39,240 bases of DNA from Deltaproteobacteria bacterium (lineage in GTDB: Bacteria; JAEEML01), in NCBI GenBank assembly GCA_016283195.1, contig JAEEML010000077.1, positions 1 to 39,240 on the forward strand. The letters are read 5' to 3'. The translations under genes were made by a program, and so were the position numbers. Under the pieces are notes generated by a model. That model searched no databases and was not told where the DNA came from. It saw nothing but the letters and a program-made list of their open reading frames with translations. Positions 1 to 39,240 of this stretch are shown piece by piece (the stretch's first letter is position 1; every line of letters starts with the position of its first letter).

Positions 1-48
1 ACTGGAAATTATTGAAGTTCGCCCCTCTCCCAAGCGGCGAGGGGCTCC
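1..48 (-). repeat. REP-like palindromic intergenic repeat, copy A (truncated by window edge)
   Basis: The reverse complement reads GGAGCCCCTCGCCGCTTGGGAGAGGGGCGAACTTCAATAATTTCCAGT, nearly identical to 29982-30029, with a GC-rich hairpin core. Confidence 0.8.
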
Positions 49-62
49 AATTCTTGGCTTTT

Positions 63-127
63 TCCCCCTCTCCGCTTGGGAGAGGGGGATTATTCAATAA
101 TATCGCCTAATTATAGGGGGTGAGGTC
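63..127 (+). repeat. REP-like palindromic intergenic repeat, copy B
   Basis: TCCCCCTCTCCGCTTGGGAGAGGGGGA hairpin, AT-rich spacer containing TTCAAT, then GGGGTGAGGTC. Same layout as 29982-30047; lies just downstream of murI. Confidence 0.8.
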
Positions 128-167
128 TGAGTGGGCGCAGTAGGCGTTCTGGTAATGGCGTCAGGGC

Positions 168-968
168 CTACAAATCCACCTGAGTCAGGCTGGTAAAGTG
201 CTCACCAAAAAAGTTTTTGGCAATTTGCGAAAAGCGCTCATTGGTATCTGTTGCAAAAAAGGTGAGCTTACCGGCGCTCTCTTTAGCTGAGAGCAGCTCT
301 TTTTCCTGCAAAATATCATGTAAATAGCTGGCCGCTGTGGCCGCGCTGTCAACCAAAATGACATTTTGCCCCACCACCTCCTGCACCGCTGTACGCAAAA
401 GCGGGTAATGGGTGCAACCGAGGACCAAAGTTTCAACTTTGGCGCTGATAAAAGGCGCCAGATAGGTCTCCAAAATGAGGCGGGTTGCCGGGTGGGCAGC
501 AAAATTTTCCTCTGCCAGCGGCACCAAAAGCGGGCAAGCGGCGGAAATTATCTGGGCATCGGGCACCAGGCGGCGGATAGCTGTTTCATAAGCGCGGCTT
601 TTGATGGTGGCATTGGTGCCGATGACGCCAATCACCTTTTTGCCGGTGGCGGCGGCGGCGAGAGCTCCCGGCTCAATCACCCCAATAACCGGAACTAAGG
701 CCATTTCTCTTAAAAAATCGAGGGCGGCGGCGGTGGCGGTATTACAGGCAATCACCAGCGCTTTTATCTGCTTTTTGAGCAAAAAAGAGGCCGCGTGCTC
801 GGCATAGCGGATGATTGTTTCTTTGGACTTACTGCCATAAGGGAGGCGCGCCGTATCACCAAGGTAAATAATATCTTCATTTGGCAAAAGGGCGGAAATA
901 GCCGCCGCCACGGTGAGGCCGCCCACGCCGGAATCAAAAATGCCGATAGCCTGCCCGCTTTCTGTCAT
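168..968 (-). CDS. murI: Glutamate racemase
   Basis: IGIFDSGVGGLTV, PYGSKS, IACNTA and VLGCTHYP motifs. Start moved to ATG 968, which follows a GGAG RBS. Confidence 0.96.
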   Translation of the reverse strand: MTESGQAIGIFDSGVGGLTVAAAISALLPNEDIIYLGDTARLPYGSKSKETIIRYAEHAASFLLKKQIKALVIACNTATAAALDFLREMALVPVIGVIEPGALAAAATGKKVIGVIGTNATIKSRAYETAIRRLVPDAQIISAACPLLVPLAEENFAAHPATRLILETYLAPFISAKVETLVLGCTHYPLLRTAVQEVVGQNVILVDSAATAASYLHDILQEKELLSAKESAGKLTFFATDTNERFSQIAKNFFGEHFTSLTQVDL

Positions 969-969
969 C

Positions 970-2160
970 TTATTTCTCCATATACACTTTGAGCGAGCGG
1001 CTTTCCGGGTCAAAATAGGCAATCACCGGGCGGCCGTTTTTGTCTAAAAGCATATCGAGATACATACCGCTATCGCGGCCTTTATCTATCTCGTACCAAT
1101 GGAGCTCAGCCCCCTTTTTGCTTAAAAGGCGCATGAGACCGTAGCCTTTGCGGCCGGGCAAAAGATACTGATGAGCAATATAAAGAGTGCCGTCATTACC
1201 CATAGCGGCCGAGAGGGAACCGAGGCGCAAATATAAAATCTCATTTTGCCAGGTGCCGCTCTTCCCTTTAGTGCTAAGGTAAAGGCGCTCATGCAAGAGG
1301 CTACCATAAACCAAAAGTACATCTTTACCATTAAAAATTATTTGCGAATTCCAGCCCGGCGCCTCTTTATCGGCTACTACTTCCGGCCGCCAGCTACCGC
1401 CATCAAGGGTGGCATAATAAAAGCCGCTTTTAACGAGTTGCGAATCCACAAAAGAGGCATGGAGCTTATTATCCGGGCCAAAGGCGAGGTCAGAGCGCGC
1501 CGAAAAACCGCCGCCGTAATTGCCAATAACCATAGTTTCCCAGGCCGCTTCATCGTTCAGCTGATAAATTGGCTCAGTAGGCGTGCTCAGCGGGCCGGTA
1601 AGCGTTTTTTTGCGGTGCATATAAATCAGGCGGCCGTCTATGCCGTAGAAGATGACATGGGGCAAATTATCGCTATCTATAGCCATAGCAGCGCCCACGC
1701 CCAGCTCCTTGCCCCAGGAGAGCTTTTCCAAATGCCAGCCGGCGGCATCTTTATAGCCATAATTATAATAGTGGCTGTCCTGGTCGTAAAAAGTAACATG
1801 CACGCCGCCCGCGCCATCTACCGCAAGAGCCAGGTATTTGCCCACTTTGCCCTTAGATATGACAACGCTTTTCACCCAGCTCGCTCCATCGTAAAAGGCG
1901 TAGTCCAAGTCGGCATTTTCGGCATCACAGTAAGCCAGGTGAATATTCCCAGCACTATCTTTGGCAAGGCGCGGCCACCAGCCCACAGCGTGGCGCTCAT
2001 CAGCTGTGGCCGCGCCGGCGTTACTGGGGGCGGCCAGGACAAAAACGCTGCCGGGCGCCTTTTCGGCCGCCGGCAAAGAGGTGACTTCTTCGCAGCCGGA
2101 GCAGGAAGTTAAAGTTAAAAGACAAATTAATGAGCAAAAAGAGAAAACTTGGCGTGACAT
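970..2160 (-). CDS. Putative lipoprotein with repeated beta-propeller-like blades
   Basis: Signal peptide ending LLTLTSC; repeated units LAKDSAGNIHLAY / LAVDGAGGVHVTF / MAIDSDNLPHVIF / MLLDKNGRPVIAY. Start ATG 2160 after GGGAG avoids the overlap with secA. Confidence 0.7.
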   Translation of the reverse strand: MSRQVFSFCSLICLLTLTSCSGCEEVTSLPAAEKAPGSVFVLAAPSNAGAATADERHAVGWWPRLAKDSAGNIHLAYCDAENADLDYAFYDGASWVKSVVISKGKVGKYLALAVDGAGGVHVTFYDQDSHYYNYGYKDAAGWHLEKLSWGKELGVGAAMAIDSDNLPHVIFYGIDGRLIYMHRKKTLTGPLSTPTEPIYQLNDEAAWETMVIGNYGGGFSARSDLAFGPDNKLHASFVDSQLVKSGFYYATLDGGSWRPEVVADKEAPGWNSQIIFNGKDVLLVYGSLLHERLYLSTKGKSGTWQNEILYLRLGSLSAAMGNDGTLYIAHQYLLPGRKGYGLMRLLSKKGAELHWYEIDKGRDSGMYLDMLLDKNGRPVIAYFDPESRSLKVYMEK

Positions 2161-2185
2161 TTTATTAAAAACTCCCGGCACTTCT

Positions 2186-5008
2186 TTACATGCCGGCGGC
2201 TTCGTCCTTTTCCAGGCAGCAGTTTTTGTACTTTTTACCGGAGCCGCAATAGCAAGGATCGTTGCGCCCGATTTTGGGGTGCTGGCGGCGCACGGTAACT
2301 GGCCGCCCCTCATCCTGTGGCGGGCGGCGGCCGCCCTGGGCTGGAGCGGCAGCTCTCGGGGCATCAGCTGTTTGCGGCCTGGCCGGCCCCATGCGCAGCA
2401 TCCGGCGCTGGCGCTCGCGCGCCTCTTCTTCTTTACGGGCCATCTCTTCTTCGCTTTCCACTGTGAAGCGGATATGGAAGAATTTATTTAAAACATCGGT
2501 GGTTAGCCCCTCTATCATGCCGGTAAAGAGGTTGCGCCCTTCTTTAATATATTCCTGCTTGGGATCTTTTTGGGCATAGCCGCGCAGGCCGATACCGTCC
2601 TTTAATTGCTCCATATTGCCAAGGTGCTCTTTCCAGAAGGAATCAATGGCACTCAGGTATATCATGCGCTCCACATGGTGGAGAGCCTGCGCCGGCACCT
2701 CGCTCTCGCGCTTATTGTAATATTCTTCAACTTTATTAAAGATATATAGCTCAAGATCATCGCGCTTTTCGATATTATTCAGTTCTTCATCAGAGAGAGT
2801 AACATCAAAAAGATCTTTCACCATGCCTTTAAGCCCGGCAATATCCCATTCCTCGGAATGGCCGCCGTGGTTACCGGCTGCTCCGGCCACAATATTGATA
2901 ACAGCCTCTTCAATGAGGTCCAAAACCAATTCTTTGGTAGCTGCATCATCGGCGCGCAATACTTTGAGGCGCAGGCCGTAAATGGCGTGGCGCTGCTGAT
3001 TCATAACATCATCATAATCGAGCAAATGTTTACGCATATCAAAGTTGTAACCTTCGACATTGCGCTGAGCTCTTTCCACACTCTTGGAAACCATGCGATG
3101 CTCAATAATTTCGCCCTCTTTGAGGCCAAAGGTTTCCATGATGGTTTTCATCTTTTCGCCGCCAAAGACGCGCATCAGATTATCTTCCAAGGAGAGATAG
3201 AAGCGGCTGCACCCCGGGTCGCCCTGACGGCCGGCACGCCCGCGTAGCTGATTATCGATACGCCGGCTCTCGTGGCGCTCGGTGCCCAGGATATAGAGGC
3301 CACCGGCCGCCATCACCTCTTCGCGCTCTTTGGCACATTGCTCTTTGTATTTGGCCAAAGCTTTGGCGTAACCTTCCGGATCTTCATCGGGATTAACTTC
3401 GGCTCTGGCCATAAATTCCGGATTACCACCCAAAACAATATCGGTACCACGGCCAGCCATATTAGTGGAAATAGTCACGGCGCCCTTGCGCCCGGCCTGA
3501 GCTACAATAGCCGCTTCCTGCTTATGGTATTTGGCATTGAGCACGGTGTGCGGAATGCCCTGACGCGCCAGCATTCTGGCCAAAACTTCGCTCTTTTCCA
3601 CGCTGATGGTGCCCACCAAAACCGGCTGCCCCTTTTTATGAGCGGCAATAATCTCCTCAATGATGAGTTTGAATTTTTCGCGCTCGGTACCTAAAATAAT
3701 ATCATCGTAATCAATACGCTTTTGTGGGCGATTAGTAGGAATTTCAATAACTTCAAGGTCATAAATCTTGGCAAATTCTTCAGCTTCCGTCATAGCGGTA
3801 CCGGTCATGCCGCCCAGTTTAAGGTACATACGGAAGTAATTTTGATAAGTAACTGTAGCGAGAGTTTGATTTTCGTTTTGGATTTTTACCTCTTCTTTGG
3901 CTTCCACCGCCTGATGGAGGCCATCGCTCCAGCGCCGCCCGTCGAGCACGCGGCCGGTGTGTTCGTCAATAATCTTTACTTCGCCGTTTTCCACCAAATA
4001 ATCAACATCGCGCTTAAAGAGGGTGTGAGCCTTGAGCGCTTGATTCACATGGTGCAAAATCATAATATTATTAGGATCATAGAGGTTATTTACCCCTAAC
4101 CGTTTTTCCAAAGTAGCCACGCCGTTTTCGGTGAGAGAAACTGTTCTCGCCTTTTCGTCGATGGTGTAATCGAGCTCTTTTTTAAGGCCGGGCACTACAC
4201 CGTTTATGCGCACATAAAGATCGGTGCTCTCCTCGGCCGGGCCGCTGATAATAAGCGGAGTACGCGCTTCATCAATAAGGATGGAATCCACCTCATCGAC
4301 AATGGCAAAATGGTGGCCGCGCTGCACATAGTCGCTATAGCGGAACTTCATGTTATCTCTAAGATAATCAAAGCCAAATTCGCTATTGGTGCCATAAGTG
4401 ATATCGGCGCCGTAAGCGGCTTGGCGCTGCGAATCGGAGAGGCCGTTAATAATAATGCCCACATCCAGGCCCAAAAAGCGGTAAATCTGCCCCATCCATT
4501 CGGCATCGCGCTGGGCCAGATATTCATTGACGGTAACAAGGTGCACGCCGCGCCCAGCCAAAGCGTTAAGGTAAAGCGGCAAAGTAGCCACCAGAGTTTT
4601 ACCTTCACCGGTCTTCATCTCGGCAATGCGCCCTTCATGGAGACAAAGTCCGCCTATGAGCTGCACATCAAAATGGCGCATTTCCAAAACGCGGCGCCCG
4701 GCCTCGCGAGTGACGGCAAAAGCTTCAGGCAAAATAACATTAAGGGCTTTGTTTAAGATAAGAAGCTCTTTTTTGCGCTGATCTTTATCTCTAATTTCCG
4801 GCGTCACCTTCAGGCTGGGGTCACCGCCCAAGGCTTTGTAGGCGTTATCGAATTTTTCGCGCAGTTCTATGGTTTTATGTTGCAAATCCGCATCGGTAAG
4901 GGCCTTCATTTTGGGCTCAAGCTCGTTAATCTGGGCCACAATCGGGCGGTAGCGCTTAAGTTCGCGGTCGTTTTTAGTCGGTATAATTTTTCTTAGGAAA
5001 TTTCCCAT
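2186..5008 (-). CDS. secA: Preprotein translocase ATPase SecA
   Basis: [47 protein letters not shown] and the C-terminal SEC-C motif [17 protein letters not shown]. Start ATG 5008 after AAAGGA. Confidence 0.98.
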
Positions 5009-5230
5009 TAGTATTCCTTTCACCATGTCAGAAACAACAGGCGCGCTTAAACTAGTCACTTCTTAAGAAGGTTGCAAGGGGGGTTAACCATTTTGTGCGC
5101 TATTTGTACTCTTTAAATGAAAATTTCACATCTTATTCTTAGCCGATTGCCAAATCTGCGCGCTTATACTATTAGATCTTGCGGCCGGAAAACCCGGCCA
5201 GCGTACGCTCAATGTATAAGGAGTAACAAC

Positions 5231-6448
5231 ATGAGCAAATTAAATGGTCGCGCGGTAATCGCTCAAGGTGGCGGCCCCACCGCAGTTATCAACCAAAGTT
5301 TAGTCGGCGCCGTTTTAGAGGCCCGCAAATATGAATGCATCGAAAATATCTATGGCGCCTTGCACGGCGTGAGCGGCATTGTAGCCGAAGACTTTGTCGA
5401 TTTAAGCCAAGCTACCACCCGCAATTTGGAAGTAGTGGCCCAGACTCCCTCTTCTGCCCTGCTCTCCACCCGCGACAAACCGGATGCCGAATATTGCCAG
5501 CGCATTTTTAAGGTGTTGCAAGCCCACAATGTGCGCTATTTCTTCTACTGCGGCGGCAATGATTCCGCCGATACCTGCCGCATTGTCAACGAAAATGCCA
5601 ATGCCGCCGGTTATGAACTGCGCGTTATCCACATACCCAAAACCATCGACAACGACCTGCGCACCACCGACCACTGCCCCGGCTTTGGTTCCGCCGCCCG
5701 CTTTGTGGCAAATGCTTTTGCCGGTGCCAATTTAGACAATCGCAGCTTGCCCGGCGTCTATATCGGCGTAGTTATGGGGCGCAATGCCGGCTTTTTAACT
5801 GCCGCTTCCATTTTAGGCAAGCGCTTCTCCGACGATGGCCCGCATCTGATTTATCTGCCGGAAAAGCCCTTCTCCGAAGAGAAATTCATCGCCGATGTCG
5901 ATAGAGTTTACAAAGAACACGGCCGCTGCGTCATCGCCGTTTCCGAAGGCATTGTTGATAAAGACGGCACCCCCATCATCTCCAGCCTGATGAAAAACGG
6001 CGAAACCGATGCTCACGGCAACGTACAACTCTCCGGCACCGGCGCTCTTGGCGATTGCCTCAGCACTCTCATCAAAGACAAGCTGAAAATTAAACGGGTG
6101 AGAAGCGATACTTTCGGCTATTTACAAAGAAGTTTCTTAGGCTGCGTATCTCCGGTTGATGCGCTGGAAGCCCGCGAAGTAGGCGAAAAGGCTGTGCAAT
6201 TTGCCGTGTGGCAAAATGTTGATGGCAGCGTGGCAATGCGCCGCACCGGCGATTACTCGGTAGAATATTTCCTCACCGATTTAACCAACGTGGCCCGCTA
6301 CACCAAGTCGATGCCCGATGAGTTTATCGATGTGGAAAATTCCACTGTCACCGATGCCTTTATCCGCTATGCCCGCCCGCTCATTGGCGAGCTGCCGGAA
6401 TTCGGCCATATTTCCGCTCCGGTCGTGGCCAAAATTCTAAACAAATAA
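5231..6448 (+). CDS. pfp: Phosphofructokinase, probably pyrophosphate-dependent
   Basis: QGGGPTAVIN, GGNDS (Asp at the PPi-specifying position), PKTIDNDL, VMGRNAG. Start ATG 5231 after AAGGAG. Confidence 0.85.
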   Translation: MSKLNGRAVIAQGGGPTAVINQSLVGAVLEARKYECIENIYGALHGVSGIVAEDFVDLSQATTRNLEVVAQTPSSALLSTRDKPDAEYCQRIFKVLQAHNVRYFFYCGGNDSADTCRIVNENANAAGYELRVIHIPKTIDNDLRTTDHCPGFGSAARFVANAFAGANLDNRSLPGVYIGVVMGRNAGFLTAASILGKRFSDDGPHLIYLPEKPFSEEKFIADVDRVYKEHGRCVIAVSEGIVDKDGTPIISSLMKNGETDAHGNVQLSGTGALGDCLSTLIKDKLKIKRVRSDTFGYLQRSFLGCVSPVDALEAREVGEKAVQFAVWQNVDGSVAMRRTGDYSVEYFLTDLTNVARYTKSMPDEFIDVENSTVTDAFIRYARPLIGELPEFGHISAPVVAKILNK

Positions 6449-6465
6449 TACCGGGCCCCAAGTAT

Positions 6466-8067
6466 ATGCCCGCTCGTGGTCTTAAGCTTTATCTCTTTAT
6501 CCTCTTAATCATGGCGCTTAGCCTGCCGGCCGAGCTACTGGCCGCCCAGGAAGCGCCAAAAGAGGATAAAGAGAGCGCTGAGGCCACAGACGATGCCACT
6601 TATATCTCCGTTTACGATTGGTATTCCAAGCCTTTTACCCCACTCGCCGACAAACCGATGGCCTTTGATCTCAAAGGTGCCCTGGGTATAAAGGCGCGCT
6701 TTCATCATAATCTGGTGCCGGGGCTCCCGGAGGGAGTAAACAAAAATGCCTCCGATTATCTTGGCTTTTTGCGCCTCATGCCCTCATTCCACATGGCCGG
6801 CCCTTTTGTTATAAAAAGCCGCTTTGATATTATCGGCACCATTAGTTACGGCGCCAGACCTAACGACCACACTTTAGGTTGGTATAATCACGATAATTCA
6901 AAAATTTTAGTGCAAAGCCTTTGGATGGAGCTCGGCATTTTTCAGCAAAGAGCCGTCATTTCCATAGGGCGCATTCCCCGCCATTTGGGGCTCGGAATTT
7001 GGCAAAATAGCGGTTCAGGCCCCGAAGCCAGCCACGGCGCCGGTTTGGATCAAATTCAGCTAATCTTTAAACTGGGCTCTATTTTGCTCATACCGAGCCT
7101 CGATTTTATCTCCAGCGGACCGGAGCGCCGCTACTTTGCCAGCCGCCCTATTGATGCCGACAATCTCGATGATGCCATCGGTATCAACTTTCTCATCGCC
7201 ATCCTCGACAGCCATGAAGATTTGGCCGAATTATTACAACGCGGCGCCTCTATATGGAATTTTTCTCTGGATGTCTTTTACCGCCAGCAGGCGCGTCTTT
7301 GGCATATTGCCGCCACTGGCGATGAAGAATTATCCCGCACCGATGGCCGCATGGTGGGCAGCGATTTTTGGCTGAGTTTCTACAGGCGCTTTTTTCGCCT
7401 GGAATTTGAAGGCTTGTTTTATTGGCACCGCTTTAAAACTCTGGAGCGCCAGGAGGTCACCGGCGTTCCCTTTGGCTTGGCCATGGAAATAGCCTGGTGG
7501 CCGGAAAAAGCACGCCGCCATTTGGGCCTTTCATTTAAGAGCGGTATAGCCAGCGGCGATCGCACCATGGGCTTTGCCAAGAGCGATAATTATCTCTCCC
7601 AAATGACAAGCGATAAACGCATAGATAGTTTTGTCTTTCATCCCGATTACCATATTGATGAAATTCTCTTTAAGCGCGTCATTGGCTCAGTTAGCGGGGC
7701 CTTTTATTTAAGGCCGCAGATTTCCTGGCTCTTTCCCAAAAATCTTTTGGCAGAATTGGCTTTTATCTATAGCGGAGCCATCTATAAAGAATCCGCTCCA
7801 GGCGGCGCTTCGCCTCTGGGTGCCGAATTCAACCTGCGCCTCTCCTGGCACAGCCGCGGAATGCAAGGCATAAGCGGCCTGGCCGAGCATGAGCTTCTGC
7901 GGCACCGCGAGCGAGCCGCAAAACGCCTAAAAGCCAGCAAAAACTCTCTTTGGGGCGGGCTCGAAATTTCTTTAATTTATGCTGCCTTAGTGCCGCTTTC
8001 CGGCCTCGAAGGTTATTTAGATGGCAGCGCTCACCTTTTGGAAATGCGCTTTTTAATGGCTTTTTAA
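6466..8067 (+). CDS. Putative outer-membrane beta-barrel protein, TIGR04551-like
   Basis: Signal peptide, alternating beta-strand patterns and C-terminal Phe. FHPDYHIDEILFKRVIGSVSGAFYLRP resembles the myxobacterial TIGR04551 family from memory; needs an HMM check. Confidence 0.6.
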   Translation: MPARGLKLYLFILLIMALSLPAELLAAQEAPKEDKESAEATDDATYISVYDWYSKPFTPLADKPMAFDLKGALGIKARFHHNLVPGLPEGVNKNASDYLGFLRLMPSFHMAGPFVIKSRFDIIGTISYGARPNDHTLGWYNHDNSKILVQSLWMELGIFQQRAVISIGRIPRHLGLGIWQNSGSGPEASHGAGLDQIQLIFKLGSILLIPSLDFISSGPERRYFASRPIDADNLDDAIGINFLIAILDSHEDLAELLQRGASIWNFSLDVFYRQQARLWHIAATGDEELSRTDGRMVGSDFWLSFYRRFFRLEFEGLFYWHRFKTLERQEVTGVPFGLAMEIAWWPEKARRHLGLSFKSGIASGDRTMGFAKSDNYLSQMTSDKRIDSFVFHPDYHIDEILFKRVIGSVSGAFYLRPQISWLFPKNLLAELAFIYSGAIYKESAPGGASPLGAEFNLRLSWHSRGMQGISGLAEHELLRHRERAAKRLKASKNSLWGGLEISLIYAALVPLSGLEGYLDGSAHLLEMRFLMAF

Positions 8068-8085
8068 AAAATATTGGGAAGCGCC

Positions 8086-9420
8086 TTATTTTCCGGCTAC
8101 TTTCATAGTCTTAAAGCGCAACGATGGGCACTTAATAGATGAGCATTTAAAGGGGTCATTACCCACTTCTTCCAAATCCAGGAGCATTTGCCCCAAATTA
8201 CAAGCCAGATTCATATTGGCAATGGGCTGTACCAGGCGGCCATTCTCATACAAAAAGCCGGTAATACCTTTAGAAAAGTCACCGGTGAGCGGATTAGAAT
8301 TACCGCCGTTAAAATCGGTGATATAAATGGCTTTTTCGGCTTTTTCGGCCATCTCTTTGCCGGAGCGGCTGCCCAGGTCAAAGATCCAGTTGGTGGGGCT
8401 ACCTGTTGTGGGTTCACAGCCCATTTTATTGGCCCAGTAAGTATTAAAATAGTAATTTTTCAAAACTCCCTTTTCAATAACCGGCATGGGGCGATTTATC
8501 ATGCCCTCCGCATCAAAAGGCTCGGAACCGGTACCCCGCTTGATAAAGGGGTCATCGCGGATAGTCAAAAAGTCCGGAGCAATTTTTTTCCCGATTTTAT
8601 CCTGCAAAAAGCTCAATTTGCGATAAATCTGGCCCCCGGCTAAAGGCCGCATAAGCATTTCGGACAAAAGCATGTGAGTATCACGGGCGTCCACAATAAT
8701 GGGATAATCGCCGGTGGCAATGGGCGCTGCCCCCACCATATCGAGCCCTCTTTGCGCCGCCGAGGCCCCAAGTTCGGTAAAATCGCGGATATCACTAAAG
8801 TGGGTCACAAAGTCATAATCAGCCCCCAGCTGTTTTTTACCGTTTTTGTCTTTAATATTTACCTTGGCTATCACCATCGCCACCGTATTTTCTTTAAAGC
8901 CGCAAAAGCCTTTGCTGTTAACGAGCTCCGTAGCATAATGGCCATCTTCAAAACTGGCCTCCACGGTTATAGCCTCGGGTGCCACTTTCCGGGCCCCGGC
9001 TTCAATTTGGCGGCAAATTTCCAGCGCTGCGTTCTTTTTGGAATTAACCAGCTCCCGGTCGATGAGATCCAAATCTATATCCGGCAAGGGGGAGAGGCGG
9101 TTATCCGGCGGCAAAGTGGCCGCCGGATCGGCATCGGTAAGCACCAGCATCTCTCGAGCTTTTATCAAAAAATTCTTCAGCTTATCCGGCCTAAAATCGC
9201 GGGTGACAAACGTGCCGTTGCGCCCATCTTTAAAAAGATTTAAATCGGCCGATTTGGAATTGGTCTCCTTTAAAAATTTGATAGCCCCGTCCTGGGTCTC
9301 CATCACAAATTTGCGCCCATGTTCCAAAGAAACGGTGGCCGCATCAAAACCAACCTCTTTAATGGTTTTTAAAATAAAAGCCGCTTCGTTATGCATGCTC
9401 TCTTTTACTATAATGGCCAT
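8086..9420 (-). CDS. pmbA: TldE/PmbA family metallopeptidase partner subunit
   Basis: PFDAEG, IEKGVLKNY, NSNPLTGDFS, GFLYENG; no HExxxH motif; directly downstream of tldD. Confidence 0.85.
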   Translation of the reverse strand: MAIIVKESMHNEAAFILKTIKEVGFDAATVSLEHGRKFVMETQDGAIKFLKETNSKSADLNLFKDGRNGTFVTRDFRPDKLKNFLIKAREMLVLTDADPAATLPPDNRLSPLPDIDLDLIDRELVNSKKNAALEICRQIEAGARKVAPEAITVEASFEDGHYATELVNSKGFCGFKENTVAMVIAKVNIKDKNGKKQLGADYDFVTHFSDIRDFTELGASAAQRGLDMVGAAPIATGDYPIIVDARDTHMLLSEMLMRPLAGGQIYRKLSFLQDKIGKKIAPDFLTIRDDPFIKRGTGSEPFDAEGMINRPMPVIEKGVLKNYYFNTYWANKMGCEPTTGSPTNWIFDLGSRSGKEMAEKAEKAIYITDFNGGNSNPLTGDFSKGITGFLYENGRLVQPIANMNLACNLGQMLLDLEEVGNDPFKCSSIKCPSLRFKTMKVAGK

Positions 9421-9428
9421 CACTCACC

Positions 9429-10988
9429 TCACGCTCTGCCGCCAACGGTTATCTTGGAAACTCTAACCGCCGGAAGGCCAAAATTAACACTTACCCGCTG
9501 GGAACCGCCGGCGCTGTGTTTGCCGCAATAACCAGATGCCGTCTCTGGCATGGCAAAATCATTGGCTACCCGATCTATTCGGCCAAGAATTTCCGGCCCG
9601 TTGCCCACCAGATTAACATCTTTAATGGGGCTGGTTAATTTGCCGTTTTCGATTAAATATCCGTAGTTTATGTAGAAAACAAAGTCACCTTGACCAATAT
9701 TGGCGCTGCCGTTGGTAAAACTTATGGCATAAATGCCGCGGGCTATGCCGGCAAAGAGTTCTTCTTTGTTATGCGGGCCATTTAAAAGCAGCGTATTGGT
9801 CATCCGCGGAATAGGTTGAAAGCGGAAGGATTGCCTCTTCCCGTTGCCGGTGGGTTCAACATGGTAATGACTAGCCGAAATGCGGTCGTGCATATAGCTT
9901 TTTAAAATGCCGTTTTCCACCAAAACGGTGCGGTGGCCGGGATTGCCTTCATCATCCACACTAACCGAACCGTCGGCATGCGGTATGGTGCCGTCATCGA
10001 CTATAGTACATAGTTCCGAAGCCACTTTTTGCCCCATTTTATCGGAAAAGAGCGAAACACCTTTGCGGTTAAAATCGGCCTCCAGGGCGTGGCCGATAGC
10101 CTCGTGCAAAAGGATACCGGATTCACCGGGTGCCAAAACCAGCGGCATCTCCCCAGCCGGCGGGGTAATAGCTTCCAGACATATTTCCGCCCGCCGCACC
10201 GCTTCTTTGGCCACCCGCTCCGGCGCGTCGCCGGCAAAAATTTCCTGATTGGTGCGCCCACCTAAAGAAAAGCTGTTGCGCTCCACCCGTTCACCGGAGC
10301 GCACACTCACTGTACAGCCCAAGCTAACGCGCGGGCGAGCATCGCTACATACCAGACCGTCGCTGCGCACAATGAGCACCTGGTCAAAAGTGCTTTGCAT
10401 ATAAGTAATAACAACTTCCACTTTGGCCGAAGCCGCCCGCGCTGCCTTGTCCACCCGGCGCAAGATGGCCATTTTATCGGCTATGGGCCATTCTGTGGGC
10501 AGGTAGGTAATAGGGAAGCGGTTTTCCACTTTAACCGGCTTTAATAGATCCGGCCCATTTACCGCCGACCCATGGGCAATAAGGGCCGCCGTTTTGGCCG
10601 TATTCAAGAGCGCTTCCAAAGTGAGCTCTTCGGTATAGGCATAACCCACCTGGTCACCCACCACCACGCGCACTCCGGCTCCCATATCGGTGGTGGCCCA
10701 GGCATCGTTGACGATACCCTCTTCCAAACTGAGCCCATCACTGGCCCGGTTCTGAAAATATATCTCCGCAAAATCGCCGCCCCGTTTTAAGGCTTCCTGC
10801 AACACTTTTTGGCAATCTTCGGCACTCACCCCAAATAGCGGGCCATATTCCCAGCTCCCGGGGGCCGGCGCTGGCCCAGCGGCCACTTTGGGCGCTTTAC
10901 CGCAGCCTGGCAACACCGCCGACATACAGAGCAGCGACCCAGCCGCCGCCGCGCCTTTCAAAAAATCCCTTCGCGTCATATCATACAT
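9429..10988 (-). CDS. tldD: TldD metallopeptidase with twin-arginine/lipoprotein signal
   Basis: GGDFAEIY, LLHEAIGHALEAD (HExxxH), DDEG, PRMTNT, YCGK. N-terminus has TRRDFLK, a hydrophobic stretch and LPGC. Start ATG 10988 after GGAG. Confidence 0.92.
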   Translation of the reverse strand: MYDMTRRDFLKGAAAAGSLLCMSAVLPGCGKAPKVAAGPAPAPGSWEYGPLFGVSAEDCQKVLQEALKRGGDFAEIYFQNRASDGLSLEEGIVNDAWATTDMGAGVRVVVGDQVGYAYTEELTLEALLNTAKTAALIAHGSAVNGPDLLKPVKVENRFPITYLPTEWPIADKMAILRRVDKAARAASAKVEVVITYMQSTFDQVLIVRSDGLVCSDARPRVSLGCTVSVRSGERVERNSFSLGGRTNQEIFAGDAPERVAKEAVRRAEICLEAITPPAGEMPLVLAPGESGILLHEAIGHALEADFNRKGVSLFSDKMGQKVASELCTIVDDGTIPHADGSVSVDDEGNPGHRTVLVENGILKSYMHDRISASHYHVEPTGNGKRQSFRFQPIPRMTNTLLLNGPHNKEELFAGIARGIYAISFTNGSANIGQGDFVFYINYGYLIENGKLTSPIKDVNLVGNGPEILGRIDRVANDFAMPETASGYCGKHSAGGSQRVSVNFGLPAVRVSKITVGGRA

Positions 10989-11023
10989 GATAAACTCCAT
11001 GAATTATTATAGGATTTTATCTA

Positions 11024-11545
11024 TCACCCTATTTTTTCGATAATACTGCCCTCGCCCAGGCTTGTCAATAGCGCGGCGGCTATTTCGCCCACCTTCCTGG
11101 CAAAACCCGGCAAAATGAGCTCCGGCGCCAATTCGGCCAGCGGCACCATCACAAAGGGGCGGCCGCTCATGCGCGGATGTGGCAAAGTGAGGCTCTTACT
11201 ATTTATAATAATAGTATCAGTTACGAGCAAATCGAGATCAATAGTGCGCGGGCCGTTAAGCTCATGCTTTTGGGGCCGCCCCAGCGCAATTTCTATTTGC
11301 TGCATCTCTGTCAAAAGAGCCCGCGGGCTGTTAGTATGCTTTATTTCTATCACCGCGTTATAAAACGGCGGCTGCGCCACCCCGCCCCAGGGCAGAGAGC
11401 GGTATAAAGCCGACTTAGCCACTATTTCGTGGCCGAGAGCTTCCAACATCGCGGCGGCCTCTTTAAAAGTATTTGGCACATCGTCGATATTGCCGCCCAA
11501 AGCTATATAACTAATATGATTATTATTTTTATAGACAGGCGCCAT
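11024..11545 (-). CDS. folK: 2-amino-4-hydroxy-6-hydroxymethyldihydropteridine pyrophosphokinase
   Basis: YIALGGNI, FYNAV, GPRTIDLDLL, LTLPHPRM..RPFV..PLAEL. Start position uncertain. Confidence 0.93.
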   Translation of the reverse strand: MAPVYKNNNHISYIALGGNIDDVPNTFKEAAAMLEALGHEIVAKSALYRSLPWGGVAQPPFYNAVIEIKHTNSPRALLTEMQQIEIALGRPQKHELNGPRTIDLDLLVTDTIIINSKSLTLPHPRMSGRPFVMVPLAELAPELILPGFARKVGEIAAALLTSLGEGSIIEKIG

Positions 11546-12746
11546 TTTTGCAATCACCTGGACACTTTTCCTCAAAATTAAAGAAATAATAAGCTCCGTC
11601 CATGGCTTTTCGGCACTCTATTCCGTAGATAAATTTAAATTTATTATCACCGCTGCCACCGGTAGAACATTCGCTATAACCGGCTTCAGTATCATCAGGT
11701 GTACAGGGGCTCACACAATCTGAATAACCTTTATTAAGCTGGCGGCAGAGAGGCATTCCCATGCCTTCTTCGCCTTTACCGCACTCAATAGATACCCAAT
11801 CGTTCGTTTCTGTCGAGCAGTAATAGAGCGTATTTTGTGCACAAAGGTCATCACTGGTTTGATAATCGCAAGTGCCGCTGGGGAGGCTATCAACATCACA
11901 AATACCATTTTTGCAAAAGTTCTTACACTCGGTGGTCTCATGAAAATAGTGATATTTATTGTCATTGCCAAGACGGCATACATAATTATCAAGCGCCTTG
12001 CCGGAAGCCGCGCAACCGTAGGTATCATTTTTGTTACAATCCGTCACGCACTGGGGCATAAAGTCGCCATAAAGTTTTGAGCACTCTGTGCCGCCGCCGC
12101 AGGTATGCCTCGTAACCACCGCCCCTTCACAGGTATAATAGGAATTACCATAACAATCGGGCACAAATTCGCCTGGCTTGCAAGAGGCGCCTTCTTTGGG
12201 AGGCGGCGATTTCAAACACTTGCCATCCCGGCAACCATACTCACAGGGGTTATCGGTAAAAGAAAATTCATAATAGCTGTCAGAGCCTTGCACTTTCATG
12301 CAAAAATGGGTGGATATATATTTGCCTTCGCAGGTATGATATTCTTCAAATTCGTTGTAATCACAAGGCATTACACAATCAACAAAGTTATCTTCAAGGA
12401 GTTTTTGGCAAGTGAGCCCGCTAGCTAATTTATTGCAATCACGAACAGTTAAAAGCCCCTTGGCGCCACAAAAATGGGCTACATTATCTTCATCACAATA
12501 TTCTTGATACGTAGAATCACAGGGCTCGGTAAGCACCACATCAACGCCGTTATAAGGCTCATCATCATCATCGCTTTCCTGATCATCGGTTATGGTATCA
12601 GGCGGGGATTTATCACTCTGCCCATCCGCCGGTGCCACATGAAGCGGCCCCGTTTTATCGGTCTTAGGCTTAACATCATTTTTACAAGCTAAAACCAGGA
12701 AAGGAAGAGACAGGGAGAGAAGAAAAAGCTCTTTTGATTGGCGCAT
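11529..12746 (-). CDS. Cysteine-rich lipoprotein with three 12-Cys repeats
   Basis: Lipobox LVLAC, acidic linker, then three ~100-115 aa units each with 12 Cys and ending CxxxCxxGxC. Confidence 0.8.
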   Translation of the reverse strand: MRQSKELFLLSLSLPFLVLACKNDVKPKTDKTGPLHVAPADGQSDKSPPDTITDDQESDDDDEPYNGVDVVLTEPCDSTYQEYCDEDNVAHFCGAKGLLTVRDCNKLASGLTCQKLLEDNFVDCVMPCDYNEFEEYHTCEGKYISTHFCMKVQGSDSYYEFSFTDNPCEYGCRDGKCLKSPPPKEGASCKPGEFVPDCYGNSYYTCEGAVVTRHTCGGGTECSKLYGDFMPQCVTDCNKNDTYGCAASGKALDNYVCRLGNDNKYHYFHETTECKNFCKNGICDVDSLPSGTCDYQTSDDLCAQNTLYYCSTETNDWVSIECGKGEEGMGMPLCRQLNKGYSDCVSPCTPDDTEAGYSECSTGGSGDNKFKFIYGIECRKAMDGAYYFFNFEEKCPGDCKNGACL

Positions 12747-12886
12747 CGCAGTTCCTCCGGCACAAAACAGCCGTTAATCATATAACAGTAAAAGCCAGTG
12801 CAAAACAATGGTACAAATTTATGATGGCCGCTTTTGTTAAGCTGTGCTAGTATGCGCCCGTTTCGTTGGGAAACCAAGGAGGAACT

Positions 12887-15805
12887 ATGTCTAAAAATAT
12901 AAAAAAACCGCGATTCGCCTTAATGCCATGGCTGGCCGGGCAGGTTACCAGCCGCGGTCCGGCGCTCTGCATAATAGCAGCTTTTATACTCATCACCCTC
13001 ATGTGCGCTTACCAAATGCGCCTTTTAAAAGATGAAAACGATATTCTGGCCTTTTTACCGGAAGGCAACCCGGAGGTAGATCTTTTTTACAATATTAACA
13101 ACGAGTTTGGCGGCCTTGATATGGCCCTCGTGGGCATTGAGTCTCCGGATATTTTCACGCCCGACTTTTTGCGCCGCCTCGATAAAACCTCAAAAGAACT
13201 GCGCGAGATTATCGGCCTCAATTCGGTAATGAGCCTCAGTAACGTCATCGACTACGAAGCCGACGAAGAACAAGGCGGCGTCACCATGGGCCCGCTTTTG
13301 AGCTCCATCCCCACTTCTCAGGAAGAGGCCTTGGCTTTTAAAGAAAAAGCTTTAAGCCGCGACCATTTAATCGGCAATCTGGTTTCCGAAGACGGCAACG
13401 CCATCGTCATTTACTGCTACCTGGCCTATAAGAGCGACCCTAATATTATCTCAGCCAAAATAAAGGATATTGTTAATAAAAACTTTCCGAACGAAGCCAA
13501 ATACTGGGGCGGTCAACCCTTTATTTCTTCTTATGTTTACCAGGTTACGCAAAACGATTTGCACAATCTAATTCCCTGGGCACTTTTAGCCATTGTCGCC
13601 ATTTTGATTATCTCTTTCCGCGATGCTTTCGGTTCACTATTGGTTCTGGGCACCACCGGCATGGGCGTCATCATCACCTTTGGCCTCATGGCCACTTTTA
13701 ACGCTCCTTACAATATTGTCATCAGCGCCATGCCCATCGTCCTCTTTGCCATCGGCAGCGCCTACAGCACTCACTTTATTTCGCGCTATTATAATTATGT
13801 TACCAAAATGGATAAAGATGCGGCCATTATTAAAGCCATGAAGACTGTCGGCCCCATCGTTATTGCTTCCGGCCTCACCACCATGGTGGGCCTCGGCAGC
13901 TTTATTTTTATGGATATCACCCCTTTAAGGAGCTTTGGTATTTACACCGCCCTGGGCATTTTTGCCAGCCTGGTGCTCTCGGTTACTTTTGTGCCGGCTG
14001 TGCTGCATTTGGGCAACTTCCGCCGCCACACCTCGAGCGATTCGCCTTTACAGCGCAAGCTCATGGTGGAACTTTGCGTCTTTGCCCGCCGCTTTAGAAA
14101 GCCGCTCATCGCCACTATGGCCGTAGTTACGGCTGTGGGCATTTTCTTTGCCGCCAAAGTGGATGTAAGTGCCGACCAAAGTTCATTTTTTGCCAAAGGC
14201 AGTTTGCCGGATTTAGCCGATGAGTTCATGCAAAAGAACTTTGGCGGCGCCGGCTTTGTTCAGCTGCTTGTTAATGGCCCCATGGATGACCCGACAGTTA
14301 TCCGCGAGATGCGCGCTCTTGGCGACAAAGTAATGGAAATTCCCGATGTTACCTCAGCTGTTTACATTGGTTCCGTGCTCTCGCAATCCAATGACGCCAT
14401 GTCGGGCTATAGCCGCGTGCCCGATAATCCGGCCCAGGCCAAATTGCTCTATGCCTTCTTCCAGGGCGACCCGACAGTCGGCCAGATGATCAACAGCAAA
14501 CACACCCGGGCCCTCATGCAAATAAGAGTGCAGTCTCTTAATTCCGAGCGCCAAAACGAAGTTTTAAAAGAGATAGAAAAGCTGACAGCTGGCATGAATG
14601 GCCAATATGCCGTCTATAAAAACGACACCGAGCGCAGCAAAAGCTATCTCTATGATATGACAGCAAAACACATAGCTGCCTTATCTCGTGAATATGGTGC
14701 TACCGCCAAACCTCTGGCCGATATTCGCGCTTCCATAGCCGCACCTTTTGCCCTGCCCACCGAAAAAGTGGTAGAGCGCCTGGCCGACTTTATGACTTCC
14801 GCCGAATGTGCTGTGCCGCTAGAAACCAGTGGCGAAGTAAATAATAAGAGCGTCGCCGCCGTCATCGGCACCCTCGGCGACACTTACACTCCGGAAGCTC
14901 TGGAAGCCAAAGTAAAAGAGGCTCTCGGCGAAGAGCGCTTTGCCGAAATGGGCGAAGATCTTTATCTTTCTATCGAAACACCCCTGGCCGAATACTGGCG
15001 CCTCGCCAAGGCCGAAGTAGTTACCGAGCGCCTTTTAAACGACAAAGTAATCGTCCTCGCCGCTAGTGCCAAAGGCCAGCGCCTGCCCAAGCAGCTCACC
15101 ATGACAGCCATGGATTTAACCACCGAAAGCGTGCTCATGCCCTACCATGAGGGCGATAACGTGGCCGCCGGCAGCCTCATTAATCTGGATGCCAGCGTCA
15201 GCGGTTTGCCGGTGATGTATCGCGGTCTCTCGCGCTCTGTAGCCGCCAATCAAGTAAAGAGTCTGGTTTTTGCCCTTTCCGGCGTCTTTTTGATTTTAAC
15301 CATTATTTTCGGCTCTTTTACCAGTGGCCTTTTAGCCACCTTCCCCACTCTGCTCACTTTGCTCTTCGTCTATGGAGCTATGGGCTTTTTGAATATCCGT
15401 TTGGATATCGGCACCTCCATGCTGGCCAGTATTATTCTCGGTATGGGCGTTGATTATGCTGTACACCTAACAGCCGCCTGGTATGCGCCGGAAAAAGAGC
15501 CGATTATCAAGTGCGCCGCCAATGCCGCCGACCAAGCCGGCCCCTCTATTTGGACTAATGCCATTATGATCTTTTGCGGTTTCTTTGTGCTCACTCTTGG
15601 CCAGGCAGTACCGCTTAAAAACGTTGGCGGACTGACGGCGGCAGCCATGCTGGTGGCCGCCCTGGTTACTTTCTTTGTTATCCCGATGCTTTCGCGGCGT
15701 CATGTCTATTATGAAGCCTCACACAGCGAGGATGAAGCTCTGCCCTCCGAGGCCGTAAATAACGTACTTTCAAAACTTGTGGAAAACCAAGCACATACGA
15801 GGTGA
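12887..15805 (+). CDS. MMPL/RND superfamily transporter
   Basis: Two repeats of TM + large periplasmic loop + TM bundle; GMGVDYAVH motif. Start ATG 12887 after AAGGAGG. Confidence 0.9.
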   Translation: MSKNIKKPRFALMPWLAGQVTSRGPALCIIAAFILITLMCAYQMRLLKDENDILAFLPEGNPEVDLFYNINNEFGGLDMALVGIESPDIFTPDFLRRLDKTSKELREIIGLNSVMSLSNVIDYEADEEQGGVTMGPLLSSIPTSQEEALAFKEKALSRDHLIGNLVSEDGNAIVIYCYLAYKSDPNIISAKIKDIVNKNFPNEAKYWGGQPFISSYVYQVTQNDLHNLIPWALLAIVAILIISFRDAFGSLLVLGTTGMGVIITFGLMATFNAPYNIVISAMPIVLFAIGSAYSTHFISRYYNYVTKMDKDAAIIKAMKTVGPIVIASGLTTMVGLGSFIFMDITPLRSFGIYTALGIFASLVLSVTFVPAVLHLGNFRRHTSSDSPLQRKLMVELCVFARRFRKPLIATMAVVTAVGIFFAAKVDVSADQSSFFAKGSLPDLADEFMQKNFGGAGFVQLLVNGPMDDPTVIREMRALGDKVMEIPDVTSAVYIGSVLSQSNDAMSGYSRVPDNPAQAKLLYAFFQGDPTVGQMINSKHTRALMQIRVQSLNSERQNEVLKEIEKLTAGMNGQYAVYKNDTERSKSYLYDMTAKHIAALSREYGATAKPLADIRASIAAPFALPTEKVVERLADFMTSAECAVPLETSGEVNNKSVAAVIGTLGDTYTPEALEAKVKEALGEERFAEMGEDLYLSIETPLAEYWRLAKAEVVTERLLNDKVIVLAASAKGQRLPKQLTMTAMDLTTESVLMPYHEGDNVAAGSLINLDASVSGLPVMYRGLSRSVAANQVKSLVFALSGVFLILTIIFGSFTSGLLATFPTLLTLLFVYGAMGFLNIRLDIGTSMLASIILGMGVDYAVHLTAAWYAPEKEPIIKCAANAADQAGPSIWTNAIMIFCGFFVLTLGQAVPLKNVGGLTAAAMLVAALVTFFVIPMLSRRHVYYEASHSEDEALPSEAVNNVLSKLVENQAHTR

Positions 15806-15808
15806 AAA

Positions 15809-16567
15809 ATGAAAATGCAAAACTTAATCCGTTCCCTACTCTGCTCTTCTCTGATGTTAACCGCTACCGTGCCGGCCCTGGCTGACGAACGTGGGGACAA
15901 AGCCCTGCAAGAACTCGACAAATCAATGACCGCCGCGCCAAAGCAGTATTTTATCTTTGATCTAATCACCAAAGATCCCGGCAAGGAGCCCAAAAAATTC
16001 ACTTACAAAGTTTATCTAAAAGGCAGCGACAGCCGGCGCATCGAGTTTTTGGAGCCCGGCGATCAAAGAGGCTTTAAAGTGCTCTTGACCGGCGACCTCA
16101 TGTACACTTATTTGCCCGCTTTTAACAAAGTGCGCCGCGTGGCCGGCCACGTGCGCGACCAGGGCTTCATGGGCACTGCCTACAGCTACGATGAGATTTC
16201 TATCGTTGTTTATTCCCCGGTTTTTGAGGGCAAATTCATCTCCGAAACCGATAAAACCATCACCGTCGAAGCAACCCGCCGCCCCGGCAAAGAAGGCGCA
16301 TTCCGCTTTCCTAAATTGGTGTTTGTCTTAGATAAAACTCACCACCAACCGCTGGAGATTGCCTACTACAATGAGCAGGGCGAAAAAGTAAAAACCGAAA
16401 CCCGCTCGCAGTATGAATGCAAAGGCGCTTTTTGTAACCCAAAATTAATGAAAATGGTTGACCACGGGCGCAACAATGTGGAAAGCTTAATGATCCGTAA
16501 AGAGTGGATTCCCAACCCTCAAATTGACGAAGACCTCTTTACAGTGCGCAGCTTACAAAAGCGCTAA
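15809..16567 (+). CDS. LolA-like outer membrane lipoprotein-sorting protein
   Basis: Signal peptide; FLEPGDQRG..L, YLPAFNKVRRV, FMGTAYSYDEI and C-terminal IDEDLFTVRSL, typical of LolA-like partners of MMPL genes. Confidence 0.8.
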   Translation: MKMQNLIRSLLCSSLMLTATVPALADERGDKALQELDKSMTAAPKQYFIFDLITKDPGKEPKKFTYKVYLKGSDSRRIEFLEPGDQRGFKVLLTGDLMYTYLPAFNKVRRVAGHVRDQGFMGTAYSYDEISIVVYSPVFEGKFISETDKTITVEATRRPGKEGAFRFPKLVFVLDKTHHQPLEIAYYNEQGEKVKTETRSQYECKGAFCNPKLMKMVDHGRNNVESLMIRKEWIPNPQIDEDLFTVRSLQKR

Positions 16568-16609
16568 TTTATATACTATAAGCATTAGCTGATTTTATTG
16601 AGGTTAAAC

Positions 16610-17485
16610 ATGAAACGTTCTCTATTTATTCTCTCTCTTATATTGGTTATCGGCTCCGTTACTGCCTGCCGCGACGATAAGAAGCCTACCGAGGAGCCAA
16701 AACCAGGCACCAAAGATACCTCTACCGATGCCACTGCCGAGTGGCGCGAAGCTTGTGCTAAAACCAGCGGTCACTATTTTGACTGCGCCACGGCTAAAAG
16801 CGGTGAATCGGTTATTTTAACCTGCGATAACAGCAAATTTGTCCAAGCGGCTTACTGTTATGAAAACAGCACTTGCTCTATGGACAAAGAGAAAAACGAA
16901 GCTGTCTGCGGTTGCAACACCGGCTATGATTTAACAGCCAATAATGGCGGTTATTATTGCAAACAGCGCGATGATTATCCGCAAGAAGTTTTTAAAAACT
17001 GCGCCGATAGTGCCAGCGACCACTCCGCTTGTGTAACCAGCGGCTCCGATGTCTGGGCTGTGGATTGCTTTGATGGCAAGCCTTACGCCAATGATGGTAC
17101 CGGTAACTGCACAAAATTAAACAAAAAATGCAGTGAAGTTATTTACCAAAACGGCATTTTCCACGAATGTGTCGATTGTCTTAATGATAACGATTGTACC
17201 GTGCCCAGCGACCTTGATTACGAGCATGCCGGCGCCGTCTGCAACAACGGCACCTGCCTCATAGGCTGCGAATTCGGCTGGAAATACAGCTTTGATGAAG
17301 ATCTGGAAGAGGCTTCATGCGAAAAGATTAAAGATCCATGCCATAAATCGAGCGACTGCACCAACACTATTCCCCATTCTGTAGGTATTTGTAATAATTT
17401 TGCCTGCGAATATGCCTGTGTAGAGGGCTGGAAAAATGTTTGGAACGAAGGCGTTTGGTCCTGCGAGGAAGAAATTAAAGAGTAA
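16610..17485 (+). CDS. Cysteine-rich lipoprotein with EGF-like modules
   Basis: Lipobox VTAC; CYENSTC...VCGCNTGY...YC; two C-terminal 6-Cys repeats. Start ATG 16610 after GAGG. Confidence 0.75.
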   Translation: MKRSLFILSLILVIGSVTACRDDKKPTEEPKPGTKDTSTDATAEWREACAKTSGHYFDCATAKSGESVILTCDNSKFVQAAYCYENSTCSMDKEKNEAVCGCNTGYDLTANNGGYYCKQRDDYPQEVFKNCADSASDHSACVTSGSDVWAVDCFDGKPYANDGTGNCTKLNKKCSEVIYQNGIFHECVDCLNDNDCTVPSDLDYEHAGAVCNNGTCLIGCEFGWKYSFDEDLEEASCEKIKDPCHKSSDCTNTIPHSVGICNNFACEYACVEGWKNVWNEGVWSCEEEIKE

Positions 17486-17563
17486 GCGGCAAAATCTATT
17501 GCCAATCACTAAAAAATGTGATTTTTAGCCATTTTAGCCATTCTTGCGATGGAGTCAGTTGTT

Positions 17564-19336
17564 ATGGCAGCCGAAGCATCTACCGACAATCAGTTATTTC
17601 ATATTGATGAAAGTGCGCCTTGGCTAAAAGAATCAAGCGGCTGGCCGGTGCAAGTGCCGAAAAATTTTGATTTTCCCAAAATTTCGCTTTATGAGATGCT
17701 GGCAAAAACAGCTAAAGAGCATAGCAAGCGGCCGGCGATGTGGTTTTTAGACCGCTTCATGAATTATAAAGAGTTCATAAGCCGCGTCGATGCCCTCTCC
17801 AGTGCTTTTGTAAAGCTGGGCCTCAAAAAAGGTGATGTCATTGCCCTGCTATTGCCCAATAGCTTTCAGTATGTCATCTCTTATTACGCCATTGCCCGGC
17901 TTGGCGGCATAATCACCGCTTGCAATCCCACTTATAAGCCGCTGGAGCTCCTTTATCAGCTTAGGGTAACGGGAGCCAAAGCCCTTATTTGCCTCGATGC
18001 TCTCTATGAAGGCACTGTTAAGCCGATTGCCGCCGAAGCCCATCTAGAGCATATTATCGCCACCAATATTGCCGATTTTATGTGCCCCATAAAGCGCTTT
18101 TTCGGCCGCCTTTTCGGCAAAATTCCCCATGCCAAAATGCCGCCGGAGGTGCTCTCATACAAAAAGCTTTTGGCCACCGCCGAAATAGCGCCGCCAACAG
18201 CCATTAATCCAATGGAAGATGTAGCGGCTTATCTTATGACGGGCGGGAGCACCGGCGTACCCAAAGCAGCCCAGCTCACCCACTTTAACTTGGTAAGCAA
18301 TGCCTTCCAGGCTAGGCTCTGGCTTTGGAAATCTGGCACCGGCTTTGGCGATATCGGCGTTTTACCCCTCTTCCATGCTTTTGCCATGAGCACGGTGATG
18401 AATACCCCCATCACCTGCGGCGGCTGGATTCTGCTCTTTCCCAAACCGCCTAAAATGGATGTGCTATGCAAAACCATTTGCCGCTTGGCTCCCCATGCCC
18501 TCGGCGATTTTGTCTTTTGCGGTGTGGAAGTGCTCTTTAAAAGGCTCATTGATTTCAAAGAGCTGGATCACTACCCAATCTATGGCAAACTTAGCCTCTG
18601 TGTGAGTGGTGCCGGCCCCTTGAATCCGGCTATCCAGGCCACTTTTGAGCAAAAACTGGGCAGCCGCTTGGTAGTCGGCTACGGCCTCACCGAAGCCAGC
18701 CCGGTAGTAAGCTGCGGCCCATTCTATGGCGAGCGGCGCCCGGAAAGCATCGGCCTCCCCTTTATTGGCACCAAGTGGAAAATTGTCGATATGGAAAACG
18801 GCGAAGAGGAATTGCCACCGGGGCCGGAAAATATCGGTGAGCTCATTGTCGCCGGCCCACAAGTAATGAAGGGCTACTTAAAAGCAAGCGAATTAGATAA
18901 CGATATCCGCGAGATAAACGGCGAGCGCTGGCTCTTTACCGGTGATTTGGGTTATATGGATGAAGCCGGCCGCGTCTATATCCGCGACCGCAAAAAGCAG
19001 CTCATCAAATACAAAGGCTATAGTGTCTTTCCCCAGGAAATCGAGTCGCTTTTAGCCAAACATCCGGCTATAGACGAAGTGGCCGTTGCCGGCCTGCCCG
19101 ACAGAGTTTCCAACGAAGTAATAAAAGCCTGGGTGGTTTTAAAGCCTGATTACAAAGGCCAGGTTACCGAAGACGATATCATAAGCTGGGCCAAAGAAAA
19201 CATGGCTCATCATAAAATCCCGCGCCTCGTGGAATTTCGCGATGAACTGCCCAAAAGCATTGTGGGCAAAGTCATGCGCCGCGAGCTTCGGGAAAACGAC
19301 CCTCTCTTCATTCACGCTAGCCAAGCCGACAATTAA
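17564..19336 (+). CDS. Long-chain fatty acid--CoA ligase (AMP-binding family)
   Basis: TGGSTGVPK, LPLFH, GYGLTEASP, GPQVMKGY, TGDLGYMD, LPKSIVGK. Confidence 0.9.
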   Translation: MAAEASTDNQLFHIDESAPWLKESSGWPVQVPKNFDFPKISLYEMLAKTAKEHSKRPAMWFLDRFMNYKEFISRVDALSSAFVKLGLKKGDVIALLLPNSFQYVISYYAIARLGGIITACNPTYKPLELLYQLRVTGAKALICLDALYEGTVKPIAAEAHLEHIIATNIADFMCPIKRFFGRLFGKIPHAKMPPEVLSYKKLLATAEIAPPTAINPMEDVAAYLMTGGSTGVPKAAQLTHFNLVSNAFQARLWLWKSGTGFGDIGVLPLFHAFAMSTVMNTPITCGGWILLFPKPPKMDVLCKTICRLAPHALGDFVFCGVEVLFKRLIDFKELDHYPIYGKLSLCVSGAGPLNPAIQATFEQKLGSRLVVGYGLTEASPVVSCGPFYGERRPESIGLPFIGTKWKIVDMENGEEELPPGPENIGELIVAGPQVMKGYLKASELDNDIREINGERWLFTGDLGYMDEAGRVYIRDRKKQLIKYKGYSVFPQEIESLLAKHPAIDEVAVAGLPDRVSNEVIKAWVVLKPDYKGQVTEDDIISWAKENMAHHKIPRLVEFRDELPKSIVGKVMRRELRENDPLFIHASQADN

Positions 19337-19428
19337 AAATTGCCTTTCCACACCTTGATAAAAGATTAAGTGTGCACTAAATATTTGAGCGGATACCTTT
19401 TTGGCTATCACTTTAGGCGGAGGAAAAC

Positions 19429-20436
19429 ATGACTACAGCCGATCGCGATGTAAAATACCCTATAGAGCCCTCTTTTAAAGCATCTTTACTCATAACCGCC
19501 ATGGTGGCACTGGCCCCCATGATGGCCGCTTTTTTTTGGGCCGGCGGGCAAAAGGATTTATCGCGATTTTCTACTATTATTTTCGGCAATTGGATTTCTC
19601 CTTTTATCTTTTGGCTTTTTGCCGCCACCATCTTTTACCTATGGCGCAAAAAACGCCTTTTCATTGTAGAAAAAAGAGCTACAGGAACTCTTATAGATAT
19701 CTATAGAGAAATAACCAATAATCAAAGCGGTGAAGCGGAGCCGCAACCAAGTGCGAACGATCTATCCTCTGCCCTCCTGGCTAAGGAGCCCGATGCCAGC
19801 CCCGATAACCTTTTAATAAGCCGCTTAAAATTTCGGGAACAATCAGGATTAACAGGCTCAACGCTGACGGATCTTCTGGCTGAAAGCGAAGCTAGCGCCA
19901 TGGAGGGCTCTTATGCTATGGCCCATTTTTCTGTCTGGGCTATTCCCATTTTAGGCTTTATCGGCACTGTCTGGGGCATCAGCGGCGCCGTCTCCGGTTT
20001 TTCTCAGGCTATGTCCGGCCAAAGCAGCGCAGCCGGTATTTCCGAAGCTTTAAAAGAGACTCTGCCACTTGTTACAGCCAACCTGGCTACAGCTTTTGAC
20101 ACCACCTTTTTGGCCCTCATTTTGAGTTTGCCGCTTATGTATATGATAACCACCCTGGAAAAAGCGGAAAACAGCTATTTAAAGCAGCTCGCTGAATGGT
20201 CGGCACAAACGTTTTCCGGCCATTCAACTGCTAAAAGTGCAGATTTTATTCAAAATTCTCCGGTACAAAGCGCTCCCACTCAGGCAGCACCTATGGCGCA
20301 GTCTCCCCAAGCTCCGGTAAACCAGGAATTAAGCGCTTTAACCATGCAAATAGATGCCCTAAGGCGCACCATGCAGGATTTAAGCCAATTATTATTTGCA
20401 CTTAAAGAACAGGAAATTGGGAGCCCCAAATTATGA
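19429..20436 (+). CDS. MotA/TolQ/ExbB proton channel family protein
   Basis: WAIPILGFIGTVWGI and LATAFDTTFLAL motifs; extra N-terminal TM segments and a C-terminal coiled-coil-like tail; GGAGG RBS. Confidence 0.85.
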   Translation: MTTADRDVKYPIEPSFKASLLITAMVALAPMMAAFFWAGGQKDLSRFSTIIFGNWISPFIFWLFAATIFYLWRKKRLFIVEKRATGTLIDIYREITNNQSGEAEPQPSANDLSSALLAKEPDASPDNLLISRLKFREQSGLTGSTLTDLLAESEASAMEGSYAMAHFSVWAIPILGFIGTVWGISGAVSGFSQAMSGQSSAAGISEALKETLPLVTANLATAFDTTFLALILSLPLMYMITTLEKAENSYLKQLAEWSAQTFSGHSTAKSADFIQNSPVQSAPTQAAPMAQSPQAPVNQELSALTMQIDALRRTMQDLSQLLFALKEQEIGSPKL

Positions 20437-21041
20437 AACGCCGCCGGCGCTTAAAAGTTCCTGCCCTGGATCTCTTCCCTTTTTTAAGCATTTTTTTGTG
20501 CATTATGGGCATATTAGCCTTTTTGGAAACACTGATGGCTACTGCTTCCGGCAAAGCCTCAAAAATAGAAATTAAGCCGGGAAAGTTTTTGCAGCAGGCT
20601 ACGCCGTACCAAATATTCTGCCTGCCTGACGGCCTGGTAATTCTGCCGCCGGTGAGCGAAATAAAAGCCCTGGCCGCTACTTTGAAAAGCCCCAAAGATC
20701 GCCAGAGAGTTACAGCCATTGCCGAGAAGCGCGATAAAGTTTTGGCGGGATATAATCCGCATGAGCGCCATAAGGGCCGCCTTTTAAGCGATGAAGAAAT
20801 ATCTGCTCTCTTGGAAGAGATGGTGGAAATAAACAATATCGCCAAAAATAATGACAGCTTATATGAAGAAACTCTGCTTTTTGGCATTTACCCGGCAGGC
20901 AGTGCGCATTTTCACAATTTTCGCCGCGTAATGTATGATACTCGCTTTGAAGGGCTAAAAAAAGGTTATGAAATACTCGATAGCGACTGGCAATTTGTCA
21001 TTCCTAGTGCCGCAGGCCAAACAGCGGAGGGTGCGCTATGA
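20433..21041 (+). CDS. ExbD/TolR-like single-pass membrane protein (divergent)
   Basis: ATGA overlap with the upstream gene; basic N-terminus then LDLFPFLSIFLCIMGIL TM segment and a periplasmic domain. Confidence 0.55.
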   Translation: MKRRRRLKVPALDLFPFLSIFLCIMGILAFLETLMATASGKASKIEIKPGKFLQQATPYQIFCLPDGLVILPPVSEIKALAATLKSPKDRQRVTAIAEKRDKVLAGYNPHERHKGRLLSDEEISALLEEMVEINNIAKNNDSLYEETLLFGIYPAGSAHFHNFRRVMYDTRFEGLKKGYEILDSDWQFVIPSAAGQTAEGAL

Positions 21042-21652
21042 AAATCCGCATGAATTTGGATTCATTAACCGATTTAGTCTCCAATTCCATCGGCATGCTC
21101 ATTCTCTTTTCCCTCATTACTCTGACACAAAACGAGCAGCAAGTTTATAAAATAGAAGTTCCGGTGGAGCACATGACCAAACTGGCGCCAAAATTTTTCA
21201 TCTGCCGGCACAATAAGATTATCCCCCTGGAACTTGGCTGGCTTTTCCAGCGCAGCATGGCCCACATCGCCCAGATTCAGGACGAAAACTGGTTTGACCT
21301 CGGAATCGGTAATTTAAAGGGGCGTATTCCTCTGCGGAAAGGTCTGGTCATCGATTCACCTGATACCTCCTCATGGGAAGATGGGGAGCTGATTGAGCAT
21401 CCCCGCAGTCAAATTCATAAAGCACTCTCAGAAATTGACCCCAATATTAATTTTGCCTTTTTTTTCGTCTATGACGATCCGCAAAACGATAAATATGCCG
21501 GTAGCGGTTTTGAGGCTTACCGTAAAGCGCGCGCTTTTTTACAGGAGCACGGCGTAAAATCCGGTTGGGTACCGGTTTCCAAAAACAATCCGCCACATAT
21601 TTGTTTCTGGAGTGATGTTTTGGAGTGTCGCTTCCGTCCATCGCATCTGTGA
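21038..21652 (+). CDS. Second ExbD/TolR-like single-pass membrane protein
   Basis: ATGA overlap; NLDSLTDLVSNSIGMLIL TM segment with Asp; C-terminus resembles that of the preceding ORF. Confidence 0.55.
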   Translation: MKIRMNLDSLTDLVSNSIGMLILFSLITLTQNEQQVYKIEVPVEHMTKLAPKFFICRHNKIIPLELGWLFQRSMAHIAQIQDENWFDLGIGNLKGRIPLRKGLVIDSPDTSSWEDGELIEHPRSQIHKALSEIDPNINFAFFFVYDDPQNDKYAGSGFEAYRKARAFLQEHGVKSGWVPVSKNNPPHICFWSDVLECRFRPSHL

Positions 21653-21659
21653 GGCCCAA

Positions 21660-23453
21660 ATGGAGCAAAATTTTACTTATTTAAAAAGCATTTTTAATCT
21701 CCCGGCCGATGCTCCGCTGGAAGATATTTTGGCCAAACTGAATGAAGTGCAAAAGGAGAATAAAGAACCGTGGTTCACTCTGCTGCGCGGCGAGGTTTTA
21801 GAAGAATTAAAAGAGCAAAGCGCAGCTAAAAATGCCTATAAAGAAACTAATAACCTGGTTAGCCAAAGAATAATTACCCGCCTTAAAGCAGTAAGTCAGG
21901 CTTTAAAAGAATTAAGTACTTCATTAAGGCGGCAGCTCATTTTTGCTTCAATCGCCACAGCTCTGGCCATTGCCATGCCGCTTATTTTGCTGTCGGCCAA
22001 TAAAGTGATGGAATCGGGATTATCCATAAAAGATAACCACTACACTCTGACAAGCACCAGCGCGGCAGATGAGCTTGATGGGCTCAATTTTGCCCGCTGG
22101 TTCTATGAACTTACGATCGCGGAAAATGGCCCGCAAAATGATAACGCTAAAGCCGGACACCTCTCTTTTGAGCTGGGCGGCGGTTCTCAAGGCGGCGGTT
22201 CTCAGGGCGGCGGTTCTCAAGGTAACACTACTCAAGGTCCAGCCGGAGGCAGCAATCAGGGCAGCGCTCAAAACGGCACTTCTCCGGCTACGGCCGGAGA
22301 CAGCTCAAAAGGCAGCTCTTCGGGCAACACTGCTCCGGATACGGTCGGCGGCGGCTTTAAAAGCGACAGTGCTCCTGGCAGCACTCCTCCGGCTACGGCC
22401 GGGAGTTCCGACAAAGCGGGAAAAGGTAAAACACGCGGCGATACACTGAAATTTACTGCCCGCCACACCATATCCCCTCCCTTTGTCTGCCCGGAGGTTG
22501 AACTCCTTTGCACCAAGGAAGAAGTGCCAGACTTAAATAAACCATGGCGAACACAACTCATGGATCTTTTTCACCTGGATAATATTTATTTTTCCTACAG
22601 CGAAAATTGTGCGGCCATGAGCCATAATATAGATGTTTTCACATCCGGCTATGGTTGGCACCTAGCAGAGCGCGAAGTTAAATGCGATGTCGAAGCCAGA
22701 GTTGCCAGCTGTTTTTACAAAGCTAATGAATATCAAAAAGCGGCCGAACACGCCAGAAGAGCCATCTGTTCCGGCCTAAACGAAGCCTTGGCGGCAATGA
22801 ATATTTTGGCCACTATAGCCAAAAAGAATAACGATAAAGAGTTGGTAAAACGCTATATAACCTGCATGGATCGCTTTAGCACTTATTACCAAAACACTAT
22901 GACGGTAAACGCTTACACCGCTTATAACCACCTGGCTGCTGGGGCTTACGCTTGGGAACTGAATAATGACCTTGTAGCCCTCGTCCGCCATACTGATTTG
23001 GCGGAGAAAATACTGCCCAAAGCGCCAAAAACTGTGTTTCTCGAAATGGTTGGCAGCATGATTAAATACCATAAAATGATGATTTCCGCCATTAAAGGTG
23101 AAAGCGACAACAAATTTTATCCCCTCATGCACAACTCTATGAATACTCCTTGGAATGACGAACGCGATCTATTGCATACACACATTTACAACTTCACCCG
23201 CCTAATGCTACGGCGCGATCATAAAGAAGCCCAAAAGAGCTTTGAACAGATACTGGCCCGCTATCGCGATATGGCCGAATACGACGAAAAAGAGCCCTTT
23301 ATGGGCCTAAACAGTCTAGTAAAAAACAGCAAGTCGCTCTCCAAAGAAGAAGCGCAGCAAATGGCTGCCTTTTTCCAAATACTAGACGGCAAAAAAGATG
23401 GTAGCAAAGTGCAAAAAATGGAAAAAATAGGCCAGTTTATTAAAAGCCTTTGA
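21660..23453 (+). CDS. Membrane-anchored protein with Gly/Ser-rich linker and TPR-like helical domain
   Basis: Helical N-terminus, one TM (LIFASIATALAIAMPLILL), ~90 aa G/S/T/Q linker, then helical repeats (VASCFYKANEYQKAAEHARRA). Start ATG 21660 after GAGG. Confidence 0.65.
   Translation: MEQNFTYLKSIFNLPADAPLEDILAKLNEVQKENKEPWFTLLRGEVLEELKEQSAAKNAYKETNNLVSQRIITRLKAVSQALKELSTSLRRQLIFASIATALAIAMPLILLSANKVMESGLSIKDNHYTLTSTSAADELDGLNFARWFYELTIAENGPQNDNAKAGHLSFELGGGSQGGGSQGGGSQGNTTQGPAGGSNQGSAQNGTSPATAGDSSKGSSSGNTAPDTVGGGFKSDSAPGSTPPATAGSSDKAGKGKTRGDTLKFTARHTISPPFVCPEVELLCTKEEVPDLNKPWRTQLMDLFHLDNIYFSYSENCAAMSHNIDVFTSGYGWHLAEREVKCDVEARVASCFYKANEYQKAAEHARRAICSGLNEALAAMNILATIAKKNNDKELVKRYITCMDRFSTYYQNTMTVNAYTAYNHLAAGAYAWELNNDLVALVRHTDLAEKILPKAPKTVFLEMVGSMIKYHKMMISAIKGESDNKFYPLMHNSMNTPWNDERDLLHTHIYNFTRLMLRRDHKEAQKSFEQILARYRDMAEYDEKEPFMGLNSLVKNSKSLSKEEAQQMAAFFQILDGKKDGSKVQKMEKIGQFIKSL
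22176..22220 (+). repeat. In-frame 15-bp tandem repeat x3 encoding GGGSQ
   Basis: GGCGGCGGTTCTCAA GGCGGCGGTTCTCAG GGCGGCGGTTCTCAA. Confidence 0.95.
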
Positions 23454-23503
23454 GGTTTTGCAAGAGCTAAATTCCCACCTCTGAAACTTTTGGTGTTTCG
23501 GCG

Positions 23504-24160
23504 CTAGCAGCCCCTGATACTATTAATGGCCGCCGCCATGTCCGAAGCTTTAAAAACTGCCGTCCCGGCCACCAGCATAGTAGCGCCCGCTTCACGCACC
23601 AGAGGCGCTGTCTCCGGAGTAATGCCTCCATCCACCTCGATTTGGGTATTAAGGCCGTTTTTCTCTATATAATCCCTAAGCGAGGCAATTTTAGGCAGCA
23701 TTTCTTTGATAAAAGCCTGGCCCCCAAAACCGGGATTCACGGTCATAATTAGCACATGGTGCAGCATTGGAATAATGGGCTCGATAGACTGCCAGGGAGT
23801 GTGGGGGTTAAGAGCCACGGCCGCTTTGACTCCGGCAGCTTCTATCTGCTTAATAAGACGATGTAAATGAATAACAACCTCAGCATGAACAGAAATCATA
23901 TTAGCACCGGCTTTTATATATTCTTCCACCATTTGCTGCGGCTCGTTAATCATGAGATGCACATCGATGGGCACAGTGCTTACCTTTTTCATGGCCTTTA
24001 AAATTGGCGGGCCAAAGGTCAAATTGGGAGTAAAATGGCCGTCCATAACATCATAGTGCAAAATATCGGCGCCGGCGGCGATAACGGCACTTATTTCTTC
24101 CCCAAAACGCAGGGGGTCGGCCGAAAGAAGCGAGGGGGCAACTATTACTTTGCGCTGCAT
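23504..24160 (-). CDS. rpe: Ribulose-phosphate 3-epimerase
   Basis: APSLLSAD, HYDVMDGHF.PNLTFG, DVHLM, MTVNPGFGGQ, IEVDGG. Start ATG 24160 after GAGG. Confidence 0.97.
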   Translation of the reverse strand: MQRKVIVAPSLLSADPLRFGEEISAVIAAGADILHYDVMDGHFTPNLTFGPPILKAMKKVSTVPIDVHLMINEPQQMVEEYIKAGANMISVHAEVVIHLHRLIKQIEAAGVKAAVALNPHTPWQSIEPIIPMLHHVLIMTVNPGFGGQAFIKEMLPKIASLRDYIEKNGLNTQIEVDGGITPETAPLVREAGATMLVAGTAVFKASDMAAAINSIRGC

Positions 24161-24204
24161 AATTAACCTCTTGCGCCCTAGCCGTCTAGGCCGGGCTTTA
24201 AAAT

Positions 24205-26883
24205 TCAAAGCATTTCTTTTAATTTATACAAAAATTCCAGAGCCTTGCGCGGGCTCAAATCATCAACATCCACCTTTTTAAGGGCCTTTTCCACTGCGCT
24301 CGGCACTTCTTCGGCAAAAAATGATAACTGGCGGCTTGGCTCCTTTACAGGCTGTGGAACCGCCTCCGCTTTTCCTGCCAAATTACTAATAATTTCATGC
24401 TGTTTAGTGCTATTAACCGCTTCCAAATGGGCGAGTAGCTCATTACTGCGGGCAATAAGATCCGGCGGCAGGCCGGCTAATCTAGCCACCTGAATACCGT
24501 AAGACCTACTGGCAGCCCCGGCTTCCAGGCGGCGCAAGAAGATGATCTCATCATTCATTTCGCGCACTAATACATTAAAATTCTTGGCTTTTTTTTGCTC
24601 TTTGGTGATAGCGGTGAGCTCATGATAATGGGTGGCAAAGAGGGTTAAAGCGCCGCACCTATCCAAAAGGTATTCGGCAATGGCCCTGGCGATGGAGAGG
24701 CCGTCATAAGTGCTGGTGCCCCGCCCTATTTCGTCCAGAATAATGAGCGAGCGCGGAGTGGCTTCGCGCAAAATAGTGGCTGTTTCACACATTTCCACCA
24801 TAAAGGTGGATTGCCCCTTGTGCAAAATATCGCTGGCGCCCACGCGGGTAAAGATGCGATCGCGGATGCCGATTTCCGCAGCTTCTGCGGGCACAAAAGA
24901 GCCCATGTGGGCCATGAGGGTGATAAGAGCCACCTGGCGCATAATGGTGGATTTACCGGCCATATTGGGGCCGGTGATGATGAGTAGCTGGTTATTCTCG
25001 CCGTCTAGGTGGCAATCGTTGGCAATAAAGCGCTCGCCCAGTTGGCGCGAAAGGCGCTCGATAACCGGATGGCGGCCGGCCGTGATGGAAATAGTGTTTT
25101 CCTCGGTGAGCCTCGGACGGCAATAATTCCACTCGGCCGCCACTTCGGCGAGCGAAAGATAGCCGTCGAGCTCGCCCAGCAGCGTGGCAGTGACTCTGAT
25201 GCGCCCGGTGAGCGGCAAAAGCTCAGCCAAAAGATTCTGATAAAGCTCCTGCTCCAAAGCAGAAAGGCGCTCCTCAGCCGAAAGCACTTTATCTTCCAAA
25301 ACTTTGAGCTCTTCGGTGATATAGCGCTCACCATTGACCGTGGTCTGGCGGCGCATATAAGATTTTGGCACCTCGGCAGCCCTGGCCCGTGGCACCTCAA
25401 TATAATAGCCAAAAACTTTGTTATAGCGGATGCGCAGCGTATTTATGCCCGTTTTTTGCCGCTCTTTATCGGCCATGCCCAGGATTATCTCGCGGCCGTT
25501 TTGTTGCAGGCGGCGGCACTCATCAAGCTCTTTATTATAGCCTTCGTTAAAGATTTCGCCGCCGCCGATGAGGCCCATGGGCTCAGGCCGGATGGCCCGC
25601 CGCAATATGGCCAGAATATCCTCTAATTTATCAATGCGGCGGGCCAGGCGCTGCAATGGTGCCGGGGCGGCATCTTGGAGCAAATAATCCACCAGCGGGC
25701 CGATAACGGCCAGTGAGGCACTGAGAGCCGCCAAATCGCGCGGCGTGGCCATTTTAGCCGCCAATTTGCCGTTAAGCCGCTCCAGGTCGGCAATTTGGCT
25801 AAAAAATTCCGCCGCTTTGTGGCGCACATCGCCGTTATCAAAAAAAGCTTCCACCAAATCGGCCCGCTCATTTATGGCCGCTATGGAAGTTAAGGGATAC
25901 AAAAGCCACTGCTTAATAGCCCGGCTGCCCATGGGCGTCTTGGCATGGTCAAGATGCCAAAAGAGCGAGCCGTTATGGGCATTATCGTAGCTTGTGCGTA
26001 TGAGTTCCAAGTTGCGCCGGCAGGTTTCGTCTATTTGCATAAAGGCCGTAATTTCATATACTTCCGGCAACTCGATATGCATGGGCAAGCTGCCCAAAGT
26101 CTCGGCCAAATAAGCCAAAACGCCGGTAGTCACCATAGCTAGAAGCGGCTCACTCTCTTGCCAGGAAGCCAACTTTTCTTCCCAAATCTGGGGCAACTTT
26201 TCCGCCCCGCCGTAGCTATTAAAATAGCTCTCAGCGCGCACTGTAATAGCCGCATTTAAGCCATAAACTTCTTTATAATGCTCTGCCTCAGCCTTTTGGC
26301 CGCTGGGGACTATCAGCTCGCGCGGCATAACACGGCCAAGCTCGTCAAAAATGGTGGTTATAAGCGCACTTTTGGTCACTTTGAAGTGGCCGGTCAGCAT
26401 ATCGAGAAGCGCCAGGCCAAAGCCTTCCCCCAGAGCGGCAATAACAGCCAAATAACTCACCTCTTTGGCATTCATGCTCTGGGCATCGGTGGCCGTAGCC
26501 GGAGTAATAACCCGGGTAACCTCGCGTTTTACAATGCCTTTAGCAAAACGCGGGTCTTCCATTTGGTCGCACATGGCCACTTTAAAGCCGGCAGCCAAAA
26601 GGCGGCTCACATAGCTATCTATAGCATGGTGCGGCACCCCGGCCATGGGCAGGGAATCTTCCGATTTATCTCTCTCTCTGGTGGTTAAGGTTAAATCAAG
26701 TACCTTGGAAGCCACCCGGGCATCATCACCGAAAAGCTCGTAAAAATCGCCCATTCTAAAGAGCAATAATGCTTCTGGATGCTCGGCTTTAGCTTGAAAA
26801 TACTGACGCATAGCCGGGGTGAGCTGCTTTTTCCCTTCCCCGGCAAGTTCGTTATCTGGTTCTGCTTGTTGCGCTTTCGACAT
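24205..26883 (-). CDS. mutS: DNA mismatch repair protein MutS
   Basis: TPAMRQY, FRMGDFYELF, GRHPVIE, TGPNMAGKST, STFMVEM, DEIGRGTST, FATHYHEL, SYGIQVA. Start approximate. Confidence 0.98.
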   Translation of the reverse strand: MSKAQQAEPDNELAGEGKKQLTPAMRQYFQAKAEHPEALLLFRMGDFYELFGDDARVASKVLDLTLTTRERDKSEDSLPMAGVPHHAIDSYVSRLLAAGFKVAMCDQMEDPRFAKGIVKREVTRVITPATATDAQSMNAKEVSYLAVIAALGEGFGLALLDMLTGHFKVTKSALITTIFDELGRVMPRELIVPSGQKAEAEHYKEVYGLNAAITVRAESYFNSYGGAEKLPQIWEEKLASWQESEPLLAMVTTGVLAYLAETLGSLPMHIELPEVYEITAFMQIDETCRRNLELIRTSYDNAHNGSLFWHLDHAKTPMGSRAIKQWLLYPLTSIAAINERADLVEAFFDNGDVRHKAAEFFSQIADLERLNGKLAAKMATPRDLAALSASLAVIGPLVDYLLQDAAPAPLQRLARRIDKLEDILAILRRAIRPEPMGLIGGGEIFNEGYNKELDECRRLQQNGREIILGMADKERQKTGINTLRIRYNKVFGYYIEVPRARAAEVPKSYMRRQTTVNGERYITEELKVLEDKVLSAEERLSALEQELYQNLLAELLPLTGRIRVTATLLGELDGYLSLAEVAAEWNYCRPRLTEENTISITAGRHPVIERLSRQLGERFIANDCHLDGENNQLLIITGPNMAGKSTIMRQVALITLMAHMGSFVPAEAAEIGIRDRIFTRVGASDILHKGQSTFMVEMCETATILREATPRSLIILDEIGRGTSTYDGLSIARAIAEYLLDRCGALTLFATHYHELTAITKEQKKAKNFNVLVREMNDEIIFLRRLEAGAASRSYGIQVARLAGLPPDLIARSNELLAHLEAVNSTKQHEIISNLAGKAEAVPQPVKEPSRQLSFFAEEVPSAVEKALKKVDVDDLSPRKALEFLYKLKEML

Positions 26884-26999
26884 CTTTCTGCCAACACCTC
26901 CGCCAAGAGCCTTAGCACATTTTTTGGCTTTTCGCCCTAGTTTTTCGGCGCTTTTTAAATATCCTGGCCCTGGAGCCCGCCTCAGAAGCAAAACCAAGC

Positions 27000-27087
27000 A
27001 AAATACTCTGCGCACTGCCCAAGATTTTAGAAAAAAATACTTTGCGCACTGCCCAAGATTTTGCTAAAAAATACTTTGCGCACTGCC
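27000..27087 (+). repeat. 34-bp tandem direct repeat (about 2.6 copies) upstream of the AAA ATPase gene
   Basis: AAAATACTCTGCGCACTGCCCAAGATTTTAGAAA / AAAATACTTTGCGCACTGCCCAAGATTTTGCTAA / AAAATACTTTGCGCACTGCC; period exactly 34. Confidence 0.95.
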
Positions 27088-27100
27088 TCCGGAGGGAGTT

Positions 27101-28465
27101 ATGGAAATCGCCAGAAAAGCCTATAGTAAACTGCAAGAATGGAAAAACTCTTCACAGGGGAAAAGTGCCATCATGCTTGAAGGTGCCCGGCGCATCGGCA
27201 AATCCACTCTGGCCATGCGCTTCGGCAAAAACGAATACAAGTCACATATTCTTGTTGATTTCAACAATGTTTCCCGCCAAATCAGCGAAAATTTTGCTAA
27301 TAACCTAAACAATCTTGATCTCTTTTTTCAAATTCTTTCGCTGGAATACAATACGCCTTTATATAAAAGAAATTCCCTGATTATCTTTGACGAAATTCAA
27401 AAATTTCCGCGGGCACGCGAGGCCATAAAGTACCTGGTGGCCGATGGGCGCTACGATTTTATCGAAACAGGCTCCCTGATTTCCATCAAAGAAAATGTCA
27501 GCACAATAACCATCCCTTCCGAAGAAGAAAAGCTGAAAATGTACCCATGCGACTTTGAAGAATTTGCTGGAGCACTGGGTGAGGAGCTTTTGCTGCAATA
27601 CATCGCTAAATGTTTTAAGGATCGAGTTCCTTTGGAGGACCATTTTCATAAGCGGGCTTTATGGCTTTTTAAAGAATATATGTTGGTGGGCGGTATGCCG
27701 CAAAGTATAGTAGCCTACCTGGAAAACGGCCGCGATTTTGCCAAAAGCGATAAGGAAAAGCGCAAAATTTTGGACCTTTATCGCGATGACATCAAAAAGG
27801 CTTCCAAGCGCTATAGTTCCAAAGTTGCCGCTATATTCGACAACATTCCCGGCTACCTTTCCACTCATGAAAAGAAAGTGGTTTTAAAGGAGATCGATGC
27901 CTCAAAAGCTGCGAGCTTTTCCAAATACGATGAGCCGCTCTTTTGGCTTGGCGATTCCATGATTTGCAACCTCTGTTACAAGTGTAACGACCCCAATATC
28001 GGCTTTGCGCTTAATCAAAACGATGCAGCCCTTAAATGCTATATGGGCGATACCGGCCTGCTTATGAGCCTCGCCTTCAGCGAAAACGAAATCGCTTCAA
28101 ATAATCTTTATAAGGCTATTATGAGCGGCAAACTCTCGCTTAATGCCGGCATGCTTTATGAAAACGCCATTGCCCAAATGCTCAGAGCCGGGGGGCGAAA
28201 ATTATACTTTTATACAGAATACGACGCAGAAAAGCACCGTAATTCCATGGAAATAGATTTTTTACTCTCCAATGAAAGCCCGACAAATTTCAAAATCTAC
28301 CCGGTGGAAGTAAAAGCGGCCAAAAATTACACCACCACATCGCTAGGCAAATTTAAAGCCAAGTTTAAAAAACGGGTCGGCGCGTCCATCATCATCCACC
28401 CCAAAGCCTTGCAAGTTGCCGATGATATTCTGAAAATCCCGCCTTATATGACCTGGTGCCTGTGA
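27101..28465 (+). CDS. AAA_14/DUF4143-type ATPase with C-terminal PD-(D/E)xK-like motif
   Basis: Walker A GARRIGKS, Walker B LIIFDEIQ, ETGSL, YMLVGGMPQ, K.YMGDTGLL, GMLYEN, EIDFLL...YPVEVK. Confidence 0.88.
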   Translation: MEIARKAYSKLQEWKNSSQGKSAIMLEGARRIGKSTLAMRFGKNEYKSHILVDFNNVSRQISENFANNLNNLDLFFQILSLEYNTPLYKRNSLIIFDEIQKFPRAREAIKYLVADGRYDFIETGSLISIKENVSTITIPSEEEKLKMYPCDFEEFAGALGEELLLQYIAKCFKDRVPLEDHFHKRALWLFKEYMLVGGMPQSIVAYLENGRDFAKSDKEKRKILDLYRDDIKKASKRYSSKVAAIFDNIPGYLSTHEKKVVLKEIDASKAASFSKYDEPLFWLGDSMICNLCYKCNDPNIGFALNQNDAALKCYMGDTGLLMSLAFSENEIASNNLYKAIMSGKLSLNAGMLYENAIAQMLRAGGRKLYFYTEYDAEKHRNSMEIDFLLSNESPTNFKIYPVEVKAAKNYTTTSLGKFKAKFKKRVGASIIIHPKALQVADDILKIPPYMTWCL

Positions 28466-28478
28466 TGGTGGCGGCGCG

Positions 28479-28856
28479 TTACCATACAACTGGTACTTCA
28501 TATTGCGGAATCATCATATCTTTGGTAATTATAGCCAGTTTTTCTGTCAATGCCTGGCAAATAATCAAACGATCAAAAGGATCATTATGTATTTTAGGCA
28601 AGTCTTTTAGAGCGTCTAAATGCTGTGATTTTATAGGTAAAATTAAAATGTCTTTTTTAACACAAAGCTGCTCTATCTGAGTAATTGAAAAATCTATATC
28701 CAATTTTCCGATACTATGCTTAATCGCAATTTCCCAAAGTGAGGCAACACTGGTAAATATACGCTCTTCATTATTAATGATTTCGCGTGCTTTTGCGGAA
28801 AGCTCAACTGCATCACGTAAATACCACAAAAGGGCATGAGTATCTATAATATACAT
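28479..28856 (-). CDS. vapC: Type II toxin-antitoxin PIN-domain (VapC-family) toxin
   Basis: IIDTHALLW, SVASLWEIAIK, HNDPFDRLIICQA; TGATG coupling to the upstream small gene. Confidence 0.9.
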   Translation of the reverse strand: MYIIDTHALLWYLRDAVELSAKAREIINNEERIFTSVASLWEIAIKHSIGKLDIDFSITQIEQLCVKKDILILPIKSQHLDALKDLPKIHNDPFDRLIICQALTEKLAIITKDMMIPQYEVPVVW

Positions 28857-29071
28857 CACATATATTCCTTAAAGCAGTCAGGCGTCTCATCAAAATCCTC
28901 CGCCATATAAAATTTGCCAGTAAGCCCTCCCGGCTGGCGACGGTTCTTTTTTTGAGCTGTAGCCAGGGGTGCAGAAATATTCATTATATTGGCAATATAA
29001 GCCAGAAGATGTAGCTGCTCTTCAAAAGAGAACATTTTAACTTGATTTTCAACTTGCGCCATTGTTAGCAT
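28856..29071 (-). CDS. Putative antitoxin (DUF2281-like)
   Basis: 71 aa; C-terminus RRQPGGLTGKFYMAEDFDETPDCFKEYM is typical of partners of this PIN subfamily; overlaps the toxin start. Confidence 0.8.
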   Translation of the reverse strand: MLTMAQVENQVKMFSFEEQLHLLAYIANIMNISAPLATAQKKNRRQPGGLTGKFYMAEDFDETPDCFKEYM

Positions 29072-29304
29072 CCCTTTATCCTCCCTTTATATTTTTTACC
29101 ATGCACATTGCATATTTGCCAGAGCTTTTATTCTGGCTTAGCCCCACTTGTGCTACTCACTCTCCCAGCTTTTTTAAGCTTTTAGGAGCAACATACATCA
29201 TGTTCAGTTCAGTTTAGTCGTGATAATTAATTATAACATATACTCCAAATTTATTCAATCCACAAATTGTGATTTTTGCAATAATTTTGCACCAATAGCG
29301 GTGT

Positions 29305-29704
29305 ATTACCTGTTATGCTAATACCGATCCCAAAATGGCGATACTGATTTTGTTGAAAAATATGGCTGCATTATACTTGGGAAGATGCCATGAAAGTGTG
29401 CCCGGCCGGGTGGCATTTACCATCCCAAAAAGGACTAAATAGCTTGGCAAATTTGGGTGCCAAAGCTCTCTGGGATTCCAGCTTTGCCGGTGGCGATGAT
29501 CCTTATGGCTTCGCGGCCTTGCCCGTCGGCGCCTACTACATCTACACCAAAAGCTACTACCATTTCGGGAAGAGCGCCTACTTCTGGTCGAAAACGAGCG
29601 CCGATGATTACAACGCATACTACATGAACATTAGCACCAATGTGCTCATATCCAGCTCAGGTACGACGTACTACACCTACTCGGTTCGCTGCGTCAAGAA
29701 CTAG
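29305..29704 (+). pseudogene. Frameshifted Fibrobacter succinogenes major paralogous domain (FISUMP, CLec-fold) gene with a DGR VR-like 3' end
   Basis: Across frames it reads ITCYANTDP / NGDTDFVEKYGC / YTWEDAMKVCPAGWHLPS...YGFAALPVG...AYFWS...YSVRCVKN*. Two apparent 1-nt deletions (near 29332 and 29370); no N-terminus found. Confidence 0.8.
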
Positions 29705-29898
29705 AACTGAGTAGCCGCCTTTGGGAAAAACCTCCGCTAGCGGTGTGGCCTTTCTTTTCTTAACTGCAATGCCCGTTTTTATGATTCTTTTCCTTGATTT
29801 TATTCTTTTTTTCTTTGTAGGGAAGAGAACCGCCGCTCACGGCTTCGCCTGGCGCTCTGTTTCTCTTCCACACTCCCCTTCTTTCCTCCAGCCGCAGA

Positions 29899-29922
29899 CT
29901 TAAGGGAATGCGTTCCCTTAAG
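29899..29922. terminator. Perfect hairpin between convergent transcription units (terminator-like or REP-like)
   Basis: CTTAAGGGAA-TGCG-TTCCCTTAAG, a 10-bp stem with no clear U tract. A second stem GGAAGAGAA...TTCTCTTCC lies at 29821-29869. Confidence 0.4.
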
Positions 29923-29981
29923 AATCCTCGCAAGGTGCCAGTTTTCCATGTTTTTGGTAAAATACCTGTTTGCCTTTAAAC

Positions 29982-30047
29982 GGAGCCCCTCGCCGCCTGG
30001 GAGAGGGGCGATTTTCAATGATTTTCACTACTTGAGGAGGTGAGGTC
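29982..30047 (+). repeat. REP-like palindromic intergenic repeat, copy C
   Basis: GGAGCCCCTCGCCGCCTGGGAGAGGGGCGATTTTCAATGATTTTCACTACTTGAGGAGGTGAGGTC; matches the copies at 1-48 and 63-127. Confidence 0.85.
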
Positions 30048-30050
30048 CGC

Positions 30051-30827
30051 TTAGCCGGGGCTGCCGGCGGAGAGGTCTGAAAAGTGCTCCCGTCCCAGCA
30101 TTTTAAGCACTTCTCTTGTATATTGCCCGGGCTTTTCAAAAATCAAGAGCGGCGGCTCAACAGTTAGCGTATCGCGGCCATCGCCGCGCAAAAGTTGCAA
30201 AATAACCCTGCCGGCTTCCTCATGGGCAAAAGAGTGCACAAAACGCATTTTGCGCACCTTTAAGCCGGCTTCCCTGGCTGCTTTACACAATTTAATGAGC
30301 GCCTCGGCGGGAAATATCATATAAGCCCGCCCTCTGGTGGCAAGCATCCGGGAGATAGCTTTAAACCAGTCAGCCGGTGTCTCCCCAGCTCCGTGGCGGG
30401 CCAGGCGCCGCTGCTCATTGGGGGAAGTTGGCCCTTTTTGAAAAAAAAAGGGCGGATTGGAGACAATAAGATCAAAAGAGCGCTCTTTTAACGGCAGGGA
30501 GCGCACATCGGCGGTGAGCACATTATATTTTTCCGGGCCAAAGTGGTTCAGTTCAGCCGATTTTTGGCAGCACTCCACCATCTCCGGCAAAATATCAATA
30601 GCTGTCACCTTTTGGGCTTTTTCAAAAAGGAGCAGCATCTGGCCGACAATGCCGCAGCCGGCTCCCAAATCGAGAGCATTAGCGCTGCCTTCGGTTACTG
30701 AGCGGGCCAAAATCACCGAATCGAGATTAAAGCGGTAGCCCTTTTCGGGCTGCATAAATAAAAGACGGCCCTCAATCATCGCATCAGTGGTGAATGAGGG
30801 CCGCTTAGTATCCAGAGCTTGTGTCAA
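30051..30827 (-). CDS. SAM-dependent N6-adenine methyltransferase, tRNA1(Val) m6A37 (TrmM/YfiC)-like
   Basis: QPEKGYRFNLDSVILA, LDLGAGCG, DLIVSNPPFF, RRLARH. Confidence 0.82.
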   Translation of the reverse strand: MTQALDTKRPSFTTDAMIEGRLLFMQPEKGYRFNLDSVILARSVTEGSANALDLGAGCGIVGQMLLLFEKAQKVTAIDILPEMVECCQKSAELNHFGPEKYNVLTADVRSLPLKERSFDLIVSNPPFFFQKGPTSPNEQRRLARHGAGETPADWFKAISRMLATRGRAYMIFPAEALIKLCKAAREAGLKVRKMRFVHSFAHEEAGRVILQLLRGDGRDTLTVEPPLLIFEKPGQYTREVLKMLGREHFSDLSAGSPG

Positions 30828-30836
30828 TGGTAGAAC

Positions 30837-31193
30837 TTACGCTAATTTGCTCTTAGCCATGCTAACGATGGAAGCAAATCCGTTCGGATCGTTCAGAGCG
30901 ATGTTAGCCAAAACACGACGATCAATAGTAATATTGGCTTTCTTAAGACCGCCGATAAAGCGGCTGTAAGAAATCTCGTTGGCTTTGGCTGCAGCGTTAA
31001 TTCTGGCAATCCAGAGAGCGCGATAATTCCGTTTCTTCAGTTTGCGTCCGGCGAAACCATAGGCCAATGCATGGCGGAGGTTATCGCGAGCAACTGAATA
31101 GATATGATTGCGAGCACCGCGGAAACCGCGGGCCTTATCCAGCAATTTTTTGTGACGACGATGGGTGGCAATACCACCTGTTGTCCTTGGCAT
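30837..31193 (-). CDS. rplT: 50S ribosomal protein L20
   Basis: MPRTTGG, ARGFRG, RKLKKRNYRALWIARINAA, SYSRFI.GL. Confidence 0.98.
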   Translation of the reverse strand: MPRTTGGIATHRRHKKLLDKARGFRGARNHIYSVARDNLRHALAYGFAGRKLKKRNYRALWIARINAAAKANEISYSRFIGGLKKANITIDRRVLANIALNDPNGFASIVSMAKSKLA

Positions 31194-31236
31194 AACTTGT
31201 ACTCCTTATCAACCTATCAGTTGTTAGTGCCCTTAA

Positions 31237-31434
31237 TTAGGCATATGGTAACAATTTACGAGCGTTGGCGCTGTCGGTAGCATTTAAGATCAACGCGGAC
31301 CGTTTGTGCCTTTTGAGCTTGCGGTTTTTGGTGGTCAAAATGTGACGGCGACCAGCATGAGATACTTTTACTTTACCACTTCTGGTTACATGGTAGCGCT
31401 TAGCAGCAGCGCGTTTTGTTTTGAGCTTTGGCAT
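31237..31434 (-). CDS. rpmI: 50S ribosomal protein L35
   Basis: MPKLKTKRAAAKRY..T.SGK, RRHILT, LLPYA; lies between infC and rplT. Confidence 0.98.
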   Translation of the reverse strand: MPKLKTKRAAAKRYHVTRSGKVKVSHAGRRHILTTKNRKLKRHKRSALILNATDSANARKLLPYA

Positions 31435-31458
31435 AGAAGCCCTCCTTCTTAATATGCT

Positions 31459-32064
31459 CTAGATATCTTTATCTTTGGGTGCCGTTTGTTTGGCACTTAC
31501 TTCCTTCTTGGTAGCCGCACTCTTGGAAAGCGGGCCCAAAACCATAGTCATATTACGACCTTCCAGTTTAGGTGCCTGTTCCACGGTAGCGGCGTCTTTT
31601 AAAGCGGTCATCACCTGTTCCAAAAGCTCTTTACCTATTTCGGTGTGCGAGAGCTCACGTCCGCGAAACATCATGGTGATCTTAGCTTTATTGCCATCTT
31701 CCAAAAACTTTTTAATATTGCGGACTTTCGTCTCAAAATCGTGTTCTTCGATTTTGGGACGAAACTTTATTTCTTTAACTTCTATTGAAGTTTGGTTTTT
31801 CTTGGCATCAACAGCTCTTTTTTTCTGCTGATATTTAAATTTGCCATAGTCCATAATGCGGCAAACCGGCGGATTGGCCAGTGGCGCCACTTCCACCAAA
31901 TCAAGACCGGCCATAGCCGCTCTCTCTAAAGCCTCATCTATGCGCAAAACACCAAGCTGGCCGCCTTCGGCATCAACCACGCGCACCTCTCTGGCTCTAA
32001 TTTGCCTATTAACTCTCTGTTTGTTTTCTTTGTCCTTTTCATCTCTTGGACTAACGGCAGCCAT
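31459..32064 (-). CDS. infC: Translation initiation factor IF-3
   Basis: NRQIRAREVRV, LDLVEVAP.ANPPVCRIMDYGKFKY, KEIKFRPKI..HD, FRGRE. Confidence 0.98.
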   Translation of the reverse strand: MAAVSPRDEKDKENKQRVNRQIRAREVRVVDAEGGQLGVLRIDEALERAAMAGLDLVEVAPLANPPVCRIMDYGKFKYQQKKRAVDAKKNQTSIEVKEIKFRPKIEEHDFETKVRNIKKFLEDGNKAKITMMFRGRELSHTEIGKELLEQVMTALKDAATVEQAPKLEGRNMTMVLGPLSKSAATKKEVSAKQTAPKDKDI

Positions 32065-32168
32065 GAACCTCCCTTAAAATAGCTATTAAGCTCTAAATTG
32101 CCAAATAACGGCAGTGATGAGTCAGTCCTCAAACACGCGCGAACTTGTAACAGATTTTGTCATATAGG

Positions 32169-33725
32169 TCAAGGGTTCTCTTGCAATAATTCTGCTTTTT
32201 CTTCATCTTTTAATTCGGCAAAGGTTACTTTTCTAAGTCGCTCGGCTTCTTCATGCGCTGCGGCATTCAAATAGGTATCGATCTTTTCTTGCACTTTTCC
32301 GCTAAGCGGCAGAGTTCTTCTGGCTCCGTTATCGCGCACTGCCTGTTGCACGGTATTTAAAGTAACATTTTCCGGGCTGGCGAGGAGGAATATTTCGCTG
32401 TCCTTACCGGGATTATCACGCCCTTCGATGCGAATAAGCTTTGCCTCTTCCAAGGCATCGAGCGCCCGTTCAATAATACGCAGTGGCACTTTTAATTCAA
32501 TAACCACATCCTGAATTTGATATGGTTTGCCGGCAAGCGGGCCTTGGCTACGCGCCACCAGCATAGAAAAAACACGGCAGGCAACTCGCTCCAATTCCTT
32601 CATGGCATATTGGCCGTTTTCTACTACCGGGTCGTAATTCGGCGCATATTGAATGGCATAACAAACCTTGGTACCGTAAAGCAGCAAAAGCCAGGAAACG
32701 TAAAGCCAGAGAAAGAAGAAAGGTACCACTGCCAAACTGCCGTAAATTTTAGAAGTTGTTCCCGGAAAAATTACATAGAGGACAAAAACGACATCCCAGA
32801 GGAACCAGAGGAAGCCGGTCATAAAGCCGGAAATAAGCGCCGAGGAGACATTAACCTTGGTATAGGGTATGGCCTTATATATTAAAGAAAGGGTTATACC
32901 AACCATCAAAATAAACATAAGCAGCAATAAGACATTGGCCGGAGTCATGAGCATATCTTTGGTGGTGGCAGTGAAAGTATCCCAAACTTTCAGCACATCG
33001 GCCTGAGAAGAAACGCCATTTTGCATACTTTCGGCGAGCTGGGCCAGCGAGTTCTCCAAAGCCGGCTTAAAACGCCCCCAAAGATGGCTCAAATAGCCGC
33101 CAAAAGGCAGGAGGATAAGGGGAATAAGCACCACGGGAATAACAATAAGGAGCCCCAGCCAAATAACAAAACGCTTAATCCATGGGCGCTTGCGTTTTAA
33201 ACCGTAAACATCATTAATGCTGTCATCTACATTCATAAAAAGAAAAATAACCGACACAAAAAGAATGAGGATGGAAAAGATACTGATAGTGGGGAGCTGG
33301 GTATCGAGATCGCCGACAAGCTTAGTAATCTCATTTTTCAGCATAACATTAATGTTAAAAATCTGCTCTTCCTGAGCCAGGCGGGGAATCTCCAGGTTAC
33401 CTGTAAATTTATGTAAAAAATTCCATATCTTACTTTGAGACAAGTAAAGTATAACCGTCACCGACGGCACCACAGCCAGAGCCGCCATATAGGTAAGTGC
33501 CTGAGCGTTTTTACTTATTTTATTAAAGCCATCGATGCTCACCACCATACGCAAAATACGCAAAAGGCGAAAAAGCCAGCGCGTACTGCGGCGGCTTAGG
33601 CTACGAATATCGGTGAGCCACAAATCATTGGTAAAAAACTTTACTAGGCGTTGATAGGCCCGCACCAATAAATCTTTAAGCTGCCCTAGCTTACCGGGCG
33701 TCTTATTTTCTAACTGCGAAGACAT
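32169..33725 (-). CDS. YihY/virulence factor BrkB family membrane protein with C-terminal winged-helix-like domain
   Basis: AQALTY...AVVP, IYKAIPYTKV, IYGSLAVVPFFFLWLYVSWLLLLYG; soluble tail with IQDVVIELKVPLRIIERALDALEEAKLI. Confidence 0.82.
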   Translation of the reverse strand: MSSQLENKTPGKLGQLKDLLVRAYQRLVKFFTNDLWLTDIRSLSRRSTRWLFRLLRILRMVVSIDGFNKISKNAQALTYMAALAVVPSVTVILYLSQSKIWNFLHKFTGNLEIPRLAQEEQIFNINVMLKNEITKLVGDLDTQLPTISIFSILILFVSVIFLFMNVDDSINDVYGLKRKRPWIKRFVIWLGLLIVIPVVLIPLILLPFGGYLSHLWGRFKPALENSLAQLAESMQNGVSSQADVLKVWDTFTATTKDMLMTPANVLLLLMFILMVGITLSLIYKAIPYTKVNVSSALISGFMTGFLWFLWDVVFVLYVIFPGTTSKIYGSLAVVPFFFLWLYVSWLLLLYGTKVCYAIQYAPNYDPVVENGQYAMKELERVACRVFSMLVARSQGPLAGKPYQIQDVVIELKVPLRIIERALDALEEAKLIRIEGRDNPGKDSEIFLLASPENVTLNTVQQAVRDNGARRTLPLSGKVQEKIDTYLNAAAHEEAERLRKVTFAELKDEEKAELLQENP

Positions 33726-33773
33726 GATTTTACTCTGAAAAGCGCCTTTTAACTCAAGGCGCCGGGGAGCGGC

Positions 33774-34115
33774 TCAAACAATAGAGCCAAAATATTTTAA
33801 AATATAGTTATTGATAGCCGCGCTATCTTCTTTGCTGAGCGAAGTAAAACGCACAGCCATCCCTGGTTTGCGGCCGTTATTCTCGTTTTTCTCGCTGCGT
33901 AAAATAATAGCCGAAGTGGTTATCTTTCTATGTGTAAGCGGCAGTTCAAAAGCCAGGGAGAGCTTTTCTCCCACATCAAAGAGAATTTCCGAATATATAA
34001 AAGCGCCGCCTTCGCTGATGTCTTTAACATCAAAGGCAATATCACCCTCACTATCGATCATGGAAATTGTATTCAAAATATGTGCCCGCAAATGGCAACG
34101 CCGTTGCTTTTCCAT
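33774..34115 (-). CDS. Stand-alone PilZ domain (c-di-GMP binding) protein
   Basis: RRCHLR (RxxxR), DISEGG (DxSxxG), GMAVRF; GGAGG RBS. Confidence 0.88.
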   Translation of the reverse strand: MEKQRRCHLRAHILNTISMIDSEGDIAFDVKDISEGGAFIYSEILFDVGEKLSLAFELPLTHRKITTSAIILRSEKNENNGRKPGMAVRFTSLSKEDSAAINNYILKYFGSIV

Positions 34116-34205
34116 TCATACCTCCCCCAAACAAAAGGGCCCTAAAGTGTTACCTTATTTGCAGCAAAAGGTAAAGAGTACCTTTAAAAAACTATTGCAA
34201 TTAGC

Positions 34206-35381
34206 TCATTTGGCGGCAGGCGTATATGGAGAAATTTCCCTGAGGCGCCCGATTATTTGCGGCATAACCTCAATAACTTTATCTATCTCTTCTTCGGTAG
34301 TAAAGCGGCTTAAGCTAAAGCGAATCGAACCGTGGGCATGGGTAAAGGGCACTCCCATAGCTCTTAAAACGCTGGAAGGCTCCAAAGAACCGGAACTACA
34401 AGCCGAGCCGGAAGAAGCGCAAATGCCATATTGATTAAGCATGAGCAAAATAGCCTCGCCCTCTACATAACCAAAGCTGATATTGGTAGTGCCGGAGAGG
34501 CGGTTTTCAATATCGCCATTAACCAGAGTATTGTCGATATTATGCAAAATGCTCTGCTCCAATTTATCGCGCAAGCGCCCCACCTGGGCCTCTTCCAGAG
34601 GCAAAAACTCTTTGGCTCTTTTAGCGGCCACGCCCAGAGCTATCAAGCTGGGCACATTCTCGGTACCGGCCCGCCGTCCGCGCTCTTGATGGCCACCGGT
34701 AATAAAAGGTTTAAAACGCACGCCGCGCTTCACATAAAGAGCGCCTATTCCCTTGGGAGCATGCAGTTTGTGGCCGGAAAGGGAAAGCATAGAGATAGCG
34801 CTATCTTTTAGCGACATGGGCACTTTACCGACAGCCTGCACGGCATCGGTGTGGAACAAAACGCCGCGCTCAGCGCAAATCTTGGCCGCCTCTTCCACCG
34901 GGAAAACTGTGCCCGTTTCATTATTGGCCCACATCAAAGAGACTAAAAAAGTGTCATCTGTAAGCGCCGCTTTGAGATCATCCAAATTAAGGCGGCCCGC
35001 GCGGTCAACCGGCAGATAAGTCACTCTATAGCCGCGACTTTCCAGCACTTTGGCGGTATTGATAATGGCCGGGTGCTCCACCTGACTGGTGATAAAATGG
35101 CGGCGCTCCGGGTAAGTGCGCAAAGCCGAATAAATGGCTGTATTGTCACTCTCGCTGCCACAGCTGGTAATAATGAGCTCGCTCTCGTTTTCGGCGCCCA
35201 AAAGGTCGGCCAGATTTTGCCGCGCTTCGTGAATGGCTTTATTCAAATTATTGCCGAAATCATGCATGGAAGAGGCATTGCCATAGAGCTCGCTAAAATA
35301 GGGCATCATGGCTTTTACCGCTTCAGGGTCCACCATAGTGGTGGCGTTATTATCTAAATATATTACTTTTTTTTCGTCCAT
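34206..35381 (-). CDS. nifS: Cysteine desulfurase NifS
   Basis: YLDNNATT, TSCGSESDN, MWANNETG, HTDAVQ, SGHKLH.PKG, SSGSACSS; adjacent to nifU. Confidence 0.95.
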   Translation of the reverse strand: MDEKKVIYLDNNATTMVDPEAVKAMMPYFSELYGNASSMHDFGNNLNKAIHEARQNLADLLGAENESELIITSCGSESDNTAIYSALRTYPERRHFITSQVEHPAIINTAKVLESRGYRVTYLPVDRAGRLNLDDLKAALTDDTFLVSLMWANNETGTVFPVEEAAKICAERGVLFHTDAVQAVGKVPMSLKDSAISMLSLSGHKLHAPKGIGALYVKRGVRFKPFITGGHQERGRRAGTENVPSLIALGVAAKRAKEFLPLEEAQVGRLRDKLEQSILHNIDNTLVNGDIENRLSGTTNISFGYVEGEAILLMLNQYGICASSGSACSSGSLEPSSVLRAMGVPFTHAHGSIRFSLSRFTTEEEIDKVIEVMPQIIGRLREISPYTPAAK

Positions 35382-35399
35382 AACTGTTTTTCCTTAGGC

Positions 35400-36311
35400 T
35401 TAGGCCGGCACTATTTCCAAGGTTATATCTTCGCCAACAGCCTTAGAAAGGCGTTTTTCAATACCGGTACCTGTTAGGCGCACGGCCTGACATTCGGCAC
35501 AAGCGCCAATAAGGCTCACCGACACTTTGGTGCCATCGATATCATTTAGAATAATATCACCGCCATCATGCACAAGCGCGGGGCGAATCTCTTCGTTTAT
35601 CACCTTTTGGATGATATTCATGCGCTCCAAATTGGTGAGTTTTTTCTTTGGAGCAGCCGGTGCCGCCTGAGCAGCTTTAACTTCCGCTTTTTTCGCCGGC
35701 GCAGTCTCGGCCGGGGCTTTTCCCTGCTCTTTATCCATCTCGGCGCGCACACGCTCGATAATCTCTTCAATCTTTCCCAAACAGCTGGTGCAACCACCGC
35801 CGGCTTTGGTGTAATTGGTGACATCTTCCACTGTTTTTAGATTGTTTTCCCTAATAGCCCGCTCGATTTTTTTATCTGTTACGCTAAAGCAATAACAGAC
35901 CATCGTGCCCTCTTCTTCTTCCTCTTTTTTCCAATTTTCGCCGCGATAATCAGCTATAGCGGCCTCCAGTGCCTCGCGTCCCATAACCGAGCAGTGCATT
36001 TTTTGCTGCGGCAAACCGCCAAGATAATCGGCTATTTGCTCATTGGTAATAGAAAGAGCCTCGTCAATAGTCTTGCCTTTTACCATCTCGGTGAGGGCCG
36101 AAGAAGAAGCAATGGCACTACCGCAGCCAAAGGTTTTAAACTTGGCATCCTCAATAATATCATGCTCTTTATCAACTTTTATTGTGAGCGAAAGCGCATC
36201 ACCGCAAACAATAGAGCCCACTTCACCGCGGCCATCCGGGTTTTCTATCTCGCCGACATTGCGCGGGTGTAAAAAGTGATCTTTTACATCATCGGTATAA
36301 TCCCAGCCCAT
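35400..36311 (-). CDS. nifU: Three-domain Fe-S scaffold protein NifU
   Basis: IscU-like domain (CGD, FGCG, KMHCS), central CYC...GGGCTSC, C-terminal Nfu domain GACAEC. Confidence 0.95.
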   Translation of the reverse strand: MGWDYTDDVKDHFLHPRNVGEIENPDGRGEVGSIVCGDALSLTIKVDKEHDIIEDAKFKTFGCGSAIASSSALTEMVKGKTIDEALSITNEQIADYLGGLPQQKMHCSVMGREALEAAIADYRGENWKKEEEEEGTMVCYCFSVTDKKIERAIRENNLKTVEDVTNYTKAGGGCTSCLGKIEEIIERVRAEMDKEQGKAPAETAPAKKAEVKAAQAAPAAPKKKLTNLERMNIIQKVINEEIRPALVHDGGDIILNDIDGTKVSVSLIGACAECQAVRLTGTGIEKRLSKAVGEDITLEIVPA

Positions 36312-36353
36312 AGTATCTATCTCCTTCAGCGGTAGAACCGCCTAATTTATTTA

Positions 36354-36378
36354 AACGGCCATAATTTTTATGGCCGTT
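36354..36378. promoter_or_regulatory. Perfect inverted repeat upstream of nifU (operator or hairpin)
   Basis: AACGGCCATAA-TTT-TTATGGCCGTT, with 11-bp arms. Confidence 0.5.
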
Positions 36379-36396
36379 ATTAAAATAATCACTTTT

Positions 36397-37173
36397 TTAT
36401 GAATTGCCAGAGGAAGTTACGATTTTTTTTGCTTTATCCGGCAAATTGTGACTTTGGCCGAGAATCTTCAAGCTATTAAGGGCATCTTCCCGCAAAATAA
36501 GCGGCAGTTCAGCATATAAATCAGCCAAAAATTCTATAGCCCGCACATCGCCCAAAACACCTAAGGTTCTAATGGCTGTATCGCGCAGCCTATGAGCGGG
36601 GTCTCTGGCAATATCACTAAGTATTTCAAATGCTTTTGGATGGTGACTCTCGCCGATAAAATGGCAGGCGGCGGCTTTTTCTCCATAGCGCAGAGCCCTA
36701 AGGCGACGCTCCAGATAAGCCGCGCCCTCGCCCTCCCCCATAGCGCAAAGAGCGGCGGCGGCTTGCATTTTCTCGGCCCAGGTGGGCAAAAATTTATATA
36801 AAATAGCCGTCAAAAGCGGCACAGCCTCTTTATCTTTTAAAATTCCCAAAGCATGGATGGCATCCAGGCGAAAACGCCGCCGCGCGGTTAATTCGCGCAA
36901 AATGGGCGCCGCCGCCATATCACCAAGAATAGCCAGAGTAATAGCCGCCTCCAGGCGCACTTTGGGCTCAATATCCCTTAATAGCTCGCGGAGCGCCGAT
37001 ATCGTTTCCGCCGGCAGATCCTTATGATCCATATCGCGCAGCATATCGCCGATTACACAGGCGGCATCGGCTCTAAGCCGATAATCGCTCGCTTTCAAAT
37101 AGCCGGTAAGCTCCGGCAGTGGACGGCCGATTAAGTCACCTATATTTTTGGGAATATTTTCAAATTCGCTCAT
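36397..37173 (-). CDS. HEAT/PBS-lyase repeat protein
   Basis: Repeats such as VRLEAAITLAILGD, RLDAIHALGILKD and RDTAIRTLGVLGD. Confidence 0.85.
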   Translation of the reverse strand: MSEFENIPKNIGDLIGRPLPELTGYLKASDYRLRADAACVIGDMLRDMDHKDLPAETISALRELLRDIEPKVRLEAAITLAILGDMAAAPILRELTARRRFRLDAIHALGILKDKEAVPLLTAILYKFLPTWAEKMQAAAALCAMGEGEGAAYLERRLRALRYGEKAAACHFIGESHHPKAFEILSDIARDPAHRLRDTAIRTLGVLGDVRAIEFLADLYAELPLILREDALNSLKILGQSHNLPDKAKKIVTSSGNS

Positions 37174-38410
37174 AGTGTTTCCTATTTTTTAAAGCCACAG
37201 GCAAAGCGGCCAAAAGCGCCGTTAAAAGCGCCGCCGCCCAAAAGGTCAAAAGAGAAATAAAGGGCAAATTAAGGCCGGTAGCCGGCCAAAAGCCTTTACC
37301 CCAAAGAGGCAAAATGAGATTGCCTATTCCGATAAGCAAGCGGGAGATGAATATCCCGATAAAGCCGCCCGCAAGACCGATAAAAAGTGCCTCGCCCAGT
37401 AATATGGCTCTAAGTTGCCGGGGCGTGGCGCCAAGCGCGGCCATTACGCCAAAAGCCTCACGCCGACTCACGGCTATATGGTTTACCGCCTCAAAAATGG
37501 CCAGCAAACTAAGCAGCAACAGGCTGGCGCCAAAAATAGTTAAAATCATTATAATTATATAAAAAAGTTCGGCTGCCCTCTGGCTATCACGGTCAAAAAA
37601 GAGGCCCATTTCTTCAACCTCTTTTTGCAAAGCGCGTTTGGAATAACCGGGAGCCAGTTTTAAATATACGCCGCTGTAAACAATTTTTTCCTGTGGGGCA
37701 TAACTTTTCATCCAACCGTAAGCTACATCAAGCGGCACCGAAAATCCGAGTGTTGTTGCCAGCTTACTGGCTCCGGCAATAGTGCAACGCTCTCTGCCGA
37801 CTTGGCCGCTCCCGCGCAGCATATAAGAGCGCCCTAAGGTAAGTTCAAAAGAAATGCCTTTAAGAGCGGTTATCGAAAGCGGCGGCGCGTTTAAGGCCGG
37901 GGCCACAGTCTGATTATAAAGATTAAGTAAATCCGGGGAGATAACTACCGGCACCAAACCATCTTGCGGCTTTAACTTTTCTCTTTCTTCCGCACTTTCG
38001 GCCAAGAGTTCCGGCGGCAAACCGGAGGCAAAAAGCTCAGTAGAAAGTTCTGAGCCAAATATACCGCCGCCCCCGCTCGCCATCATGGGCACTTTTATAT
38101 CAAGGCGCGGGTAGGCCTTTAAAACGCCCGGCAGGGAGCTCAGCTTTTTTAGCCGCCCCTCGCTGATACCGCCGCGGCTTTTGCCCTGACTAAATACATG
38201 TAACAAAAGAGATTCATTATGTTTTGGTTCCACCAAAACCATATCTTCCGGCAGTTCGGTAAAAAGCCTGGAGCTTATCTCTCTATAGCCGGTAAAAACC
38301 ACGGCTGCCACTAGTGAAAGCAGCGTAGTAGCAAGAGCCAGCGAAAATATGGCTATGGCGGTGGAAAAACGGTTAGCACGCAATTCTTTGGCAATAATGG
38401 GCAGCAGCAT
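37160..38410 (-). CDS. FtsX/MacB/LolE-family ABC transporter permease
   Basis: N-terminal TM, periplasmic domain, RREAFGVMAALGATPRQLRAILLGEA, three C-terminal TMs. Confidence 0.88.
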   Translation of the reverse strand: MLLPIIAKELRANRFSTAIAIFSLALATTLLSLVAAVVFTGYREISSRLFTELPEDMVLVEPKHNESLLLHVFSQGKSRGGISEGRLKKLSSLPGVLKAYPRLDIKVPMMASGGGGIFGSELSTELFASGLPPELLAESAEEREKLKPQDGLVPVVISPDLLNLYNQTVAPALNAPPLSITALKGISFELTLGRSYMLRGSGQVGRERCTIAGASKLATTLGFSVPLDVAYGWMKSYAPQEKIVYSGVYLKLAPGYSKRALQKEVEEMGLFFDRDSQRAAELFYIIIMILTIFGASLLLLSLLAIFEAVNHIAVSRREAFGVMAALGATPRQLRAILLGEALFIGLAGGFIGIFISRLLIGIGNLILPLWGKGFWPATGLNLPFISLLTFWAAALLTALLAALPVALKNRKHYERI

Positions 38411-38412
38411 TT

Positions 38413-39057
38413 CTACTTCCGTGGCAGAGTAAACAAAACAGGGAAAAACGGTTCCAAGCGGCGGTCATGGGTAGCAATAAGCAGCGTTCTATCCGGCGCC
38501 AAGCACTCTTTTAAGGCCTTTATCACCAGTTCCGCCGAGGCATCATCCAAACTCCCTGTCGGCTCATCGGCCAAAATGAGACGTTTTTGGCCATAAAGCG
38601 CCCGGGCAATGGCCACGCGCTGCTTTTCGCCGCCGGAGAGCGTCGCGGCTTTAACCGGCGCTTTTTCAGCAAGGCCAACCTGGGCCAAAAGAGCCTGTGC
38701 CCGCGCCTTATCCGGCTTTTGGGCGCTGAAAAAAGCCGGCAGGATGATATTATCCAATACGGAATAATCGGGAATAAGATTATAATTCTGGTAAATTACC
38801 GCCAGCGTTTTCTGCCTGTAGCGGGCCCGTTCCGGCGCTGAAGCCAAGGCAATATCCATGCCGGCAACCGTAACTGCCCCGCTATCCGCTGCCAGCTCGC
38901 CGCTTAAAAGATAAAAAAGCGAACTTTTACCGCTCCCAGAAGGGCCAACAATAAGGCCGCTCTCACCAAAATTCAGCTGCCAGGAGGCTTCCCGAAAAAC
39001 GGTATTATTACCCCTTTTCAGAGTTACCTTTGCTAATTTTATGGCCTCATTTGGCAT
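38413..39057 (-). CDS. ABC transporter ATP-binding protein (LolD/MacB-like)
   Basis: GPSGSGKS, LSGGEKQRVAIARAL, LILADEPTGSLD, ATHD. Confidence 0.93.
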   Translation of the reverse strand: MPNEAIKLAKVTLKRGNNTVFREASWQLNFGESGLIVGPSGSGKSSLFYLLSGELAADSGAVTVAGMDIALASAPERARYRQKTLAVIYQNYNLIPDYSVLDNIILPAFFSAQKPDKARAQALLAQVGLAEKAPVKAATLSGGEKQRVAIARALYGQKRLILADEPTGSLDDASAELVIKALKECLAPDRTLLIATHDRRLEPFFPVLFTLPRK

Positions 39058-39240
39058 TTTTTTGTTTAAAGCTCAGGTGAAAATCCAAGCTATCAGGATA
39101 AGAAGAGACAGTGGCAGAGGCAGATAAGTCATCTAAATCACTAAGCAATTCGGCTATTTTAGCTGGCAGTGACTTATTGCCGCTCGCCGGTTTTAAAAGC
39201 TCTTTTAAGGCCTTTATCACCAGTTCCGCCGAGGCATCAT
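39047..39240 (-). CDS. 3' end of an upstream ORF (partial, possibly chimeric)
   Basis: Frame is open from the window edge: ...DASAELVIKALKELLKPASGNKSLPAKIAELLSDLDDLSASATVSSYPDSLDFHLSFKQKNAK*; its stop overlaps the start region of the ATPase gene. Confidence 0.55.
   Translation of the reverse strand, partial: DASAELVIKALKELLKPASGNKSLPAKIAELLSDLDDLSASATVSSYPDSLDFHLSFKQKNAK
39200..39240 (+). repeat. Exact 41-bp direct copy of 38506-38546
   Basis: CTCTTTTAAGGCCTTTATCACCAGTTCCGCCGAGGCATCAT occurs at both sites; the second copy runs into the window end. Confidence 0.95.

Follow-up and report, generated by a model that had tools for sequence, protein, structure and literature searches.

A set of FISUMP (Fib_succ_major) gene tails, including one in the analysed stretch of 39,240 nucleotides (the window), very probably originated from a DGR in one form or another. 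In DGR rewriting, errors are introduced at template adenines and the resulting cDNA is integrated. The explanation rated slightly above even has the tails written by a FISUMP-type DGR, over at least two template generations, before that DGR was lost; we infer that the targeting was in trans. The copy in the window is a dead relic, which matters only as one dated member of the family.

Codon pattern of the tail and its paralogues

The codon composition of the window tail was examined at positions 29531-29701 of the forward strand, a region of 57 codons. The counts given by the sequence-only reading were reproduced, with 34 codons ending in C and all 12 tyrosine codons being TAC. From the amino acids of the tail and the codon frequencies in 1,323 long ORFs (TAC fraction of Tyr 0.28), 19.1 C-ending codons would be expected compared to the 34 observed (P = 1.1e-5, z = 4.47). 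The same z was reached by 21 of 12,156 non-overlapping 57-codon windows of long ORFs, many of which lie in housekeeping-type genes as judged by eye, so that C-richness alone is rare yet neither unique nor diagnostic. The 47 in-frame codons upstream of the tail were unremarkable (16 of 47 ending in C, z = 0.19). The earlier statements that the tyrosine codons just upstream are TAT, and that TAT is common across the window, both held: the two upstream codons are TAT, and twenty window genes contain 119 TAC and 218 TAT codons.

The gene was confirmed as encoding a FISUMP domain (PF09603, E = 1.6e-13; TIGR02145, E = 1.3e-17), and the two scaffold motifs that had been named were located on the forward strand at 29582-29590 (FWS, whose TGG is present in all 20 aligned tails) and 29681-29695 (SVRCV). 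The latter is an invariant 3' scaffold in the paralogue alignment and a candidate homing-initiation-site region; the stretch matching it is identical in the template repeat (TR) and variable repeat (VR) of the complete DGR L016 described below. The stop codon comes after the domain, placing the tail at the 3' end of the gene. No hairpin was found after the window stop codon (z = 0.39). GNA-triloop hairpins were found 3' of C126 and C187, and no 3' hairpin was common to all loci (C-numbers denote contigs of the genome and L-numbers loci extracted for analysis).

The genome is a bin of 3.2 Mb on 190 contigs with a completeness of 100% and a contamination of 4.18%. It gave 116 matches to PF09603, of which 113 on 62 contigs were analysed after exclusion of three fragments, and 111 yielded a tail. 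Some of these domains are C-rich in the last 55 codons only. When the tails were aligned by codon, positions 1 and 2 took all four bases and the third base was fixed per column as C or T, with near-pure NNT columns (two columns with T in 19 of 20 tails) beside NNC columns. The pairwise mismatch at codon positions 1, 2 and 3 was 0.46, 0.41 and 0.28 in the 13 most C-rich tails, compared to 0.37, 0.37 and 0.56 upstream in the same domains and 0.59, 0.56 and 0.66 in other terminal tails. Because these 13 tails were chosen on C content, the later tests either hold C content fixed or use held-out tails. An inverted pattern, defined as a third-position mismatch of 0.30 or less that is at least 0.1 below positions 1-2, was obtained for 44 of 6,213 tail pairs compared to 0 of 5,778 upstream pairs. 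No near-identical pair was present among the aligned tails within the genome.

Codon-level profiles split the tails into two families, A (training tails in C126, C136, C187, C96, C18, C31, C46 and C92) and B (C2, C97, C72, C78, C142, C175 and two in C86). Seven of the eight training members of family A had 0-6 mismatches at 92-95 fixed sites. In this family the third-position mismatch falls at the PAG motif from 0.51-0.67 to 0.15-0.22, so the sharing of bases is confined to the tail. Leave-one-out scoring with C-matched nulls gave 20 imprinted tails out of 111, on 19 contigs, at cut-offs of score ≥ 95 and z ≥ 4.6 that were set after the list was seen; two further tails passed on score alone. 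The families were picked after inspection of the data, and the C-matched null carries an offset (control z up to 5.6, at low score). The suggestion of a dispersed paralogue family with common invariant positions was thus borne out by about 20 imprinted tails across the contigs of the genome. By eye, 10 genes whose N-terminus is intact and signal-like account for 11 of the 20 domains; those of C116, C72 and C78 are plainly remnants, and the others are cut or uncertain. The remnant at C72:5596-5745 consists of the tail alone, and in that at C78:2681-3013 a deletion joins the CPAG motif to a later PAG motif with the variable tail kept in frame. At C86:1488-2594 there are two tandem domains, one of them internal to the protein, which are approximately 91% alike upstream and have very different tails, both of family B.

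The small genome G638, from the phylum of G206, was used as a negative control only, as it is not close to the genome under study (SecA 66%). It contains 36 FISUMP matches, of which 30 domains (L028-L057) were used, and two genomes of the same genus contain none. None of the 30 tails reached a score of 95, one having a z of 5.6 at a score of 44, and none of 435 tail pairs passed even a looser cut-off of 0.35. The control had no PF00078 (RT) match, and the RT of L016 matched 0 of 13 genomes of its family at 1e-15, in a search that had no positive control. G638 therefore appears to be a FISUMP expansion that carries neither DGR marks nor a template imprint. Its tails were nevertheless more divergent than the bodies of the genes (0.58/0.57 compared to 0.42/0.39).

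A scan of the metagenome collection with an adenine-blind motif of family A gave eight loci, five known tails and the three unbinned contigs L008, L012 and L013, all of which are variable repeats. The held-out tails fitted family A closely. In L008 0 of 94 fixed non-A sites differed (0 of 68 outside the search motif) and in L012 1 of 94 (1 of 68). L008 and L013, which come from two assemblies, have identical tails, while the 5' part of L013 is 91% identical to the C68 gene. L013 thus looks like a recombinant, or could be an assembly chimera, and tails may therefore also spread independently of an RT.

The window tail was in the training set of neither family. When it was fitted at fixed sites, 6 of 70 fixed non-A sites of family B differed, five of the six being changed to A, compared to 21 of 87 fixed sites of family A. 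Its score of 112.8 was reached by 0 of 150 recodings in each of three nulls, with maxima of 35 for genome usage, 73 for C-boosted usage and 102 for within-tail synonymous shuffling, and its z of 8.8 was the third highest of the 111 tails. The tail is peripheral within the set, with a third-position mismatch of 0.33-0.50 to the other top tails in global alignment, and fits family B only with indels. These fits, together with those of the held-out tails, support the earlier suggestion of a DGR-type variable repeat, which is placed here at 29522..29701 (+ strand) and comes nearest to template family B. The bias of the tail is best read as a template imprint rather than a codon bias. Variation only at would-be template adenines, as expected of a variable repeat, was read from the paralogue columns rather than from a TR/VR pair; since the template itself was never seen, adenine specificity is deduced from these columns. 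By the target-side tests that were run the window tail appears to behave as a DGR target, and it is not classifiable within a complete DGR.

A broken FISUMP copy in the window

The sequence-only reading had missed that the window gene is broken. The residual ORF at 29390..29704 (+ strand) encodes 104 amino acids covering the C-terminal two-thirds of a FISUMP C-type-lectin-fold domain (PF09603, TIGR02145), with no signal peptide. The PF09603 match begins at profile position 64 (64-187 of 187), and roughly 50 residues at the start of the intact C126 domain have no counterpart in the ORF. Pairwise alignment to L013 and C142 and three-frame translation revealed a broken 5' remnant at 29305..29371 (+ strand) in two other frames (ITCYANTDPK / GDTDFVEKYGC), with single-base gaps near 29335 and 29368 that give two frameshifts.

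Further upstream, an element at 29206..29308 (+ strand) has 13 other copies of 70-92% identity by blastn and is likely to be the promoter or leader of FISUMP lipoprotein genes. A lipoprotein-like start codon lies 27-30 nt past the copy of this element in C43, C182, C113, C68 and C92, while in the window the element is fused straight to mid-domain coding sequence. In L013 there are 478 nt between the element and the sequence that abuts it in the window, indicating that about 480 nt are deleted in the window copy. The window gene thus has neither the start codon, the signal peptide nor the complete domain of an intact lipoprotein gene, and is read as a 5'-deleted, doubly frameshifted pseudogene. 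As a pseudogene, it is a relic and no active target. Contigs from sequencing run X1 were identical, with 0 differences, to 28847-29299 and 29276-29474. An assembly slip is unlikely to lie behind the breaks, and X1 may be the source sample.

As for the earlier description of the gene as a remote, trans-diversified target, the window copy is a pseudogene, and no ongoing diversification was seen in the low-depth contigs. X1 and X2 gave no coverage of the core of the window tail (29520-29670), and the sequencing runs contain 6-19% of the words of the window. One low-depth contig of X1 was identical to the C126 tail over 155 nt. Of the 34 sites at which contigs from three other runs differ within the C126 tail, 29 were at codon positions 1-2, compared to 3 of 3 at position 3 upstream of the tail; this shows the pattern and not activity, since the contigs are mostly other paralogues. 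No contig from the sequencing runs that aligned to the C126 tail resembled a template.

Several other features of the window were recorded. A REP-like non-coding repeat at 29820..29950 (no strand assigned) has blastn copies on many contigs and contains a hairpin with a 10-bp stem at 29899-29922 (DNA fold z = -2.5); it may or may not be part of the variable-repeat system. Such REP-like hairpin repeats (29820-30080, many contigs) recur across the genome, often 3' of FISUMP genes. A near-identical 3' flank is common to C142 and C92, whose tails belong to different template families. An AAA_14/DUF4143 ATPase gene and a PIN-domain gene at 27101-28859 adjoin the FISUMP relic between mutS and a methyltransferase gene, a region that looks like a small variable island. 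Three tandem near-copies of a unit of about 32 nt were found at 27042-27100, between the start of mutS and the AAA ATPase gene (approximately 26998-27092). Cysteine-rich lipoprotein-like genes with no significant Pfam match occur at 11529-12746 and 16598-17485.

A related complete DGR and the search for machinery

The template-form motif deduced from the tails of the genome had one match among 185,579 genomes. This was the complete DGR L016 (L016:751-5216) in a Bacteroidales MAG, consisting of a 616-aa FISUMP target, a 177-nt template, a 236-aa accessory gene with no Pfam or NCBIfam match, and an RT with GNLTSQ and YVDD motifs. All 16 of the 16 TR/VR mismatches are at template adenines. Outside the searched motif, the template has AAC then AAT exactly where the tails show NNC then NNT before FG. 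When the TR region was compared with the genome by blastn, 10 of the 11 best matches fell among the 20 imprinted loci. L016 and the tails have the same PAG...FW...SVRC span, with AAC/AAT in the varying columns of the 5' half, and the TR/VR homology of L016 begins close to the PAG motif where the sharing among the tails begins. L016 differs in being a cis cassette with one adjacent target. Its template has a mismatch to the best tails of at least 26% at non-A sites, making it a relative of the missing templates and not the template itself; compared with the window tail it showed little A bias (non-A 42/113, A 25/55). The L016 genome has four further, weaker matches to the template on other contigs.

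The protein structure was modelled for the intact paralogue domain of C126 (pLDDT 98); the window ORF lacks the N-terminal third. Superposition of the C126 model gave a Z of 10.2 with InvE (rmsd 2.9, 109 aligned), 9.2 with the Treponema DGR target TvpA (rmsd 3.4, 137 aligned) and 9.0 with the C-terminal domain of Lcl (rmsd 2.1, 93 aligned). The intact paralogue is accordingly predicted to have a C-type-lectin fold, with the variable tail at the 3' end of a gene of this kind as in DGR targets. No solved structure was matched by sequence, Foldseek returned nothing at E ≤ 0.001, and an Atlas search returned FISUMP clusters only. Searching longer proteins with the window ORF gave 11 matches at 29-38%, which were uninformative.

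The earlier proposal that the responsible DGR lies elsewhere in the genome was not sustained, as the 190-contig assembly yielded neither a DGR-class RT nor an Avd or template, and the metagenome contigs that were scanned yielded no template either. There were three PF00078 matches. L001 (L001:1111-2319, on C156) is a UG26 RT (9.7e-151) and L003 (L003:3-572, on C108) its contig-cut paralogue; each lies downstream of a similar gene of 160-166 aa with no NCBIfam match. L002 (L002:1108-2448, on C172) is a distant UG26-like RT of 446 aa, the best PADLOC match of which is UG26 at 5e-30; it has no close class and lies directly after an MXAN_5187 C-terminal-domain gene. The RT of L016 found only the L002 gene in the genome by tblastn, at 23%. 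The Avd profiles NF033474 and PF22296 had 0 matches in the genome and the L016 accessory protein none by tblastn; since the latter matches neither Pfam nor NCBIfam, such profiles can miss this accessory class.

The check proposed earlier, a BLASTN search of the assembly, gave no template copy. Of 44 AAC-rich windows in the genome none among the top 40 was FISUMP-like, and adenine-wildcard matching of four tail pieces to the genome gave A-rich low-complexity sequence as the best non-self matches. No FISUMP-like template was found near the UG26 or UG26-like RTs or elsewhere in the assembly. The template-form motif, predicted to fit both families, had 0 matches in the metagenome collection, which holds contigs of this organism. 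Template-form motifs gave 0 matches to A or B templates in the viral and genome collections, and the adenine-blind motif 0 matches in viral contigs. A variant template may escape exact-match motifs of this kind, and in a bin of 190 contigs a cassette with at least ten near-copies flanking it could fail to assemble.

Origin and significance of the imprinted tails

In the favoured explanation, an AAC/AAT-rich template RNA would have been reverse-transcribed by a DGR RT that made errors at adenines, and the cDNA would have been pasted in trans into many dispersed FISUMP genes, in at least two template generations. Selection would have retained Tyr/Ser/Gly-rich binding tips on surface lipoproteins. 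The cassette would later have been lost, whereupon the tails froze and some copies decayed, that in the window either afterwards or in parallel.

A DGR could instead have escaped assembly, or reside on a plasmid or prophage that the bin does not include, and continue to rewrite the intact paralogues in trans, the window copy alone being dead. The tails of family A are very clean, in the training set as in the held-out tails with 0 and 1 differences, which would mean that they were written recently. The bin also misses at least two VR-bearing contigs (L008 and L012), the tail of C18 runs into the contig end and 32 of the 113 domains lie less than 1.5 kb from contig ends. This explanation is nevertheless considered unlikely. 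The adenine-blind motif of family A would match a template too, yet all eight of its metagenome matches were variable repeats, and the template-form motif found nothing for A or B in the same collection. An RT gene is unique sequence that normally assembles. The tails of L008 and L013 are identical across two assemblies, and that of C126 is identical to X1 over the 155 nt compared.

Diversification could also have occurred in cis at one or two loci, by a DGR here or in a donor, followed by spread of the finished tails through gene conversion, recombination or transfer. L013, with its C68-like 5' part and L008 tail, is what such spread would produce, the paralogues share upstream and downstream repeats, and the available text of PMC7517822 and PMC10907252 describes duplication or dispersal of DGR targets in cyanobacteria and Thiohalocapsa. 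However, the sharing starts at the PAG motif, near the start of TR/VR homology in L016, while the gene bodies are near third-position saturation, and the copying of finished tails predicts near-identical pairs, none of which are present among the aligned tails of the genome. We regard spread from cis-diversified loci as improbable.

A further possibility is that no retroelement was involved, the pattern coming from a donor's C-rich codon usage, named earlier as the reading that would stand if the DGR were refuted, combined with protein-level selection on the ligand-binding tip. The 21 of 12,156 windows with equal z would be in keeping with it, as would the FISUMP tails that diverge more than the bodies even in the control genome. 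This explanation appears very improbable and already largely refuted, as the bias ends at the PAG motif, NNT columns are retained over many different amino acids, the C-boosted and synonymous nulls each gave 0 of 150, and the control family gave 0 of 435 such pairs. That a resident non-DGR RT, either the UG26 pair or the distant UG26-like enzyme, rewrites the tails is scarcely credible: these are the sole RTs in the bin and UG26 has no established role in the available text of PMC9226505 (that of 10.1101/2024.11.15.621889 adds nothing), but they carry GSPLSP and GSPVAN instead of the GNLTSQ of the L016 RT, L001 falls squarely in the UG26 class by its match, and a FISUMP-like template is absent near them and throughout the assembly.

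The imprinted tails may be compared with known systems. FISUMP/DUF1566 targets form DGR category 'd' or CLec2 (DUF1566, DUF823, Fib_succ_major), for example Legionella LdtA, in the available text of PMC5758913. The genome resembles this category in the FISUMP domain, the C-terminal variable repeat of about 180 nt, the NNC/NNT codons between fixed scaffold residues and, in intact paralogues, the lipoprotein-like N-termini; it is unlike it in that no RT, accessory gene or template of such a system was detected and in that the window copy is a pseudogene. As far as the text available for each source goes, Treponema denticola has 7 non-adjacent DGR targets, the maximum given (PMC5758913), Thiohalocapsa PB-PSB1 has 15 targets at 9 loci with trans activity (PMC10907252), cyanobacteria have remote, dispersed targets and the remnant all3226 (PMC7517822), and a MAG survey lists 43 FISUMP targets with up to six targets per genome (PMC11661182). 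The Treponema, Thiohalocapsa and cyanobacterial systems as there described likewise have dispersed C-type-lectin paralogues on one template, several template classes and some silent loci, but an RT and a template, at least one of each, remain in those genomes, whereas about 20 loci in two families, within the set of 116 domain matches, stand here with neither found. RT-anchored DGR surveys miss remote targets, according to the available text of PMC8144416. The literature searched gave no account of orphan FISUMP repeats in a Myxococcota-like genome; similar cases may be listed in Table S1 of PMC5758913 or in the tables of PMC11661182.

A more far-reaching proposal, which we hold tentatively, is that one DGR lineage rewrote the binding tips of at least twenty unlinked, lectin-like surface genes in trans over at least two template generations, giving an antibody-like repertoire, and that the machinery was transient, being mobile or lost after use, and left a dated record in the family of 116. 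If so, the number of targets would exceed the 7 and 15 of the published systems, and the record would be readable with no RT at hand. The mechanism is already known, while the scale of about 20 loci and the orphan state are new or unusual. Orphan paralogues were by themselves sufficient to reconstruct a template with which a real DGR could be retrieved among the genomes searched. This suggests that episodic hypermutation, with later loss of the machinery, can build part of a large FISUMP family.

The host looks Myxococcota-like and deep-branching, judging by its MXAN_5187 C-terminal gene and a SecA core 66-69% identical to genomes of that group. It has no close relatives among 300 genomes, where full-length SecA reached at most 60%. 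FISUMP matches were found in 1 of 30 random genomes returned by the relatives search and in 3 of 401 genomes from the phylum of G206, the best of which was the control genome G638.
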